A stretch of 64,000 nucleotides of DNA from an uncultured Pseudomonadota bacterium (lineage in GTDB: Bacteria > Pseudomonadota > Alphaproteobacteria > RF32 > CAG-239). Positions 1-64,000 of this stretch are shown piece by piece (the stretch's first letter is position 1; each line of letters opens with the position of its first letter). Where the stretch lies: assembly GCA_902763905.1 (NCBI GenBank), contig CACWUA010000005.1, positions 7,373 through 71,372 of the forward strand, given 5' to 3'. Both the position numbers and the translations under genes were made by a program. The notes below the pieces were generated by a model. That model was not told the DNA's origin and did not search any database. It saw nothing but the letters and a program-made list of their open reading frames with translations.

Positions 1-1
1 C

Positions 2-289
2 AACAGCCCGATATTGATTTTGGATGAGGCAACATCATCACTGGACAGCGAATCTGAAAGCATTGTTGCCGAGGCTATCAATAACTTACTCGGCAAGCAA
101 ACCGTTATTGCTATTGCACACCGGCTCTCAACTTTACGCAAAATGGATAGAATTATTTATTTAGAGCAAGGTAAAGTTGCGGAAGTCGGCACTTTTGATG
201 AACTGGCGAAAAAGAAAAACGGCAAATTCTCCAAGTTATGGAAAATGCAACAGTTAGCAAAAAAGGAGGCGGATGATGAAATTGTTTGA
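2..289 (+). CDS. ABC transporter ATP-binding/permease protein, C-terminal fragment (5' end lies outside window)
   Basis: Frame is open from the window edge. Walker B ILILDEATSSLD and H-loop AIAHRLST are present. Tail resembles MsbA/ABCB-type half transporters. Confidence 0.85.
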   Translation, partial: NSPILILDEATSSLDSESESIVAEAINNLLGKQTVIAIAHRLSTLRKMDRIIYLEQGKVAEVGTFDELAKKKNGKFSKLWKMQQLAKKEADDEIV

Positions 290-2051
290 AAATATACCGA
301 ATATGCGTAAGGTGCCGTCAAATCCGCTGTTGTTTATGTGGGAGGCAATATATGGCGCGCGCAAATGGGCGTTTATCGGTATGGCTTTAGCTTTTGGTTT
401 GCAGTTGATGAAAATTTATGTGCCGGTGTATTTTTCGCAGATGATTGATTATTTTACGAAAATAACGCCGGAGGAATTTGCGTGGGAAAAAATGTGGTGG
501 TTTCTGGCGGCTATTTTTGCCGCGTATATCGGGCAATCATTGTTTAGAATGGTTCGCGAGCTGATAGAATTAAACAATGTCGAAAATTTTATGAGCGCTA
601 AAATTATGCTGTTTGCGGTGGATTATCTTTCCAAACATTCGGAAAATTATTTTGCAGCGCAGAAAACCGGTCAGCTCTCGCAAAAAGCGACAAACTGCGC
701 CGAAAAAGCAGCCGCGGCTCGTGGTTATATTTCGCGTCTTTACAGCAATATTTTCAACGTTTTGATTAACTTTTTTTACATAGGTTGTGTCAGTTTATGG
801 TTTTTATTGCTTGTAGTGATTTTCGGTTCTATATCGGCATATGCCTCGTATAAATCGAGTTTCAAATTACGCGAATTAAACAAAAAAACCGATGATTTGT
901 GGGATGATTTCCATGGTGTGGTGGCCGACAGTATAGGCAATGCCTTGAATGTGAAAGCAAGCGGTAGCGAAGAATATGAAATTTCGTTTGTGAAAAAAAT
1001 CTTCAATCAGTGTAAAATGGCGCGTTTTGATGCCATAGAGCAGTTTCAAAACAGCATTTGCTTTCAGCGGGCAATGGTGTGCTTGTTTGAAGTCTGCGCC
1101 TTATTTTTGTTGATTTATCTGTGGTATTACGAAAAAGTTAGCATCGGCGATGTAACTTTGGTGCTGATGTTGATGGGGATGATTATGGATTGTTTCACCG
1201 CCATATTGGGTAATATCAGCACGCTTAATACGCTCTTGGGTGCATTGCAGGCGGCAATGATGCCGTTTGTGGTCAAGCATGAGATTATCGACGCGCCACA
1301 CGCCAAAGTACTCAAAATCAGCGGCGGAGAGATAGAATTTAAGAATGTAAAATTCGGTTATGACAACAAAAAGGTATTCAATAAACTATCTTTAAGGATT
1401 AAAGCCGGCGAAAAAATCGGCATTGTCGGAGCTTCGGGCAGCGGTAAAAGCACATTGATAAATCTGTTGCAACGCGCTTATGATATTGATGCCGGCGAAA
1501 TTTTGATAGATGGGCAGAATGTGGCAAAAGTCAAGCAAAATAGCTTGCATGATGCGATTGCCCTTATTCCGCAAGATACATCGCTGTTTCATCGCACCGT
1601 CAGTCAAAATATAGCCTACGGACATCTGAAGGCTAAACAAAGCGAGATTGAAAAAGCGGCAAAACAAGCCTATGCCGATGATTTTATCAAAGAATTGCCA
1701 AAAGGGTACCAAACCAAAGTCGGCGAAAAAGGCGTGAAACTTTCCGGTGGACAGCGGCAACGTGTGGCGATTGCTCGGGCAATTTTGAAAAATTCGCCGA
1801 TACTGATTTTAGACGAGGCAACTTCGGCTCTTGACAGCGAGGCCGAGAAATATATTCAAAAAGCCATGAAAAACTTAATGAAAAACAAAACAGTGATTGC
1901 GATTGCCCATAGATTATCTACTTTGAAGGAGATGGATAGAATTATTGTTTTGGATAAAGGCAAAATCGTCGAACAGGGCAAAATGGCGGAATTATTGGTT
2001 GCCGGCGGCAAATTCCAACACCTATGGGAAGTACAAAATAGCGAGCAATAA
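273..2051 (+). CDS. ABC transporter permease/ATP-binding protein (MsbA/ABCB-like half transporter, probable heterodimer partner of the upstream gene)
   Basis: RBS AAGGAGG at 263-269 and a 17-nt overlap with the upstream CDS. N-terminal multi-TM domain. Walker A GASGSGKST, signature LSGGQRQR, Walker B ILILDEATSALD. Confidence 0.9.
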   Translation: MMKLFENIPNMRKVPSNPLLFMWEAIYGARKWAFIGMALAFGLQLMKIYVPVYFSQMIDYFTKITPEEFAWEKMWWFLAAIFAAYIGQSLFRMVRELIELNNVENFMSAKIMLFAVDYLSKHSENYFAAQKTGQLSQKATNCAEKAAAARGYISRLYSNIFNVLINFFYIGCVSLWFLLLVVIFGSISAYASYKSSFKLRELNKKTDDLWDDFHGVVADSIGNALNVKASGSEEYEISFVKKIFNQCKMARFDAIEQFQNSICFQRAMVCLFEVCALFLLIYLWYYEKVSIGDVTLVLMLMGMIMDCFTAILGNISTLNTLLGALQAAMMPFVVKHEIIDAPHAKVLKISGGEIEFKNVKFGYDNKKVFNKLSLRIKAGEKIGIVGASGSGKSTLINLLQRAYDIDAGEILIDGQNVAKVKQNSLHDAIALIPQDTSLFHRTVSQNIAYGHLKAKQSEIEKAAKQAYADDFIKELPKGYQTKVGEKGVKLSGGQRQRVAIARAILKNSPILILDEATSALDSEAEKYIQKAMKNLMKNKTVIAIAHRLSTLKEMDRIIVLDKGKIVEQGKMAELLVAGGKFQHLWEVQNSEQ

Positions 2052-2075
2052 TGGTTTGACAAATATTAGTTATTT

Positions 2076-2333
2076 ATGTACAATATAAACAGTGATAAAT
2101 ATCAAAGAAAGGATTTTGGGATGGGAACAAAAGTAAAAACGCCGGAAATTAACAGCAATCCTGTTGATGCGGCCGAACGTTTGCGCAAAATGATAAAAAC
2201 AAATACGGAAAACAATATCAATCCGGAGCAAGATATAACGGTAAAACAAAATTCATCAAATGAAAGCCCTGCGGAATTTGATCAATATGGGCGGTTAAAA
2301 AATCGCAATTTTAAGGATGATGAGGGCCGGTAA
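2076..2333 (+). CDS. small hypothetical protein (85 aa; true start may be ATG 2121)
   Basis: ORF only. Hydrophilic and low complexity, no recognisable motif. First gene of a same-strand cluster. Confidence 0.3.
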   Translation: MYNINSDKYQRKDFGMGTKVKTPEINSNPVDAAERLRKMIKTNTENNINPEQDITVKQNSSNESPAEFDQYGRLKNRNFKDDEGR

Positions 2334-2347
2334 TAAGGGCTAAAATT

Positions 2348-2851
2348 ATGAAACTATACCATTACGCGCCCAAAGAAAATACCGTGAAAGAAAAAGGCCT
2401 GCTATCAATATCCAAAGGCCCGCGGGATTTGCGCGCTTATGCCCATCGTGCCGGTTCGGAAAACAAAGATGAGATAATGGCTTGGCTTGATAGAACTTTT
2501 GCCGGCAGAAGTCGGGCGATTTCGTGTTTAACCGAACCGATAAAATGGCAAGGAAACGATGCGGTGTTAAAAGCGATTGTTGACCGCTCGGCATTGTTTT
2601 CGTTTGAATTGGAAGATTTGTTGAAAGCCGGACTTGTGGAATCAATTTGGTGCAAAAACGGCTCGGATGCCGGCGGCTATAATGAAAAATTCTTTGAGGT
2701 CAAACCGGAAGAAATCGACTTGTCACCTTTAACTTGGGAAAAAGTCGATGCCGCAAAAGATTTGCTTTATGCAGTGGTGCGGCACTACCTGATTGTGCTT
2801 AAAGACGGCTACATTCCGCCTCAATATTTGCGTGAGGAGCAAAATGACTGA
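2348..2851 (+). CDS. hypothetical protein (167 aa)
   Basis: ORF whose stop overlaps the next start (ATGACTGA at 2844-2851), suggesting translational coupling. The N-terminal KLYHYAP...KGLLS only loosely recalls the strand-1 motif of ADP-ribosyltransferase-fold proteins and is not sufficient for a call. Confidence 0.55.
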   Translation: MKLYHYAPKENTVKEKGLLSISKGPRDLRAYAHRAGSENKDEIMAWLDRTFAGRSRAISCLTEPIKWQGNDAVLKAIVDRSALFSFELEDLLKAGLVESIWCKNGSDAGGYNEKFFEVKPEEIDLSPLTWEKVDAAKDLLYAVVRHYLIVLKDGYIPPQYLREEQND

Positions 2852-3419
2852 AGAAAATAATAAGAATTGTCCTGAAACTTGTCCGTACCTACAAGGTTGG
2901 CATGATTTTTGCGCCTTATTTATGCGAAAATTAGAAACATCGCAAGATGTAACGTGGCGGTGTGAAGAATGCTTAAATCCAGAACAGCGCAAAAATACGG
3001 CTAAAATGGCCGAATTGCGCGGTGATGCGCGAGCTGTTTCTTTTAGAGAAAATACCGGTTTTGATGGCAATACTTTAAAAGTTAATCATAAACGCGAAGA
3101 AGAAGGCTTGCGCCAAAAGTTTATCGGGTTTTTGGAAGATAAATTCGGCTCAAAACCACCGTTAGAGGGTAACACGGCCTTAAAAAATCTGATTGTTAAT
3201 TTATTTATGGCGTTGGATGCAACCGAGCGTAATATGATGAATGCGGTATTAAACGGCAAACGCGGTATGTCGCTGATTAAGGCGATTGATAAAGCTCCGA
3301 AAGATGAATCGCTTTTGCGGAATGTTCGCCGCGAACTTGAAGACCATTTTGAACAACACAAGCGCGATATAAAAATCGCCAGATACAATTACGAAAATGG
3401 CCAACGCGTAAACAGTTAG
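2844..3419 (+). CDS. hypothetical protein with Cys-rich N-terminus (191 aa)
   Basis: RBS GAGGAG at 2834-2839 and ATG 2844 overlapping the upstream stop. CPETCP...C...CEEC cluster suggests metal binding. The rest looks helical and charged. Confidence 0.55.
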   Translation: MTEENNKNCPETCPYLQGWHDFCALFMRKLETSQDVTWRCEECLNPEQRKNTAKMAELRGDARAVSFRENTGFDGNTLKVNHKREEEGLRQKFIGFLEDKFGSKPPLEGNTALKNLIVNLFMALDATERNMMNAVLNGKRGMSLIKAIDKAPKDESLLRNVRRELEDHFEQHKRDIKIARYNYENGQRVNS

Positions 3420-3478
3420 GTGTGATTTTTCTTAATTTTTGACAAAAAATAGTGTAAAAAGAAAATAAAGGAATAAAA

Positions 3479-5998
3479 ATGGCAGATGACGGATTAAATA
3501 TTGATTTTGGTGAGATGTATGCTTTTGACATGGTGGATGGCGATAAAACTGTCGGCCAGATGAATGTCAGCGTGCATAAACAAAAAACGTCTTCTCGCGG
3601 CGAAAACCAGATTTATCCGAATTCATGGTTTATCGGCGATACCGAGAAATTAAAGCCTGTTTTGGAAATTGATGGTTTCGGTACAGTCGGAAATCAAGGT
3701 AAAGGCTATGGCCGTGCCGGTTTGCAACGTGCTTATGAAATGAGCCTTGAAAAAGGTTGCGATGGTCGCGTTGAAGTTCATGCTACTTGGGAAGCCGGTA
3801 AGTTTTACGAACATTGCGGATTTGTCGGCAAAAATGGCAAAAAAAATGGAAAGCCTGGAATTAAATATTTTGAGCCTACAGAGAAAAATGTTGCGGATTT
3901 GTATGAAGGCGGCAAACGTGAAAATTTGCGTTTGCAAACAGCTAAACCGATGGATTTTGGCGATATTGATATAGATGCTTTGTTGGCTGAAGCCGAAGTA
4001 AAACAACCGATAAAACGTTTGCGTGATGTAGAACAAATCTTTTTGGCAGGAAATACGCAGGTTGAAAGCAAAGCCGATTTAGCCAAGATTGTTGAAGAAC
4101 CGTGTTTAGCAGTTTGTGAGAATTTATACGATAAAAATATCTTAACTTATTGGAGTTCTGCCAATAAAAATGCGCCGGACAGAGCGTATGTGCTGATTCG
4201 CTATGAAAGCCTTGATGACAACAACAAAAAAATTGCCGATGATATGATTGCTAAGGGTATTTTGAGTGATGAACCGCGTTATCAATTTGATTCATTTAAT
4301 ACCGCGCAAGAATACGGCAAAGCCTTATATTTGGGGATAGATACCAATCCCGATATGGAGGTAGCGGAAATCTCGGAAAAATTATGCAAGATTGCCGCTG
4401 AATTTGCACCGCAAGACATAAAATACAATGTTTATACGCCGCAGTATTTGTTGGAAAATTATTTTGCAAGCGGCGGCAATAAATCGTTTGCGTTTCCAAG
4501 TCTCAAAACAGCAATTTGTGGAGAAAAAGATGAAGATATTAAACCGGATCGAGAAGCGATATTAACATCAATTAAAATTATGATGAAATACAAACAAGAA
4601 ACCGGTCTTTCTGCCGATGATATGCGTGAGGTTGCCGCTAAAATCGGTTGGCTTTATAATGAAGAAAACGGTTGTTTATATAAAGATAAAGAAACACTTC
4701 GTCGACACAATGAATATGTTAAACAAGAGGAACACATGGTTAGCTTCAAGGATATAGTTAATTTTAAGTATGGTGAACAAGAAGTTGATAAAGATATCAG
4801 AGAGTTGTTGGCAACTGACGAGTTTCATCCGGCTTACGCCGATGTGGTGCGAGAATTTTTAGCTCCGGAAATTGCAAATTGTAAAAAGTCCGTTGATGAT
4901 GACACTCACCATCTGCAAGTGCATATTCACGGCCCGATGTGCGAAGATGCTTTAACCCGCACACCTCAAGAACTTAATCCGGAATTGGATTGGTTAGGCT
5001 TTAATGAAGAAAAACGTAAATTCTGGTACGATTATTTCGTGCATCCGAAATTCGGTCGGCAAAAAACACCTCCTTTATCTATCTTGCAAAACAACGATAA
5101 AAAATTGATTATGTATCCGTTTGGCTTATCGAGAGACGCTTTTTATAGCGTATATACCGAAATTCATGAGCTTATGCACGGAATTCAGGCAAAATATGAT
5201 GATGCCCAAAAGGAAGACGAATATCTGAAAGAGCATTATGAGCTTTTGTATCAGGGCAAATCACGAGATGAGGCTAAGGAAATTCAGGCGGCCAAAAATC
5301 CGCACTTAAAAGAAGATACGCATTACGGTCGGTGCATCAGAGAAATGCAAGCGAATTCGGCGGCAACGACATATATGATGCTTAAAGCGGTGGAAACCGG
5401 CGATAAAGATTTGATAGCAAAAGTTGAACAACGTCTGCTTAATGAATCGGCTTCTATGTCCGGTGCTTTGATGAATGAACGTTTGGGTTTGGCATATTTT
5501 GAATATCCGGCAACAAAGAAGATTATTAAGGAAGTAAAACAAGGTAAATGTGCGCATTTATTAAACGAAAACGGCTTATTAAACTGGTCGGCGCTTTACA
5601 AATATACCAAAGATAAAGTTGCAGAGATGGGATATAGCAAAGAAGACATGAATGAATCACTTAATACTGCTAAAATGCTGAAAGAAATCAAAGCTAAGCA
5701 TCCGGACAGCAAAGAAGAATTTTTATCTGCCGTAGAAAAAGAAGCCATGAATGTGCCGCATCCGCACAATAAAATATTTAGCCAATTTGTTGAGGCTGAG
5801 CGTGACTATACACCGGATTCTTCACAGAATTTGCATCGATTTTATGATTATTTAGGCGTTAAAGACAATCGCGAGACGTTGCTTGAAAAAGCCGACAGCA
5901 AAAATGTGCCGCACATTGAGGAATACCGTCAAATATACACTAAGAACAAAGTATTGCAACAAAAAATACAAACGCAGCTTATAAACAAAGTTCGTTAA
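3479..5998 (+). CDS. large multidomain protein (839 aa): N-terminal GNAT-like acetyltransferase fold, C-terminal region with HExxH motif
   Basis: RBS AAAGGAA before ATG 3479. GNAT motif-A-like NQGKGYGRAGLQRAY...FYEHCGF lies in the first ~150 aa. HELMH (EIHELMHGIQ) at about residue 560. No signal peptide. Confidence 0.6.
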   Translation: MADDGLNIDFGEMYAFDMVDGDKTVGQMNVSVHKQKTSSRGENQIYPNSWFIGDTEKLKPVLEIDGFGTVGNQGKGYGRAGLQRAYEMSLEKGCDGRVEVHATWEAGKFYEHCGFVGKNGKKNGKPGIKYFEPTEKNVADLYEGGKRENLRLQTAKPMDFGDIDIDALLAEAEVKQPIKRLRDVEQIFLAGNTQVESKADLAKIVEEPCLAVCENLYDKNILTYWSSANKNAPDRAYVLIRYESLDDNNKKIADDMIAKGILSDEPRYQFDSFNTAQEYGKALYLGIDTNPDMEVAEISEKLCKIAAEFAPQDIKYNVYTPQYLLENYFASGGNKSFAFPSLKTAICGEKDEDIKPDREAILTSIKIMMKYKQETGLSADDMREVAAKIGWLYNEENGCLYKDKETLRRHNEYVKQEEHMVSFKDIVNFKYGEQEVDKDIRELLATDEFHPAYADVVREFLAPEIANCKKSVDDDTHHLQVHIHGPMCEDALTRTPQELNPELDWLGFNEEKRKFWYDYFVHPKFGRQKTPPLSILQNNDKKLIMYPFGLSRDAFYSVYTEIHELMHGIQAKYDDAQKEDEYLKEHYELLYQGKSRDEAKEIQAAKNPHLKEDTHYGRCIREMQANSAATTYMMLKAVETGDKDLIAKVEQRLLNESASMSGALMNERLGLAYFEYPATKKIIKEVKQGKCAHLLNENGLLNWSALYKYTKDKVAEMGYSKEDMNESLNTAKMLKEIKAKHPDSKEEFLSAVEKEAMNVPHPHNKIFSQFVEAERDYTPDSSQNLHRFYDYLGVKDNRETLLEKADSKNVPHIEEYRQIYTKNKVLQQKIQTQLINKVR

Positions 5999-6803
5999 TT
6001 TCTTTACCCTTCATTAAAGGCGGATTGGACGTATTTTTCTTTTCTTTTTTATAGTTTTGAAAATTTTCCTGATGCAATTTTTGCACTTGTTCAGCACTGA
6101 TTTTAATTAAACCAACTTTAGCAATATGTAAAGGATTATCAGATTGTAACAGCCGTCTGCACACCTCTAACGAAACAACACTGCATACGCCTTTCTCGCG
6201 GCATATCGGTTTATCATTTTGAAAAGTAGTTATTTGCATACCGGTCTCGCTGAATTTATTTTTCAAGTGTTCAAGAGTAGCATTTACTTCTTTTGAAAAA
6301 TCAAGATCGCCACCGTCTCTTTTTGCATGCTGCTCTAAAATCATAATATTCATCGCATTATTTTTTCTGTCTGCCTCAATGCATAAAGCAACGCCATGAG
6401 ACTCTTTATCTGAAGAATAAATTGTTAACGGTGCAACAAATTTTTGCAACACATCATTTTTATCGCCCATTACGGCAGATAAAATAACCGAAACGTCATC
6501 AAGTAAAACAAATTGATTTTTCTCCGGATTTATCATAATTTCACCGGAAATCAGGCTTTTATGGTCACTTTCTTGCAAGACATACATAAAAGCTTCATTT
6601 TGAGTTTTAGAATTCAGCATTACCGATGTATCTAAAAATCCGCAATCCTCTGTTTGTTTGGCAAAATTCCGGCATATATGGCTGGTTGCTTGCAAATTGT
6701 ATCCTGTAGTCGGAATTTTAACACCTAAATTAGGAGAGTTCGTAATATTCCTGTAACTCTCTTCATCTAAATGGCGGTATCCGTGTGTTTTACAATCAGG
6801 CAT
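5979..6803 (-). CDS. YopJ-family (peptidase C55 / Ser-Thr acetyltransferase)-like effector candidate
   Basis: Strong RBS AGGAGA before ATG 6803. His...Glu...Cys spacing and context match YopJ: SHGVALCIE, then NIMILEQ 21 aa later, then GVCSVVSLEVCRRL 50 aa later (YopJ has HFSVID / LILFEP / CGIFSLALAKKL). The 3' end overlaps the convergent 839-aa gene by 20 nt. Confidence 0.5.
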   Translation of the reverse strand: MPDCKTHGYRHLDEESYRNITNSPNLGVKIPTTGYNLQATSHICRNFAKQTEDCGFLDTSVMLNSKTQNEAFMYVLQESDHKSLISGEIMINPEKNQFVLLDDVSVILSAVMGDKNDVLQKFVAPLTIYSSDKESHGVALCIEADRKNNAMNIMILEQHAKRDGGDLDFSKEVNATLEHLKNKFSETGMQITTFQNDKPICREKGVCSVVSLEVCRRLLQSDNPLHIAKVGLIKISAEQVQKLHQENFQNYKKEKKNTSNPPLMKGKEINELCL

Positions 6804-6856
6804 ATTATCTCCTTTGATTAAAAATATATCACAAAGCAATATAAAGCGCAATACAT

Positions 6857-7765
6857 TTAGTAGATTTTATTTTTGGTAATTTGTATCTGTTTTTGAGCCA
6901 ATATTTCCCTTTGATAACTACCGGCAAAATTTTCTAAAACCTTGGCTACTTCCGGCTTAAATGATGGGCGGTCTTTGCGCTTTTCGAGCGTATATCCGGT
7001 ATTGCTTAAAAACTGGTAATCAGCAGCCTTAACATCAATTTTATAATCAGATATTTTGTTGTATTCTTTAATCACATCAACGGCTAAGTCGCGATCAAGC
7101 CTATAAAGATGGAAAAAGTCTGTAATGCGCGGATTTACACCTGCCTCGCCAAAATCAATAAATCCGCTTAGTTTGTTATCTTTTACGACCATATTACCGG
7201 CGTGCAAATCGTTATGACACAAGGCTAAGCCATCTGTCGGAATTGTTGTTTTGAAGTTATCCAAGTTGATTTTTCCGTTGCTTATCTCTAAAATATGAGC
7301 CTTTGCGGTGGAATAATCAAAATCATTTTGCACGATTTTATTTTCATTGCGGTAAGTTTTAGCATATTTTTGCGTGACTGCTTGCACTTTTTCCAAAGGT
7401 ATATTGTGAACAGCCGCCAAAAGTTCAGCAATATCTATGGCCAACTGATGGCGTTGTTTGCTATCCATAGCAGAATAGTTATTTTTGATCTGATACGCTT
7501 CTAACAATTTGCCTTGAATCTCTTTATGATAGGCGCATTTACCGTTAAATAGCACATTCGTTACTTTGCTTTTCAGATTTTCCGGCAAATATTCTTGCAT
7601 TAAAGCGGAAATTTCGGCTTCACGCATTTGCTCCATTAGAGAATTCTCTCGGAGCGGAATACGCACAATATAGTCACCGACACGATAGCCTCTGGAACGT
7701 GAACCGCCGGAAAGTTCAACCGCATTCTCTGTGGCAAAAGGTAAATCAAAATCGCTTAAATCCAT
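6857..7765 (-). CDS. aminoglycoside phosphotransferase / choline-kinase-family protein kinase-like protein
   Basis: Catalytic loop HNDLHAGNMVV and metal-binding IDFGEAG motif typical of the APH/ChoK fold. 302 aa. Confidence 0.7.
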   Translation of the reverse strand: MDLSDFDLPFATENAVELSGGSRSRGYRVGDYIVRIPLRENSLMEQMREAEISALMQEYLPENLKSKVTNVLFNGKCAYHKEIQGKLLEAYQIKNNYSAMDSKQRHQLAIDIAELLAAVHNIPLEKVQAVTQKYAKTYRNENKIVQNDFDYSTAKAHILEISNGKINLDNFKTTIPTDGLALCHNDLHAGNMVVKDNKLSGFIDFGEAGVNPRITDFFHLYRLDRDLAVDVIKEYNKISDYKIDVKAADYQFLSNTGYTLEKRKDRPSFKPEVAKVLENFAGSYQREILAQKQIQITKNKIY

Positions 7766-7802
7766 AGTATAATTGTTATTCTTCTTAGTAAGCTCTCATC
7801 AA

Positions 7803-8675
7803 TCAATGTTGTCTCACCTTTTGAATAAGAAGAGGATTTTTCTGTGGTTGCTGTTTCTTTTCCGCCTTTGGCTTCGGTTCATCATCGTATCCCATTCGCA
7901 TCTGATCGCGTACCGGAGGAAATTTCGGTCCGTATCCTTTGCATTTTTCAATAAATTTTTCAAAATCCATTACTTTTTTTACATCAATATGATTTTCTTT
8001 CGCCCATTTTGTTACTGTTTCGATATTTTCCGGTGTTGTTATAATCGCTACCAATCTGCCGGGATTATCCTTAAAGTTGACATTATCTATCATCCAACCG
8101 GTTGAAGAAAGTTTATCATATTCCGTTTTATCTTTCGCCCTTATTGCAAATAAGCATCCGGCCGGATACGAAAAATTGCCGGTCAGATTCATATATTGTT
8201 CAACGGAAGTTCCGACCGTATCCTTATTTGTTACAGATATTTTGCCGCGCGGATCAAAACTGGTCGCGTGTCCCAATCTGTCTGCACCCGAAGATATTTG
8301 TCCGCTTTCGATAATGTGTTTTGCTCCTACAATATCTGTGCCGTGAAAACACCACGCTTCTTTGTGCTCGGCATATTTGGCAACTTTAGATGCAAATGTT
8401 TGTTTTTGCTGCATACGATATAAATAATCATTTGTTGTCGGTTCACGTAAAAAGGCTTGTTTTTCTTTAAGAGTATGAATTTCATTTACAGAAGCATTTA
8501 AAATATCTTGATAGGCGGCAATAGATGCTTTGTCATTTGCCTCTACAGCTTTTTTATATTCCATATTGTTTTTCTTTAATGAAATTTCCATTTTGTGCAG
8601 TCTGGTCTTTTCACGCATTTTATCGGTGATATAACCTTGGTGCAAAAGTTCCATTATTTTCTCGGTGTTTTCCAT
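7803..8675 (-). CDS. hypothetical protein (290 aa from ATG 8675), coiled-coil N-terminus, FHGT-motif C-terminal domain, basic/Pro-rich tail
   Basis: ORF extends to 8834, but the RBS-like AAGGAT precedes ATG 8675. WCFHGTDIVGAKHIIESGQI weakly recalls the H-motif of H-Y-E ADP-ribosyltransferases; this is unverified. Confidence 0.5.
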   Translation of the reverse strand: MENTEKIMELLHQGYITDKMREKTRLHKMEISLKKNNMEYKKAVEANDKASIAAYQDILNASVNEIHTLKEKQAFLREPTTNDYLYRMQQKQTFASKVAKYAEHKEAWCFHGTDIVGAKHIIESGQISSGADRLGHATSFDPRGKISVTNKDTVGTSVEQYMNLTGNFSYPAGCLFAIRAKDKTEYDKLSSTGWMIDNVNFKDNPGRLVAIITTPENIETVTKWAKENHIDVKKVMDFEKFIEKCKGYGPKFPPVRDQMRMGYDDEPKPKAEKKQQPQKNPLLIQKVRQH

Positions 8676-8871
8676 TTTTTTATCCTTATCAGCGGCTGAA
8701 CTATATAATGTATAACATATTTTGTCAAAAAAGTCAAATAAAATATATTGACTCAACAGGAGAAGAAGCTTGTTGTATGTCAAAACAGGAGTTTGCCATG
8801 ACGGAATATCCTTTGTTCCGCCACAATCATTCAAAGGTCGTAACGGCCGTTAAACAAAGCGCAATAAAAAA

Positions 8872-8901
8872 ACGCCGAAATTACATCGGCGTTTTTCTTT
8901 T
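8872..8901 (-). terminator. rho-independent terminator downstream of the BI-1/YccA gene
   Basis: Stem ACGCCGA/TCGGCGT (8881-8887/8895-8901), followed on the minus strand by a T-run (plus-strand A-run 8875-8880). Confidence 0.65.
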
Positions 8902-8912
8902 ATAAATCAGCC

Positions 8913-9656
8913 TTATCTTCTGTCACCGAAAATGCGGAGCAAATACAAGAACAGGTTGATAAAATCCAAATACAAACTGAGCGCACCGGAAATTGCATAG
9001 CGGGCAGTCATATCGCCGCTTCCGCTTCCGTAATAATACATTTGCTTAATGCGCTGAACATCAAATGCTGTCAAGCCCACAAAAATAGCCACACCGATAT
9101 ACGACAACGCCCAATACAAGGCGGTACTCTGCATAAAAATGTTAACAATGCTGGCAATAATCAGCCCGATTAAACCCATAAACAGAAAACTGCCGAGTTT
9201 GGTTAAATCACGATTCGTTGTATATCCGTAGAGACTGAGGGCACCAAAAGTTCCGGCAGTGATTAAAAATACGCGCGTAATACTGTGTCCGGTGTAGGCG
9301 ATACAAACCCAAGACAACGAAGCTCCCATCAAAGCCGAAAACAGCCAGAATATAAATTGAGTTGTTCCCAAACTCTTGTTAGCGGCAACATAATTGAATG
9401 CAAAAATCAAAATAAGAGGTGAAAAAGTAACCAGCCAGCCCAATCCGGTCATTCCTTGAGTTGTCGGATTATACAACAAGCTGAGCAACGCCGGTGAATT
9501 TGCAAACAAGTACGCCACCAGAGCGGTAACGAGCAAACCTACTCCCATATAATTAAATACGCTTATCATATATTGACGTAAACCCTGATCTACTTCGGAA
9601 GAGCTTCCGCTCAAAACTTCAACTGTAGGTTTATGCTGATATTCATTCATATCCAT
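8913..9656 (-). CDS. Bax inhibitor-1/YccA family membrane protein
   Basis: 7-TM profile, N-terminal LRQYMISVFNYMGVGL and C-terminal DFINLFLYLLRIFG typical of BI-1/YccA proteins. Confidence 0.85.
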   Translation of the reverse strand: MDMNEYQHKPTVEVLSGSSSEVDQGLRQYMISVFNYMGVGLLVTALVAYLFANSPALLSLLYNPTTQGMTGLGWLVTFSPLILIFAFNYVAANKSLGTTQFIFWLFSALMGASLSWVCIAYTGHSITRVFLITAGTFGALSLYGYTTNRDLTKLGSFLFMGLIGLIIASIVNIFMQSTALYWALSYIGVAIFVGLTAFDVQRIKQMYYYGSGSGDMTARYAISGALSLYLDFINLFLYLLRIFGDRR

Positions 9657-9780
9657 TTTACTCTCCTAAAAATAACCATTCTGAAATCAATATAGTTTTT
9701 TTTAAGTTAAAAATCAATAAATAATCTATACAAACCGAAAAAATGTTGCTATAAAGAACCTGTTACAAAGAGGAAAAACT

Positions 9781-10515
9781 ATGTATAGTGAGCGGTTTCA
9801 GCAATTTATTGAAATGTGGCGCAAAGATTTTGCCATTGAACGCAGCATGAACGAAAAAGTTTGCGTTGATCGCGACGGCAATCCGATTCCGTGGTATACA
9901 TATCCGGCGATTGAGTATATATCGCAATTTGATTACAGCACCAAAAAAGTGTTTGAATATGGCACCGGATATTCCTCAATGTATTGGGCCAAACGTGCAC
10001 AAAAGGTTGTCAGTATTGAAGATAAACCGGAGTGGTTTGCAAAGTTTCGGCAGGAATTTTCTGCTCCGAATTGGCAAATGCGCTATTGCGACGAAAAACA
10101 GGGCTATGAAGATACGATTTTTGCCGACGGCGAAAAATACGACGTTATTGTGATTGACGGCAAACGTCGCGCCGAATGCGCCGCTTGTGCGGTCAAAGCG
10201 TTGGCAAAAGGCGGAATGATAATTTTAGATGACAGTGACCGTGTCAACACCAGTTTAGAGTATCAGGGAGCGGTTAAAAATTTACGTGATGCCAATTTAT
10301 TGCAGGTTGATTTTTATGGTTTTTGCCCGATGAACAACTACACAAAGGCTTCCTCGATTTTCTTTTCGCGCGACTTTGATTTTGAATCGCTTTATACGGT
10401 GCAACCGATTAACGGCCTAGGTAATATCTGGTCAATGAGCCGCCGTGAACGCAAACAATTTTTCAAAAAACAGGAGTGGCCATTGCCGGATGACACCGAG
10501 CAAACGGATGAATAA
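9781..10515 (+). CDS. putative class I SAM-dependent methyltransferase
   Basis: Motif I-like FEYGTGYSSMYWA and acidic strand-2 end VVSIED. Post-I/III-like YDVIVIDGKRR...GGMIILDD. Confidence 0.5.
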   Translation: MYSERFQQFIEMWRKDFAIERSMNEKVCVDRDGNPIPWYTYPAIEYISQFDYSTKKVFEYGTGYSSMYWAKRAQKVVSIEDKPEWFAKFRQEFSAPNWQMRYCDEKQGYEDTIFADGEKYDVIVIDGKRRAECAACAVKALAKGGMIILDDSDRVNTSLEYQGAVKNLRDANLLQVDFYGFCPMNNYTKASSIFFSRDFDFESLYTVQPINGLGNIWSMSRRERKQFFKKQEWPLPDDTEQTDE

Positions 10516-10621
10516 TTAAGTGCAAAAAGAGCGAACGCCATTAATTCCGTAAATTTTTAATCTCAAAATAAGATTTTTCATTTTATACACAGATTTATTT
10601 TATATTTTTCTTATTTTAAAC

Positions 10622-10650
10622 TTGACAATCATTTTGTTTTATATTACAGT
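10622..10650 (+). promoter_or_regulatory. candidate sigma70-type promoter upstream of the toxin-like gene
   Basis: TTGACA (10622-10627), a 17-nt spacer, then TACAGT (10645-10650), in a 300-nt AT-rich leader. Confidence 0.25.
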
Positions 10651-10820
10651 ACACAATACCAAAATAGTATATTTCTAAAAAATTTGCAACGGTTTTAACA
10701 CTTCTGCAATTTGATTATGCGTCCGCGCACAATAAGAAATATATGATTTTGGTGCTATTTTAACAACAAAATTTGGAGATAAAGAATGAACGTGAGAAAT
10801 TCAAATAAAAGGAGGCAACC

Positions 10821-12026
10821 ATGGATATATGGGATGAAATAAAAAAACTGTCCGGATATCAATCCGGAAACGGCGGAGTGGATAGTTACGGGGTTGACCA
10901 CAGCGGATTTTCAACCCGTGATGAGTTGGAATATCAAAGCGCGCGGTTGGCAAGAGAAAATCAACTGGCGGAGAATTTCAGCAAGCAAGGGATAGCCGAA
11001 GAAAACTACCCGCAGTTTGGCACTAACTTCTGGGGCGGTTCGCCTGAAAACAACTACGGTTTCGGCACTTCAAACATTAGGCAAAACATTGAAAACGTAA
11101 CAAATCAGTTGAACAATGGCGGATTTAGTGGCGGAATGAATGGCGGCGAATTTAACTCCGTCGCAAATAGCGGGCAAGTCACTACAAATTCCGACTATAC
11201 GGTCAATACCGAAAGCCTAGTCGGTAAACCGAGCAGTTATTTTCAGAATAATGGTGCGACTTATCCGCAGCAATCACCGACAGTCCAAAATGTCAGCAAT
11301 TATAATAACATTGATGCGCAAAAACAGGCACAAATATTACAAGCACAGCGTAATGCGGTCAATCAGATTTTGATGAACGGTATGGATGTGTTGTATGGAA
11401 TGAACCGAACCATAAACGGAATGACATTTGGCGGTTTGGACTATCTGGGGCAAAAATTCGGATTTGATTCACAGATGAACAATTATTTGCAGCTAAAAAA
11501 TCCGCAAGAACGTGAACTGGCGCAAAATGTCGGGCAACTTATCGGTTACGGAGGAAGTGCCTTAGTCGGCGGAGCATTGGCTAAAGCCGGATTGAATCAA
11601 GCAAATATTGCGTATAATGGCTATAAAATCGGTAAGAAATACGACCAACTTACTGATAATCCGTTTCAAGGCAATGGAACTGATGTTGTTGCTCGGATGA
11701 AGAATCATAACGGTGAACCGGTTGTTTTGCAACGCGGAGAAGCCATACAAGGGCCGAATGGTGAAGTAATAGTTCATGGTAAGACTTTAGAAAGAGAAAC
11801 CGGAACACTGCGTAATTATGGTCTGGATAAAGGAATATATCGTCATAATATCAATCGTTCTGATGCACAAAGAATTCCGAGAATTATTCAAAACAAACCT
11901 ACAAGTATAAGTCCACGTGGACAGTATATTTATAATGCGTATAGCAAAAATGGAAATTTTCAGGTTGTTACTTCACCTACAAAAAGCGGAACAACTATAT
12001 CATCAACATATTATTTAAAAAAATAA
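10821..12026 (+). CDS. full-length polymorphic-toxin/bacteriocin-like protein (401 aa): G/N/Q/S-rich N-terminal region, variable C-terminal domain
   Basis: Strong RBS AAAGGAGG at 10808-10815. No signal peptide. Residues 62-100 and 93-144 are repeated at the 5' ends of the two downstream cassettes. The C-terminal ~120 aa (GLDKGIYRHNINRSDAQRIPRIIQNKP...FQVVTSP) loosely resembles Barnase/EndoU/ColicinE5-D/RelE-like nuclease (PBECR) modules. Confidence 0.7.
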   Translation: MDIWDEIKKLSGYQSGNGGVDSYGVDHSGFSTRDELEYQSARLARENQLAENFSKQGIAEENYPQFGTNFWGGSPENNYGFGTSNIRQNIENVTNQLNNGGFSGGMNGGEFNSVANSGQVTTNSDYTVNTESLVGKPSSYFQNNGATYPQQSPTVQNVSNYNNIDAQKQAQILQAQRNAVNQILMNGMDVLYGMNRTINGMTFGGLDYLGQKFGFDSQMNNYLQLKNPQERELAQNVGQLIGYGGSALVGGALAKAGLNQANIAYNGYKIGKKYDQLTDNPFQGNGTDVVARMKNHNGEPVVLQRGEAIQGPNGEVIVHGKTLERETGTLRNYGLDKGIYRHNINRSDAQRIPRIIQNKPTSISPRGQYIYNAYSKNGNFQVVTSPTKSGTTISSTYYLKK

Positions 12027-12028
12027 AC

Positions 12029-12057
12029 GAAAGCCCTCAATGAGGGCTTTCCTCTTT
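12029..12057 (+). terminator. rho-independent terminator after the full-length toxin-like gene
   Basis: Perfect 10-bp stem GAAAGCCCTC/GAGGGCTTTC with an AAT loop, followed by a CTCTTT tract, 3 nt after the stop codon. Confidence 0.7.
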
Positions 12058-12320
12058 CAATCCCTCAACAAAGCTAGCTCTCGGTCAAGGATACAAACAG
12101 GCGATTAACAATTTCGTTCCTATATGTGAAAGAGTTTTTCCTATCTTTCTGTCAACGGTTCATGTTGCGCAGAAGATACAACAATAGGCGATTAAAATCT
12201 TTCATTCCTATTGGAGGAAAATACCTTAAGGTGTTTTGAATATAACACATTTTTGGTAAATGTCAATACATAAATTGAAAAATATTCTAAATATATACTT
12301 AAAGTTATATTTAAAAGTGA

Positions 12321-13103
12321 AACTATCCTATATACGGCACCAATTTTTGGGGTGGTTCGGCCGAAAATAACTACGGCTTTGGCACTTCCAATATTAAGCA
12401 AAATATTGAAAATGTTACAAATCGGTTGAACAACGGTTTTAGCAACACAGGTGTGCAAAATAATGCTCAGCAACTACAAATGCCTGCCGGAACGCAACAA
12501 CAAATAACCATGCCGAGTTATGAACTACAACAAAAGATGCAACAACCAAGTACTTGGGATAAAGTTAAAAACGCAGCGAATAATTTTGCCGGAGGAACGG
12601 AGGCTTTTTCGGTTGGTTATGCTACCGGTGCAACATTAGGAAACTTTGATGAAGAAATGGGAGCGGCAACTGCGGCTGTTACATTAAACCCAAATAATTA
12701 TAGTATGGGACGTGATGCAATCAGGCAGTTGCAAAATGATTTACAACAGCAGCATCCGTGGGCTTATGGGGTTGGTGAATTTACCGGCGCAATGACCACT
12801 CCGATGCATTTGGTAAAAGGGGACAATTTCAAACAGAAAGCGTTTAATGCCTTTACTGATACCTTAAATGCTTCCGCCGGATATGCCGAAAATTGGAACG
12901 ATTTTGGGACTAATCTGGCGGTAAACGGAGCGGCTAATATAATTGGGTTAAAAGCAGAACAATTACCATTATGGAGAGCATCGGGAAGACCTCTCGTGCA
13001 ATTTGGTAAAAAATTTATCAAGCAAGGAATAAATTCTTCTGCTGACAAAATGAAAAATATGCATTATAAGAAAGATGAAGACGAGGAAGAATACTACTAT
13101 TAG
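12321..13103 (+). CDS. start-less (orphan/silent) toxin cassette 2: conserved N-block fused to a distinct Gly/Ala-rich C-terminal domain
   Basis: Frame opens directly after an in-frame TGA (12318-12320) and encodes NYPIYGTNFWGGSAENNYGFGTSNIKQNIENVTNRLNNG, matching residues 62-100 of the 10821 gene. No ATG or RBS; the only start-like codon is the conserved Leu TTG at 12426. The C-terminus is unrelated, rich in small residues, with an acidic KKDEDEEEYYY tail. Confidence 0.6.
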   Translation, partial: NYPIYGTNFWGGSAENNYGFGTSNIKQNIENVTNRLNNGFSNTGVQNNAQQLQMPAGTQQQITMPSYELQQKMQQPSTWDKVKNAANNFAGGTEAFSVGYATGATLGNFDEEMGAATAAVTLNPNNYSMGRDAIRQLQNDLQQQHPWAYGVGEFTGAMTTPMHLVKGDNFKQKAFNAFTDTLNASAGYAENWNDFGTNLAVNGAANIIGLKAEQLPLWRASGRPLVQFGKKFIKQGINSSADKMKNMHYKKDEDEEEYYY

Positions 13104-13127
13104 TAAAATATAGCAAAGGAACAGAAT

Positions 13128-13472
13128 ATGGGGAAAAAGGTTATTATTTCTAGAGTTAATAAAGTTGTGTGGAGTATATTAAATTATGGATTAATAACCT
13201 TAATATACTTTGGTTTATTATTAATTTATTTACTTCATCACATAGTGCCTTTTTTTCCTATTCTGTTCTTGTTTGATTCTTGTTTTGTAGTTGGCTATCC
13301 GCTATTTTTGCGATATGTTCTAAAGCGAAAGTGGTTTGAGTGTACGAAAGATGATTATTTAGAATTAAAATACATTTCGATACCTTGGTTGATAATGGAA
13401 CTCGTAGTATTGTTATATTATAACAAAGCAACGTATTTTATAATCAAGACTGCTATGGAAAACAGCAACTAA
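13128..13472 (+). CDS. small polytopic membrane protein, candidate immunity protein for cassette 2
   Basis: Starts 24 nt after the cassette stop, RBS AAAGGAA. 114 aa with 3-4 hydrophobic helices. Confidence 0.55.
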   Translation: MGKKVIISRVNKVVWSILNYGLITLIYFGLLLIYLLHHIVPFFPILFLFDSCFVVGYPLFLRYVLKRKWFECTKDDYLELKYISIPWLIMELVVLLYYNKATYFIIKTAMENSN

Positions 13473-13517
13473 TAAATTGAAAAATATGTATTGCTATTAG
13501 TAAAAAAGGAACAGAAT

Positions 13518-13867
13518 ATGGAAAAAGAGGTTATTACCAAAGAAATAAAAGAGTTAACCTTGAAAGCAATAAATGCTATTCTTTCTATATTCTATATATT
13601 TGGTTTATTTACTATTTTAGCATTTCATGTAATAGCGCCTTTTTTCCTATTCTGTTCTTGTTTGATTTTTGTTTTTTAATCGGGTATCCGCTATTTTTGC
13701 GATACGTTCTAAAGCGAAAGTGGTTTGAGTGTACGAAAGATGATTACCTTTGTATAAGATATATTATGCTTCCATTGATAATTATTGAATTAGCCGTTCT
13801 GTTATGCTACCCGCATGAAACAATTATGGCAATTGACTTTTTGGCAGAAAGTGATTTCCTGAATTAA
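13518..13867 (+). pseudogene. frameshifted paralogue of the 13128 membrane (immunity-like) gene
   Basis: The leader and the block FFPILFLFD.CF..GYPLFLRYVLKRKWFECTKDDYL are shared with the upstream copy. The reading frame breaks because a T7 run (13250-13256 in copy 1) is T6 here (13640-13645). The two halves are ORFs 13491..13679 and 13658..13867. Confidence 0.6.
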
Positions 13868-13993
13868 CAGATGAATCATGTTAAAAAATCTCTAAAATGT
13901 TAAACAATGTGGCGAATCTGCACAAAGTTTAACATTTTTTTATTTTCTGTATTTTGCTCATTTTCAAAAGTGCGGATTTTGGGTAATATCTGA

Positions 13994-14692
13994 GAATGCA
14001 TTACAAATCAGTTGAACAACAGCGGATTTAATAATGGCGCAAATAATGGCCAAGTTTTTGCCAATTCCGACTATACAGTCAACACCGAAAGCTTAGTCGG
14101 CAAACCAAGCAGTTATTTTCAGAATAACAACTCTGTTTTTGTAAATAACAACGCTGGAGGTTTCGGAAATAATAAAACAAGCGGCGCTAATACAACAATA
14201 GGGCAACAGAATAATAATGTAGGAAGTAATAATTCTATTGTTCAAAGTATTACTGCATTAAATCCTATTAGTGCCGGTTATCAAATCGGACAGAAAATTG
14301 GTGAATTTGCTGCTGATACAAAGTTAGCATATGATTATTGGCAAAAGATGAATCAAACAGGAAACCAACTTGTTACAACGTTCGGTTCCGGACAAGGTGC
14401 TGATATAGATAATTATTACCATCCATTATTACAGTGCGAATTAGCAAAAATAAGTCCGCAAAGTCGAAATAATGGTATTGCTTTGGGTTATGCCAAAGAG
14501 TATCTTATGGATTATCCTAAAAAGAGGTTTTTACAACACCAAAGCCATGATGAAATTATGAAAGATAGTCGAAAAGACTTGCAAAACAATCTTTATGGTA
14601 GTAACTTAGGATATAATAATCCAAACAGAAGCTGTGAGGATTTACTGGATGACAGAAGAACACCTAATATGCGCAAATTAGGCATAAGGTGA
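13994..14692 (+). CDS. start-less (orphan/silent) toxin cassette 3: conserved N-block fused to a serum-amyloid-A-like C-terminal domain
   Basis: Frame opens directly after an in-frame TGA (13991-13993). It encodes ITNQLNNSGF...NSDYTVNTESLVGKPSSYFQNN, matching residues 93-144 of the 10821 gene. The C-terminal ~135 aa align by eye with vertebrate SAA (AYDYWQKM / DNYYHPLLQCELAKISP / KDSRKDLQNNLYGSNLG versus RAYSDMREA / DKYFHARGNYDAAKRGP / EDSLADQAANEWGRSG). Confidence 0.55.
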   Translation, partial: ECITNQLNNSGFNNGANNGQVFANSDYTVNTESLVGKPSSYFQNNNSVFVNNNAGGFGNNKTSGANTTIGQQNNNVGSNNSIVQSITALNPISAGYQIGQKIGEFAADTKLAYDYWQKMNQTGNQLVTTFGSGQGADIDNYYHPLLQCELAKISPQSRNNGIALGYAKEYLMDYPKKRFLQHQSHDEIMKDSRKDLQNNLYGSNLGYNNPNRSCEDLLDDRRTPNMRKLGIR

Positions 14693-14752
14693 TTATCAAG
14701 TGATATAGAGGGTGTTAACATCATCTAATGCCCTCTATATTTAATACGTGGA

Positions 14753-14965
14753 ATGTATAAAATGAAGAAAAATATATTAGAATCGATCTTATATGTATTT
14801 TATAAATGCGCATTGTACTTTATTGTAGCGGCTTTTACTGTTGTTCTTTTTATACAAATATTCTACATTTATGAAGAAAAGAAATTTATAGAGGACTGTG
14901 TTAAAGAAGGAGATACACAAGAGCATTGTCAAAGTATTTGGTCTGAGATAGATGTCTTAAATTAA
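14753..14965 (+). CDS. small single-TM protein with C-terminal CxxxxxxxC motif, candidate immunity protein
   Basis: 70 aa, one hydrophobic helix, then FIEDCVKEGDTQEHCQSIW. Paralogous to the next ORF. Confidence 0.5.
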   Translation: MYKMKKNILESILYVFYKCALYFIVAAFTVVLFIQIFYIYEEKKFIEDCVKEGDTQEHCQSIWSEIDVLN

Positions 14966-14982
14966 GGTAGAGGAAGATTGTG

Positions 14983-15183
14983 ATGAGCTTATTCAAAGAT
15001 ATATCAACAGACGTTATTAAACTATTGTACTGGATTGGGTTCTTTATTGCGTTATTTTTTATTGCAACTACAGCTTTTTATTATTGGGATTTCTATATAA
15101 ATTTGGAACAAAATACAAAATTTATTCAAGAATGTATGGATGAAGGTAATAGTGAAGAAGTCTGTAAAGGCAGAGTTTATTGA
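14983..15183 (+). CDS. small single-TM protein, paralogue of 14753..14965
   Basis: RBS GAGGAAG before ATG 14983. One TM helix, then FIQECMDEGNSEEVCKG, the same architecture as the upstream ORF. Confidence 0.5.
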   Translation: MSLFKDISTDVIKLLYWIGFFIALFFIATTAFYYWDFYINLEQNTKFIQECMDEGNSEEVCKGRVY

Positions 15184-15260
15184 ACTTCGAGGACATAGCA
15201 AACAAAATAACTTTACCTCTCAAAGAAAAATACAAAAAAGGTTGGTAATTAAAATAATAG

Positions 15261-15294
15261 GCAAGAGTTGAAATATACTCTTGCTCTTTTTTTA
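15261..15294 (+). terminator. rho-independent terminator closing the toxin/immunity cluster
   Basis: Stem GCAAGAGT/ACTCTTGC (15261-15268/15277-15284) followed by CTTTTTTTATTT. Confidence 0.75.
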
Positions 15295-15339
15295 TTTACA
15301 CTGTATTATATTCTTAATTCAACTTAAAATGGTGCAATT

Positions 15340-15690
15340 ATGCCTAAAAATTTACTTCTGATGATGAAAAATAATAAAGAAAAAACGGCTCACCTCTGTT
15401 TTTGGGGAATGCTGTGCTTCAATTTATTATGTTTGAGTTTGACAATTTATACTATATTCACCTATGACGGTGGAACGGAAAATGCGAAAGTTTATTACGA
15501 AATTCGCGATATTAATATGGCGCACAATACATTTTCCGGTTTTATATTGAGCGAATATTTATCCGGTTTGTTGTTTGCATTTCCGCTGATTATATCGTGG
15601 CTATTTGTGCGCAAAATTACATTAAATGCGGTTATGTTGCAACTCTTGCCGGTTTTGGTTATTCTCGGTCAAATAGTGTTTTTTGATTAA
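15340..15690 (+). CDS. hypothetical polytopic membrane protein (116 aa)
   Basis: ORF with 3 hydrophobic segments and no recognisable motif. Confidence 0.45.
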   Translation: MPKNLLLMMKNNKEKTAHLCFWGMLCFNLLCLSLTIYTIFTYDGGTENAKVYYEIRDINMAHNTFSGFILSEYLSGLLFAFPLIISWLFVRKITLNAVMLQLLPVLVILGQIVFFD

Positions 15691-15714
15691 ATTCATAAAC
15701 AACGGAGTTGTAAA

Positions 15715-16287
15715 ATGGTAACAAAAGAAAGAATATATATGACATTTAAATATCTCGGGTGTTTTCTTGCATACAATATTTTATTGTGGACCGTGATATG
15801 GCTCATTGCCGAATTAGACCAAGACAAACTTGAGCTGATTGATTGCTTTGCGTTCGAATACGGATACATTACAAAAACACACAGTTATCAAAGTTATTTG
15901 CAAGGAGCTTGCACCTACCCGCAAATATGCACATGTGCCGTAAATGCCGAATGGATATTGTTTTTCTATATTTGGGCTTTGCCGATTTTTGTTTTTTATG
16001 AGTTTTTTCGGCGCAAAATCATTCCGTCGCAATATACCTATTTGTTTGTTTTTGGCGAAATTGCTTTTTGGTCGGTTATATGTTTTTTCTGCCAAGACAG
16101 CGCACCTTTTTTATGGTTTCCGCTCGGTAATACTTACAAAATCATCGCACCGATGGCGATTATTATGCTTGCATTACACAGCTTGCCACCCAAAGTGCTT
16201 AAAGTGCTGTCTATAATTATCGGCACGATTTACGGGTTATATTTTGGGTTCTGTATAGCAATGATTATTCCTAACTTTTTCCGATAA
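15715..16287 (+). CDS. hypothetical polytopic membrane protein (190 aa)
   Basis: ORF with about 5 hydrophobic segments, 24 nt after the previous ORF. No recognisable motif. Confidence 0.5.
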   Translation: MVTKERIYMTFKYLGCFLAYNILLWTVIWLIAELDQDKLELIDCFAFEYGYITKTHSYQSYLQGACTYPQICTCAVNAEWILFFYIWALPIFVFYEFFRRKIIPSQYTYLFVFGEIAFWSVICFFCQDSAPFLWFPLGNTYKIIAPMAIIMLALHSLPPKVLKVLSIIIGTIYGLYFGFCIAMIIPNFFR

Positions 16288-16290
16288 AAG

Positions 16291-16312
16291 AAGGAGGCTC
16301 TTTAGCCTCCTT
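16291..16312. terminator. bidirectional hairpin between convergent genes
   Basis: Stem AAGGAGGCT/AGCCTCCTT with a 4-nt loop, between the 16287 (+) and 16364 (-) gene ends. Confidence 0.5.
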
Positions 16313-16363
16313 TACGTTTGCCGGTGGAATAAGATTTTTCTTTTTATATAGAACCGTCCGACC

Positions 16364-17386
16364 TCAGCCGATTCTTTGAATGATTTTTTGCGCGATTTCT
16401 TCATAAGCCTCGGTGTGCGGACTATCCGGATTTTCCGCCACAATCGGCGTACCGGCATCAGAAGTGCGGCGGATTTCCGGCTCCAAAGGAATGGCACCCA
16501 AAAATGTTTCGCCCATATTTTCCGCCGTTTGTTTGGCGCCGTTATGCCCGAAGATATCCACACGCTCGCCACAATGCGGACAAATAAAATAACTCATATT
16601 TTCAATAATTCCCAACACCGGAGTGCCGGTCTTTTTGAACATATTTACCCCTTTAATCGCGTCTATCAGCGCAATATCCTGCGGGGTAGAAACAATTACG
16701 ATGCCGGCAAAATCCACGCGTTGCGACAGCGTAATCAAAATATCGCCCGTCCCCGGAGGCATATCAATCACCATAATATCAATCTCACCCCATTCGGTTT
16801 GCGTCATCAGCTGTTCAATGGCACCGCAGGCTTTGGCACCGCGCCATATCAGGGGTGTGTTACGGTCAATCAGCGAACCGACGGAGATTGATTTTATGCC
16901 GCATTCACGAAACGGCTGAAAATTTTTGCCGTCATTCGAAATCAGCGGCGCCCCCTCATAGCCGAGCATTGTCGGGATTGACGGGCCGTAAATGTCGGCA
17001 TCAATCAATGCTACGTTTTTGCCACAGTCAGCCAGCGCCAAAGCCAGATTTACCGCGGTGGTGGACTTGCCGACACCGCCTTTGCCCGAAGCTACGCCGA
17101 TTATTTTTCTGACACCGGCTATTTGCCATTTTTCGATGGCCTGAACGCCGAGATTGCTGTTTTTTTCTTCCACAAACAATATCGATATTTTATATTCCGG
17201 AAATAATGACGAAAGTTCCTGTTTTAGCTGCGTGCTGAGTCCGGAATTTTCTGCCAGATTACCATACTCGACAATTATTCTTTTGCCGATTATTTTGACA
17301 TCGGTGATATTATGCTGCGGGTAGTATTTTGCTGCAATCTCTAAGATTTTTTCTGTGGATACTTCGGTCATATTATTAACTCCCAT
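16364..17386 (-). CDS. apbC: Mrp/ApbC-type Fe-S cluster carrier ATPase
   Basis: Deviant Walker A SGKGGVGKSTTAVNLA, the CPHCG motif, and an N-terminal DUF59-like segment. Confidence 0.9.
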   Translation of the reverse strand: MGVNNMTEVSTEKILEIAAKYYPQHNITDVKIIGKRIIVEYGNLAENSGLSTQLKQELSSLFPEYKISILFVEEKNSNLGVQAIEKWQIAGVRKIIGVASGKGGVGKSTTAVNLALALADCGKNVALIDADIYGPSIPTMLGYEGAPLISNDGKNFQPFRECGIKSISVGSLIDRNTPLIWRGAKACGAIEQLMTQTEWGEIDIMVIDMPPGTGDILITLSQRVDFAGIVIVSTPQDIALIDAIKGVNMFKKTGTPVLGIIENMSYFICPHCGERVDIFGHNGAKQTAENMGETFLGAIPLEPEIRRTSDAGTPIVAENPDSPHTEAYEEIAQKIIQRIG

Positions 17387-17470
17387 GTGGATATTTCGGA
17401 TAGTTGATTGTATTTATTTATCAGATGGATTATCTTAAGACAACAAAAATATTTTTATAAAGGAAAGAAA

Positions 17471-18499
17471 ATGGCTAAAAATAATAATCCTTGGGATAAT
17501 GATAACGATGTGTCTGATGTATGGAGCGAAGCTTCAGACAATCGTTCGGCTCGCAAATTCAGAGTATTGACCAATAAACCTCAAGACGGTTGGGGAGGCT
17601 ATGCCAAATATGCAATTTTGCTGTTTGCAGTGCTGTGGATATGCAGCGGCTTTTATCAGGTTCAGCCGAGCGAGGCCGGTGTGGTGTTGCGCTTTGGTAA
17701 ATATGTTGATACAACAGAGGCCGGTTTGCATTACCATTTGCCGTCTCCGATAGAAGATGTGATAAAAGTTAATGTAACGCAGGAACGCAGTATTAACCTC
17801 GGCACCGGAGATGCCCGTGATTATCGCAATAACGCATTTACTGAAAGTCATATGCTGACCGGTGACGAAAATATCGTTGATATAAATTTGACGGTAGTGT
17901 GGAAAATTAAAGATGCCAAGGATTATCTGTTCAGCATTCGTGATCCGGATGAGACAGTCAGTGTTGCCGCACAGTCTGTATTACGGGAAATCGTTGGACA
18001 GTCGGAAATGCAGCCGATCATTACCGGAGATCGTGGCAAAGTTGAAGATGATACCAAAGAAGAGCTGCAACGCGTGTTGGATGAGTTCGAGTCCGGTATT
18101 TCCATTGTACGCGTAAAGTTGCAGAAAGCTGATCCGCCGAGAGAAGTGGTTGATGCCTTTAATGAAGTGCAACGAGCTAAAGCGGATATGGAACGTTTTA
18201 AAAATGAAGCGGAAGCTTATCGTAATGAAGTTTTACCAAAGGCACGCGGCCATGCGGCACAAATCACTCAAGATGCAGAAGCTTATAAAGCTGCAGTTAT
18301 AAACAAGGCCGAGGGCGAGGCAAAACGTTTTGCTTCAGTTTATGCCGCATACAAAGACGGCAAAGAAGTAACTGTTAAAAAAATGTATTTGGATGCGATT
18401 GAAGATGTGTTGTCTAAAGCAAATAAAGTGATTATAGATCCGTCGCAAAAGGGTAATTTGCTGCCGGTGTTGTCATTGAACTCAAAAAAGGAGCAATAA
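17471..18499 (+). CDS. hflK: FtsH protease modulator HflK
   Basis: RBS AAGGAAAG before ATG 17471. One TM helix followed by an SPFH/band-7 domain. Immediately followed by hflC. Confidence 0.85.
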   Translation: MAKNNNPWDNDNDVSDVWSEASDNRSARKFRVLTNKPQDGWGGYAKYAILLFAVLWICSGFYQVQPSEAGVVLRFGKYVDTTEAGLHYHLPSPIEDVIKVNVTQERSINLGTGDARDYRNNAFTESHMLTGDENIVDINLTVVWKIKDAKDYLFSIRDPDETVSVAAQSVLREIVGQSEMQPIITGDRGKVEDDTKEELQRVLDEFESGISIVRVKLQKADPPREVVDAFNEVQRAKADMERFKNEAEAYRNEVLPKARGHAAQITQDAEAYKAAVINKAEGEAKRFASVYAAYKDGKEVTVKKMYLDAIEDVLSKANKVIIDPSQKGNLLPVLSLNSKKEQ

Positions 18500-18500
18500 A

Positions 18501-19370
18501 ATGAACAGAATAGGTGTTTGGCATATACTGGGTGTGGTTGGAGTTGCAGTTTTAATTGTGGTTATGAGTGCAACCTATATTGTTTATCAATCAGAACAGG
18601 CGATAGTTCTGCAGTTTGGCGAGCCGATTCGTGTGGTAAATGAACCTGGGTTGAAGTTTAAGGTGCCGTTTGTACAAAATGTGGTGTTTTACGATGCACG
18701 GTTGCTGAATTTGGATCCTCCGGCACAAGAAGTCGTTTTGAATGATAAGAAACGCTTGGATGTTGATAGTTTTACCCGTTATAAAATTATCGACCCTCTT
18801 AAATTTTATCAGACGGTGCGTACCGAAAATCAGGCGCGCAGTAAATTGGCGGAAATCGTTAATTCGTCGTTGCGTAAAGTTTTGGGACGCATAACCTTAA
18901 CCGAACTTTTGTCGGAAAAACGTACGCAAATTATGAGCGATATCAGCAATACGGTTAAAAAAGATGCCGAAGCAATAGGTGTCAGTGTGGCAGATGTACG
19001 AATACGCCGCGCCGATTTGCCCCGTGAAGTTATGCAGGCTATTAATGATCGGATGAAAACAGAACGGCAACGTGATGCCAAAGAATTTCGTGCCAAAGGT
19101 CAGCAAGAGGCGCAAAATATTCGCGCAACTGCAGATAAAGAAGCAACAATCATAATTGCCGAAGCGGAGAAAAATGCACAGATAACCCGTGGTGAAGGAG
19201 ATAAAGAGGCGGTTCGGCTGTGGAATAAGACAGTCGGGCAAGATGTTGAATTCTATGATTTTTATCGTTCATTGGATGCCTATCGCAAATCGCTTTCCGA
19301 TAATGAGACTTCACTGGTGCTATCTCCGGATTCGGATTTCTTTAAGTTTTTCAATAAGGGCATGAATTAA
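18501..19370 (+). CDS. hflC: FtsH protease modulator HflC
   Basis: N-terminal TM helix plus SPFH domain. Starts 1 nt after the hflK stop. Confidence 0.85.
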   Translation: MNRIGVWHILGVVGVAVLIVVMSATYIVYQSEQAIVLQFGEPIRVVNEPGLKFKVPFVQNVVFYDARLLNLDPPAQEVVLNDKKRLDVDSFTRYKIIDPLKFYQTVRTENQARSKLAEIVNSSLRKVLGRITLTELLSEKRTQIMSDISNTVKKDAEAIGVSVADVRIRRADLPREVMQAINDRMKTERQRDAKEFRAKGQQEAQNIRATADKEATIIIAEAEKNAQITRGEGDKEAVRLWNKTVGQDVEFYDFYRSLDAYRKSLSDNETSLVLSPDSDFFKFFNKGMN

Positions 19371-19381
19371 CGGAACGATTG

Positions 19382-20695
19382 ATGAAAAAACTTTGCGGAC
19401 ATATTTTATGCTTTTGCTGCGTATGTGGCTTTTCATACGCAGATGAGCGGCAACTGGAAGATGTAATTGAAGATGTAAATTCGGCAGTTGTCAGTATTGT
19501 GGCAGAAAGTGCAGATGCAGAAGCTCTCGGTGCCGGTATGGTCATTGACGCCGAAGGTTATGTTGTAACCAACGCTCATGTAACCGACGGAGCCGATAAA
19601 ATTACACTAACCACGGTTGATGATGATGCCTACGAAGCTGAAATTGTAGGTTCTGACAGCAAAACGGATATAGCTTTACTTAAGACAGTTCGTCCGTTGG
19701 AAACAGGTGTGGCGCATTTTGCCGACTCGGATGAAATACGCGTGGGTAATCAGGTGTTTGCCATCGGTAATCCGTTTGGTTTGGGAAACAGTGTTTCTTT
19801 GGGAATTATTTCGGCCAAGGAACGTGATATAGAAAAAGGTCCGTATGATAACTTTATTCAAACCGATGCCGCAATTAATCAGGGGAATTCAGGTGGGCCT
19901 TTATTCAACATGAACGGAGAAATTATCGGCATGAACACGGCTATTTTTTCAAATGACGGAAATGATGCCGGTGTCGGTTTTGCCGTTCCGGCAAATATGG
20001 TGCGTTGGGTTGCAAATCAGCTTAAGCAAAACGGCAAAGTTGAACGAGGGTGGCTCGGTATCGGAGTGCAAAAAATCAGAAGTACCGATATTACGCAGAA
20101 AAATAAGTTGGTCGTAGCATCAATGGCGGAAAATTCTCCTGCCGCTGCTGCCGGAATAAAGGTAGGAGACGTACTGGAAGATGCCGGCGGATTATCTTTG
20201 AAATCGCCGCGCCAGTTTTCGCTTGAAGTGGCGCAGACGGCTCCGGGGACGGTATTGCCGATTATTGTTTTGCGAGACGGGCAAATGTCTGATTTGGAAA
20301 TAACCGTTGAATCGATGCCGATTGAAGTAATGCCGGCATTGCAAACGAATGATAAAACAGCAAAAACACCAAAGCTGAAGAATAATATTTCAGAAGCAAC
20401 AGAAGCCGCTCCGGCTGCAAATTTTCCTGAATTGGGGATAAAAGCAGTATTCGACGATGTTAATCAAGAATTTTTGATTGTGGACATTGCCGAAGATTCA
20501 GACGCGGAAGCTAAAGGAATAAATGTCGGCGACCGTTTCAAAACAGTGAATGACCGCAAAGTTTTCGGGGTTGAAGATTTGCGCGTCAGAATTAAAGAAT
20601 CAATGTCGAGGGGGCAGATATCTCTGCAGTTTGTAGGCGAAGATATGCTTGATGTTATCACATTGAAATTGAAGGAACAAAATGAGCCGAATTGA
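19382..20695 (+). CDS. periplasmic serine endoprotease, DegP/HtrA family
   Basis: Signal peptide present. Trypsin-like triad contexts TNAHV, DIALLK and GNSGGPLF. PDZ region(s) follow. Confidence 0.85.
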   Translation: MKKLCGHILCFCCVCGFSYADERQLEDVIEDVNSAVVSIVAESADAEALGAGMVIDAEGYVVTNAHVTDGADKITLTTVDDDAYEAEIVGSDSKTDIALLKTVRPLETGVAHFADSDEIRVGNQVFAIGNPFGLGNSVSLGIISAKERDIEKGPYDNFIQTDAAINQGNSGGPLFNMNGEIIGMNTAIFSNDGNDAGVGFAVPANMVRWVANQLKQNGKVERGWLGIGVQKIRSTDITQKNKLVVASMAENSPAAAAGIKVGDVLEDAGGLSLKSPRQFSLEVAQTAPGTVLPIIVLRDGQMSDLEITVESMPIEVMPALQTNDKTAKTPKLKNNISEATEAAPAANFPELGIKAVFDDVNQEFLIVDIAEDSDAEAKGINVGDRFKTVNDRKVFGVEDLRVRIKESMSRGQISLQFVGEDMLDVITLKLKEQNEPN

Positions 20696-21134
20696 CTTTT
20701 ATCATCTCAAAAAAAAGAGCTTGGAGGAAGTTTTGCCGATTTTGCTACAAAAGGCCTATACAAGCGGCAAACGCGTCCTGCTTAAGACAAATTCCGAAAC
20801 GGTTGAAACATTGAATACACTTTTATGGACATATAACGATGAAAGTTTTTTGCCTCACGCTTCCAAAAAAGACGGATTTGCTGAGGAACAACCGATTTTT
20901 ATCACGGATGATGACATTAATTTGAATTCTGCCGATTTTCTGTTTTTGGTAAACGGAAGTGAATGCGATTGTGCACAGGCAAGCTCTTTTGAACGAGTAT
21001 TCAATATTTTTGACGGAAACTCCGATCCGGCATTGAAGCAAGCACGCCGCTTATGGAAGAGCTTTAAGGATAGCAATTTTGAAGTAAATTATTGGCAGCA
21101 GAACGATAGCGGAAAATGGGAACAGAAAGCCTGA
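20682..21134 (+). CDS. holC: DNA polymerase III subunit chi
   Basis: 150 aa. IDFYHL start and LNTLLWTY...FLPH motif typical of chi. Overlaps the degP end by 14 nt. Confidence 0.75.
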   Translation: MSRIDFYHLKKKSLEEVLPILLQKAYTSGKRVLLKTNSETVETLNTLLWTYNDESFLPHASKKDGFAEEQPIFITDDDINLNSADFLFLVNGSECDCAQASSFERVFNIFDGNSDPALKQARRLWKSFKDSNFEVNYWQQNDSGKWEQKA

Positions 21135-21222
21135 AACAAAGGGCATAAATAATAAATAACTCTTGCGTATTTATGAAAAAAACGTATGATTCGTATAAAT
21201 ATAGGCTAACGGGAGAAAAAAT

Positions 21223-22188
21223 TTGACTGAAATTTCAGATTTACATGTGGCCAGACAGACCATAGACAGAGAAATTGAGGCATTGAAAGCAATGGAAAAC
21301 AGCTTAGACAATACATTTTGTCAAGCTCTCGATATGTTGCAAAAAACACATGGGCGCGTAATTGTTACCGGTATGGGAAAGTCTGGACATATCGGTAGTA
21401 AGATTGCTGCGACTATGGCTTCAACCGGCACTCCTTCGTTCTTTTTGCATCCGAGCGAAGCCAGTCACGGCGATTTGGGAATGGTAACCGCCGATGATAC
21501 AGTTATTGCTATATCAAACAGCGGTGAATCTAAGGAACTGCTGGATATTTTGACATATTGCCGTCGGTTTTCCATTCCGCTGATTGCCATAACTAAAAAT
21601 CCGGAAAGTTCCCTTGGTAAAAATAGTGATTTGATACTGCGCTTACCGGATAATCGTGAGGCTTGTCCTCTGGGATTGGCGCCGATGTCCTCAACCACGG
21701 CAACCTTGGTTATGGGTGATATTTTGGCGGCGGCGCTAATGGTACGCAAAGGCTTTACCGAACAAGATTTTCGTCTGCGCCATCCGGGTGGCAAATTAGG
21801 GGCAATTTTGCGCCATGTTTCGGATATTATGCATACCGGAGATGAAATGCCGCTTATCGGCGAAGATGCTATTATGCAGGATGCATTGATAAAAATGTCG
21901 GAAAAAATGCTCGGTTGTGTCGGTATTTTGAATAAAGACGGCGACCTAATCGGGGTGATTACCGATGGTGATTTACGGCGCTGGATGGCTCCGAATCTGA
22001 TTGAGGAAAAAGTTTCAAAAGTTATGACCAAGAACCCGCGTACTTGCTCGGCAGATATTCTTATTGCCGAAGCTGTCAATATAATGAACAATACCGGCCG
22101 CGGAATTACCAATATGTTTGTGGTAGACGGCAAGAAACCGATAGGTATTGTGCATATCCACGATTGCTTAAGAGCCGGAGTAAGTTGA
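21223..22188 (+). CDS. kdsD: arabinose-5-phosphate isomerase (KdsD/KpsF family, SIS + tandem CBS)
   Basis: VTGMGKSGHIGSKIAATMASTGTPSFFLHPSEASHGDLGM, followed by CBS pairs. TTG start. Confidence 0.85.
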   Translation: MTEISDLHVARQTIDREIEALKAMENSLDNTFCQALDMLQKTHGRVIVTGMGKSGHIGSKIAATMASTGTPSFFLHPSEASHGDLGMVTADDTVIAISNSGESKELLDILTYCRRFSIPLIAITKNPESSLGKNSDLILRLPDNREACPLGLAPMSSTTATLVMGDILAAALMVRKGFTEQDFRLRHPGGKLGAILRHVSDIMHTGDEMPLIGEDAIMQDALIKMSEKMLGCVGILNKDGDLIGVITDGDLRRWMAPNLIEEKVSKVMTKNPRTCSADILIAEAVNIMNNTGRGITNMFVVDGKKPIGIVHIHDCLRAGVS

Positions 22189-22191
22189 TAT

Positions 22192-23295
22192 ATGATTGAT
22201 GCCGATAAACTGGATTCATATTTTGAAAATAACCGTACGTTCGGATTCGAGCGCTCTGACGTTCGTCGGCATACAACTGATTGGCGCCGTTTGTTCAAAA
22301 TATTATTACCGTGTTTGGCTGCCGGTCTGCTCGGATTGGTGATAATTATCCCAAATATCAGGAAAAATGTTGACTTAAGCGATAATATTACTTTGCCGCG
22401 CAAAAACGAGATGGAAAAGCTGCATATTGAGCAAACCGTGTTTAATACCGTGGATAGTAAAAACCGCGTCAATAAAATCGTGGCGGACAGTGTTGATGAG
22501 GTTGATGCCGGTTCGCAGGTTTATGAAATTATGCACCCGAAAGCGGTTTTGCCGACAGATCGAGGGCAAACAGTCATTACCTCACAGAAGGGATATTTTA
22601 ATCAAAATAAAAATATTTTGGAGCTGGAAACCGAAGTTAAAGCAGTAATTGATGATGATACCGAAGTTACCACTTCTAAAGCGACTTATGACTTCAACTC
22701 TGAAAAAGGCTGGGGAAAAGAACATGTCAAGGCTGTCGGAAACTGGGGTAATATGCTGGCAGAGGGATTTAGTTATGATAAATCGGCGCAGATATTGGTA
22801 CTTAAGGGTAACAACAGCATAAACACTTCCGGAGGAGTGCTTGTCGCTGAAAAGGAGACTCGTATTTATCAGCAGAAAAATAAAAGTGTATCAGTGGGTA
22901 ATGCGGTCATCACTCAAGACGACAACAAACTTTATGCCGAAGAAGTGGTCGGTTGGTTTACCCAAAGTTCAAAAAAAGAATTGGAGCGGGCTGAGGCTTA
23001 TCGCAATGTGAGGATGATAACTCCTAAAGAAATCATCACAGGCGGCGAGGCATATTATGACGCAAAGACCGGTAAGATAGATATTTATGGCGCCGGTCGC
23101 CAACGCAGTATTGCCGGAAAATATGTTAATATTATTCAAGGGCAGAATAAGTTGCGCGCACTCACGGTAACGGCAGCACTGATGGCAGAAGAGAACTGCA
23201 AAAGGCGGTTGCAATCGGTGATGTGCTTATCAAAACTCCTGATGAAAGTATTGCCGGTGCCAGAGGTGTTTATGAAGTTAAGACGGGTAAAATAA
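22192..23295 (+). CDS. lptC: LptC-like membrane-anchored protein continuing without a stop into LptA/OstA-like repeats (ORF as it stands; its last ~45 codons look out of frame)
   Basis: N-terminal TM anchor (LLPCLAAGLLGLVIII) and a beta-jellyroll-like LptC region. OstA-like repeats follow from about residue 215. After about nt 23160 the translation becomes implausible. Confidence 0.6.
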   Translation: MIDADKLDSYFENNRTFGFERSDVRRHTTDWRRLFKILLPCLAAGLLGLVIIIPNIRKNVDLSDNITLPRKNEMEKLHIEQTVFNTVDSKNRVNKIVADSVDEVDAGSQVYEIMHPKAVLPTDRGQTVITSQKGYFNQNKNILELETEVKAVIDDDTEVTTSKATYDFNSEKGWGKEHVKAVGNWGNMLAEGFSYDKSAQILVLKGNNSINTSGGVLVAEKETRIYQQKNKSVSVGNAVITQDDNKLYAEEVVGWFTQSSKKELERAEAYRNVRMITPKEIITGGEAYYDAKTGKIDIYGAGRQRSIAGKYVNIIQGQNKLRALTVTAALMAEENCKRRLQSVMCLSKLLMKVLPVPEVFMKLRRVK

Positions 23296-23642
23296 CGGTT
23301 TGGGGCGGTAAGCGTCCGGTCGTTATCAAAAAAGAAGAAAATGTTTTATACGCGCAAAAGGTAGAAGCATTTTTGGAAGGGGGGCGCAATTTAAAATATG
23401 CCGTAGCAACCGGCGAAGTCGAGATTGTTACTCCTAAAGGTTCTGCTTGGGGAGAACGCGGAATCTACAGTCCTACAGAAAATAAAATCGAATTGTTTGA
23501 AAATGTGCGTTTGGAACAAAACGGTAATTTTATTGCCGGAGCTCATGCGATAACCGATTTAGAGACCTCTGTCAGTCGTATTTCCGGCGACGAAACCACC
23601 GGCGGCAGGATACGCGGCACATTCTATAAGAAAAGGAAATAA
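23151..23642 (+). pseudogene. lptA: LptA (OstA_N)-like 3' segment in a different frame with no start or signal peptide; frameshifted continuation of the upstream ORF
   Basis: This frame reads ...GSTDGRRELQKAVAIGDVLIKTPDESIAGARGVYEVKTGKITVWGG...ATGEVEIVTPKGSAWGERGIYSPTENKIELFENVRLEQNGNFIAGAHAI, which is typical LptA repeat logic. It is open only from 23151 and overlaps the upstream ORF out of frame. Confidence 0.5.
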
Positions 23643-23646
23643 AACG

Positions 23647-24393
23647 ATGGCCATAAAACAGAAAAATGATAAAGATATTTTGGAGGTTTTTAATATCGGT
23701 AAAAAATATAAAAAACGCTCGGTGTTGCGCAATGTTTCTTTGCATGTGAAAAAAGGCGAAGCCGTGGGTTTGCTGGGGCCTAACGGTGCCGGTAAAACAA
23801 CTTGTTTTTATTGCATAACCGGTCTGATAACTCCGGATTACGGCGATATATACATAAACGGCGAAGATATTACCAATATGCCGATGTATAAGCGCGCCAA
23901 AATGGGAATCGGTTATTTGCCCCAAGAAGCGTCTATTTTCAGAACACTGAGCGTGGAAGACAATATAAAAGCAATTTTGCAAGTCGTGGAAGAAGATGAA
24001 GGCAAACGGGAGACAACGCTTGATGAATTGCTTAATGAATTTTCGATTGCCCACCTGCGTAAATCTCCGGCATTGGCACTTTCCGGCGGTGAACGTCGTC
24101 GTTTGGAGATTGCACGTGCGCTTGCCAGCAGACCATCGTTTATATTGTTGGATGAGCCGCTGGCAGGCATTGATCCGATTGCCGTAAACGACATCCGCGG
24201 CCTGGTATCGCAGCTTAAAAACCGCGGCTTGGGTGTGTTGATTACCGACCACAACGTGCGTGAAACTCTGGATATAATCGACAGAGCTTATATTTTGCAC
24301 AGCGGCTCGGTTCTGATGGAAGGCACACCGGACGAGATTGTTAAAAACGAAGAAGTGCGCAAAGTTTATCTGGGAGATAATTTCTCTCTATAA
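23647..24393 (+). CDS. lptB: LPS export ABC transporter ATP-binding protein LptB
   Basis: Walker A GPNGAGKTT, signature LSGGERRRLEIARAL, Walker B ILLDEPLAGIDP. Positioned after lptC/A. Confidence 0.9.
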   Translation: MAIKQKNDKDILEVFNIGKKYKKRSVLRNVSLHVKKGEAVGLLGPNGAGKTTCFYCITGLITPDYGDIYINGEDITNMPMYKRAKMGIGYLPQEASIFRTLSVEDNIKAILQVVEEDEGKRETTLDELLNEFSIAHLRKSPALALSGGERRRLEIARALASRPSFILLDEPLAGIDPIAVNDIRGLVSQLKNRGLGVLITDHNVRETLDIIDRAYILHSGSVLMEGTPDEIVKNEEVRKVYLGDNFSL

Positions 24394-24518
24394 ACATACC
24401 TTTCACCATATTTTGAGAAAGTTATAAAAATAAAAAAATAGTAAAAACTCTTAACAAAAATGCGGAAAAATTGAAAGTGTAAAAAGCTTGGAATCAATTT
24501 ATATAAAGGAGCAAGGTA

Positions 24519-25514
24519 ATGGAAAAAGATCAACTGAAAGACGCAATGAAGAATGATGCTGTCAACGCGAAACAATATGCTGACGGTCATCATAGAAAAT
24601 CTGTAAATGTGCTTGCACGGCACAGAGATCCCGAGAGACTGCAAGTTAGAAATTTTAATAGCAAAATAAGTCGTATAGTAGGGACCCAACACTCTGGCGG
24701 CACCAGACGAACGAAAAAAATTGAATCATTGGGAGAAGCTCTTAATAGGGGTGGTCGGGACGCATGGGATGATGCTTATTTTTATGAGGATGATAAGGGT
24801 AATAAAGCGGTTGTTATCTGCAATGATATTACCAAAGAACCTTATGAAATAAGGATGCAGATTCCAAATGGCGGTAAAACTGATATATACATAGTTAATA
24901 CGACAACCTTAATGAATCATGATAACGTATCGGTAGATGAGGCCGGTAGTGTCATGTGGGCATTGGCTGGACAGTTGGAGAGCGGTGCTTCGATTGCTGA
25001 ACTTATGCAAGATTTCAAAAAATATCAACGGTCACCTTATCCACCGGAAATTGCGCGACAGGAAGAAGAACAACAGACAGATGATCGGCAGAAAACTGAC
25101 GACCGCGCCGACGCCGTTGAAGATGCCGTCGATGATGAGATGGAAACTCGGATAACGGAATCCTATGGTATTTCTTTTCAGTGTGCTAAGCAAAGTAAAG
25201 ATGTTTCAGAAATTGTAATGACTGCTATGCGTGATTATGAAAGCGGCAAAAGTTATACTTCCGATTATCATGAGTATATGAATATTGAAACAGTGATGGA
25301 AATGGGATATGATCGCGAAAATGCCCAAATAAAGTTGAACAAAGTGGCCGAACAGGTACTTGACGGCAGGCCTCTCAAAGAAATCTTTCTGGCCAATCGT
25401 CAATTTTTAACCAAACAATCTGCCGAAAAACTTAAGGCTGATATGGAAAAGAAAAATAAGCAGCAAAAACCAGATACATCACACATAATCAGAAGACGAG
25501 AAAATCAAAGGTGA
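24519..25514 (+). CDS. orphan hypothetical protein (331 aa) occupying the usual rpoN position
   Basis: RBS AAAGGAG before ATG 24519. Acidic central linker (EEEQQTDDRQKTDDRADAVEDAVDDE). No RpoN box or other recognisable motif. Confidence 0.55.
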   Translation: MEKDQLKDAMKNDAVNAKQYADGHHRKSVNVLARHRDPERLQVRNFNSKISRIVGTQHSGGTRRTKKIESLGEALNRGGRDAWDDAYFYEDDKGNKAVVICNDITKEPYEIRMQIPNGGKTDIYIVNTTTLMNHDNVSVDEAGSVMWALAGQLESGASIAELMQDFKKYQRSPYPPEIARQEEEQQTDDRQKTDDRADAVEDAVDDEMETRITESYGISFQCAKQSKDVSEIVMTAMRDYESGKSYTSDYHEYMNIETVMEMGYDRENAQIKLNKVAEQVLDGRPLKEIFLANRQFLTKQSAEKLKADMEKKNKQQKPDTSHIIRRRENQR

Positions 25515-25578
25515 TGAATATTTCCAAGAAGCAGCAGCTAAATGATTGATGCTTTTAACTAGAAGCAATGCAAAATCT

Positions 25579-25625
25579 GCAAACAGCGGGATTATCTGAA
25601 AAAATAAGATAATATCGCTGTTTGC
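25579..25625 (+). terminator. long stem-loop downstream of the orphan gene (possible terminator)
   Basis: GCAAACAGCGGGATTATC / GATAATATCGCTGTTTGC inverted repeat with an 11-nt loop. No clean T-run follows. Confidence 0.35.
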
Positions 25626-25779
25626 ACACAGTTTTCTCAATTTTGTTACCAAAATTTAATAGGTATAAAATTGTAATACTTTTTTTATCTATTTACTTTT
25701 GCTTAAAAGTTGTTATACTATAAAACAAAAAATTAACCAAGGCGATTTTGCCATAATAAATTAACAAATGAGGTATATT

Positions 25780-26340
25780 ATGAATATTACATTATCAGGA
25801 AAACAGGTTGATATCAGTGACAGACTGCGTAAGCACGTTGAAGAAGCATTGGAAAGTGCCGTTAACAAATACTTTAATGCGCCGATTGGCAGCAATGTGT
25901 ATTTTTCTATGGACGGCGAAGAGTTCCGTGCCGAAGTTACCGTGCATCCGGCTAAAAATATCGTGCTGAAAGGTACCGGTGTCGCTGCTGACCCGTATTC
26001 TGCATTTGATAACGCTAATACCCATATTGCTACCCGTCTGCGTCGTCAAAAGAATAAGCTGAATGACCACAAGGGTAAAACCGGTATCGTAGAAATGGCC
26101 CACGAAGCCGTATTCCCGTTGACTGAAACTGAAGACGAGATGAGTATTGATGAAAATGCACCGTTGACGATTGCCGAAACCGATGCCAACATCAAAGTAT
26201 GCACCGTAAGCGAAGCTGTTATGTATATGGATTTGGCTGACGAATGCGCCTTGATGTTCCGCAACAGCGCCAACAATCGTATCAGTATGGTATATCGCCG
26301 CAAAGACGGCAATATCGGTTGGGTTGAACCGGCAGAATAA
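25780..26340 (+). CDS. hpf: ribosome hibernation promoting factor (long HPF)
   Basis: GAGG precedes ATG 25780. MNITLSGKQVDISDRLRKHVEE N-terminal S30AE domain plus a C-terminal dimerisation domain (MFRNSANNRISMVYRRKDGNIGWVEP). Confidence 0.85.
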   Translation: MNITLSGKQVDISDRLRKHVEEALESAVNKYFNAPIGSNVYFSMDGEEFRAEVTVHPAKNIVLKGTGVAADPYSAFDNANTHIATRLRRQKNKLNDHKGKTGIVEMAHEAVFPLTETEDEMSIDENAPLTIAETDANIKVCTVSEAVMYMDLADECALMFRNSANNRISMVYRRKDGNIGWVEPAE

Positions 26341-26369
26341 TTGGTTTAAACTGTAAAAAGGTTGTTTCA

Positions 26370-26813
26370 ATGGGTATTTCTGATATTTTATCGGAAGATA
26401 TGATTTTGACGGAAGCTGCGGCTGACAGCAAGCGTCACTTGCTGGAACAGATAGCAGCATTTGTTGCCGAACGTGAAGGCTTGGATAAAAATGCAGTGTT
26501 TGAAGCGGTTCTGGAACGTGAGAATCTCGGGTCTACCGGCTATGGTAACGGTGTTGCTTTTCCACATGCGCGCCTTGAAGGATTAAACGGAGTGATTACG
26601 GTATTTGTCCGCTTATCGCAACCTATAGATTATGATTCGTTGGATCATAAACCGGTGGATATGGTGGCATTTATGATATCTCCGGAAAACAGCGGTGATG
26701 ACCATTTACGCACCTTGGCAATTTTTTCGCGAGTGTTGAAAGATGCCGATATCTGCAAAGCGATTCGCTCGGCTAAAAACGCCCACGAAATATATTCTGC
26801 TTTGCACAAATAA
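26370..26813 (+). CDS. ptsN: PTS IIA-Ntr regulatory protein PtsN
   Basis: EIIA-2 fold with the phospho-His context GYGNGVAFPHARL. Sits in the position after hpf, as in the E. coli rpoN operon. Confidence 0.85.
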   Translation: MGISDILSEDMILTEAAADSKRHLLEQIAAFVAEREGLDKNAVFEAVLERENLGSTGYGNGVAFPHARLEGLNGVITVFVRLSQPIDYDSLDHKPVDMVAFMISPENSGDDHLRTLAIFSRVLKDADICKAIRSAKNAHEIYSALHK

Positions 26814-26834
26814 AAAAATTATACTTTCAATAAG

Positions 26835-26861
26835 AGCCGGACATCAGTTCGGCTTTTTTTA
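26835..26861 (+). terminator. rho-independent terminator after ptsN
   Basis: Stem AGCCGGA/TTCGGCT with a CATCAG loop, followed by T7. Confidence 0.75.
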
Positions 26862-26894
26862 TTAGCTAAATTAAAGAAAAATGTTGCTTTCCAC

Positions 26895-27003
26895 GTCATA
26901 CTGAGCCGACAGGCGAAGTATCCATTCGTTCCGGTGGAACGAACAACACCATAGGTGTTGCTGGATCCTTCACAACGGCTCTAAAGCGCCTGTTCAGAAT
27001 GAC
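26895..27003. repeat. ~109-bp GC-rich imperfect palindromic element (REP/MITE-like)
   Basis: Terminal inverted repeats GTCATACTGAGCCGACAGGCG ... CGCCTGTTCAGAATGAC, with nested inner arms GAAGTATCCAT / CTGGATCCTTC. Shares the GAGCC.ACAGG.CGAAG motif with the repeats flanking tRNA-Arg. Confidence 0.6.
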
Positions 27004-27060
27004 AACCAATACTGTTTTTAAACAAAATAATTTAATAGAGCTATGTTTTATAAAAAAATA

Positions 27061-27089
27061 TTGACAGAAAAATTAAATAATGCTATTTT
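27061..27089 (+). promoter_or_regulatory. candidate sigma70-type promoter for the small paralogue pair
   Basis: TTGACA (27061-27066), a 17-nt spacer, then TATTTT (27084-27089). Confidence 0.35.
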
Positions 27090-27121
27090 GTCAGACAAAC
27101 AGTACTTTTATTTTTACAATT

Positions 27122-27352
27122 ATGGAACAAGACGGAGGTGCGCCTTATTACAAGGCCAAGATTACCGCAAAACCTGTGCTTCGCATTGACGGTACGGTTA
27201 TAGCGAAAGTTTCCTTTGTTGAAAGACAAGGAAAGACGATTGCTCGCTTTTATTCCGATAAGGATAAGGCGTTAACTCTCAAAACAGGTGACATAGTTTA
27301 TGTTTGCCCGTATGACGCAGATGCTTATATGGATGAGAAAAAAATTCAATAA
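27122..27352 (+). CDS. small hypothetical protein (76 aa from ATG 27122)
   Basis: The ORF's upstream ATG at 27080 lies inside the putative promoter, so 27122 is the likelier start. LKTGDIVYVCPYD block is shared with the next ORF. Confidence 0.4.
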   Translation: MEQDGGAPYYKAKITAKPVLRIDGTVIAKVSFVERQGKTIARFYSDKDKALTLKTGDIVYVCPYDADAYMDEKKIQ

Positions 27353-27354
27353 CT

Positions 27355-27657
27355 ATGGAATTTAGTGAGGGACCATTATTTTCTACGGCAATTGTCGAAG
27401 GAAAAGAGGTAACGGAAAAATATGTGAAAATCCGTTATCACAAAAAGAAAAAAATGTTCGGAACCGATTATCCGAGCCACGAAATTAATGCCATTTGGCT
27501 GTCTGATGATGAATACGCCAAAAGACAGTATTGGCAGGCACGTAGATTGCGTTCCGGGGATGAAATTTGGGTGGATTGTTGCTACGGCGACGAGTGGAGT
27601 CTTCCCGAACAAAGATGCGGATTGCTTCGTAGATTGATCAATCAGATCTTTTATTAA
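27355..27657 (+). CDS. small hypothetical protein (100 aa), distant paralogue of the upstream ORF
   Basis: Starts 2 nt after the upstream stop. LRSGDEIWVDCCYGD echoes LKTGDIVYVCPYD. Confidence 0.45.
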   Translation: MEFSEGPLFSTAIVEGKEVTEKYVKIRYHKKKKMFGTDYPSHEINAIWLSDDEYAKRQYWQARRLRSGDEIWVDCCYGDEWSLPEQRCGLLRRLINQIFY

Positions 27658-27770
27658 GTAAATAAAGAGAAACCCTTTGCATTGAGTTGCAGAGGGTTTT
27701 CTTTTGTTATTATCTTGTGAAAGAAAATAAGCCCGCCGAATTTCTCCGGCGGGTTGCGATTTTATCAAAA

Positions 27771-30119
27771 TTATTTGGGATTGCGTGGATCAAATATTTT
27801 ACCTTTAGCCAATCTGTTTTTTATCAATTCATTTGTAAACATTTTTTCAAAATCACCGGCATCTTTATGTCTGGCGGCAATTTTTATTCCTTCTGCAAGT
27901 TGATTATCGGAAACAAATTGTAAATCTTCAGGTTTGAGGTCTCGGAGCATTTTCAGCTCTGTATCAGCAATACGCAGCATAAGAGCAAACCGGTCTTCAC
28001 TTGAAGTAAAAGCAGATGCCGATGCCAATTTATTTTTATTCATATTTAGAGTTATTACATTTTCCAATGTCTGTGGAAATTTTTCTTCAACCTTGTAAAC
28101 ATATTTTTTTGTGATGTTCCGAAGAACATTACCTATGGTATTTGTATTTTGTTTTCCGCTTTTTTCATAGGCATTCAGCAGTTGCAACATTGTCAATTTG
28201 TCGGCGTGTTCCGGGTATTTGGTTATCAAAATTTCTGCCATTGCCGCATCGTAATACGAATCCGCAGAAGAATCTATTATGGTATTATCATCAGTTAGTG
28301 ACAAACGATGTGCATAACGCTCTGGATAATTTTTTTCAGGTTGTTGTTTAATTTGCTCCAGCAATCGAGGCATTAAAGCCTGCTCTTTCCATGCAAACAA
28401 TGCATCTTCCATTTTTGCTCCTTTATCAACCACAAATTCATAGCCCATATAACTACCTTTTGACGCTTTGCCGGTCGACGAACCCAGCATCGGTTCATTT
28501 GCAACTTTTACCATTGCTGCACATATATCTTCAACTCTTTTCTCCGGTCCGACTTTTCCAACGTAAGCAGCCTTGTCCAACAGTTGTCGACGTTTGATTC
28601 TTGTGGCGACGGCTTCAGGTGCTTCTCCCTCATTCCATGTAAATGACTGTCTGTCTTTACCTCCCGCAGTCGGTATGTCGACCCTTATTTTACCCTGCAG
28701 TTTATTTTTTGCATGCTGTAATTCGTGCATCAATGTTTCAGACGAGGCGTCTAATGTTTCACGGTTCAAATGTATATGCAGTGTTTCAGCATTATCTAAC
28801 CCATGCAATGCATTATGTTTGTCGCCCGTTAGCAAAGTAAGATTCTTCGGCTGATTTATCTGTAGCGGAATCTCCTTTTCTCTTTTTTTCTTCGGCATAT
28901 TCTCCCGGAGTTTTTTCATCATTTCTTCTCTTCTGAAATCATAATCAGGAGGATAGCTGTATATATCACGGCCGGATGACGAACGTGGCTTGTCGCCCTT
29001 GGAGGCAATTTTACCTGCCAATCGTCCCAGAGCCTCAACAATCTTTTCCTCATTTTCATCGGTATGGCCGCTCACCGGATATTGAGTATCGGTAACTGTT
29101 TTGGTACTCAAATCCTGCAATTTTTCCCGTCCTTTCATTACCTCTATCACTTTGGAACAGAACTCCGGATCTTTATCCTTCAGCTGTTCCAAACTTTCTT
29201 CGGAGCATTTACCGCCTTTGAGAGCCATCTGCAAAACCGCACCTTTATTATCACTGTCTTCATAGGTATTTATGTCACGTACTATGCGGTTGATAGTCCA
29301 ATCCAGAGCGGTTTCTTTAGATATATCCTGGTGATTGATATCTACACCGGCTTCAATATAAGCGTCTACCGCTTCCGGTGTTTCCGCAAAAAACAATTTT
29401 GTCATTTTGAAACCTGTGATTTTCCGCGCTTCCGGATCTTGCAAAATTTCTTCTCTGGTCGGGGATTTTGCCTTTTTTCTCACACCGTGATTTCCCAATC
29501 CCTCAACAAACTCTTCAAGATCGAGCGATTTGTTACCTTTTTCCGCAGTCATTATACCAATATACGATTTATCGGTTAAAACTCTTTTTGCCGGCTCGGT
29601 ACTGCTTCTGTATACAACAAAAGAAACTTCTTCTACGGAAGACGAGGGATTATTTTTGGAAAACTCATAAACGGCATTGAATATGGCTTTGGCCGATTGT
29701 TCTTGCGTTAGTGAGCCGATAATGCCCGTTCCGATTTCCGGCAACGCGATTCGTTTTATTCCCACTTCATTGGCGGTTTCTAAAGTTTTGAGTACGGAGC
29801 GGTTCACAACTTCGAATTGGCTGTCTTCTCTGGCACTGACTGTTACTACGTGAGCGAGCTTAACGTCCGGCTTGCCGGATTCTGTTATAATGGCATCACC
29901 GTCCTTCAGAAAGCCTTCTTGGGCGACTTTTTCATAGGCCTCTAAACCTGCGCCCATGCCGGCTGTCTCTATGGCATAACCCACACCGCCGCCGGAAGCA
30001 CCGTCTCTAAACTCCGGGACAACAATGCAATCCGCATCTTCTGCGGCAACATTACCTGTTTTCAGACAAACATTTATGTTGTTAATTTTCTGTTCAAAGT
30101 CGGTAACATTTTCGCTCAT
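27771..30119 (-). CDS. large macro-domain protein with a C-terminal HExxH (zincin-like) region; effector candidate
   Basis: RBS AAGGAG 8 nt before ATG 30119. The N-terminal ~170 aa form a macro domain (DADCIVVP...GGGVGYAIETAG...DGDAIITESG...KLAHVVTV...RIALPEIGTGIIG). One weak ankyrin-like repeat (AGVDINHQDISKETALDW). TLMHELQHA motif at about residue 480. Confidence 0.7.
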   Translation of the reverse strand: MSENVTDFEQKINNINVCLKTGNVAAEDADCIVVPEFRDGASGGGVGYAIETAGMGAGLEAYEKVAQEGFLKDGDAIITESGKPDVKLAHVVTVSAREDSQFEVVNRSVLKTLETANEVGIKRIALPEIGTGIIGSLTQEQSAKAIFNAVYEFSKNNPSSSVEEVSFVVYRSSTEPAKRVLTDKSYIGIMTAEKGNKSLDLEEFVEGLGNHGVRKKAKSPTREEILQDPEARKITGFKMTKLFFAETPEAVDAYIEAGVDINHQDISKETALDWTINRIVRDINTYEDSDNKGAVLQMALKGGKCSEESLEQLKDKDPEFCSKVIEVMKGREKLQDLSTKTVTDTQYPVSGHTDENEEKIVEALGRLAGKIASKGDKPRSSSGRDIYSYPPDYDFRREEMMKKLRENMPKKKREKEIPLQINQPKNLTLLTGDKHNALHGLDNAETLHIHLNRETLDASSETLMHELQHAKNKLQGKIRVDIPTAGGKDRQSFTWNEGEAPEAVATRIKRRQLLDKAAYVGKVGPEKRVEDICAAMVKVANEPMLGSSTGKASKGSYMGYEFVVDKGAKMEDALFAWKEQALMPRLLEQIKQQPEKNYPERYAHRLSLTDDNTIIDSSADSYYDAAMAEILITKYPEHADKLTMLQLLNAYEKSGKQNTNTIGNVLRNITKKYVYKVEEKFPQTLENVITLNMNKNKLASASAFTSSEDRFALMLRIADTELKMLRDLKPEDLQFVSDNQLAEGIKIAARHKDAGDFEKMFTNELIKNRLAKGKIFDPRNPK

Positions 30120-30251
30120 AATCAATACTCCTTGTGATAGAAATCCGATATGCTCTCATGCTAAATTATTTTTAGACAAAAGTCAAGAACTACTTGCAAA
30201 AAAAGCACGCCGTTTTGCCGGCGTACTTTAATATGGTTTGACTTGAAGTGA

Positions 30252-32717
<2,466 letters not shown>

Positions 32718-32861
32718 TCACAATGCCAAAAGTATAGCGCAGAGCCGAAAATTTACAAAGAATAAAATGCAAGTTATAAACGGAAAAATAAGCAATGTAC
32801 CCAATTATTATGAAACAATGAATTATTTTGTAAAATATTTGATAACAATATTTCCGAACAA

Positions 32862-32892
32862 ACACAAAAAATCCCGCTCTTATCAGGCGGGA
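32862..32892 (-). terminator. rho-independent terminator after rpsU
   Basis: Stem ATCCCGC/GCGGGAT (32870-32876/32886-32892), followed on the minus strand by T6. Confidence 0.7.
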
Positions 32893-32914
32893 TTTCTTAA
32901 AAAGCAATAAATTT

Positions 32915-33121
32915 CTAGAAACCTTCGGTATCTAAGCGTTTACGCATTTGCTTACGAGCGCGACGCACTGCCTCAGCCTTACGACGAGCCTTTTTCTCGC
33001 AATTTTTCTCATGACAACGGCGCAACTTCATCTCGCGGAAAACGCCTTCTCTTTGCATTTTCTTCTTCAGAATTTTCAAAGACTGGTTGACATCGTTGCC
33101 GATAACCGTAACCTGAACCAC
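32915..33121 (-). CDS. rpsU: 30S ribosomal protein S21
   Basis: 68 aa. [19 protein letters not shown] and a basic tail typical of S21. Confidence 0.9.
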
Positions 33122-33213
33122 TTAAATCACCCCTTTCCGGTTTAAATTGTTAACAAATTGAGCCTTATGTATCACACGATATTTCATTTTGCAAGCAAAA
33201 AATAAAAAATTGC

Positions 33214-33426
33214 TCATGCAATGATATTCGGATTAATACTTGCTTCCACTTTATCTATCTTTTTTTCGATTCCGATTTTTTGAGAACTTAAACGGCGTGC
33301 CTGAAAAAAATCTATGGTTTTTCCTTGCTTCAATAGCCGCGATAAATCAGTTTTGATGTGGCGTTGCTCCAATTTCATTTCACATAAAAGAAGCTGCAAT
33401 TTTGCCATTTTATCATTTGCCGTCAT
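33214..33426 (-). CDS. small coiled-coil protein (possibly DUF465/YdcH-like)
   Basis: 70 aa, helical heptad pattern. The family assignment is weak. Confidence 0.35.
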   Translation of the reverse strand: MTANDKMAKLQLLLCEMKLEQRHIKTDLSRLLKQGKTIDFFQARRLSSQKIGIEKKIDKVEASINPNIIA

Positions 33427-33556
33427 CGAATGTTAGTCCTTTCATAGAATAAAGTTGTCATAAACTTTACTTTTTTAGTGGAAATTTTATATTTAAGTTG
33501 TAAAGAGTATACATTATTTTTAAATCAATTGCAAATAAAAAATACGGAGAAATTTT

Positions 33557-34633
33557 ATGAACAAGATTAAAAAAATAGGGATACTGACGAGCGGCGGCGA
33601 TTGCGCCGGACTTAACGCTGTTATTTTTTCAGTGGTCAATACCGCATCTCGCTACGGTTGGGAAGTGTATGGTATTCATGACGGTACCGACGGATTGAGT
33701 AATCGCCCGCTTTCTTATGAGATTTTAACCGAGGAGTCTTTTTCAAATTCTCCGTGGCCGCGTCTTTCCGGTTCGTACCTCGGATCGCTTAATACCGGTG
33801 TCAAAGAAGCACCGGAAATTGTGGCTAAGCGTTTTGGCGAGGGCGTAAAAGAACTCGGCTTGGATGCAATTTTGGTGGTAGGCGGTGACGGCAGTATGAA
33901 CATTGTCAGTAATTATTGCAAAATGGCCGGCGTTAAAATGATAGGTATTCCGAAAACCATCGATAATGATACTCCGTTAACCGAATTTTCCGTAGGTTTC
34001 AACACGGCATGTCAGGCTTGCACAAATGCTCTTGATGATTTACTTCTCACTGCTCGTTCGCATCATAGAGCGCTGATTTTGGAAGTTATGGGACGTGATG
34101 CCGGACATTTGGCTATGCATGCTGCAGTTGCCGGATTCGCAGATATATGTTTGGTTCCGGAAATACCATATACTTTGGATGGTATTATTAAAAAATTGGA
34201 AGAAATTAAGCAAAGCGGTCGCAGACATGCTCTGATTGTTGTTTCCGAAGGGGTGAAAACCGAAAAAGGTGAGGCAGTCACCAGTTCGATAAATATGGTC
34301 GGTGAAAAAATCAACGGCGGTATAGGTGAATATTTAAGCAATTTGATTAATGCCAATTATAAAGGTTTTCAAACCAGAGTCACTAAACTTGGACACGTTC
34401 AGCGGTCAGGTAATCCGACAATGTTTGATCGCAGCTTGGCAGTGGTTTTGGGTTCGGAGGCCGTACGTCTTTTGGCGGAAGGCCATACCGATAGAATGGT
34501 GGCATTAACTAAAGGAAAAGTTACGTCTTTTTCTCTGGAAGAAGTTGTTGCAGCCGGAACCACCGGATTGGATGCACACAGTCCGTATGTTAAAGCGGCA
34601 CATAATATAGGAATGTACATTGGAGAAGAATAA
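33557..34633 (+). CDS. pfkA: 6-phosphofructokinase (PfkA family)
   Basis: GILTSGGDCAGLNAVI, VVGGDGS, IPKTIDND and EVMGRDAGHLA motifs. Confidence 0.9.
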   Translation: MNKIKKIGILTSGGDCAGLNAVIFSVVNTASRYGWEVYGIHDGTDGLSNRPLSYEILTEESFSNSPWPRLSGSYLGSLNTGVKEAPEIVAKRFGEGVKELGLDAILVVGGDGSMNIVSNYCKMAGVKMIGIPKTIDNDTPLTEFSVGFNTACQACTNALDDLLLTARSHHRALILEVMGRDAGHLAMHAAVAGFADICLVPEIPYTLDGIIKKLEEIKQSGRRHALIVVSEGVKTEKGEAVTSSINMVGEKINGGIGEYLSNLINANYKGFQTRVTKLGHVQRSGNPTMFDRSLAVVLGSEAVRLLAEGHTDRMVALTKGKVTSFSLEEVVAAGTTGLDAHSPYVKAAHNIGMYIGEE

Positions 34634-34655
34634 GTATCATTTTCGTTAAATTATA

Positions 34656-34684
34656 AACGTCCTTGCTTGAGGACGTTTTTTTAT
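34656..34684 (+). terminator. rho-independent terminator after pfkA
   Basis: Stem AACGTCC/GGACGTT with an 8-nt loop, followed by T8. Confidence 0.75.
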
Positions 34685-34738
34685 TTGACAAAACAAAAGA
34701 AAATACTATAATCAGCTTATAACAAAAATATTTTATAT

Positions 34739-35062
34739 ATGGATATGGTGATTATCATTATTTTTACAGCAATTGCTGTGTGTTTAGTAAGCTGGGCAGA
34801 ATTTATTTTGTTCAAAAAGCGAATAAATGATGCTTTGGAAATCAGTGCGCGAATCGCTGCATCTTGGTGCGTTTTTGATTTTATTCTGCTGACGCTGTTT
34901 TTCGGTTTGTACTTTGCCAATGTTGATATATTTGGCTATCCGCTGATTTTGTTTGTAATGAGTTGCTTGTTTGTTGAATCATTTCTGTGCGGAGCGTTTA
35001 TGTTGGCATGTTGTCTGATGTGCGATCCGCGGCAGCGTAAAAAGCAGATAACAAGAGCTTAA
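34739..35062 (+). CDS. hypothetical membrane protein (107 aa)
   Basis: ORF with 3 hydrophobic helices and no motif. Confidence 0.4.
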   Translation: MDMVIIIIFTAIAVCLVSWAEFILFKKRINDALEISARIAASWCVFDFILLTLFFGLYFANVDIFGYPLILFVMSCLFVESFLCGAFMLACCLMCDPRQRKKQITRA

Positions 35063-35074
35063 AAATCTTTAAAT

Positions 35075-35632
35075 ATGAAGCATTTCTGTAAGTATTTGGC
35101 AATCGGTATAGCGATAGCTATCATTGCCGCAGTAGCAATTTGTTGTGCAGCATGGAGTTTCCACTCGCTGCATCGTTTCATCTGGTTTGTCATTTGTGCC
35201 ATTGTATGTCTGATAATCGGGCAATATCTGGTGAATCCGGACTATGTTTCCGTTGAGAAGGACGGAAAGAAATGTGTCGAAAGGATGTCAAAGGCCGGAC
35301 AAGTAGGCACTGTTATCGCAATTCTTGTTGCTTTAGGCATCTGTGGTTCGTTGGTGTGGACAATAGGTTACGGAGTCGCTTCGTTATTTGGGTGGCAGCC
35401 AGAGTTCTGGGAGATGTATCTGCTCTATGGCGCATTGACCGTCGCGGCGGTTATTCTGGCATTCGTTGCAATTATGCGCATCTATGATTATTGCGATGAC
35501 TTCCGCCACAATCGCTACGATGTCAGAGATTATGCCAAGAATCTCCTGATGTGGATTTTTATCACATTATGTGGGGTGGGTGTAGCCGGAACAATTCTCT
35601 ATTTTTTGTTCCCGCTGGCATTAAGGTACTAA
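35075..35632 (+). CDS. hypothetical membrane protein (185 aa)
   Basis: ORF with 5-6 hydrophobic helices and no motif. Confidence 0.45.
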   Translation: MKHFCKYLAIGIAIAIIAAVAICCAAWSFHSLHRFIWFVICAIVCLIIGQYLVNPDYVSVEKDGKKCVERMSKAGQVGTVIAILVALGICGSLVWTIGYGVASLFGWQPEFWEMYLLYGALTVAAVILAFVAIMRIYDYCDDFRHNRYDVRDYAKNLLMWIFITLCGVGVAGTILYFLFPLALRY

Positions 35633-35637
35633 ATTTA

Positions 35638-35676
35638 AAAGCGTCGTTCTTAACCGAGCGACGCTTTTGTTTTTGT
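35638..35676. terminator. bidirectional terminator between convergent genes (35632 + / rpmB -)
   Basis: Stem GCGTCG/CGACGC, flanked by an A-run on the left and a T-run on the right. Confidence 0.6.
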
Positions 35677-35694
35677 GCACATTATATATTCTGA

Positions 35695-35982
35695 TTAAGC
35701 CTTAGCTTGTTTGGCAACAATCGACTTTTTGATTTGTTTGGCTTCTTCGGTCAACTTTGTGTTGGAAGTAGAAGTCAAAAAAGAATCCAAACCACCGTTG
35801 TGTTCAATCGAACGCAAGGTTTTGGAACAAACTTTGAGCTTAAACACTTTATTCAAAGCCTCGCTGAACAAAGATACAACTTGCAAGTTCGGCATAAAGC
35901 GACGGCGGGTTTTATTGTTAGCATGGCTGACATTGTTGCCGCTCTGAACACCTGTGCCTAAGATATCACATTTTTTAGACAT
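35695..35982 (-). CDS. rpmB: 50S ribosomal protein L28
   Basis: MSKKCDILGTGVQSGNNVSHANNKTRRRFMPNLQ is typical of L28. Confidence 0.9.
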   Translation of the reverse strand: MSKKCDILGTGVQSGNNVSHANNKTRRRFMPNLQVVSLFSEALNKVFKLKVCSKTLRSIEHNGGLDSFLTSTSNTKLTEEAKQIKKSIVAKQAKA

Positions 35983-36111
35983 TTCTTTAATTCCTTAAGT
36001 TAAATTTAACAATATTGTTGTTCGTTATTACATTGATTTTATTGACAAGTCAAGCAAAATTATATAGAAAAGTGAAAAAATAATTAAAAATTCCTCGTTA
36101 ACGGGGTAAAA

Positions 36112-36160
36112 GGCCTCCGATGCCATATAAGAATTATGTAGCGAAAGCTCAATTGGATAG
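36112..36160 (+). repeat. 49-nt duplicate of the region just upstream of and into the 5' end of tRNA-Arg (degenerate pseudo-5' tRNA fragment)
   Basis: 43/49 identical to 36295-36343. The acceptor-stem bases CCCGT are replaced by GCGAA, so it cannot form a tRNA. Confidence 0.7.
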
Positions 36161-36294
36161 CCGGAGGAAGAAAAACAACCTCAAAATGTTGTTTTTCGAC
36201 GACGGGCGAAGACCACTTAATGAGAGGGCGCGACAGCGACAACGAATTTAGTGGACGAGTGACCGAAGCGAGCCACAGGGCGAAGCAAGAAATT
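36161..36294. repeat. ~134-nt GC-rich repeat element, copy 1
   Basis: Shares with copy 2 the hairpin AAAAACAAC-CTCAAAAT-GTTGTTTTT, the GCGACAGCG motif and the 3' block CGAGTGACCG.AGCGAGCC..AGGGCGAAGCAAGA. Confidence 0.7.
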
Positions 36295-36320
36295 GGCCTC
36301 CGACGCCATATAAGAATTAT

Positions 36321-36397
36321 GTACCCGTAGCTCAATTGGATAGAGTGTTGGCCTCCGACGCCAAAGGTTGCGAGTTCGAACCTCGCCGGGTACGCCA
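36321..36397 (+). tRNA. tRNA-Arg (anticodon CCG), CCA encoded
   Basis: Manual cloverleaf fold. Acceptor GTACCCG/CGGGTAC, D-stem GCTC/GAGT, anticodon stem TTGGC/GCCAA with loop CTCCGAC, T-arm GCGAG-TTCGAAC-CTCGC, discriminator G plus CCA. Confidence 0.9.
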
Positions 36398-36399
36398 AT

Positions 36400-36430
36400 A
36401 AAAAATCCCCCGATATGGGGGAATTTTTTA
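36400..36430 (+). terminator. rho-independent terminator after tRNA-Arg
   Basis: Stem TCCCCC/GGGGGA with a GATAT loop, flanked by an A-run and T6. Confidence 0.75.
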
Positions 36431-36467
36431 TTGGAATAACGCGGGGTGAGAAGAGCCTCGCCGGGCT

Positions 36468-36600
36468 TAATATCTAAAAACAACCTCAAAATGTTGTTTT
36501 TAGATATTAAGGCGAAGTGAACGAGCCGAGCTACCAAGCGACAGCGTCCAGTAGCGAGGCCGAGAACGAGTGACCGCAGCGAGCCTAAGGCGAAGCAAGA
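36468..36600. repeat. ~133-nt GC-rich repeat element, copy 2
   Basis: Same family as 36161-36294. Here the hairpin is extended to a perfect 19-bp stem (36466-36484 / 36493-36511). Confidence 0.7.
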
Positions 36601-36672
36601 CGCCATAAAATCCCCCGATATGGGGGAATTTTTTATTGGAATAACGCGGGGTGAGAAGAACCTCGTCAGGCT
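36601..36672 (+). repeat. ~72-nt duplicate of the tRNA 3' end plus terminator region (copy of 36393-36467)
   Basis: CGCCATAAAATCCCCCGATATGGGGGAATTTTTTATTGGAATAACGCGGGGTGAGAAGAACCTCGTCAGGCT is near-identical to the sequence immediately 3' of the tRNA. It supplies a second, bidirectional hairpin next to the VirB8-like gene stop. Confidence 0.7.
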
Positions 36673-37448
36673 CAGAACATCATCATATTATATTTTAAAT
36701 TGTGTGGAACTTCGCTTTCGCCGCCGTGAGCATCGCCCAAATACGACAACGTATAGCTGTACACCAAGAATCCGTACGGATTCAAAATCCGGTCTTCCGG
36801 TCGTTTAAAGCGCAAACCTCCGTCATAACCCACACGTAGTGTAGCGCGCCATAAATCAACTTTAGGTTGCGGATTATCACGAGTTATATCATAAGTTTTG
36901 AATTGCACCATCCACATAGAACGTGAAACATGCTTGGTCCACATAATTTCAATATATCTTTGCAAGCCGAGTCGTTTGAATTGTTCGTCGGCGGACTTGG
37001 CATCTTTTTCTTCAAATTCATGGAAAACGGCATCGGTCGAGTACCAATAAAGAATGGAATTTTTGCTCCAACGCTCTTTAAGTTCGGCATAGTCCTCAGT
37101 AATAGTGTATCTCAGCATGATATAATCACGGATATACTGCTCGGCAATTAAATCGCTGGCATAATAGTTTCGTTCGTCTTTTTCCAACAATTCGAGTTGA
37201 TTGGTGTTGTTATTTATACGATACAGTTGAGGTTCCACATGATAACTTGGTAAAATCATATAAATAATACACGACAGGAACATATTAAAGCAAATACTCA
37301 AACATGTTACAATTACCAGAAATCGTGAAGTCCATAAATACCGTCGCTCCGGAAAAGCATCAACATGCACGCGTTCCGGAAAATACCCCAAGATATCGGG
37401 CGATTCTTTTTCTCTGTATTTAAATAATGTGCCTAATATTGAAACCAT
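36672..37448 (-). CDS. VirB8-family (type IV secretion inner-membrane component)-like protein, solitary
   Basis: Cytoplasmic N-terminus, a single TM helix, then an NTF2-like domain. LIAEQYIRDYIMLRY, WMVQFKTYD and the C-terminal EDRILNPYGFLVYSY parallel the VirB8 motifs (FLVQYVIARE, EDRFVNPLGFQVLRY). Confidence 0.6.
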   Translation of the reverse strand: MVSILGTLFKYREKESPDILGYFPERVHVDAFPERRYLWTSRFLVIVTCLSICFNMFLSCIIYMILPSYHVEPQLYRINNNTNQLELLEKDERNYYASDLIAEQYIRDYIMLRYTITEDYAELKERWSKNSILYWYSTDAVFHEFEEKDAKSADEQFKRLGLQRYIEIMWTKHVSRSMWMVQFKTYDITRDNPQPKVDLWRATLRVGYDGGLRFKRPEDRILNPYGFLVYSYTLSYLGDAHGGESEVPHNLKYNMMMF

Positions 37449-37566
37449 TGCAAATTTTAACCTCTATTTTACGTTTATATCATATATTAAAAGAAAAAGT
37501 GTAATAAAATGTTAATTTTTAATGTTTATTATAACTTAAGGCTATTTATAAGTAAAGGATAGAAAC

Positions 37567-39498
37567 ATGAAAAAGTTGCTATGTTTGGCGGTATGCGCGC
37601 TGAGTTTGATTTCTTGCGCAGAAAACCAACAAAAATATTACCAAGAGCAGCAAGCTCAGTATATTCAGCAGTATACCACGGTACCGAGCGGTCCGGCGGC
37701 GGCCTATGCCGAAGACTGGAATTCGGCTATTCGCTATGATGCCGATATGCAGAATATGTATGCAAAATCGCCGACAATTATTGATAAGCCGCTTGATATG
37801 TATATGGTTATGGCATTGGCTCTCAAATACAATTACACCGGCCGCATGATGCGTTATCAGGAAAGTTTGGCTAAGGCCGGACATACCGCTTATTCCGCTT
37901 TGCCGGAAATTGTTTCTAATGCCGGATACGTAAACACCAATTATGCCGATACAAGTCCTGATTTGAAAGTTGCATGGAATATTTTGGATATCTCCACTCT
38001 GTACTTTATGAATTCCGATCCGATGCTTAAACAAAGTGTTGCTTCGGAAGAAAGCCGTAAAGTTATTCAAAACATTTTACAAGAGGCAAGGGTGTTGTAC
38101 TGGAAAGCACTTACGGCTCAAAGACTGTTACCGGTGCTTGATGAAACCATTGAACATATAACTTTGGATGTAGATGAAATGAACGCCAATGCTAAAGAAC
38201 TCGCCGCCGACGGTAAGAATCCGGATACGGCTGAATTGATAAAAAAGCGTAAATATATGGAAGCGGTGCAGAAATTATCGACACTCAAACGTGACATGGA
38301 AACGGCACACGAGCGTCTGGCTTCGTTGATGGGATTGCATCCGCAAACTCAATTCTCTTTGGCCGGTAAAGAATACGGTAACTTCTCATTGCCGGAAATT
38401 AAATCCAACCTCTCGCAATTGGAATGGTTGGCTTTGACTAATCGACCGGAACTTAAGGTTCACGATTTGCTTACTTCCGCTGACGATCTTAATTTGATTA
38501 TCAGTACATTTCGTGATGACAACGGCAGTAACTATATGAGCAATCAAAGCCAGTATAATCAGCAGTGGTGCAGTGCCGCCAAAGAGGTTACAATGTCGGT
38601 TTATGAAGATAGTAGTTCCGGCAGTGTTCATACTATGGAAGATTTACGCCGTCAACGTATGACTTCGTTGGTCTTAAATCAGGTGTATATCGGCTGGGCT
38701 CGTTACAGCTCTGCTATGGAAGATTATCAAATTGCCATGGAAATTGCCGGTACTTCAGAAAATATTGCCGAAGATATTGTGTCGGCCAAGGGCAGTCATG
38801 CTGAAAAAAGTTTGCTGGAAGCTGCCCGTGCTATCGGCGATGAAACCAAGGCTTCACTTGCGTATGTTGATTTTCAGGATGCTTTAGGTTCGCTTTATGC
38901 TACTATCGGCTTAGATGCGCTACCTTATTATATGTTAAACGAATCTCCTTCGCGAATTGCTTTGGCTTTGCGTGAGACTCTTGAAAAATGGAAAGACGGT
39001 GAGTTTGTTCCGGAGAGCCGTCCGTACTTGTTGGATATCCCTACTCACCGTCCGCCGGTAAATCTTACCAATGAAGGAATTTTACCTGATGTAACCTACA
39101 GTACCGGCGAAAGAATCAAAATAGAAGTTCCTGATGAGGCATTTGCAAAGATGGGGTGGGACAGCACCCAGATTCAAAGCAAAGCAGGCTCTATTGACGA
39201 TACTTCGCTGCCAAAATGGCTCAAATATAACGATAGCACTCGTGTGTTTGAAGGTTTGGCTATGCCGGGTAATGAGGGGGTTTATCCGTTGAAGATATAT
39301 GCTATGGATAAGGACAGTAATATAGCGTATCTGACCTTTACACTGACGATTGTGGATACGTATGTTCCATCCATAAATGTCCGCGGCTTAAACAGACAGC
39401 GCAATGCTACTGTTATGAAAAAGTGCAGCGGTGCGCAATGCACGGATAATACTCTTGATGATATTCAGGTATTGATGCCGCGCATGCCTAAACATTAA
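37567..39498 (+). CDS. outer-membrane-factor (TolC/NodT-like) lipoprotein with a C-terminal cadherin-like/putative-Ig domain
   Basis: Lipobox LISC at residues 14-17. OEP-like helical repeats (ALALKYNY..., RLASLMGL). The last ~110 aa carry LPKWLKYNDSTRVFEGLAMPGNEGVYPLKIYAMDKDSNIAYLTFTLTIVD, typical of dystroglycan-type cadherin-like/He_PIG domains. Confidence 0.6.
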   Translation: MKKLLCLAVCALSLISCAENQQKYYQEQQAQYIQQYTTVPSGPAAAYAEDWNSAIRYDADMQNMYAKSPTIIDKPLDMYMVMALALKYNYTGRMMRYQESLAKAGHTAYSALPEIVSNAGYVNTNYADTSPDLKVAWNILDISTLYFMNSDPMLKQSVASEESRKVIQNILQEARVLYWKALTAQRLLPVLDETIEHITLDVDEMNANAKELAADGKNPDTAELIKKRKYMEAVQKLSTLKRDMETAHERLASLMGLHPQTQFSLAGKEYGNFSLPEIKSNLSQLEWLALTNRPELKVHDLLTSADDLNLIISTFRDDNGSNYMSNQSQYNQQWCSAAKEVTMSVYEDSSSGSVHTMEDLRRQRMTSLVLNQVYIGWARYSSAMEDYQIAMEIAGTSENIAEDIVSAKGSHAEKSLLEAARAIGDETKASLAYVDFQDALGSLYATIGLDALPYYMLNESPSRIALALRETLEKWKDGEFVPESRPYLLDIPTHRPPVNLTNEGILPDVTYSTGERIKIEVPDEAFAKMGWDSTQIQSKAGSIDDTSLPKWLKYNDSTRVFEGLAMPGNEGVYPLKIYAMDKDSNIAYLTFTLTIVDTYVPSINVRGLNRQRNATVMKKCSGAQCTDNTLDDIQVLMPRMPKH

Positions 39499-39515
39499 TA
39501 CACAGCAAAACCGAA

Positions 39516-39552
39516 AAGAGCCGATTCTTTTGTTATGAACGGCTCTTTTTTT
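39516..39552 (+). terminator. rho-independent terminator after the OMF-like lipoprotein gene
   Basis: Stem AAGAGCCG/CGGCTCTT followed by T7. Confidence 0.7.
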
Positions 39553-39926
39553 ATATCGTTAAACAGAATCGCACAGAATCGTTTTGTTTAAGAAAAATCA
39601 CATTTCATTTTTAGGTTTCTTACATTATGCACGGTTTTATTAATATTGATTAATATTTTTAAACAACAAAATCATAGTGATACTGGCAACTGATTGTTAT
39701 TACGTGTAAGAAATTGATTTTTTGACTTTTTTATTTGTTAATAACTTTATCCACTTGTGCATAAAATAATATATTTTTTTTTATTACGCAAATATAGGAA
39801 GTTACCATCAAATTTCCCTCTTTGAGCGAAATTTTATAAAAAAAAATTCTTGTTACATAATTTTATTTTTTGCAAAATCGTTTTCATGATGATTGTAGCA
39901 ATATTGCTCTCAAAAAATCCGATTAT

Positions 39927-39973
39927 AACACAATATATTGTTATTTAACTTTTAATTAAACTATATATAGTAG
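39927..39973 (+). promoter_or_regulatory. two tandem NrdR boxes upstream of nrdD
   Basis: ACACAATATATTGTTA (39927-39942, 14/16 to the consensus acaCwAtATaTwGtgt) and AAACTATATATAGTAG (39958-39973, 13/16). The starts are 31 nt apart, which is the usual NrdR-box phasing. Confidence 0.6.
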
Positions 39974-40015
39974 TCTGCGAAAAGTTAAATAACTGACTTA
40001 GGGAGAATAAAAAAA

Positions 40016-42115
40016 ATGGCCGAAGTGTACGAAATGAACACGAATAATATACACACCAACATTAAACACGTTACCAAACGTGACGGAACGCTGGCAGACT
40101 TTGACGGCAGCAAAATTTATAACGCTATTTTGAAAGCAGGCACAACCACCGGCGAGTTCGGCGAAGCTGATGCCTGGCTTTTGACCGCACAGGTTATGAA
40201 AGTTGCCAACTATAAATTTGCCGAATCGGTACCAACTATCGAACAAATTCAAGATATTGTCGAACAGGCACTGATTTCCTCCAACTATACCGCCACCGCC
40301 AAAGCTTATATTTTATATCGTGATCAGCGTACTCGCGCTCGTACCGACCATAAGGTTATGGTTGATGTGGAGAGTTCCATTAACGAATATTTGGAAAAAC
40401 TTGACTGGCGTGTTAATGCCAATGCCAATCAAGGATATTCTAACGGCGGCTTGATTTTGAACGTTTCCGGTAAGGTTACGGCTAACTACTGGCTGAGCCA
40501 CGTTTATCCGGCCGAAGTCGGTGAAGCCCATCGCAACGGCGATATTCACATTCACGATTTGGATATGCTTGCCGCATATTGTGCCGGTTGGTCTTTGAAA
40601 AACTTATTAAAAGAAGGTTTCAACGGTGTTCGCGGCAAAGCTGAGGCCAATCCGCCGAAACACTTGTCGGCCGCAACCGGTCAGATGGTAAACTTTATGG
40701 GTACACTGCAAAACGAATGGGCCGGTGCACAAGCATTTTCTTCGGTTGATACATATCTTGCTCCATACATCAGAAAAGATAACCTTTCGTATGAAGAAGT
40801 CAAACAATGCATTCAAGAATTAATCTACAATTTGAACGTACCGTCTCGTTGGGGTTCACAAACGCCGTTTACCAACTTTACGTTTGACTGGGTATGTCCG
40901 GAAGATTTGCGTGACCAACACCCGTATATCGGCGGCCATATTGCCGGCCACGACGAAAACTTTATGCCGATTATCGAAGGTCAGGAAGAAATGCCGTTCA
41001 CTTACGGTGATTTGCAAAAAGAAATGGATATGATTAACCGCGCCTATATTGAAGTAATGATGGAAGGCGACGTGATGGATCGTCCGTTTACTTTCCCGAT
41101 TCCGACTTATAACATGACTCCGGATTTTCCGTGGGATGACGAAAAATCACAACTGTTGTTTGAAATGACTGCCAAATACGGTATGCCTTATTTCCAAAAC
41201 TTCATCAATTCGGTATTGAAACCGGGGCAGATTCGCTCGATGTGCTGCCGCTTGCAACTCGACTTACGTGAACTTTTGGCACGTGGTAACGGCTTATTCG
41301 GTTCGGCGGAGCAAACAGGTTCCATCGGCGTTGTAACTTTCAACTGCGCACGTTTGGGTTATGTATACAAAGGCAACGAAGCCGGATTATTCGGTCGCGT
41401 AGACGAGCTTTTGAATATTGCCCGCACCTCACTTGAGATTAAGCGCAAAACCATTCAGCGCCTGATTGATAACGGTTTGTATCCGTACACCAAGCGCTAT
41501 TTGGGTACACTGCGCAATCACTTCTCCACCATCGGTGTTAACGGCATCAACGAGATGATTCGCAACTTCACCAACGACGAGCACCATATTGCCGACGAAT
41601 GGGGTAAGGCTTTTGCCGAAAAATTCTTGGATTATATTCGTGCCAAACTGATTAAAATTCAAGAAGAAACCGGCCATATGTATAACCTCGAAGCCACTCC
41701 GGCCGAAAGTGCCACCTATCGTTTTGCGCGTGAAGATAAAAAACGTTTCCCTGGCATCATTCAAGCCGGCACCGAAGAGAATCCGTATTATACCAACTCT
41801 TCGCAGTTACCGGTGGGCTATACCGATGATCCGTTTGAAGCACTTGATTTGCAAGCAACTCTGCAATCCAAATACACCGGCGGCACCGTATTGCACCTCT
41901 ATATGAGCCAAAGAATTTCTTCGGCAAAGGTTTGCGGCGAACTGATTAAAAAGGTTCTGACCAATTACCGCTTGCCGTATATTACCATAACTCCGACTTT
42001 CTCGATTTGTCCGAAACACGGCTATCTGGCCGGCGAGCACAAATTCTGCCCGAAATGCGATGAAGAAAAGAAAGCCGCCAAGATGAAAGCTTTTAAGGCA
42101 AGTAACGTTGCTTAA
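40016..42115 (+). CDS. nrdD: anaerobic ribonucleoside-triphosphate reductase, large polypeptide lacking the glycyl-radical motif
   Basis: RBS GGGAGA. ATP-cone (VTKRDGTLADFDGSKIYNAI), active-site SMCCRLQL, and a C-terminal Zn ribbon ICPKHG...FCPKCD. The ORF stops right after the ribbon, before the expected RV.GY motif. Confidence 0.85.
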   Translation: MAEVYEMNTNNIHTNIKHVTKRDGTLADFDGSKIYNAILKAGTTTGEFGEADAWLLTAQVMKVANYKFAESVPTIEQIQDIVEQALISSNYTATAKAYILYRDQRTRARTDHKVMVDVESSINEYLEKLDWRVNANANQGYSNGGLILNVSGKVTANYWLSHVYPAEVGEAHRNGDIHIHDLDMLAAYCAGWSLKNLLKEGFNGVRGKAEANPPKHLSAATGQMVNFMGTLQNEWAGAQAFSSVDTYLAPYIRKDNLSYEEVKQCIQELIYNLNVPSRWGSQTPFTNFTFDWVCPEDLRDQHPYIGGHIAGHDENFMPIIEGQEEMPFTYGDLQKEMDMINRAYIEVMMEGDVMDRPFTFPIPTYNMTPDFPWDDEKSQLLFEMTAKYGMPYFQNFINSVLKPGQIRSMCCRLQLDLRELLARGNGLFGSAEQTGSIGVVTFNCARLGYVYKGNEAGLFGRVDELLNIARTSLEIKRKTIQRLIDNGLYPYTKRYLGTLRNHFSTIGVNGINEMIRNFTNDEHHIADEWGKAFAEKFLDYIRAKLIKIQEETGHMYNLEATPAESATYRFAREDKKRFPGIIQAGTEENPYYTNSSQLPVGYTDDPFEALDLQATLQSKYTGGTVLHLYMSQRISSAKVCGELIKKVLTNYRLPYITITPTFSICPKHGYLAGEHKFCPKCDEEKKAAKMKAFKASNVA

Positions 42116-42171
42116 AAAAGCGAGAAAAACAGAATAACAAACACTTTAACCAAACACTTAGGAGAATATAA

Positions 42172-42390
42172 ATGACAAACACCATTAATTTTGAAGACAT
42201 TGCTTTAACCGACGCCGAGAGACAACCTTGTGAAATTTGGACTCGTGTGATGGGTTATCACCGTCCGGTTTCCGAATTCAACAAGGGTAAAAAATCGGAA
42301 TACTATTCTCGTAAGTGTTTTGTGGAAGAAAAAGCGGTTATGCACTTGAGTCTGGAAGGCTCTTGCGGTTGCCAAATGGCTGCCGAATAA
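42172..42390 (+). CDS. stand-alone NrdD glycyl-radical domain protein (72 aa)
   Basis: Own RBS TAGGAGA 7 nt before the ATG. EIWTRVMGYHRPVSEFNKGKKSEYYSRKCF matches the NrdD C-terminal glycyl-radical signature (R-V-x-G-Y...N-x-G-K...E...R). Confidence 0.7.
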   Translation: MTNTINFEDIALTDAERQPCEIWTRVMGYHRPVSEFNKGKKSEYYSRKCFVEEKAVMHLSLEGSCGCQMAAE

Positions 42391-42410
42391 TTTCCGTTTC
42401 GGTTTATGAC

Positions 42411-42442
42411 AAAGGGAGGATTGCTATAATTCTCCCTTTTTT
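42411..42442 (+). terminator. hairpin plus T-run between the glycyl-radical gene and nrdG (terminator/attenuator)
   Basis: Stem AAAGGGAG/CTCCCTTT with a 13-nt loop, followed by TTT. nrdG starts 15 nt later. Confidence 0.5.
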
Positions 42443-42456
42443 GAAAGGATAAGCAA

Positions 42457-43164
42457 ATGGAAAAAGATTTAATCAGAATCGGTGATATTGAAAAGTTCAG
42501 CCTTGTAGACTTTCCTTCCAAGATTGCAGCCGTGGTGTTTATGCAGGGCTGTCCGTGGCGTTGTCCGTTTTGCTACAACCAATCGCTGCAGAACCCTACC
42601 GGCGAAACCGATGCCAAATGGGGACATTTGTTACATCTGCTGGAACATCGCAAGGGAATGATTGACGCCGTGGTATTTTCCGGCGGCGAGCCGCTGTTGC
42701 AAAACAATTTGCCGCAAGCCATGGATGAAGTAAAGGCTATGGGATTTGAAATCGGCCTGCACACCGGCGGTTATAATCCGGAAGCGTTTGCCAAGGTTGT
42801 TGATAAAGTAAATTGGGTGGGATTCGATATCAAGGCTCCGCTTAATGCCGAACATTATAAACGCGCCACCGGCGGAGTCGGCGATGTTGCAAAAATCAAG
42901 CAAAGCCTCGTTATGCTGATTAAAAGCGGCAAACACTTTGAATGCCGTACCACTTGTGACCCGCGGCTTTTGGATATTACCGATATTTACACGATTGCCG
43001 ATGAATTGGCGGCATTGGGTGTCAAAGAATATTATATTCAGAAATATCGCCCGATTCCGAGTGATACAACCACGCAGGAAAGTGATTGCGACAAGTTTTT
43101 TAAGGACGAAAAATTGCTCGCTTATCTGCACTCTAAATTTGCAACTTTTGATGCCAGAAAATAA
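42457..43164 (+). CDS. nrdG: anaerobic ribonucleotide reductase activating protein (radical SAM)
   Basis: CPWRCPFCYN CxxxCxxC cluster and GGEPLL motif. Adjacent to nrdD. Confidence 0.85.
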   Translation: MEKDLIRIGDIEKFSLVDFPSKIAAVVFMQGCPWRCPFCYNQSLQNPTGETDAKWGHLLHLLEHRKGMIDAVVFSGGEPLLQNNLPQAMDEVKAMGFEIGLHTGGYNPEAFAKVVDKVNWVGFDIKAPLNAEHYKRATGGVGDVAKIKQSLVMLIKSGKHFECRTTCDPRLLDITDIYTIADELAALGVKEYYIQKYRPIPSDTTTQESDCDKFFKDEKLLAYLHSKFATFDARK

Positions 43165-43169
43165 AATAT

Positions 43170-43721
43170 ATGCCGAGTTTAGCCGAAATATTTGCGATTT
43201 TTTTTAAGATAGGCCTGCTCACTTTTGGCGGCGGCGGTGTGATGATTGCATGGATTCAGGAAGAATTGGTGCACAAAAAGAAATGGCTGAGTGACACCGA
43301 TTTTCTTGATCTGTACGCGATTGCTCAATGCACACCTGGGATTATTGCCATCAACGTTGCCACTATGGTCGGTTATGCCGTGCACAAAAAGGCCGGAGCG
43401 GCAGTTGCCACCGTTGCGGTCATCTTGCCGTCAATTATCGTTATCTCATTGCTGGCCTCAGTGTTGCCGAATATTACGGAAAATGAAATAGTCAAACATG
43501 CTTTCAATGGAATCAGAGCTGCGGTTGTTGCCATCATCACCAATGTTGCGGTCAATATGTTGCTTAACAATGTAAAAGACATGGTTGGTAAAACTATATT
43601 TGCCTTGAGTTTTTTGCTGTTGCTGCTGTTTGCTCTGTCACCGGTTGTTATGGTTATTTTCGGCTGTGTTGCCGGTTTGTCTTCGCAAAAATTGTTTTTC
43701 CGTAAGAGGGAGAAAACATGA
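43170..43721 (+). CDS. chrA: chromate transporter family protein (short ChrA, half 1)
   Basis: FFKIGLLTFGGGGVMIAWIQEELV...AQCTPGIIAIN is typical of the CHR family. Confidence 0.8.
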   Translation: MPSLAEIFAIFFKIGLLTFGGGGVMIAWIQEELVHKKKWLSDTDFLDLYAIAQCTPGIIAINVATMVGYAVHKKAGAAVATVAVILPSIIVISLLASVLPNITENEIVKHAFNGIRAAVVAIITNVAVNMLLNNVKDMVGKTIFALSFLLLLLFALSPVVMVIFGCVAGLSSQKLFFRKREKT

Positions 43722-44236
43722 TATACTGGCGATTGTTTTATGAATTTTTGACCATTGGCTTGGTGGCTATCGGCGGCGGCTTGGTAACCATACCGTTTTT
43801 ATCCGAATTGAGTAATAAATACGGTTGGTATTCTTTAGATGAACTGACCGATATGATTGCCGTTTCGGAAATAACCCCCGGTACCATCGGTATAAATATG
43901 GCAACTTTTGCCGGCTTTAAAACCTGCGGATTCTGGGGCGGAATGATTGCCACCTCAGGTTTAGCCTTACCGGCATTTTTAATTTTGCTGTTTTTCAGCA
44001 AATTCATCTTTAAATACAAAGAAAATCAGCTGTTTCAGAGTGTTTTATTTGGCATACGACCGGCAGCAATTGCCCTGATTTTATATGCAGGATGGGTAAT
44101 TGCCAAATTGTCGCTGACCGAGTGGAAAACACAGCTTTTATCGCTTATTCTTTTGGTTATAAGCTTTATAATAAAAAAATCGCCGATTTTTTATATTATT
44201 GCCGGCGCAATAACAGGAGTGGTTTTCGGTTTATAA
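43718..44236 (+). CDS. chrA: chromate transporter family protein (short ChrA, half 2)
   Basis: FLTIGLVAIGGGLVTIPFL...SEITPGTIGINMA. 4-nt overlap with half 1. Confidence 0.8.
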   Translation: MIYWRLFYEFLTIGLVAIGGGLVTIPFLSELSNKYGWYSLDELTDMIAVSEITPGTIGINMATFAGFKTCGFWGGMIATSGLALPAFLILLFFSKFIFKYKENQLFQSVLFGIRPAAIALILYAGWVIAKLSLTEWKTQLLSLILLVISFIIKKSPIFYIIAGAITGVVFGL

Positions 44237-44354
44237 CAGCACTATTGCGGAGCATTATTAAAATTTAGCAAAGCACTGACTATTTCTGACGGAATCGGAT
44301 CATAACTTAATTTTATTAACAAACTTGTTTCATAAATCTATTTACTAAAATCAC

Positions 44355-44380
44355 ACAAAAAAGCGCCCGGTTAAGGGCGC
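44355..44380 (-). terminator. rho-independent terminator after fadL
   Basis: Stem GCGCCC/GGGCGC with a 6-nt loop, followed on the minus strand by T6. Confidence 0.7.
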
Positions 44381-44401
44381 TTGACTTTAAATTTTACGTA
44401 T

Positions 44402-45697
44402 TTAGAATTTGTATGATAAACCGAAAGCAAATGCCTGAATCGAGTTATGATATTCAGCCTTAACATTATAACCGTCATTACCGGTCAAACTTGTATCTAA
44501 TTGTGCCTTGCGAGCATTAATATAAGTATAAGCCAGATTAAAGCTCAAGTGTTCGTTATACTCATATCCCAAACCGGCAGTTACCCAATAGCGGTCGGTA
44601 TCCGGAATACGCGGAGTGCGATGTTGCAAACGTACCGCACTTTGATCGTAAGCAAAACCCAGACGCAATTTCCATTGTTCATCAAGCTTAATGCTGGTAC
44701 CTATGGCATAAAAGTTAGTATCACGCCAATTTTCATTAACTCTGGCAATATAATCATATCCCGGCTTATTGTTGCCGCTTCTGCTTCTGAAAGTCAAATC
44801 TTTAAACGAGCTCCAAAATACGCGTTGATATTCCGCCATAATCGCCCAACGCTCGTTGATATCGTGATACACGCCCGTAGAAAGCATGGCCGGCGTATCC
44901 AAATCAACCTTAATACTTTGGTTAAGCAAATTATCAATAAATGCCCCCTGACCGGCCGCATACGGATTATCCGATGAAGTAAGTTCACTTCCGGAAGACT
45001 TCATTTTACCTTTGATTTTGTGCTTGATTTCACTGCGATATCCCATGCCGACGCGAGTGTTTTGATTAAACTCATACAACGCACCGAGCTGATAACCTGC
45101 GGCCCAACTATGGCCGTCTTCGGAAACAATACCGGTTCTGCTGGCGGAATGGCTGCTGGTTAAATGCGCCCACAAATATTGGAATTGTACACTGGCTCCG
45201 AGCGATAAACCATCAGTTACTTTATAAGCCGTCATCGGCGTAAAGGTGGCTGTCTTAACATCGGAAGTGATACCGTGGTCACCGCCCACCCAGTCGTGGT
45301 CATATTTTGTAATCATACCGAACGGACTGTTACCGGCAAAACCGATAAACCACTTGTCATTGATTTGGTGTGAAACCGTAAAATTCGGAGCAACTGCCGC
45401 GTGTACCACGTTTTCCACGTCTGCGTCGCGTTCTCCGTTTTGTCCTTGTACTCTCTTGGCAGTGGCTTTCGGGGCGATATAAGTGGCACCCACCGTGAAC
45501 TGCGTACCCTTGTGACGGGTTAATCCGGCCACGTTATAGTATGTGTACGAGTTATCTTCCGCACCGGCCGTTGCACCGGCAAACGCATTACCTTGAGCCG
45601 CAGCAGACTGCTCTCTCAAGTGAAAACCGGCGGCCATGGCATTTGCAGAAAACAAAATTGCGCTCAAAGCCGTCGTTAAAGTCAAAACTTTTTTCAT
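44402..45697 (-). CDS. fadL: outer-membrane long-chain fatty acid/hydrophobic compound transporter (FadL/OMPP1/TodX family)
   Basis: Signal peptide, then AGFHLREQSAAAQGNAFAGATAG. Beta-barrel pattern with a terminal aromatic (SYKF). Confidence 0.8.
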   Translation of the reverse strand: MKKVLTLTTALSAILFSANAMAAGFHLREQSAAAQGNAFAGATAGAEDNSYTYYNVAGLTRHKGTQFTVGATYIAPKATAKRVQGQNGERDADVENVVHAAVAPNFTVSHQINDKWFIGFAGNSPFGMITKYDHDWVGGDHGITSDVKTATFTPMTAYKVTDGLSLGASVQFQYLWAHLTSSHSASRTGIVSEDGHSWAAGYQLGALYEFNQNTRVGMGYRSEIKHKIKGKMKSSGSELTSSDNPYAAGQGAFIDNLLNQSIKVDLDTPAMLSTGVYHDINERWAIMAEYQRVFWSSFKDLTFRSRSGNNKPGYDYIARVNENWRDTNFYAIGTSIKLDEQWKLRLGFAYDQSAVRLQHRTPRIPDTDRYWVTAGLGYEYNEHLSFNLAYTYINARKAQLDTSLTGNDGYNVKAEYHNSIQAFAFGLSYKF

Positions 45698-45955
45698 TAT
45701 AGTCCTATTATCTTGTTGAAACGACGGGAACTTTTTATATAGTTACCCCAAGGAAACCATAAAACATATTTTTTTGATATTGGCAAGATTTTTTTATCTT
45801 TTTATAACAATGGCCGAATAAATAAGCTGTTTTTGCGGCAACCTGTACTTATTTACAGGCGGTGCTTGTTAATTAATGCAGTCTTTTTCTTTACAATGTC
45901 GCTCACTATGGTATAAACATAGTATCTTTGAAGTAACTACGGAAAGGAACTACCC

Positions 45956-48142
45956 GTGAAAGAATTTGTAAGATTTTGCTTGAAATTCATTCTGCGATTG
46001 ATGAAAACAAAGTGTATCTTTAACTTTGATATTGAAAAATTACCTAAAAAAGGTGTTTATGTCGTAAATCACGTTTCTTATTTGGATCCGATTATGTTGT
46101 TTGCGTTTCTTCCCGGAGATCCGGTTTTTGCACTCAACGGACACTTATATCGCCGTCATTGGATAAGCTTTTTTATGAGTAAGGCCGATGTTATTCCGTT
46201 TAATCCGATTGAACCGGGAGATATCAAAAAACTTATTGCAAAAGTTGATGAAGGAAGATTAGTAGTAATTTTTGCCGAGGGACGAATAACCGAAGATGGC
46301 GGTTTGATGAAAATTTACGAAGCTCCGGGGCTGGTGGCGGACAAGTCTAAAGCACCGCTGATTCCGGTTTGGATTGATGGTCCGCAGTATGGCTATTTTT
46401 CTAAAACTAAAGGGCATCTACCGCATCGCCCGCTGCCTAAAATGCGCATTTATGTGGGCAAACCACGCAGTTTTAAGCTGAAAGACGAGCTGCGCCGTCA
46501 ACGCGACCATATCAGCAACGAAGTATATATGATTTTGCGAGAGATGTGCTTTGAAATAAACTATAATAAAGATATTTCTTTGTTTGCACAGCTGATGAAA
46601 ACCGCTAAAGTATATTCGCGAACCGGATGGTTTTCCAAGCGCCCACGTATAATTGAAGATATCAACCGCAAGCAAAAATCGTTCAAGGATATTATCGTTG
46701 CTTCCTTTGCTTTGGGCAGAACTTTCAAAAAGTTTACGATTCATGACGAAAATGTCGGAGTCTTGTTACCGAATGCCATCGCCACGGTTTGTACTTTCTT
46801 CGGACTATCGGCATTTGAACGCACTCCGGTTATGATTAATTTTTCTGTCGGTGCCAAAAACATGGTATCTATGTGTCATACCGCGCTTGTAAAAACGGTC
46901 ATCACCTCAAAAGCGTTCATCATTAAAGGCAAATTGGAAGCCGCGGTAGAAGAAATGGAAAAGGCAGGGGTGAAAATTGTTTATTTGGAAGAACTGGCAA
47001 AAAAAATGTCGCTGTGGACTAAAATTAATGCCTTTATCAGCTACAAAGTGAAGCGCATTCCGCATAAAAAAGGCGGCAACAAAAAGGCGGTTATCGTGTT
47101 TACTTCCGGTTCGGAAGGAGCGCCGAAAGCGGTTATTTTAAGCCATGCCAATTTGATTGCCAATGTAAATCAACTGGCTGCGATTCAAACCGTAACATAC
47201 AAAGATTTGTTATTTAATGCCTTGCCGATGTTCCATAGTTTCGGCTTAATGGTTGGTATGTTATTTCCGTTGTTCAACGGTGCCAAATTGTTCCTTTATC
47301 CGTCACCGTTGCACTATCGTGTTGTGGCCGAATTGGTTTATGAACTGGGGGCAACGCTGATGATTGGTACGGACACGTTTTTACGAGGTTATGCCAAAAT
47401 TGCCCATCCTTATGATTTCCATACCGTGCGTTTGATGTATTCCGGCGGAGAAGCGGCTAAGCCTGATACCCGCAGTATGTGGATGGAACATTCCGGTATC
47501 CGCATGATGGAGGCTTACGGCTCAACCGAATGCTCTCCGGTTATGACTGCCAATAACGGTATTTTCAATAAATTCGGTTCCATCGGCAAACTCTTGCCCG
47601 GTATGCAATATCGTATTGAACCGGTTGATGGAATTGAAACCGGCGGTGAGCTTTGTGTCAAAGGTCCGAATGTGATGCTTGGCTATTATATGCCGTCCGA
47701 ACCAGGAGTTTTGGTGCCGCCGCAAAACGGATGGTATCATACCGGCGATGTGGTGGATATAGATGAGATAGGCTTCTTTACCATAAAGGACAGAATTAAA
47801 CGCTTTGCTAAAATCGGCGGAGAAATGGTATCATTGAATGCGGTTCAGGATATGGTTATTGACGCCACCAAAGAAATGTTGGGCGAAGACAATTACGGCG
47901 TGGTAGCCATTCCTCATGAAAGCAAAGGCGAACAGATTGTGCTGGTAACTAACAATAAATCGGTTACATCGGCTATGCTGCATGACTATGTCAAAGCAAA
48001 CGGAATGTCCGAACTATATCTGCCACGAGTGATTTTATATCACGAAAAATTACCGGTATTTGCTACCGGAAAATCGGATAACGTAACGCTCAAAAAAGAG
48101 GTGATGGAAGAGCTTTGTTCTCCGATGGCAAACGCCGCATAA
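45956..48142 (+). CDS. aas: bifunctional acyltransferase / acyl-ACP synthetase (Aas-like)
   Basis: GTG start with AAGGAA RBS. N-terminal HxxxxD acyltransferase motif (NHVSYLD). C-terminal AMP-binding motifs FTSGSEGAPKAV and YHTGD. Confidence 0.8.
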   Translation: MKEFVRFCLKFILRLMKTKCIFNFDIEKLPKKGVYVVNHVSYLDPIMLFAFLPGDPVFALNGHLYRRHWISFFMSKADVIPFNPIEPGDIKKLIAKVDEGRLVVIFAEGRITEDGGLMKIYEAPGLVADKSKAPLIPVWIDGPQYGYFSKTKGHLPHRPLPKMRIYVGKPRSFKLKDELRRQRDHISNEVYMILREMCFEINYNKDISLFAQLMKTAKVYSRTGWFSKRPRIIEDINRKQKSFKDIIVASFALGRTFKKFTIHDENVGVLLPNAIATVCTFFGLSAFERTPVMINFSVGAKNMVSMCHTALVKTVITSKAFIIKGKLEAAVEEMEKAGVKIVYLEELAKKMSLWTKINAFISYKVKRIPHKKGGNKKAVIVFTSGSEGAPKAVILSHANLIANVNQLAAIQTVTYKDLLFNALPMFHSFGLMVGMLFPLFNGAKLFLYPSPLHYRVVAELVYELGATLMIGTDTFLRGYAKIAHPYDFHTVRLMYSGGEAAKPDTRSMWMEHSGIRMMEAYGSTECSPVMTANNGIFNKFGSIGKLLPGMQYRIEPVDGIETGGELCVKGPNVMLGYYMPSEPGVLVPPQNGWYHTGDVVDIDEIGFFTIKDRIKRFAKIGGEMVSLNAVQDMVIDATKEMLGEDNYGVVAIPHESKGEQIVLVTNNKSVTSAMLHDYVKANGMSELYLPRVILYHEKLPVFATGKSDNVTLKKEVMEELCSPMANAA

Positions 48143-48230
48143 AAAATGTGGAGCATACTTTTTTGATGTTGCACTTTTATAAAAATAAAGTATGTTAAAA
48201 AAAGTTTTGATAATTAAAGGATAAATAACA

Positions 48231-48707
48231 ATGGCTATGAGCATAAATAAAGTGATTTTGGTTGGCAATTTGGGCGCTGACCCAACTGTTAGTACTATGA
48301 CTTCTGGTGATAAAGTGGTTAATCTGCGGATAGCAACCTCCGATTCGTGGAACGATAAGACGACCGGTGAACGCAAAGAACGTACCGAGTGGCATCGTGT
48401 GGTAATATTCAATAAACAGCTGGCAGACACGGCAGAAAGATATCTGCGCAAAGGTTCTAAAGTGTATTTGGAGGGCCAGTTACAAACCAGAACTTGGAAA
48501 GATAATAACGGACAAGACAGATACACTACAGAAGTTGTTTTGCAGCGCTTTGGCGGCACCATGATTATGCTTGACGGCCGCAGCAGCGGAGAGGGAATGC
48601 CGGCAGGTGATGCCGGAGATGTATTTGCCGCTCCGGCCGGTAATTCCGGTTGGGACAACAGCGCAGCGACAACTCCGTCAGATTTGGATGATGACATTCC
48701 GTTCTAA
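48231..48707 (+). CDS. ssb: single-stranded DNA-binding protein
   Basis: [16 protein letters not shown] fold, a Gly/Pro-rich linker and an acidic tip DDDIPF. Confidence 0.95.
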
Positions 48708-48733
48708 AAATACACAACATATTGCTTTTTATA

Positions 48734-48766
48734 AAAACTTCGGTTACACTGACCGAAGTTTTTTTG
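48734..48766 (+). terminator. rho-independent terminator after ssb
   Basis: Stem AAAACTTCGG/CCGAAGTTTT followed by T-run. Confidence 0.75.
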
Positions 48767-48779
48767 TAAGGATAAGTGA

Positions 48780-49859
48780 ATGAGAATTTTAATAGGAATG
48801 AGCGGCGGAGTGGATTCTTCTACCGTAGCTTGTATGCTAAAAGAACAAGGACACGAAGTTATCGGTGCCACTATGTCAATATGGGATAAAAATACTAAAT
48901 TCAGCGGAGATATTAAAGCTGATTCGTGTTTTTCTCCACATGAGGCAGAAGATGTGGAGACCGCCAAAGCAATCTGTAAACAACTCAATATACCTTATTA
49001 TGTAGTTGACTGCTCGGCACGATATAAACAGATGGTTCTGGATAACTTCAAAAGTGAGTATAAAGCAGGTCGTACTCCTAATCCGTGTGTGATGTGCAAT
49101 TCATACATTAAATTTAACGCTCTGCCGGAAGAGGCCCGCGCTCAAGGAATAGAATTCGATAAGTTTGCCACCGGACATTATGCACAAATTCGCCATAATA
49201 CGGCAACCGGCCGCTATGAAATTATGCGCGGTGTCGATAATACCAAGGATCAATCATATTTTCTGTATCGCCTGAATCAAGAGCAGCTCTCTCAGGTGAT
49301 TATGCCGCTCGGAGCCTATACCAAAGCAGAAGTTCGTAAAATTGCTGCCGGATATGGTTTGGCAGTTTCTGATAAACCTGATAGTCAGGATTTTTATTCG
49401 GGCGATATTAATGATATTTTGCAAAATGAACCACAAATCGGGAATTTTGTTACTACTGACGGGCGAGTTTTGGGACAACATAAAGGAATATGGAATTATA
49501 CTGTAGGACAGCGCCGCGGTATGGGAATTGCTGCCGAACGCCCGCTATATGTTTTGGGCTTCAATAAGGATAAAAATGAGGTTGTCGTGGGGTTTGAGGA
49601 AGAGTGTGAACGCTCCGGTCTGATTGCCGGAGAATGGTGTTGGTCGGCAATCGATGGTTTGGATAAGGCGTTAGAATGCGAGGCAAAAATTCGCTCATCA
49701 CAGCAACCTGCGTCAGTCCGAGTGGTTCCATTGCCTGAGGGCAAGATGGAGGTCAAATTCTTTAATAGGCAGAAAGCAATTGCAGCCGGCCAATCGGTTG
49801 TCTTATATCAAAACAATATTGTTCTCGGGGGCGGGATTATCGAAAGTTCTGTTGATTAA
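48780..49859 (+). CDS. mnmA: tRNA-specific 2-thiouridylase MnmA
   Basis: PP-loop GMSGGVDSS, catalytic NPCVMCN, and ATGHYA. Confidence 0.9.
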   Translation: MRILIGMSGGVDSSTVACMLKEQGHEVIGATMSIWDKNTKFSGDIKADSCFSPHEAEDVETAKAICKQLNIPYYVVDCSARYKQMVLDNFKSEYKAGRTPNPCVMCNSYIKFNALPEEARAQGIEFDKFATGHYAQIRHNTATGRYEIMRGVDNTKDQSYFLYRLNQEQLSQVIMPLGAYTKAEVRKIAAGYGLAVSDKPDSQDFYSGDINDILQNEPQIGNFVTTDGRVLGQHKGIWNYTVGQRRGMGIAAERPLYVLGFNKDKNEVVVGFEEECERSGLIAGEWCWSAIDGLDKALECEAKIRSSQQPASVRVVPLPEGKMEVKFFNRQKAIAAGQSVVLYQNNIVLGGGIIESSVD

Positions 49860-50151
49860 GGAATTTGTTTAATATATTCGGATAAGTCAAAATTGCAAAC
49901 TTTGGTCGCAAAATCAGCATTTTATATTTTCTATTAGCACAATGGAATCGGTATAGCGCTTATAAACATAATAAAGTCGTTGCCCTTTGATAATAAGAAA
50001 AGATTTTTTTCCGATATGTATTTTTATGCCATGACGGATGAATTCAAGTCCCATAAGAAGGCATTGCAGTACAAACATAAGTATTCTCCCTTGCAATCTA
50101 TTAATATTAAATTATTTAAAAGTCAATTAAAAATAGAAAAATAAATATACT

Positions 50152-50183
50152 GTAAAAGAAACCTCTGCCAATTGACAGAGGTT
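50152..50183 (-). terminator. rho-independent terminator after groEL
   Basis: Stem AACCTCTG/CAGAGGTT, followed on the minus strand by TCTTTT. Confidence 0.6.
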
Positions 50184-50237
50184 TTAGTATATAGCGCTCT
50201 GAGCTTATGGTAGCCGAGCAGATTATAAAAGATAAGC

Positions 50238-51890
<1,653 letters not shown>

Positions 51891-51897
51891 TCAACAA

Positions 51898-52185
51898 TTA
51901 TTCAACTACTGCTAAAATATCGGATTCTTTAATAATCAAACGGGTTTCACCACCCAGTTTAATTTCGGTGCCGCCCCATTTTGCGAACAACACACGATCA
52001 CCTACTTTAACACTCATCGGTAATATTTTACCGTCTTCGGTTCTGAACCCGTTACCGACTGCTTCGACAATACCTTCAGACGGTTTTTCCTTTGCCGTAT
52101 CCGGAATAATGATTCCGCCGGCGGTTTTGGTTTCTTCATCTACACGCTTAACCAACACTTTATCGTGTAAAGGTTTAATATTCAT
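51898..52185 (-). CDS. groS: co-chaperonin GroES
   Basis: AGGAG precedes ATG 52185. [14 protein letters not shown]...AKWGGTEIK. Confidence 0.95.
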
Positions 52186-52228
52186 AACAATCACTCCTAA
52201 AATAAAAGTTTTAAGTTAACTGATACTT

Positions 52229-52257
52229 TAGTTAGTGTTGCAAATTTGCAAAGTCAA
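52229..52257 (-). promoter_or_regulatory. candidate groESL promoter with a 14-bp perfect palindrome filling the spacer
   Basis: On the minus strand this reads TTGACT, a 17-nt spacer, then TAACTA. The spacer contains TTGCAAATTTGCAA (52238-52251). No CIRCE element is present. Confidence 0.35.
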
Positions 52258-52310
52258 TAAGGAACAGGAAAATTTTTAAGAAAAAGTTTTTCGATAAATC
52301 TCGTTCAATA

Positions 52311-53018
52311 TTAAAACAGCAGCAAACACAAAATTAAGGTCGCATACACAATCGACGGACCAAACGGACCGGCGCGCATACGATTAATCAAGCAGAAAAA
52401 TCCGAAGATAACGCATGAAAACAGTATGATGTAGGCAATAATTTCCATACCTACCCATGCACCGATGGAGCACAGTAACTTAATATCTCCGCCGCCAAAC
52501 GCATCAGGGTATTTCCACACAATAAACATACTGGCGATAACCGGCATTACATATCCCATAATTGCCCCCAATACACTGTTTTGAGTATAGCTTAAAAAGT
52601 TGATATCAACCGTTGCCAACCACGGACCTTTTTGCGCGGCAAAAGCGAATCCCAAAACCAAAAGCGGTAAAGTTAAAATGTCCGGCAGTAGCTCAAAACG
52701 CTTATCTATTTCCACAAGCAACAGCAAAATCCATAAAAACGTTATGTACCACCATTCATAACCGGTTCCGAAATCGGTGGCAAATAAATAAGTCGCAGCA
52801 GCGGTAAATATGCCCCAACCGACACTGCGCATAACATAACGCCGAAACAGACTCATATACTTCGGATTATTTTCAAGTTTGCTGTATCCGACAGAATGCG
52901 ACGGCACAAACAACTTGAGCAAAATATAACCCATTGTTGCCGGCATAAGTTTGCCGATTCGCCGTGCCAAATAAGGAATCGCTAAACCGAATAAAAATCC
53001 GCAAAAAATGTACAGCAT
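52311..53018 (-). CDS. prepilin peptidase (A24 family)-like membrane protein
   Basis: Polytopic, with the conserved FGGGDIKLL aspartyl-protease motif. No N-terminal methyltransferase Cys cluster. Confidence 0.7.
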   Translation of the reverse strand: MLYIFCGFLFGLAIPYLARRIGKLMPATMGYILLKLFVPSHSVGYSKLENNPKYMSLFRRYVMRSVGWGIFTAAATYLFATDFGTGYEWWYITFLWILLLLVEIDKRFELLPDILTLPLLVLGFAFAAQKGPWLATVDINFLSYTQNSVLGAIMGYVMPVIASMFIVWKYPDAFGGGDIKLLCSIGAWVGMEIIAYIILFSCVIFGFFCLINRMRAGPFGPSIVYATLILCLLLF

Positions 53019-53176
53019 GATATTTTCTCCTAGCTTTATGGTTTGGAATTTAATCTATAAGTAATAATATTTTATTAAAAAACACTTGCATATCAAACAT
53101 TTTTGTTGTACAAGGCATTTACTTTCGGCACCCCTGGAGGCTGAAAGCGTGTTGATTTATAAAAAGGAAAAATAAA

Positions 53177-53467
53177 ATGACAGAATATACTTTTAATGCT
53201 AAGAAGCGTGAAAAAGCAGGTAAGGGGGCAGCTCGTGCTTGTCGTCGTGAGGGCCGTATTCCTGCAGTGATTTACGGTGGTAAAAAAGACGTGGTATTAA
53301 TCAGCCTTGATCCGGTAGAAGTTGCAAAAGCTTTGGATTTGGCAGATTTATATCAATCTGAAATTATCGTTGACATTGACGGCAAAAAAACCAAGGTTGT
53401 TTGTCAGGATGTCCAATTTCATCCGGTTTCTGATCAACCGATTCACGTTGATTTTATGCGTAAATAA
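53177..53467 (+). CDS. rplY: 50S ribosomal protein L25 (short form)
   Basis: 96 aa with REGRIPAVIYGG motif. Followed by pth, as in many bacteria. Confidence 0.85.
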   Translation: MTEYTFNAKKREKAGKGAARACRREGRIPAVIYGGKKDVVLISLDPVEVAKALDLADLYQSEIIVDIDGKKTKVVCQDVQFHPVSDQPIHVDFMRK

Positions 53468-53476
53468 GAGGCGAAT

Positions 53477-54055
53477 ATGTTTTTGGTGGTTGGTCTCGGC
53501 AATCCGGGAGCGGAATACGCGGCTACCCGCCATAACGTCGGATTTATGGCGGCAGATGAGATTCATCGCCGCTATAATTTTTCGCCTTTTCGCTCCAAAT
53601 TCAACGGCTTGATTGCCGAGGGTAATATTGAGGGTGAAAAAGTATATCTCTTAAAACCGCAGACTTACATGAATCTTTCCGGCAACAGTGTGGTGCAGGT
53701 TGCAAATTTTTATAAAATTCTGCCGCAGAATATAGTGGTTATTCATGACGATATGGATTTGCCGACAAATAAAATAAAAGCCAAACTCGGTGGAGGTTCC
53801 GGTGGACATAACGGAATCAAAAGCATCGATTCGTGTATTACGCCGAATTATAATCGGATTCGTCTCGGTGTCGGACATCCTGTCGGTAAAAACGAAGAAA
53901 ACATAGTCAATCATGTGCTTTCCGCTTTTTCTAAGATGGATAAAGAAAATGTTGAAAACAATATTAAATTGACGGTTGATTTATTACCGATATTGCTGCA
54001 AAAGGGAGTTGCTGAGTTCTCCAATCAGCTTGGTATGAGGTTGGCAAAAAGGTAA
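53477..54055 (+). CDS. pth: peptidyl-tRNA hydrolase
   Basis: VVGLGNPGAEYAATRHNVGF, YMNLSGNSV and GGHNGIKS motifs. Confidence 0.93.
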   Translation: MFLVVGLGNPGAEYAATRHNVGFMAADEIHRRYNFSPFRSKFNGLIAEGNIEGEKVYLLKPQTYMNLSGNSVVQVANFYKILPQNIVVIHDDMDLPTNKIKAKLGGGSGGHNGIKSIDSCITPNYNRIRLGVGHPVGKNEENIVNHVLSAFSKMDKENVENNIKLTVDLLPILLQKGVAEFSNQLGMRLAKR

Positions 54056-54056
54056 A

Positions 54057-54656
54057 TTATCGCAAAATTTTTAAGCGTTCTTCAATCGGCAAAAAAGTTT
54101 TCTCTGAAGGCTCGGTGGCAATGCTTCCAAATGGCATTTGTGCCACAAGTTCCCAAGTTTTCGGTAGGTTAAACAGTTTATTGACGGTTTTATCAATCAA
54201 TTCGTTATAATGTTGCAACGATGCTCCCACTTCATTATCGGAAAGTGCCTGCCATATCATATATTGCAGTATTCCATTGGCTTGTTCAGTCCAGACGCGC
54301 ATGTTCTTGGCATATTGAGGAAATTGTTTTTTCAAGCGCATCAATGAATTACGATCTTCAAAAAACAGAATTGTTCCGTAAGCACGCATAAAGGCATCGA
54401 TTTTCTTCTTTACGCCGGCTGCCTGTTTATCGGTTATTAAGTTAAATAATTCTTCCCATATTTTATTCCAGATTTGTAAATGTTTTTTACCAAATAGCAC
54501 CACCACCCGTGCCGATTGAATGTTAAACGGTGTCGGGCAATTTAATATACACGATTCGATTGTTTCAATAAAACAATTTTCTGAAATAGGCAATACTCCG
54601 CTTAAGTCATAAACGGAACGCCGGCGATTTAAACTGTCTTGTTCGATGCAACGCAT
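54057..54656 (-). CDS. nitroreductase-family oxidoreductase
   Basis: RRSVYDLS...PTPFNIQSARVVVL N-terminal signature of the nitroreductase fold. About 200 aa. Confidence 0.65.
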   Translation of the reverse strand: MRCIEQDSLNRRRSVYDLSGVLPISENCFIETIESCILNCPTPFNIQSARVVVLFGKKHLQIWNKIWEELFNLITDKQAAGVKKKIDAFMRAYGTILFFEDRNSLMRLKKQFPQYAKNMRVWTEQANGILQYMIWQALSDNEVGASLQHYNELIDKTVNKLFNLPKTWELVAQMPFGSIATEPSEKTFLPIEERLKILR

Positions 54657-54708
54657 AACTTTTCTCCGTATGTTTAATAAAATAGTGATGCGTCATCGAT
54701 TTTCAAGC

Positions 54709-56046
54709 TCAGTCGATATAATTATGAACCTTATCCAAGCGTCTCTTTGTTTCTGAGACTTTATCTTTGGCCTTAAGCTGCTGATAAACTTCAAGTGCGG
54801 AATTAAAGTAATTGCGCGCTTCTATCATAAAATTATCATCATCGTTCAGCTTGCCCAGCAAATAATATATATTACCGATTTCTTCCTGAATTTCCGACCA
54901 TTCAATCGGATAAATCCGCTGCTCCAATATTTTTTGCTGATTGTGATAACTGTTGATGGCTAATTGCATGATTTCATTACTGGATGTAGTCATTCCCAAA
55001 GAGGTCAAATAATATCCGAGTAAGCCCTGTACCCGACACCAAGACTGTGGAAATTGAGCGTACGAATATACTTTTTCCGCTTCACGCAACTGAGTTACCG
55101 CATCTCGTAAGGCTTGCAAATCCGTGGTGTATTTCCAAAAATCAAAATAAAGCAAAGCCAATCGATAAGCAGTTAAACCGTAATCATACGGATAATTTTT
55201 ATTTAGATATTTGTGAGCTTCCTGATAAAAAGAAATAGCTTCGCGCAAATAAATAGATCCATCAATTTGCGTTTGTCTATAAGCTGTTTCATACAATTGT
55301 GCCAAATTATTGTAAATACAGCCATAATAAATTGGCATCCGCATAAACTGCTTATTTTTAAGTGCTCCTTCAAATAAATTGCTGATAATCTCAATATCAT
55401 TGTCGTTTAAATTTTTTTGCGCCTTACTCAAATAGATTTTTCCGAGCATATTCATAATATACGGCATAAATTCTCGTGAAATCTCCTTAGGAGAGGTATC
55501 GGCTGCCAAAAGTTTAATGATATCGCATAAGATTGCATCGCGATGATTTTTTTGATCATTGGTAACCGGCGGAATTGTCGCTATAATAATGGCGCAAATT
55601 AACAACAAAAGCGATTCGGAAAAAGTTTCCGGTGAGGTGAAAAAATTAAGCGGTACATACAAACTATCCAAGAGCGAATACGACAATCCCTCTCCGATAT
55701 TGTATTGATCCGAAATCTGAAAATTGAGGCGAATTTTGGCATTGTCCTCATATCCCCAAATCAAGATATCCGAATGAGTAGAGTTCAAAATCTGGTTGCC
55801 GCGGTCAATAAAATCAAAAAAATTGCGTCCCTGCAGATTAAGAAATCCTTTAGGAAAAGTCTCTGCGAAAAAGTTTACGTCAAATAAAGGATTTTTTTGC
55901 AATATGTCGGCAAATCTTCGACCGCAATTAAGATTGCATTTATCTTCAAAAGCCACAACGGTAATGCGATACAGAGCTTGTGTCGATTCTTTTTTATCGG
56001 CGAATAAAAAGCGGCGGATATTTTCCATACAACTATTCAACGGCAT
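54709..56046 (-). CDS. TPR-like repeat protein (445 aa), function unknown
   Basis: The C-terminal half shows repeated A..Y...A/L..Y helical hairpin patterns (e.g. ARNYFNSALEVYQQL). Its start overlaps the stop of the upstream membrane gene. Confidence 0.5.
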   Translation of the reverse strand: MPLNSCMENIRRFLFADKKESTQALYRITVVAFEDKCNLNCGRRFADILQKNPLFDVNFFAETFPKGFLNLQGRNFFDFIDRGNQILNSTHSDILIWGYEDNAKIRLNFQISDQYNIGEGLSYSLLDSLYVPLNFFTSPETFSESLLLLICAIIIATIPPVTNDQKNHRDAILCDIIKLLAADTSPKEISREFMPYIMNMLGKIYLSKAQKNLNDNDIEIISNLFEGALKNKQFMRMPIYYGCIYNNLAQLYETAYRQTQIDGSIYLREAISFYQEAHKYLNKNYPYDYGLTAYRLALLYFDFWKYTTDLQALRDAVTQLREAEKVYSYAQFPQSWCRVQGLLGYYLTSLGMTTSSNEIMQLAINSYHNQQKILEQRIYPIEWSEIQEEIGNIYYLLGKLNDDDNFMIEARNYFNSALEVYQQLKAKDKVSETKRRLDKVHNYID

Positions 56047-57137
56047 TATTTTTTGCCTTTCCGTTCGGTGTTAAAAATTTCTTTTACTTCCTGCAAATTC
56101 TGCTTAACATCGCTGACAAATTTGCGATTAATGTCTACCAGTTTTGATGGAGTATTTTCATGTTGTCCGAGAGCACCGTTAAGCCAGAGTACAATCAAAA
56201 ATCCTACAATTATCAAAGAATATGGATTTACCGAAAACAGTTGGAACCAAGATAAAAACAATAATATCACTCCTACTTTGAAAATAGCGGCAGTTAACAC
56301 CTGTAAAGGATATTTTTGGGCAGCAAAAAAATAATTTGTGTTTTCGCTCATCATTCCGAGATGTGTTATTAATAGGCGATTGTACACAGCGGCAGTCATT
56401 TCTTCCCAGAAAATAAGAGTAATGATAATGCATGACGGGAAACAAAATTCACCCAAATTCAGTAACAGCAGATTGCATATCAGATAGCTCAATGCAACAC
56501 AAGCTCCGTCGTCCAAATCGATTTTTACATCGTAATAGTTAATATTTAAATAAGCGGCGCTTATACCTATTAAAACTGCGGCACATACCGCGATATACAG
56601 AGGCATTGCCCCGATTATCGCAAACAAGATTAAACCGCTCAAAATAACAATATTAGGCATAATAAACGTGTGCGGTAAAATATTTAAAATTCGCGTACCT
56701 AAACAAAATACGGAGGCAAAAACAAACACAAGCAGTCGCAGCCAAAGCGGTGTTAACGGAAACGAATTACCAATCCCGATAGGTTGCAAAAAAGCTGTTA
56801 TGGCAACCGCAAACAAAATAACAGCGTAAATAACTTTTTTTGAAAACACCAGCGTGGAAGCATAGATAGCTGCGGCTAAAATCAATGGAACAAAAACTCT
56901 TACTGCTGTCAGCGGTTCAATAAAATCATCTTTATTCACTGTTAAATAAATAACTGTCGCACAAAGCGCATAAATTGCAAATATGTATGGAAAAGCCAAG
57001 GAAGATACCTTGAGTTCGAGTGTTTGCATATATTTGTTTACCGCCGGTTTATATATAAAATACATGGAAATAAAACCGAACAATGCAAAAGTTATAATAT
57101 ATAAAAACGTATACAATAACATATAATTCTCTCCCAT
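56046..57137 (-). CDS. polytopic membrane protein (363 aa, about 10 TM), function unknown
   Basis: Continuous hydrophobic helices and a charged C-terminal tail. No motif recognised. Confidence 0.5.
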   Translation of the reverse strand: MGENYMLLYTFLYIITFALFGFISMYFIYKPAVNKYMQTLELKVSSLAFPYIFAIYALCATVIYLTVNKDDFIEPLTAVRVFVPLILAAAIYASTLVFSKKVIYAVILFAVAITAFLQPIGIGNSFPLTPLWLRLLVFVFASVFCLGTRILNILPHTFIMPNIVILSGLILFAIIGAMPLYIAVCAAVLIGISAAYLNINYYDVKIDLDDGACVALSYLICNLLLLNLGEFCFPSCIIITLIFWEEMTAAVYNRLLITHLGMMSENTNYFFAAQKYPLQVLTAAIFKVGVILLFLSWFQLFSVNPYSLIIVGFLIVLWLNGALGQHENTPSKLVDINRKFVSDVKQNLQEVKEIFNTERKGKK

Positions 57138-57163
57138 TTGCTGTATAATATAAAAGCAAATTA

Positions 57164-58438
57164 TTAAATTATTCTTTGCATTTTACAAATAAAGAAAGAG
57201 TCCATTCCGTTTTGGTAATAAGGTAATGTACGAATGGTGCCGTTTGGCAAAATCAGACAATTCTGCCATTTTCCATACGCGGATATTTCATTTTCCGTAA
57301 TCGGGAGCAATTTGAATTGGGGATTATTGCGCAAAAAAGAATCAATTTGTCTTTCACCTTCAAGTTTACATATAGAACAAACACTGTAAACCAAAATTCC
57401 ATTGATTTTCAGGATATTTGCACATAATTCAAGCAGAGATTTTTGTAATTTTGCTTGTTCTATAACATCTTGCCGGTTTTTTATGTGTAGAATCTCAGGA
57501 TGTCGGCGGAAAGTTCCGGTAGCAGAACACGGAGCGTCTAGCAGTACCGCATCAAATTGCTCGGAGGCATTGTGTAAATATTCGACGGCATCGGCTATGT
57601 GCGTCTTAATATTTTGAAATCCGAGTCGCTGTAGATTCTGTCTGAGAGTATTCATGCGTTCGGCAGAAATATCAAAAGCGGTTACTTCGGCCCCTTTTGC
57701 GGCAAGCTGAGCGGTTTTGCCGCCCGGAGCCGCACATAAATCCGCAACTTTCTTCCCGCTAATTTCTCCCATTACGGCAACCGGTAGCGCTGCCGCCGCA
57801 TCTTGAACCCACCATTGTCCGGAAGTATATTCGGGAAGTGTTTGAACCTTAGGCGCATTATGGATTCGGAGACTGCCGTTCGGCAATAACTGAGCATTCA
57901 TTTTTTCTGCTAATTCCCGCGGATTTTCTTTTGTCGTAATATCCAATGCCGGAACAGCGAAAACAGCCTTATTTATTTGCCTTATCTGTTCGGGGGTATA
58001 TCCTTCAAGAATCGATAGAAAAGTATCGGGCAGGGGAGAAATTTTATCTGCCGTATCGCGTAAAATATTTTTTTGAGCGCATACTTTCCGCAGTATTGCA
58101 TTGGCCAATCCGCCCAAAAATTTGTCGCTGGAGGCGCGAATATTTTTGACTGTTTCGTTAATCACTGCATATTCAGCGGTTTCCATATATAAAATTTCGG
58201 CAATGGCAGCCCATAAAAGATATTGAACAATTCTATGCTTATTCGGTATTTTTTTAGCAAGATAGCTGCCTAAAATTTGCTGCAATGCAGTTAAATGCCG
58301 CAACACCGTCAATATCAACATATTGCAAAACGGCAAGTCATTTTCGTAAATTTGTTTTTTTAAATCACTGAAAAAGACTTTATCTTCCAAGATTTTCTGA
58401 ATTATCTTAGCGCTGCTTAGCCGTGGATTCGTCATTTT
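57164..58438 (-). CDS. rsmB: 16S rRNA (cytosine967-C5)-methyltransferase RsmB/Sun
   Basis: NusB-like N-domain, SAM motif DLCAAPGGKT and catalytic DAPCSATG. The start is taken at the MTNPRL Met, and even so it overlaps the RND gene end by about 32 nt. Confidence 0.8.
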   Translation of the reverse strand, partial: KMTNPRLSSAKIIQKILEDKVFFSDLKKQIYENDLPFCNMLILTVLRHLTALQQILGSYLAKKIPNKHRIVQYLLWAAIAEILYMETAEYAVINETVKNIRASSDKFLGGLANAILRKVCAQKNILRDTADKISPLPDTFLSILEGYTPEQIRQINKAVFAVPALDITTKENPRELAEKMNAQLLPNGSLRIHNAPKVQTLPEYTSGQWWVQDAAAALPVAVMGEISGKKVADLCAAPGGKTAQLAAKGAEVTAFDISAERMNTLRQNLQRLGFQNIKTHIADAVEYLHNASEQFDAVLLDAPCSATGTFRRHPEILHIKNRQDVIEQAKLQKSLLELCANILKINGILVYSVCSICKLEGERQIDSFLRNNPQFKLLPITENEISAYGKWQNCLILPNGTIRTLPYYQNGMDSFFICKMQRII

Positions 58439-61400
58439 GTACTTTCTTGAATTTATATTCGGTAACTGTTTGCACCAAAACATACATTAACGGAATCAAA
58501 AGCAAACCGGCAACAGTACCTATAATCATTCCGGAAAATACCGGAACTCCTACCGCAACACGGCTTCCGGCCGATGCACCGCTTGCCCACACCAATGGAG
58601 CAACACCTAAAATAAAGGTCATTGCCGTCATCAACACAGCGCGAAAACGTTCGCGCGTACCATACAATGCCGCCTTCAAAATTGGTACACCTTCGTTATG
58701 CGCATCACGGGCAAATTCTACAATCAAAATAGCATTTTTTGCGGCCAGACCGACCAAGAGTACCAAACCCAGCTGCGCATAAATACTCAGAGACATTTTA
58801 GTAACAAACAAGCCGAACAACGCGCCGAGAGTTGCTGCCGTTACCGACAGCATAACCGCCAGCGGAATCATCCAACTCTCGTATTGTGCCACCATAAACA
58901 AATAAGCAAATAAACAAGCAAAAGCAATAATATAGTAAATTTGCCCCTGATTGTTCTTTTCTTGCAAACTGGAACCGGACCAAGCATAGTTGTATCCTTT
59001 CGGCAGCGTACGGATAGCTAAATCCTCAAGTGCTTGCATAGCCTCACCCGAACTAAAACCGGAGGCGGTCATGGCATTTATGGTTGCGCTCGGATATTGG
59101 TTATAGCGGCTGATACCTCGCGGCAATAACACGGTTTTGATATGTATAAGACTACCTAAAGGTACCATCTGCCCTTTTTCCGAGTGGATATATATTTTAT
59201 TTAAGCTGCTCAGATCTTTACGATATTTCCAGTCGGCTTGTACCTTAACTTTGTTCACCTGAGTCCCGATGTTGATATCATTGATATAGCTCGAGCCGAT
59301 ATAGGTTTGCAGCGATGAATAAATGGAACCGATGGTAACGCCCAATGATTCGGCTTTTTCACGATCAATTTCGATATAAGCGTGTGGCGTTTGTGCATTA
59401 AACGTAGAGTATGCCATCATAATCTGTGGTAACTGCATTGCTTGCATTGTAAAGTTATTTACCACTTTTTCCAATTCGTTCATATCTGCAGATTCAACAG
59501 ATTGAATTTTAAAATCCATAGCGTTGGTCGAACCTAATCCTGGAATGGCCGGCATTTCAAACAATTGTACCTTTGCTTCGGAAAAAGCTCCGACAATTGC
59601 TGAAAGTCGATTTTTGATATTCGTCGAATATTGATCTTTGCGTTTACGTTCACTCCAATTTTTTAGGGATAATACACCAAAACCGACATTCTCACCCTGA
59701 CCGGCCATAATACTGAAGCCTTCAAGGTTGATAACCGATTTTACATCCGGTTCGGTTTGCGCTGCGGCCAAAATCTTATTGTTTACTTCTTTGGTGCGTA
59801 CACTTGACGCTCCCTCCGGTAGTTGTACGTTAACCATTATAATGCCTTGATCTTCATCCGGCAAAAATGATGTCGCGGTCATTTTAAAAAACGCTGCAAT
59901 CAGCAGGAATAAAATTCCCAAAATAAAGGCAATTATACTGATTTTTCTGCCGAGATAACCGATAACTACTAAATATTTATCGGTTGTACCGGTTATAAAG
60001 CGGTTAAACCAACCTAGATACCCCGTCTTTTTAATTTCAAACGGACGCAGAAAAGTCGCAGCCAAAGCCGGAGATAAGGTTAAGGCATTAACCGAAGAAA
60101 AAGTTACGGCAAAGCTGATTGTAATGGCAAATTGCTGGTAAATTTTGCCGGTAATTCCTCCCATAAAAGCAATCGGGACAAAAATTGCCAATAGTACCAA
60201 AGTTGTGGCTACAACAGCACTTGATACCTGTTCCATAGCTTTAATGGCAGCTTGCTTGGAGCTCAGCTTTTCCGATTGCATCAAATACAAAGTGCGTTCA
60301 ACCACCACAATTGCATCATCCACCACCAATCCGATGGCTAAAACCAATCCGAATAACGTTAAAATGTTCAGATTGAAGCCTAAAGCCTTCATAACGGCAA
60401 ATGTCGCCAGAATTGATACCGGAATTGCAATTGACGGCACCAACGTCGCTCGCCAATCCTGTAAAAATACATAGCAGACAAGCACAACCAAAACAAATGT
60501 CAGAAACAACGTGAAAAATACTTCTTCTATTGAAGAAATAATGAAGTCAGTAGTGTCTACAAATATTTCAACTTGCAGATCTTCCGGATAAAAACGCTCA
60601 AGCTTCTTTAATTCGGCTCGTACGGCTTTCATGGCATTAACAGCATTGGCTCCGGATGACTTATTGATGATGATTGCCACCGCAGGTTTGCCATCAACAC
60701 GAGAATCAAACAAATAACTTTCCGAACCCAGTTCAACCCGTGCAATGTCCTTTAAACGTACAAGTCCGCCTTCTTCTGCAGTGCGCACAATAATATTTTC
60801 GAAATCCTTAGGGTTATTCAAACGTCCTTTTGTTTCCAAAGAATAAACAAGCACTTGATGTCCATCGCCCGGTGCCGAACCTACCGAACCGAGAGACGGC
60901 TGCACATTTTGACTGCGAATGGCAGCCTTTATGGTTTCAATCGGAATATTGAGCGCGGTTGTTTTATCGGCATCAATCCACACACGCATGCTGGTTGCCG
61001 CTCCCATAATATTAACTTCGCCAACACCGTAAGCACGGCTCAACGCAATTTTAATGTTGTTTTCTACATAATTGTTCAAATAGTTGCTGTCATAAGTGTC
61101 GTTTGGCGATGTAACTTGCAAAAACGCTAAAATATCGGAAGAGCGGCGGCGTACTGTTACGCCGATGCTTTGAACCTCTTGCGGTAGTGTACTGACCACT
61201 TGCTGAATGCGGTTTTGTACTTTAACCTGATCCAAATCCGGGTCGGTACCTGTCTCGAAAGCAATGGAAAGCTGGTATGCACCGGAGTTATATGAGTTAG
61301 AAGACATATACAGCATATCTTCTATACCATTAATTGCCTTTTCCAACGGAATTCCGACATTATTTGCCACTGTTTCGGCACTTGCTCCCGGATAGTTAGT

Positions 61401-61541
61401 GGAAACCATAATTTCCGGTGGTGCAATTTCCGGATACATGCCGATTGGCATGGAAAATACCGAAGCCAATCCGGCTAAAGCCATAATAATCGCAATTACA
61501 ACGGCAAAACGAGGCCTTTCAATAAAAAACTTTGAAAACAT
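58407..61541 (-). CDS. RND multidrug efflux pump inner-membrane subunit (AcrB/HAE1-like)
   Basis: 1044 aa. MFSKFFIERPRFAVVIAI start, 12-TM/2-loop architecture and conserved VVDDAIVVVE. Confidence 0.92.
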   Translation of the reverse strand: MFSKFFIERPRFAVVIAIIMALAGLASVFSMPIGMYPEIAPPEIMVSTNYPGASAETVANNVGIPLEKAINGIEDMLYMSSNSYNSGAYQLSIAFETGTDPDLDQVKVQNRIQQVVSTLPQEVQSIGVTVRRRSSDILAFLQVTSPNDTYDSNYLNNYVENNIKIALSRAYGVGEVNIMGAATSMRVWIDADKTTALNIPIETIKAAIRSQNVQPSLGSVGSAPGDGHQVLVYSLETKGRLNNPKDFENIIVRTAEEGGLVRLKDIARVELGSESYLFDSRVDGKPAVAIIINKSSGANAVNAMKAVRAELKKLERFYPEDLQVEIFVDTTDFIISSIEEVFFTLFLTFVLVVLVCYVFLQDWRATLVPSIAIPVSILATFAVMKALGFNLNILTLFGLVLAIGLVVDDAIVVVERTLYLMQSEKLSSKQAAIKAMEQVSSAVVATTLVLLAIFVPIAFMGGITGKIYQQFAITISFAVTFSSVNALTLSPALAATFLRPFEIKKTGYLGWFNRFITGTTDKYLVVIGYLGRKISIIAFILGILFLLIAAFFKMTATSFLPDEDQGIIMVNVQLPEGASSVRTKEVNNKILAAAQTEPDVKSVINLEGFSIMAGQGENVGFGVLSLKNWSERKRKDQYSTNIKNRLSAIVGAFSEAKVQLFEMPAIPGLGSTNAMDFKIQSVESADMNELEKVVNNFTMQAMQLPQIMMAYSTFNAQTPHAYIEIDREKAESLGVTIGSIYSSLQTYIGSSYINDINIGTQVNKVKVQADWKYRKDLSSLNKIYIHSEKGQMVPLGSLIHIKTVLLPRGISRYNQYPSATINAMTASGFSSGEAMQALEDLAIRTLPKGYNYAWSGSSLQEKNNQGQIYYIIAFACLFAYLFMVAQYESWMIPLAVMLSVTAATLGALFGLFVTKMSLSIYAQLGLVLLVGLAAKNAILIVEFARDAHNEGVPILKAALYGTRERFRAVLMTAMTFILGVAPLVWASGASAGSRVAVGVPVFSGMIIGTVAGLLLIPLMYVLVQTVTEYKFKKVQNDESTAKQR

Positions 61542-61553
61542 TTTATTTGATCC

Positions 61554-62732
61554 TTATGGCTGTTTTTCCAATATACCTATTTTAATTTGCGAATTGTTCT
61601 GTATTTTAATATTCCCTTGAACAATTACCATTTCTCCTTCAGAGAGTCCGTTAATTACCACTTGCTCCGAGCCGATTGTTTTGCCTAAAATCACGCGCCT
61701 CTGCTCAGCTACACCGTGGAGATCATTTTCCGAGCTTTTTTCCGGATTTATTTTCGCAATGTACACAAATGCCCCGTCTTTATCATAGTTAATGGCCGTT
61801 TGTGGAACTACCAACGCATAAATCGGTTTATCATCGGAAATTGCCGATTGGACATAATTACCCGGAATAAGATTATTTTCTTCATTGGCAACATCGGCAT
61901 AAACCGAGAGTGTGGCAGTGTTGGTGTTAATGGAATTATCCAGAAACATTCCTACCACTTTTTCGGTTATGATATCACCGTTGGCCAATGTTATACGAGC
62001 TGTCAGATTATCTTTTTTATAGTTATGCATTTTGGCGGTGGCATATTCTTTATCCGTCAATGAAAAACTTATGCGAACCGGATTCATTTGCACGATTTTC
62101 GCTAAAGTTACTTGTGAAGTAACCACGTAATTGCCCTTTGTTACCAATGCCTTGCCGATTTGGCCGCTGATTGGTGCACGTACTTGAGTATTATCTAAAT
62201 CAATGGTTGCCAAATCCAAATTGGCTTTAGCTTCTTCTACTGCGGCTTTTGCTTGAAAATAAGCACTTTCAGCCGTGTCAAAAGTGGCTTTGGAAGAAAA
62301 TTTCTCATCGCTTAATTTTACCTGACGATTATAGTCACGCTCGGCTTTAACCAAATTGGCTTGCGCACTGTCTAATCTGGCCTTTGCCAAATCGTATGCG
62401 GCACGATATTTTGACGGATCAATCTCAAACAAAACATCTCCTTCTTTTACAATGCTGCCCTCATCAAACAAAATGTTCTCTACCGTACCGGAAATTTGTG
62501 GTAATAAATTTACTTCATTGATAGCCTCAATGTAGGAGATTTTATTATTGAATGCCGCAATATCTTTATTTTGGGCTTTTTGCGCCAAAATATAAACTTC
62601 CCCCATACCGTACATACCCATTCCGCCGGATGGAGACAGTCGTCCTTTCAGATACCAACCCACCGAAATCAGCAACAGACAAATTAAGATTCTTTTTGCA
62701 ATAAATTTTAAGTCCGGATATTTTATTTTCAT
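61554..62732 (-). CDS. RND efflux periplasmic adaptor (membrane fusion protein, AcrA-like)
   Basis: N-terminal anchor, biotinyl-lipoyl-like GDVLFEID, an alpha-hairpin, and VRAPISGQIG. Confidence 0.88.
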   Translation of the reverse strand: MKIKYPDLKFIAKRILICLLLISVGWYLKGRLSPSGGMGMYGMGEVYILAQKAQNKDIAAFNNKISYIEAINEVNLLPQISGTVENILFDEGSIVKEGDVLFEIDPSKYRAAYDLAKARLDSAQANLVKAERDYNRQVKLSDEKFSSKATFDTAESAYFQAKAAVEEAKANLDLATIDLDNTQVRAPISGQIGKALVTKGNYVVTSQVTLAKIVQMNPVRISFSLTDKEYATAKMHNYKKDNLTARITLANGDIITEKVVGMFLDNSINTNTATLSVYADVANEENNLIPGNYVQSAISDDKPIYALVVPQTAINYDKDGAFVYIAKINPEKSSENDLHGVAEQRRVILGKTIGSEQVVINGLSEGEMVIVQGNIKIQNNSQIKIGILEKQP

Positions 62733-63358
62733 GATTTTTTACTTTCAGTCTTTATACTGTTAAAAATTAAATTGAAACCTGTTATAAGTGCTTCATCGAA
62801 GTCTTTTGAAAGTCTGTGTGTAAATGAAGCCTCAAGCAAACCGCCGTACATTGTCATCAAAATTTCGCAAATCATTGAGACATCAATATCTGCTTTTATT
62901 TGCTTTTTTTGTTGCAATGCCTCTAAAGCGTCTAAAAACAATCGCCGTGTGACTTGTTTGGTTTGTTCTATAGAGGGTTGGATTTTGCTGATGATAGCCT
63001 CACTCCATTCCATCTGGCAGGTTATGAAAAACAAAAACTTGTAAAATAATATATCTTCTCGAATTTTCTTATTGATAAAAAGTTGCATTTGAATAATGCG
63101 CTCGAAACAAACTTCTTGGTGTTGCTCCATAAAAATATTTAACAAGTTGATATATCTTTCGGCAAAATCGTTGATTAAGGCAGCCACAATGTCGGGTTTG
63201 TTTCTGAAGTACCAATAAACGGCCCCCTTGGTCAAATTGATGCGTTTTGCAATCTCATCAAATGTTGTTTTGGAATAACCTTTTTCATAAAAAATATCCA
63301 TTGCGGATGCTAAAATGGCCAGTCTCGTTTGTTCGGCATCTTCTTTTGTTCTGCGCAT
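62729..63358 (-). CDS. TetR/AcrR-family transcriptional regulator
   Basis: N-terminal HTH: GYSKTTFDEIAKRINLTKGAVYWYFRNK. 4-nt overlap with the adaptor gene. Confidence 0.88.
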   Translation of the reverse strand: MRRTKEDAEQTRLAILASAMDIFYEKGYSKTTFDEIAKRINLTKGAVYWYFRNKPDIVAALINDFAERYINLLNIFMEQHQEVCFERIIQMQLFINKKIREDILFYKFLFFITCQMEWSEAIISKIQPSIEQTKQVTRRLFLDALEALQQKKQIKADIDVSMICEILMTMYGGLLEASFTHRLSKDFDEALITGFNLIFNSIKTESKKS

Positions 63359-63454
63359 GGCTTTACTCCGGATTATTTATACTTAAGCGTATGTATAAAA
63401 CGAAAAAACAAAAATGCAACATATTTTTTATACTTTTAGGTATGTATATTTGCT

Positions 63455-64000
63455 TTAGCGCGCCCATGCCGGAACTTTATGTTGAGAATTAACATCTTGC
63501 GTTTCATTTTTATCTGCATTGCGATTATATGTTTTAACTAATTCATCATCAATCGGACTGCTGCCGGAAGATATACGTTTTTGCAGCGGTGGAATGGTTT
63601 TACCGACAGCTTCTCCTCCGTCATCGACAATTTCAGGTAAGGAACTGCTGCCGCCTAAGCCTTCTCCCCCGTCCTCGTCATCTTCCATTCCCTGATCCAG
63701 AGATGAATGGGCAACAACCAACAGATTTTCCATTGTTTCCAATTTTTCTCGGTTATAAAATTGTAAACATTGCTCAAGTGATGGTGCTTCAGAGCCGTAT
63801 TCTCGCCGATATGCCCAGATTGCCAGTGAACAAATTCTGTTACGATAAGCTACCCAACTGTCATACATATCGCGATAATTTCCTTGTTGTAAACTCGGGC
63901 CGTTATTCCACTTACCGACAAACTCATCGTTAATGAACGACTTATAAATATCTTTAATAGCTTGAGAAGAACGACTCAATTCTTCTTTTATACATTCGTC
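63455..64000 (-). CDS. hypothetical protein, 3' part (frame stays open to the window edge)
   Basis: The ORF's listed start is only a TTG and upstream codons remain open to nt 64000. Acidic/Gly-rich segment (MEDDEDGGEGLGGSSS). No motif recognised. Confidence 0.45.
   Translation of the reverse strand, partial: DECIKEELSRSSQAIKDIYKSFINDEFVGKWNNGPSLQQGNYRDMYDSWVAYRNRICSLAIWAYRREYGSEAPSLEQCLQFYNREKLETMENLLVVAHSSLDQGMEDDEDGGEGLGGSSSLPEIVDDGGEAVGKTIPPLQKRISSGSSPIDDELVKTYNRNADKNETQDVNSQHKVPAWAR

Follow-up and report, generated by a model that had tools for sequence, protein, structure and literature searches.

The window, a stretch of 64,000 nucleotides from an uncultured alphaproteobacterium, contains a locus that we predict to encode polymorphic antibacterial toxins with their immunity proteins and that belongs to an undescribed family. 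It consists of one full-length toxin gene and two C-terminal cassettes without start codons (Table 1). Sequence comparisons showed that a 100-residue N-terminal domain and the linker behind it carry interchangeable C-terminal ends, many of them recognisable as antibacterial enzymes. A sequence-only reading of the locus had proposed a polymorphic toxin system, and this is borne out by the presence of the N-terminal block on many C-termini, by complete versions of the cassettes elsewhere that are accompanied by the same small membrane proteins, and by the swap of a cassette between strains. We consider it somewhat probable that the interpretation holds as a whole, with the cassettes as reserve warheads, a colicin- or pesticin-like delivery route, and a small RNA paired with the main toxin.

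Table 1. Features of the predicted toxin locus; positions refer to the window.
Feature	Positions	Strand	Basis
Promoter-like site TTGACA-17-TACAGT upstream of main toxin gene	10622..10650	+	Consensus scan only, 10/12 matches
Full-length predicted toxin gene, presumed expressed	10821..12026	+	Open reading frame and sequence; 320 homologues
N-terminal domain that defines the family (residues 1-100), presumed trafficking module	10821..11120	+	Invariant residues; always residues 1-95 of proteins
Two putative recombination blocks (11003-11119 with cassette 1, 11091-11251 with cassette 2)	11003..11251	+	In-frame direct repeats, 79-84% nucleotide identity
Mid domain, ~residues 166-275, helical, Gly-rich (YGGSALVGGALAKAG)	11316..11645	+	Conserved block in A1 and A2
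C-terminal toxin domain, residues 274-401, BECR/RelE-like RNase fold (predicted)	11640..12023	+	AF2 model and Foldseek
Candidate small RNA, ~205 nt, convergent with toxin gene	12025..12232	-	Conserved elements in 8 loci
Shared hairpin terminator, U-tail on minus strand	12029..12051	-	Minus-strand score only; conserved in related loci
Small-RNA promoter TTGACA-16-TGnTATATT	12239..12266	-	Best promoter-like site in 10.5-16.4 kb, 11/12 matches
Cassette 1, start-less 260-codon frame	12321..13103	+	5' 39 codons copy main residues 62-100
Putative cassette 1 cognate immunity gene, 114 aa, multi-TM	13128..13472	+	25 nt after cassette 1; homologue pairing in L091 and L001
Second copy of 114-aa immunity gene, frameshifted	13518..13867	+	Direct repeat D1, 81%
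Cassette 2, start-less 232-codon frame	13994..14692	+	5' end copies main residues 91-144
Putative cassette 2 cognate immunity pair, 70 aa and 67 aa, paralogous single-TM with Cys pair	14753..15183	+	Homologous pair in L092
Two more membrane-protein genes, 116 aa and 190 aa	15340..16287	+	190-aa protein clusters with ORFs in 7 loci

The main protein and its family

The main toxin gene encodes 401 residues and is preceded by AGGAGG at positions 10810-10815, five bases upstream of the ATG. As the sequence-only reading had described, the gene has a ribosome-binding site, and its product lacks a signal peptide (the N-terminus, MDIWDEIKKLSGYQSGNGG, is without a hydrophobic signal-like stretch) and starts with a region rich in G, N, Q and S, which make up 45.5% of residues 1-145 and 51% of residues 56-160. 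The claim that the locus is more AT-rich than its flanks (GC 0.44) applies to 13.1-16.3 kb (0.29-0.35), but not to the main gene and cassette 1 (0.41 each).

The N-terminal domain, in which residues G24, V25, H27, F30, D34, E35, Y38, Q39, R42, E46, F70 and W71 are invariant, has no match in Pfam or NCBIfam at E<=1, in PHROGs at E<=0.1, or in the PDB, and no conserved secretion gene is located nearby, in agreement with the earlier statement that no known trafficking module is visible. An exhaustive HMMER search of 1.84 billion representatives detected the domain in 278 clusters, exclusively from metagenome-assembled genomes of gut and rumen Alphaproteobacteria, always at residues 1-95, beginning at Met1, of proteins of up to 602 residues. 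The 320 homologues of the main gene all belong to uncultured Alphaproteobacteria, and their N-terminal domains are 80-97% identical, whereas their C-termini are unrelated. As judged from these searches, the family is restricted to uncultured gut and rumen Alphaproteobacteria. Behind the N-terminal domain is a disordered low-complexity linker of G, N, Q, S and T. The fusions of the N-terminal block to other C-termini that had been anticipated are numerous in related genomes, and include GH108, lysozyme, SLT, pesticin, VgrG3-C, Tlde1/YkuD and SAA-like ends. Among 82 representatives, GH108 occurs eleven times, SAA four times, VgrG3-like C and Tlde1 three times each, YkuD and SLT twice each, and pesticin, GH46 and phage lysozyme once each.

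Behind the mid domain, at least two different extreme C-termini occur (P0007, P0016, P0099 and P0101). The mid domain is found only in variants with cytoplasmic-type C-termini and is absent from those acting in the periplasm; next to the alternative C-termini on the same mid domain, a soluble protein is encoded. By analogy with the entry domains of CdiA-CT (PMC8616854), the mid domain may mediate entry through the inner membrane. The roles of the N-terminal and mid domains are deduced from architecture, not structure, because the AF2 model of the full-length protein is poor (pLDDT 47).

The C-terminal domain was predicted with a pLDDT of 87.8 and a pTM of 0.80, and residues R305, E307, K337 and H342 are invariant in it. 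Its best Foldseek match is 7m5f_C, the CdiA-CT of S. marcescens BWH57 (E 9.8e-3, prob 0.99, TM 0.46-0.49), which has a BECR RNase fold (PMC8616854), and the next matches are HigB2 and RelE with E>0.5. From this one moderate match (E ~0.01, TM ~0.47), we assign a BECR/RelE-like RNase fold to the C-terminus of the main protein. No family had previously been proposed for any of the three C-termini of the locus; after HMM and structure comparisons this still applies to cassette 1, but not to the main protein or to cassette 2, the end of which is SAA-like.

A candidate small RNA convergent with the main gene

Two properties of this part of the locus had been missed in the sequence-only reading: the absence of a protein immunity gene beside the main gene, and a candidate small-RNA gene in the gap at 12027-12320.

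No protein immunity gene is found consistently beside the module formed by the mid domain and the C-terminus. Instead, a convergent predicted small-RNA gene comes next in every case, and it has a conserved promoter, a hairpin with covariation, and a terminator. In 8 loci, the -35 and -10 elements are kept, as are the +1 region CCTTAAGGTA, the hairpin and the terminator, and both promoter hexamers vary little or not at all between loci. The RNA contains two hairpin units, at 12172-12234 and, in degenerate form, at 12087-12149. The hairpin is 95.5% paired with compensatory changes in 6/7 pairs (0/500 shuffles), its G-U pairs occur only when it is read as the minus strand, and the z-score of the fold is -4.05. 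The RNA has no match in Rfam, the ATG in its loop is not conserved, and the terminator is its only part that is complementary to the toxin mRNA. The main toxin appears to be paired with this candidate RNA in place of a protein antidote, and the RNA probably controls or neutralises the RNase module.

Cassettes and their immunity genes

The main gene shares three direct repeats with the cassettes: 11003-11119 with 12320-12436 (79% identity), 11137-11251 with 14013-14127 (80%), and a short one, 11091-11127 with 13994-14030 (84%). In protein alignments, the match to the main protein begins at residue 62 for cassette 1 and at residue 91 for cassette 2, with at least 87% identity in the shared blocks. 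The proposal that two downstream frames start with copies of internal blocks of the main gene is thus upheld, in frame and at 79-80% nucleotide identity. The homology was also said to begin immediately after an in-frame TGA, without an ATG or ribosome-binding site; this is correct for cassette 1, but in cassette 2 the homology (ITNQLNN) begins two codons past the TGA. The only start-like codons are TTGs at 12426 and 14012, both without a Shine-Dalgarno sequence. Because 24 of 85 related loci have similar 5'-truncated copies downstream of a full-length gene, in the same orientation and cut at a few recurrent breakpoints, the shared blocks are not the product of chance. Small membrane-protein genes follow closely behind each cassette, as had been noticed, after gaps of 25 nt and 61 nt.

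The C-terminus of cassette 1 is Gly/Ala-rich and has no match in Pfam or the PDB. Full-length genes of its type occur elsewhere (P0107, 91% identity; P0105; P0062), and in L091 such a toxin gene is directly followed by a homologue of the 114-residue membrane protein (86% over residues 41-114), a pairing also present in L001. The second copy of the 114-residue gene has lost one nucleotide (T7->T6 near 13640), and both halves match the intact gene of L001. The C-terminus of cassette 2 aligns to the PF00277-positive C-termini of the family (hhalign prob 94%, E 1.2e-7), which themselves match PF00277 at E ~1e-16; by these profile comparisons, it is a divergent SAA-like (PF00277-type) toxin end. 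A full-length counterpart is P0055 (74%). In L092, a full-length toxin of the cassette 2 type precedes a pair of 69/70-residue proteins (43% and 41%) homologous to those encoded at 14753..14965 and 14980..15183. The 116- and 190-residue membrane-protein genes further downstream are absent from L001; in L015, a full-length toxin of the family and a 118-residue TM ORF are followed by a protein of the 190-residue type. The two genes are probably orphan immunity genes, the toxin end of which is absent here.

At the same chromosomal site of L001, a 97%-identical strain, the identical shared block is followed by a Tlde1 cassette and other immunity genes, which replace cassette 2, and cassette 1 is intact. 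The L086 locus equals that of L018 with the main C-terminus exchanged for GH108 and a periplasmic immunity gene. Sequence comparison showed that other genomes hold exactly the fusions expected from recombination at the shared blocks. The cassettes may be displaced or reserve warheads that homologous recombination can move into the expressed gene, and their immunity genes would guard against neighbours that express those toxins.

It is possible, though we doubt it, that the downstream frames are decaying debris of past C-terminus replacements, and that selection retains only the immunity genes, as orphan immunity. Decay would fit the absence of start codons and ribosome-binding sites from the cassettes, the frameshifted immunity copy, the immunity-like genes at 15340..16287 without a toxin end, and the many related loci (L017, L018, L022, L044, L050 and L082) in which only short remnants of 36-67 codons are present. 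However, both frames are open across 232-260 codons in AT-rich DNA, the cassettes are 74-91% identical to full-length, presumably functional versions, the shared blocks are well conserved, and cassette 1 has persisted in the sister strain. Debris and reserve are not exclusive, and the reserve-warhead reading differs only by the occurrence of re-use.

Delivery of the toxins

Based on the architecture of the family, a delivery mechanism can be proposed. The N-terminal domain and linker may act as a trafficking module that takes the toxin to the periplasm of the target cell. Cell-wall and membrane toxins would be joined directly to this module, and the RNase would need the mid domain to cross the inner membrane. 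The protein may be a self-contained bacteriocin similar to colicins and pesticin, made without a signal peptide, tightly regulated, released by the producer, and imported through the target envelope via its N-terminal domain, the route being the least certain step. We lean towards this mode of import over cargo of an unlinked secretion system. No secretion, adaptor, VgrG or PAAR genes are linked to the family in 85 neighbourhoods. Features counted as bacteriocin-like are a convergent signal-peptide or lipoprotein ORF just downstream of 18 of 68 toxin genes, an XRE-type regulator gene directly upstream in 18 loci, the pesticin domain of one member, the missing signal peptide, the invariable position of the N-terminal domain at Met1, and the disordered linker. 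Colicin M, pesticin and pore-forming colicins have a convergent immunity layout, whereas T6SS pairs usually do not. An invariant D-H-S-x-F motif presumably bears a loose resemblance to the TolB box of colicins. Neither a lysis gene nor a receptor-binding domain was identified. Orphan cassette arrays and several loci per genome are, however, more typical of contact-dependent systems (CDI, Rhs, MafB and LXG), and T6SS or Rhs effectors are the best-known carriers of Tlde1, VgrG3-C and SAA-like ends (PMC7216683).

The N-terminal domain might alternatively mark the proteins for loading into a contact-dependent machine, most likely a T6SS, that is encoded at another place in the genome, so that the toxins are injected and not released. 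We consider this unlikely. Like the MIX, FIX and RIX domains of cargo effectors, it is a short conserved N-terminal marker on proteins without a signal peptide, but no Pfam marker domain matches it, and it is never joined to PAAR, VgrG or Rhs in proteins that reach at most 602 residues. The set of toxins (Tlde1, VgrG3-like C, GH108 and SAA-like) overlaps that of T6SS and Rhs effectors (PMC7216683), several loci per genome and orphan cassettes occur, and most immunity genes (36/68) encode co-directional membrane proteins; yet convergent periplasmic immunity genes are present at a quarter of the loci. No recurring T6SS, VgrG, PAAR, Hcp or adaptor-like cluster accompanies the 85 loci, and neither five contexts annotated with Pfam nor the 10 largest downstream ORFs of the window contain any. 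A phage origin, with particle-associated ejection proteins (of a phage, GTA or tailocin) and the N-terminal domain as packaging signal, is very improbable. In its favour, the module of mid domain and C-terminus occurs without the N-terminal domain in two distinct clusters of phage structural genes (terminase, portal, capsid), and cell-wall hydrolases of phage type (GH108, phage lysozyme, SLT) are common among the C-termini. Against it, 2.9 million viral contigs do not contain the N-terminal domain, PHROGs do not contain the main protein, the loci are surrounded by housekeeping genes (mrp, hflKC, groEL, rpoC) and lack phage genes, and each C-terminus has dedicated immunity genes, which virion proteins do not need.

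Comparison with known systems

The candidate small RNA resembles type I and III RNA antitoxins in that the gene of a small structured RNA, and not a protein antidote, is closely linked to a protein of RNase-type fold, and in being present on phages too. The convergent layout with a shared hairpin terminator is known from some type I systems (par/fst, txpA-RatA), and its one to three repeated units recall type III systems (ToxIN). Here, however, the partner is a protein of 220 residues (400 when fused) and not a small hydrophobic peptide, the repeats are downstream and antisense, whereas those of ToxIN precede the toxin gene on its own strand, and complementarity to the toxin mRNA ends at the terminator.

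With T6SS cargo effectors (MIX, FIX, RIX) the family shares the short N-terminal marker, polymorphic C-termini including Tlde1 and lysozymes, the adjacent immunity gene, and several unlinked loci per genome. It differs in that no marker matches, no T6SS or adaptor gene is near the 85 loci, and convergent periplasmic immunity genes are frequent.

Colicin M, pesticin and M/S-type pyocins likewise lack a signal peptide and have an N-terminal translocation-type region with disordered Gly-rich sequence. The C-terminal killing domain, predicted to act in the periplasm (muramidases, one pesticin domain) or cytoplasm (RNase), the membrane or periplasmic immunity proteins, often convergent, and the regulator gene adjoining the toxin gene at some loci are also colicin-like. 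In contrast to these bacteriocins, the family is unrelated in sequence to the T or R domains of colicins and pyocins, contains no recognisable TonB or TolB box apart from the loose D-H-S-x-F, and lacks a lysis gene, and its loci are chromosomal and multi-copy. The arrays of truncated cassettes are not a feature of colicins.

Such arrays are characteristic of the orphan-cassette loci of CdiA-CT, Rhs-CT and MafB-CT, which are polymorphic toxin systems (Zhang et al. 2012, PMC3482391; Jamet & Nassif 2015, PMC4436062). Common to these and the present locus are a single expressed gene, the N-terminal part of which is conserved while its C-terminal toxin varies, a cognate immunity gene beside each C-terminus, and, further downstream, C-terminus/immunity cassettes that are truncated at the 5' end and have a block of homology in common with the expressed gene; the bipartite C-terminus, with putative entry domain and nuclease, is shared with CdiA-CT (PMC8616854). 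Unlike them, the locus has no TPS/FHA, VENN, YD/Rhs, PAAR, DUF1020 or signal peptide and no CdiB or MafA partner, and the whole protein has only 200-600 residues. Its conserved part is a novel 100-residue domain, and the homology blocks are located within this presumed trafficking domain and the linker, not at a pre-toxin motif.

Organization of the toxin locus

The toxin locus lies in a window with a G+C content of about 40% and has ordinary chromosomal genes on either side. Among them are, upstream, a methyltransferase-like gene and one of the Bax1-I family and, downstream, mrp/apbC, hflK/hflC and htrA. The sequence-only reading had described a polymorphic toxin locus with one expressed gene, two start-less cassettes and no recognizable delivery domain, and this observation is confirmed with small corrections. 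The expressed gene carries AGGAGG five bases 5' of its ATG, and its product has no signal-like hydrophobic N-terminal stretch. The frame of cassette 1 begins right after a TGA with NYPIYGTNFWGG..., which corresponds to residues 62-100 of the expressed toxin. Cassette 2 also copies the expressed gene (ITNQLNN...SDYTVNTESLVGKPSSYFQNN, residues 91-144), but its copy starts two codons after the TGA and not immediately after it, as had been read. A repeat finder identified both blocks as direct repeats of the expressed gene. Neither cassette has an ATG or a Shine-Dalgarno sequence; the earliest TTG codons of the two frames, at 12426 and 14012, fall within the shared block or beyond it. The open frames continue into unrelated C-termini and are followed by small membrane-protein ORFs, 25 nt downstream of cassette 1 and 61 nt downstream of cassette 2. 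The AT-richness ascribed to the locus holds for 13.1-16.3 kb (G+C 0.29-0.35) but not for the expressed gene (0.41). Between an ABC exporter and the Bax1-I gene lies a block of ORFs for which the sister contig records no Pfam family.

Positions of features of the toxin locus and of related loci (L numbers); window positions unless a locus is named
Feature	Position	Strand	Description
Expressed toxin gene	10821..12026		401 aa
N-domain	residues 1-100		invariant G24 V25 H27 F30 D34 E35 Y38 Q39 R42 E46 G57 F70 W71
Linker	after N-domain		length very variable; G/N/Q/S/T-rich
Mid domain	residues ~166-275		helical, Gly-rich
C-terminal domain	residues ~274-401
Direct repeats	11003-11119 and 12320-12436		79%
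Direct repeats	11137-11251 and 14013-14127		80%
Direct repeats	11091-11127 and 13994-14030		84%
Cassette 1	12321..13103		open for 260 codons
Cassette 2	13994..14692		open for 232 codons
Second copy of 114-aa immunity gene	13518-13867		split
Membrane-protein genes	15340-16287		116 and 190 aa
Candidate small-RNA gene	12025-12266; also in L002, L010, L013, L018, L034, L050, L082, L083, L085-L090, L093-L096	minus
Promoter-like site	12266->12239	minus	invariant TTGAC, 16-17 nt spacer, TGnTAtAtT; best of region
Sequence after promoter		minus	CCTTAAGGTA, 7-bp hairpin with conserved loop, GTATC, optional second unit
Hairpin terminator	end of element	minus	U-tail on minus strand
N-domain-less mid domain and C-terminus	L093:6001-6684, L094:2177-2860, L095:6001-6669, L096:5122-5790		222-227 aa
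152-aa gene, examples	L036:66-527, L092:158-619, L055:9217-9897
Peptidase_C39/C70-like gene	L091:2688-3785	minus	365 aa, stand-alone
ORFs upstream of locus	3479-5998, 2348-3419; 7803-8675 (minus), 5979-6851 (minus)		839, 167, 208, 290, 290 aa
Type IV pilin-like genes (Bundlin/PilS)	L002:13183-13758, L015:5053-5766, 5 others

Cassettes, putative immunity genes and C-terminus replacement

The cassettes have full-length counterparts elsewhere. Cassette 1 matches the complete homologous proteins P0107 (91% identity), P0105 (84%) and P0062 (81%) from residue 62 to their ends. In locus L091, a complete cassette-1-type gene is followed after 28 nt by the gene of a 114-aa protein, which is 86% identical over residues 41-114 to the product of the ORF after cassette 1. 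Cassette 2 is 74% identical to the homologous protein P0055 from residue 91 to the end, and in locus L092 a P0055-type gene precedes two genes for proteins of 69/70 aa, homologues of the 70/67-aa pair in the window. The cassette 2 protein itself has no Pfam match; its C-terminus aligns with the PF00277-positive C-termini of the family (hhalign probability 94%, E 1.2e-7). Through these family members that match PF00277, cassette 2 belongs with the SAA-like toxin ends. Ends of the PF00277 type have also been reported for PAAR-Rhs proteins of EHEC (PMC7216683). Comparison of the cassette C-termini with the PDB returned nothing. A Peptidase_C39/C70-like protein is encoded 1.5 kb upstream of the full-length cassette-1-type toxin in L091, a single instance that may be coincidence.

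A hydrophobic or exported ORF is present just downstream of 58 of the 68 toxin genes. The exception is the main-type C-terminus, in which the mid domain is joined to a BECR/RelE-like end as in the expressed toxin, and which has none. The cassette C-termini thus appear to have adjacent, C-terminus-specific immunity genes, as is characteristic of polymorphic toxins. The second copy of the 114-aa immunity gene has lost one T from a T7 run near position 13640, and it is intact in the sister strain L001; it could be a pseudogene, a product of phase variation or an assembly error. The membrane-protein genes past the last cassette are absent from the sister strain, and their homologues in L015 follow a full-length toxin. 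They are probably further orphan immunity genes.

At the same chromosomal locus, the sister strain has a main protein with 97% identity and shares cassette 1. Past the identical shared block of its cassette 2, the frame instead reads into a Tlde1 domain, and two other membrane proteins are encoded after it. Similarly, L086 is the L018 locus with the expressed C-terminus replaced by GH108 and a convergent exported protein. We found 31 N-terminally truncated copies in 24 of 85 loci, all on the toxin strand, with breakpoints clustered at profile positions ~45, 50 and 58-62. Most of them have a stop codon 0-7 codons upstream of the breakpoint and usually no credible start; many are short remnants and others are full-length like the two of the window. 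The full-length counterparts elsewhere, the turnover between strains, the recurrence of truncated copies and the likely orphan immunity genes together bear the hallmark of recombination that replaces C-termini and leaves cassettes displaced or in reserve. We infer that cassettes are re-used.

Distribution of the N-domain

The three toxin proteins and the small ORFs of the window match nothing in Pfam or NCBIfam at E<=1 and nothing in PHROGs at E<=0.1, and the family profile gave only chance matches in the PDB. Among 5.8 billion proteins we found 320 relatives, each belonging to an uncultured 'Alphaproteobacteria bacterium' assembled from human gut or ruminant samples. Their first 100-145 residues are 80-97% identical between proteins with wholly different C-termini, in which Pfam recognized Tlde1, YkuD, GH108 with PG_binding_3, and SAA domains. 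A first search with an N-domain profile returned almost solely short contig-end fragments, which were then used to build the profile for an exhaustive HMMER search. This search of 1.84 billion cluster representatives yielded 278 clusters with the N-domain, always at residues 1-95 of proteins of at most 602 aa. The Pfam families in 82 representatives were GH108 (11), PG_binding_3 (6), SAA (4), VgrG3-like C (3), Tlde1 (3), YkuD (2) and SLT (2), and also pesticin, GH46 and phage lysozyme. In related genomes the N-terminal block thus occurs with many other C-termini, some of which belong to no recognized family. A scan of one genome per GTDB species identified 244 loci, several per genome, with record titles nearly all of Alphaproteobacteria, Rhodospirillaceae or 'Azospirillum sp.' MAGs from gut or rumen. 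Neither the N-domain nor the mid domain with its C-terminus had a match in viral collections and cultured phages.

A literature search on the secretion systems of the taxon and on the N-domain motifs returned nothing relevant, and the motif strings were found in no paper of the library searched, in agreement with the earlier impression that the family is undescribed. Because the relatives occur only in gut and rumen Alphaproteobacteria and the motifs are absent from the papers searched, this is a genuine, narrowly distributed, undescribed polymorphic toxin family. The polymorphic-toxin reading is upheld by the combination of one N-domain with many C-termini, cognate neighbours and truncated cassettes.

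Architecture of the expressed toxin

The architecture of the expressed toxin was read from an alignment of 30 full-length relatives. The homologues P0007, P0016, P0099 and P0101 have the same mid domain and a different extreme C-terminus, and the mid domain is missing from the variants that act in the periplasm (Tlde1, GH108, SAA-like). A full-length AF2 model was too poor (pLDDT 47) to provide the fold of the N-domain or mid domain. The C-terminal domain alone was modelled with a pLDDT of 87.8 and a pTM of 0.80; it has no sequence-level match in Pfam or the PDB. The best PDB match of the model is the CdiA-CT of Serratia marcescens BWH57 (E 9.8e-3, probability 0.99, TM 0.46-0.49), followed by HigB2 and RelE only at E>0.5. 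The CdiA-CT has a BECR RNase fold preceded by a cytoplasm-entry domain (PMC8616854). A BECR-like RNase fold of the expressed C-terminus is moderately supported by the model. Because the best structural match has the BECR fold after a cytoplasm-entry domain, we infer that the expressed C-terminus combines an entry domain with an RNase, both functions being predicted.

The module of mid domain and C-terminus is also joined to at least three other unannotated N-terminal regions, in P0053, P0071, P0102 (MSKAIG...), P0037, P0050 (MSYTTFFGDTFEDEHD...), P0070, P0095 and P0096. These regions hint that the same bacteria have additional carrier domains that are not yet described.

A candidate small RNA downstream of the predicted RNase module

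Main-type toxins have no consistent protein neighbour, and no conserved protein immunity was found beside them. The DNA downstream of these toxins is conserved in all frames. Immediately after every main-type module, phage-borne copies included, it contains a convergent element with a promoter-like site, one to three repeated hairpin units and a terminator; in the window this DNA is the seemingly empty gap 12027-12320. Over 19 copies, the hairpin is 95.5% paired, with compensatory changes in 6 of 7 pairs (0 of 500 shuffles), and its G-U pairs would be A-C if the other strand were read. A small peptide encoded in the RNA was rejected, as the ATG in the loop is not conserved. Rfam covariance models found nothing at E<=1 over 12000-12350, and complementarity of the small RNA to the translation-initiation region and coding region of the toxin mRNA did not exceed that of shuffles.

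The element was confined to DNA downstream of main-type C-termini or what is left of them, in 10 of the first 85 loci and in five of six additional metagenome contigs, the remaining contig being the replaced locus L086. Only a few positions of the core element differ between the window and L002, whose adjoining C-termini are 55% identical as proteins. P0097 and P0082 represent the module without the N-domain in two different phage structural gene clusters, with the same arrangement of terminator, element and promoter. The module lies beside terminase genes in one phage setting and after the major capsid gene in another. The expressed warhead of the window is therefore one that phages carry as well.

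We conclude that the candidate small-RNA gene is an integral partner of the predicted RNase-fold module. The small RNA may act as an antidote (type III-like), as a 3'-overlap antisense regulator, or as something else. It is an unlikely combination that the RNase module is kept in check by the candidate small RNA at 12025-12232 instead of a protein, that the pair is mobile between phages and the toxin family, and that the N-terminus is a new trafficking domain with a route unlike any described. If true, a polymorphic, exported toxin would for the first time have an immunity based on RNA.

Possible delivery routes

The ORFs of at least 90 aa from 85 neighbourhoods (±10 kb around each locus) were clustered, and no conserved secretion or adaptor neighbour emerged; besides toxins, the recurrent genes encoded a 152-aa protein and otherwise only membrane or exported proteins that resemble immunity proteins. 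In 18 loci the gene of the 152-aa protein directly precedes the toxin gene, at a distance of about 100 nt, whatever the type of C-terminus; the gene is not present in the window. It is likely to be a dedicated regulator of toxin expression, because its long forms have an N-terminal XRE-type HTH. This feature and its indifference to the type of C-terminus led us to reject a role as immunity or secretion factor. Type IV pilin-like genes lie within a few kilobases of several toxin loci, maybe by mere synteny of related genomes. No secretion system is linked to the locus in the window, where the only transport genes seen were the ABC exporter upstream and, some 45 kb from the locus, an AcrB/HlyD-type efflux pair. 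The exhaustive search found no fusion of the N-domain to known trafficking domains.

We tentatively favour a colicin- or pesticin-like mode of delivery, although we regard it as possible rather than probable. It is favoured because the toxin is self-contained, because its conserved domain begins at Met1 and is followed by disordered sequence, because some loci have a regulator next to the toxin gene, and because a convergent signal-peptide or lipoprotein ORF lies just downstream of 18 of 68 toxin genes. This layout is that of colicin M, pesticin and the pore-forming colicins, and it is unusual for T6SS pairs. One member of the family has a pesticin domain. The main rival, which we consider somewhat less likely, is that a machine encoded elsewhere, such as a T6SS, takes the toxin as its cargo. 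Such a cargo would fit the repertoire of effectors, the presence of several loci per genome and the arrays of orphan cassettes. Pfam found none of the MIX, FIX or RIX markers of T6SS cargo effectors, and the neighbourhoods showed no linkage to vgrG, hcp, paar or adaptor genes. A double-glycine leader (MDIWDEIKKLSGYQSGNGG) was dismissed, as other members of the family do not conserve its GG and the 14 residues are missing from the sister strain.

Significance and comparison with known systems

With this family, a new carrier joins the known interbacterial weapons; it occurs in gut and rumen Alphaproteobacteria, a group that is widespread, uncultured and barely known. The N-domain of 100 aa is compact and portable, and nature has fused it to at least ten kinds of antibacterial enzyme. 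Should the N-domain contain its own import or export information, it would point to a new route across the Gram-negative envelope, and it is a possible tool for protein delivery. Periplasmic warheads placed directly on the N-domain and linker, and an RNase attached via an extra domain, form a natural experiment on two-step delivery. The tight association of the RNase-fold module with a conserved convergent small RNA, in phages as in toxin loci, makes the pair a candidate case of a protein toxin neutralized by RNA in a way that the classical toxin-antitoxin types do not cover.

As the sequence-only reading had noted, the known trafficking modules are absent: Pfam and NCBIfam detected no TPS/FHA, VENN, PAAR, Rhs, LXG, DUF1020 or MIX-type domain, and there is no signal peptide. 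The proteins differ from CdiA of CDI systems also in lacking any other pre-toxin motif, in their size of at most 602 aa and in having no cdiB neighbour. Unlike in Rhs/PAAR toxins, neither YD repeats nor VgrG linkage was found. MafB, which has a mafA neighbour, differs in its signal peptide and DUF1020 domain, and LXG/T7SS toxins in their LXG domain and WXG100-like partners, of which no conserved cluster was present among the neighbours. The N-terminal 165 residues have no colicin, pyocin_S or cloacin match in Pfam and no sequence relative in the PDB, in contrast to colicin-like bacteriocins. A polymorphic toxin with orphan cassettes is a well-known kind of system; new here are the carrier domain, its putative route and the predicted RNase module with its RNA partner.

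Follow-up and report, generated by a model that had tools for sequence, protein, structure and literature searches.

A class III ribonucleotide reductase locus in which a separate small gene carries the glycyl-radical segment

Within the window, a 64,000-nucleotide stretch of DNA from an uncultured alphaproteobacterium, nrdD is divided between two genes. A large chain of 699 residues is followed, after a short spacer, by a second open reading frame of 72 residues and then by nrdG, the gene for the activase. These parts, together with a pair of NrdR boxes in the nrdD leader, are laid out as follows.

39928-39943, strand not given: NrdR box 1 in the nrdD leader, ACACAATATATTGTTA, 14/16 to consensus
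39958-39973, strand not given: NrdR box 2 in the nrdD leader, AAACTATATATAGTAG, 13/16, 30 nt after box 1
40016-42115, + strand: nrdD large chain, 699 aa, an ORF with ATP-cone, catalytic barrel, zinc ribbon and basic tail, without the glycyl-radical loop
40064-40333, + strand: ATP-cone, residues 17-106 of the large chain (PF03477, E = 1.1e-21)
41240-41251, + strand: finger-loop motif MCCR, double-cysteine type, residues 409-412, read from the sequence
42008-42061, + strand: zinc ribbon CPKHGY...CPKC, residues 665-682, read from the sequence, with metal binding inferred only
42062-42112, + strand: basic 17-residue tail EEKKAAKMKAFKASNVA, computed net charge +3, followed by a TAA stop
42116-42171, + strand: spacer of 56 nt, with AGGAGA at 42160-42165 as the ribosome-binding site of the small gene
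42172-42390, + strand: small glycyl-radical chain, 72 aa (PF13597 positions 530-562, 31.3 bits)
42253-42255, + strand: codon of Gly28 in TRVMGY, the predicted radical site and an invariant alignment column
42364-42387, + strand: CGC...AAE C-terminal tail of the small chain, past where the canonical NrdD model stops
42411-42442, + strand: terminator-like hairpin plus T-run between the small gene and nrdG (RNA fold)
42457-43164, + strand: nrdG, radical-SAM activase, 235 aa (TIGR02495 NrdG2)

A preliminary description of this locus had read it as an NrdD with an ATP-cone, a CCR motif, a zinc ribbon, and a 17-codon tail, to which a separate 72-codon gene supplies the glycyl-radical signature from beyond a 56-nt spacer with its own ribosome-binding site. 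Both claims held, the first by the ORF and the positions of its motifs. The small gene starts with ATG, preceded by that ribosome-binding site. Finger-loop motif classes of the kind seen in the large chain (MGCR or MCCR) have been described previously (PMC9669993). The hairpin and T-run claimed for positions 42411-42442 were also supported by RNA folding, which gave a 13-bp stem followed by a U-run (-18.5 kcal/mol, z = -2.35); the structure was missing from the output of a simple consensus terminator scan. In a profile search, nrdG scored 191.4 bits against TIGR02495 NrdG2 (cut-off, 131.15).

The large chain ends 17 residues past the zinc ribbon without a glycyl-radical loop, and the small gene supplies exactly that segment. 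Against NF006126, the large chain scored 1113.6 bits (cut-off, 548) over positions 3-653 of 684, and the small chain aligned to positions 649-682. Against PF13597, the NRDD barrel, the large chain scored 594 bits over positions 2-532 of 562, and the match of the small chain to the last part of the model exceeded the cut-off of 26.2. The RVxGY glycyl-radical loop was not found on the large chain, where profile coverage stops at PF13597 position 532 of 562. When aligned with the NrdD of Thermotoga maritima (4COI), the large chain corresponded to residues 101-613 and the small chain to residues 614-646, so that the two are contiguous, and Gly28 of the small chain fell on the glycine of the RIVGY loop. 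One-piece relatives from the same clade have a linker between the zinc ribbon and the glycine loop, and the cut falls in that linker. The Cx2H...Cx2C pattern of the zinc ribbon is common to the large chain and these one-piece relatives. We considered whether Cys20 of the small chain might complete the zinc site as its fourth ligand and dropped the idea because short-linker one-piece relatives have the same Cx2H...Cx2C pattern with Thr at that position. At the other end of the small chain, AAE closes the sequence in 116 of the 120 homologues and at 79 of the 80 genome loci, and 96 of the 120 homologues have a CxC or CC motif. AlphaFold2 returned no confident fold for the small chain alone (22-sequence alignment; pLDDT, 55.6; pTM, 0.25). 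We treat this low model confidence as neutral: it fits folding upon binding and does not show binding.

The two-gene layout is conserved well beyond this genome. A survey of related genomes, which the preliminary description had proposed as a check, recovered it in 24/24 genomes of the genus and in all 80 of the best loci from other species, these being the best of at least 554 matches in species-representative genomes. The short nrdD frame was kept in 32 of the 47 carrying genomes, spanning about 19 families, that came from a 401-genome draw of the class. Gene order (large chain, small chain, nrdG) was shared by 68/80 of the best loci and by 6 other genera. Across the genus, the basic 17-residue tail and stop of the large chain are conserved. 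Among relatives, the spacer ranges from 27 to 66 nt and retains the ribosome-binding site without conservation of its sequence, and the small gene occurs in all three frames relative to the large gene. The small chain has many homologues (2085 found), and the dN/dS of the operon copy was 0.05. Because the same stop, spacer, and start recur in all 24 genus genomes and all 80 other loci, sequencing error can be ruled out. The preliminary argument against a simple nonsense mutation also held, given this conservation, the purifying selection, and the absence of any other reductase found in the genus. Taken together, these results establish a true two-gene arrangement, neither an error nor a pseudogene. 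In a tree of 13 large and one-piece proteins, split forms grouped with long-linker one-piece forms (100/100); whether the split arose once was unresolved.

The same split is found in Cupriavidus necator H16 (on pHG1), Cupriavidus metallidurans CH34, and Paracoccus denitrificans, including finished genomes of cultured strains. On pHG1, RefSeq annotates a 677-aa coding sequence plus a separate one of 66 aa, H16_RS32675, and the nrdDG locus of this plasmid is reportedly required for complete denitrification unless B12 is supplied (PMC2864759). The two-piece class III layout is thus widespread and present in laboratory denitrifiers. We found no description of a split NrdD in the literature that we searched. 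The small genes are mostly annotated as hypothetical or given the name of the full enzyme, and a large phylogenetic survey dropped sequences shorter than 400 residues (PMC9531940). The split therefore flags an annotation problem, with small genes poorly named and short sequences discarded from survey.

On another contig, the genome carries a second, stand-alone small gene (71 aa), which forms a monocistronic unit with its own terminators on the flanks and is preceded by a tandem NrdR operator. Tandem pairs of NrdR boxes occur only twice in the 1.53-Mb genome, before nrdD and before this orphan, and a gene for NrdR is present (G000:C18:7220-7660). Inferred from these operator sites, both the nrdD operon and the orphan unit are predicted to be under NrdR repression. 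The orphan's operator was kept in 20/21 genomes of the genus, and the gene itself has a dN/dS of 0.10. Between the two small paralogues of this genome, 25 of 144 core nucleotides differ, against only 1 of 48 residues. Relatives of the small gene also stand alone, with no large gene nearby, in temperate-phage contigs from IMG/VR. It is on these contigs that the phage link rests, as deposited phage genomes (INPHARED) gave only two weak matches. The NrdR-controlled second copy and the phage-borne copies are spare-like elements that the preliminary description had not seen. Along with the split in C. necator, C. metallidurans, and P. denitrificans, the orphan gene with its NrdR operator and the phage-borne copies are new here. 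Since the orphan is kept under purifying selection and temperate phages repeatedly carry the small gene alone, the supply of small chain may be limiting, which would fit turnover or exchange of this chain. For phages, a stand-alone copy suggests a very cheap auxiliary gene with which to raise the host's dNTP supply.

Among the reductases for which we searched, the anaerobic enzyme is the only one found in this gut or rumen bacterium. Its genome contains a single large nrdD, a single nrdG, and two copies of the small gene. A search for an R2 subunit in this genome was negative, as was a search of 41 genomes of the genus for catalytic subunits of class I or II. In a tblastn search with NrdG, nrdG was the only activase-like gene in the genome. 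At 95% completeness, the 1.53-Mb draft does not strictly rule out that a reductase was missed in this one genome; the 41-genome result speaks against it. Salvage allows some host-associated bacteria to do without a reductase altogether. For this reason, being the sole reductase does not by itself prove that the enzyme is active.

We propose that the locus likely encodes an obligate two-chain class III ribonucleotide reductase, while recognizing that neither biochemical nor expression data are available for this organism. The analysis shows the layout and its conservation, the purifying selection, the operator sites, the split in model strains, and, among the reductases sought, the lack of a second one; assembly of the chains, a glycyl radical on the small chain, NTP reduction, and NrdR control are inferred. 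The 699-residue chain would contribute the ATP-cone, the zinc ribbon, and a catalytic barrel that includes the MCCR finger loop. The 72-residue chain would bring its C-terminal tail along with the loop in which Gly28 carries the radical. NrdG would generate the radical at this glycine, and the loop of the small chain would insert into the large-chain barrel beside the finger-loop cysteines. A second, nearly identical small chain would come from the stand-alone gene on the other contig. A bolder reading, which is possible and for which there are no rescue data, is that the small chain is a consumable and exchangeable radical cartridge. Oxygen would then cleave only the 8-kDa chain at Gly28, and the large chain could be re-armed by a fresh small chain from the NrdR-controlled orphan or, during infection, from a phage copy. 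Replacement of oxygen-cleaved domains had been suggested in the preliminary description; it is plausible and remains an inference without data. If true, the cartridge would be the first glycyl-radical spare-part system outside pyruvate formate-lyase, and a means by which organisms that rely strictly on class III reductase could live through pulses of oxygen.

Several other explanations can be weighed against the two-chain reading. Metagenome-assembled drafts do contain errors that could split a gene, or the split could be a recent nonsense mutation or frameshift in a decaying nrdD. Such an origin is all but excluded by the recurrence of stop, spacer, and start in independent assemblies of the genus and of other species, by the finished genomes of cultured strains, and by the low dN/dS of the small gene in a genus where nrdD is the only reductase found. 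An argument can also be made that the two frames are joined at expression through frameshifting, readthrough, ribosomal bypass, RNA splicing, or protein trans-splicing. The two pieces adjoin, and the nrdD of phage T4 is known to carry a group I intron. Nevertheless, joining is very unlikely when the spacer varies in length, frame, and sequence, when the small gene is equipped with an ATG and a ribosome-binding site of its own, and when small genes stand alone on other contigs and on phage contigs with no large gene near. Furthermore, a Pfam search found no intein domain, and the junction extensions, of 17 and about 20 residues, fall far short of the roughly 100 and 35 residues that split-intein halves have. 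It is just as improbable that the small proteins are GrcA-like spares for another glycyl-radical enzyme, with the large chain not their partner. GrcA-type proteins are indeed small stand-alone radical domains (PMC8683613). Against this view, the family that the small chains match is PF13597 (NrdD), with no match to the glycyl-radical domain of PFL type, the operon copy continues the NrdD alignment exactly where the large chain ends, the orphan carries an NrdR operator, and nrdG is the single activase-like gene, as judged by a tblastn search that is a weaker test than a profile search for PFL-type glycyl-radical domains.

The most serious objection concerns the cartridge and not the split. The linker may simply have been cut with no adaptive consequence, the halves still assembling, and the extra copies may reflect only gene dosage or a phage's boosting of the host's dNTP supply, without any exchange or repair of oxygen-damaged chains. 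Long-linker one-piece relatives in the same clade imply that the cut needed little innovation, and split class II reductases function without a repair role (Crona 2015, cited in PMC9669993). On the other side are the retention of the NrdR-controlled orphan across the genus under purifying selection and the recurrence of the small gene alone in temperate phages. On balance, we consider this non-adaptive account as easy to accept as to reject.

Reviews and structural work have treated class III ribonucleotide reductase as a single chain with its radical in the C-terminal domain. A natural form in which the radical glycine has an 8-kDa protein to itself gives the activase a small, separable substrate and changes how NrdG activation, radical storage, and oxygen damage can be studied. 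According to a 2026 review, spare-part proteins are known for no glycyl-radical enzymes other than formate-lyases (PMC13450708), and a two-piece NrdD makes the spare-part question of that review directly testable. Since C. necator H16 and P. denitrificans are genetically tractable, the uncultured organism is not needed for such study.

The reference class for our locus is the one-piece NrdD with its NrdG, as known from T. maritima (4COI/4U3E, NF006126 type), P. copri (8P23), and phage T4 (1H78). The split enzyme shares with it the ATP-cone, barrel, MCCR, zinc ribbon, and RVxGY loop in the same order, along with an adjacent NrdG2-type activase and an NrdR operator. It differs in that the cut lies inside the glycyl-radical domain, making the glycine loop and C-terminal tail a separately translated protein, and in the basic tail of the large chain, the acidic N-terminus and AAE terminus of the small chain, and the second small gene. 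By analogy, the alpha/beta pair of class I also keeps a stable radical on a separate, smaller docking subunit; there is no homology, however, and the chemistry is unrelated, with a ferritin-like beta subunit that holds a metallo-cofactor. In the class II NrdJa/NrdJb of Pseudomonas aeruginosa (PMC9669993), as here, the catalytic polypeptide comes from two adjacent genes whose products must assemble. The NrdA of phage Aeh1 is known to be split by a homing endonuclease gene. Unlike these two systems, which belong to other classes, the cut in our locus isolates the radical-bearing element, no mobile element lies in the spacer, and there are extra copies of the small piece only. Finally, the preliminary description drew a parallel with GrcA/YfiD of Escherichia coli, which, like Y06I of phage T4, is a spare for pyruvate formate-lyase. 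This parallel held in part. The small chain is NrdD-type, with a match to PF13597 and none to PF01228, and its partner large chain lacks a radical loop, so that the operon copy would be a regular subunit and not a spare. In common with GrcA/YfiD and Y06I, it is a small protein holding only the radical-glycine segment (PMC8683613, PMC13450708), and it has both a stand-alone gene with its own promoter, in the orphan copy, and phage-borne versions.

Three genes transcribed in the same direction (window positions 40016-43164) encode what we read as an obligate two-chain class III ribonucleotide reductase together with its activase. The features of the locus are as follows.

40016-42115, + strand: nrdD, large chain, 699 aa; NF006126 (PRK08270-type anaerobic ribonucleoside-triphosphate reductase), 1113.6 bits
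Large-chain residues 665-682, + strand: zinc ribbon CPKH...CPKC, remaining on the body side of the cut
Between the large- and small-chain genes, + strand: 56-nt spacer, with AGGAGA ending six bases 5' of the ATG (from sequence)
42172-42390, + strand: small chain, 72 aa; rest of the NF006126 and PF13597 profiles
42253-42255, + strand: codon of Gly28 in the radical-glycine loop TRVMGY, on the small protein
42364-42387, + strand: AAE-ending tail, small-chain C-terminus
42411-42442, + strand: hairpin and U-run; RNA fold -18.5 kcal/mol, z = -2.35
42457-43164, + strand: third gene, nrdG, NrdG2-type activase; TIGR02495, 191 bits

The large chain, in which a profile match identified an ATP-cone, covers only positions 3-653 of 684 in NF006126 and 2-532 of 562 in the Pfam NRDD model (PF13597). 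The small chain matches NF006126 649-682 and PF13597 530-562, the latter at 31.3 bits (cut-off 26.2). In alignment with the structurally solved Thermotoga maritima enzyme (4COI), residues 101-613 correspond to the large chain and 614-646 to the small one; because this alignment is contiguous, the two proteins represent two sides of one cut. Taking P. copri NrdD (domain layout in PMC11226230) as reference, the cut falls inside the glycyl-radical domain as named in structural papers, and the C-terminal tail also lies on the small protein. Directly after nrdG are two adjacent half-size genes of the chromate-transporter family (PF02417; 43170-44236; E = 1.7e-49 and 1.7e-41) with a 4-nt overlap.

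An argument can be made that such a split reflects a sequencing or assembly error, or a decaying pseudogene. Yet the small protein occupied a short open frame (72-114 aa) in all 24 other genomes searched from the genus, and a search limited to a single genome for each species returned at least 554 stretches coding for a relative. Among the best 80, every frame was 68-140 aa long, the large gene lay immediately upstream in 68, and nrdG followed in 67 of those 68. This recurrence, along with a pairwise dN/dS of 0.05 for the operon copy (median dS about 1.3), rules out both explanations. A recoding site that joins the two frames is likewise ruled out: in 18 operon loci, drawn from seven genera, the spacer varied from 27 to 66 nt, the small gene was found in any of the three frames relative to the large gene, and its ribosome-binding site was kept. 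The C-terminal tail of the large chain was also conserved in these loci (e.g., DEEKKAAKMKAFKASNVA). The preliminary description had proposed a separate radical-domain gene rather than a simple nonsense mutation, followed by a hairpin; conservation and dN/dS uphold the former, and the folding energy supports the latter as a real fold. In two sister species (L002 and L003, around 1740-2200), an HD-domain protein of 138 aa (PF01966, E = 1.7e-7) sits between the small gene and nrdG.

The arrangement extends well beyond the genus. The motif was present in 47 genomes from a class-wide draw of 401; short frames were seen in 32 of them, which are mostly small genomes and represent about 19 families, and the other 15 had one-piece enzymes (331-879 aa). 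A protein database yielded 2085 small homologues at E <= 0.001. One-piece relatives of the same class are of two kinds: those with the ribbon joined directly to the loop (CPTCGKETNVWTRVMGY), and those with a longer linker carrying the ERQxCEVW motif of small chains (...CEKCDDEIRAQKGLPMDAHLPDDQRQKCEVWTRVMGY...). In a tree of 13 proteins, split and long-linker forms made up one clade (100/100) with short-linker forms outside. Given the shared clade and linker motif, we infer that the cut was made within a pre-existing linker. Branching order inside the clade was unresolved, and the tree does not tell single from repeated splitting.

Profile searches found no class I/II catalytic subunit (PF02867) in the source genome or in 40 further members of the genus (41 genomes, 26 of them of high quality), and no R2 subunit in the source genome, while control genomes yielded the expected matches. 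These searches leave the split enzyme as the sole ribonucleotide reductase found, and we infer that it is likely functional, albeit without biochemical data on activity. In the mechanism we propose, a large-chain dimer would form the catalytic body, and the small chain would be the substrate of NrdG, carrying the radical on Gly28 and inserting its loop beside Cys410/411 of the large chain. AlphaFold2 predicted no fold for the small chain alone (pLDDT 55.6), which fits folding on binding, for which there are no binding data. The basic large-chain tail (net charge +3) may pair with the acidic small-chain N-terminus (-3), an inference only. In the alphaproteobacterial gut/rumen clade, nearly all small chains end in AAE (116/120 homologues in alignment A1; 79/80 genome loci, L057-L136), most with CxC or CC just before it. 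The AAE ending, which could be a docking or redox tail, is absent from one-piece relatives and from Cupriavidus and Paracoccus small chains. Two other genera instead have QACSC at the C-terminus of the large chain.

The source genome carries one large nrdD and two small genes. The second is an orphan:

Contig 47, locus L013, 5688-5903, - strand: small gene, 71 aa, downstream of atpD and atpC

It is chromosomal, conserved across the genus and flanked on both sides by terminator-like hairpins, with a promoter-like site and a ribosome-binding site of its own. Over a 48-residue core, a single residue but 25 of 144 nucleotides distinguish it from the operon copy, which indicates an old duplicate held by selection rather than by recent gene conversion; the orthologues of the orphan show a dN/dS of 0.10. 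Its leader contains two NrdR boxes (14/16 and 15/16 matches) 31 nt apart, and the nrdD leader two (14/16 and 13/16) 30 nt apart. Of 35 sites at >=13/16 in the 1.53-Mb genome, which encodes NrdR, only these form pairs spaced 29-33 nt. The tandem operator is kept in 20/21 genomes of the genus and in 6/9 orphans of other species. Just downstream of the orphan (L013 3094-5571, - strand) is an 825-aa protein without a Pfam match at E <= 0.001.

Small genes are also carried by phages. A search of IMG/VR returned 362 stretches coding for a relative; in 72 of the best 80 loci (median frame 72 aa), neither nrdG nor a large nrdD lay within 4 kb. On two contigs of 40-46 kb (L140 823-5397, L148 665-5427), the gene is flanked by endolysin and integrase, where temperate phages usually carry their cargo. 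About 2 kb upstream is a reverse transcriptase (phrog_1423) that could be part of a diversity-generating retroelement. Among deposited phage genomes only two matches turned up, both weak. In other families a single genome can hold as many as five small genes, and the additional copies lie away from any large gene or nrdG. Some of the phage copies match these chromosomal extras almost exactly, which makes the extras concerned probable prophage cargo.

The enzyme is split in this way in cultured model strains too. RefSeq annotation of the Cupriavidus necator H16 megaplasmid pHG1 has one CDS of 677 aa named "ribonucleoside triphosphate reductase", another of 66 aa named "nrdD", and an activase, a layout confirmed by direct reading of the ORFs and shared by C. 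metallidurans CH34 and Paracoccus denitrificans (ORFs read). Another 132 Ralstonia replicon records matched the small protein, their ORFs unread. According to the CH34 genome paper (PMC2864759), complete denitrification by H16 requires pHG1 nrdDG, and B12 offsets their loss, which is second-hand in vivo evidence for a split-type locus. On pHG1 (L139) 142 nt separate the large gene from the small one, a spacer far above gut-clade lengths, and the small gene (3447-3647) overlaps the annotated nrdG start (3631-4350) by 17 nt.

Why the chains are separate can be explained in two ways. The spare gene, with its predicted NrdR control, and phage cargo suggest that the supply of small chain matters. 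Alternatively, these facts are accounted for by a neutral cut in the linker together with dosage effects, so that replacement of oxygen-cleaved radical domains, as envisaged in the preliminary description, is neither shown nor excluded. We found no description of a split or separate NrdD radical domain in the literature searched, which included few subscription journals, and a prior description is not excluded; a large reductase phylogeny (PMC9531940) dropped sequences under 400 residues. Returning to the obligate two-chain enzyme, a 2026 review (PMC13450708) holds that, of all glycyl-radical enzymes, spare parts have been identified for formate-lyases alone, and it is possible, if untested, that the small chain is a similar, GrcA-like cartridge, exchanged after cleavage by oxygen.
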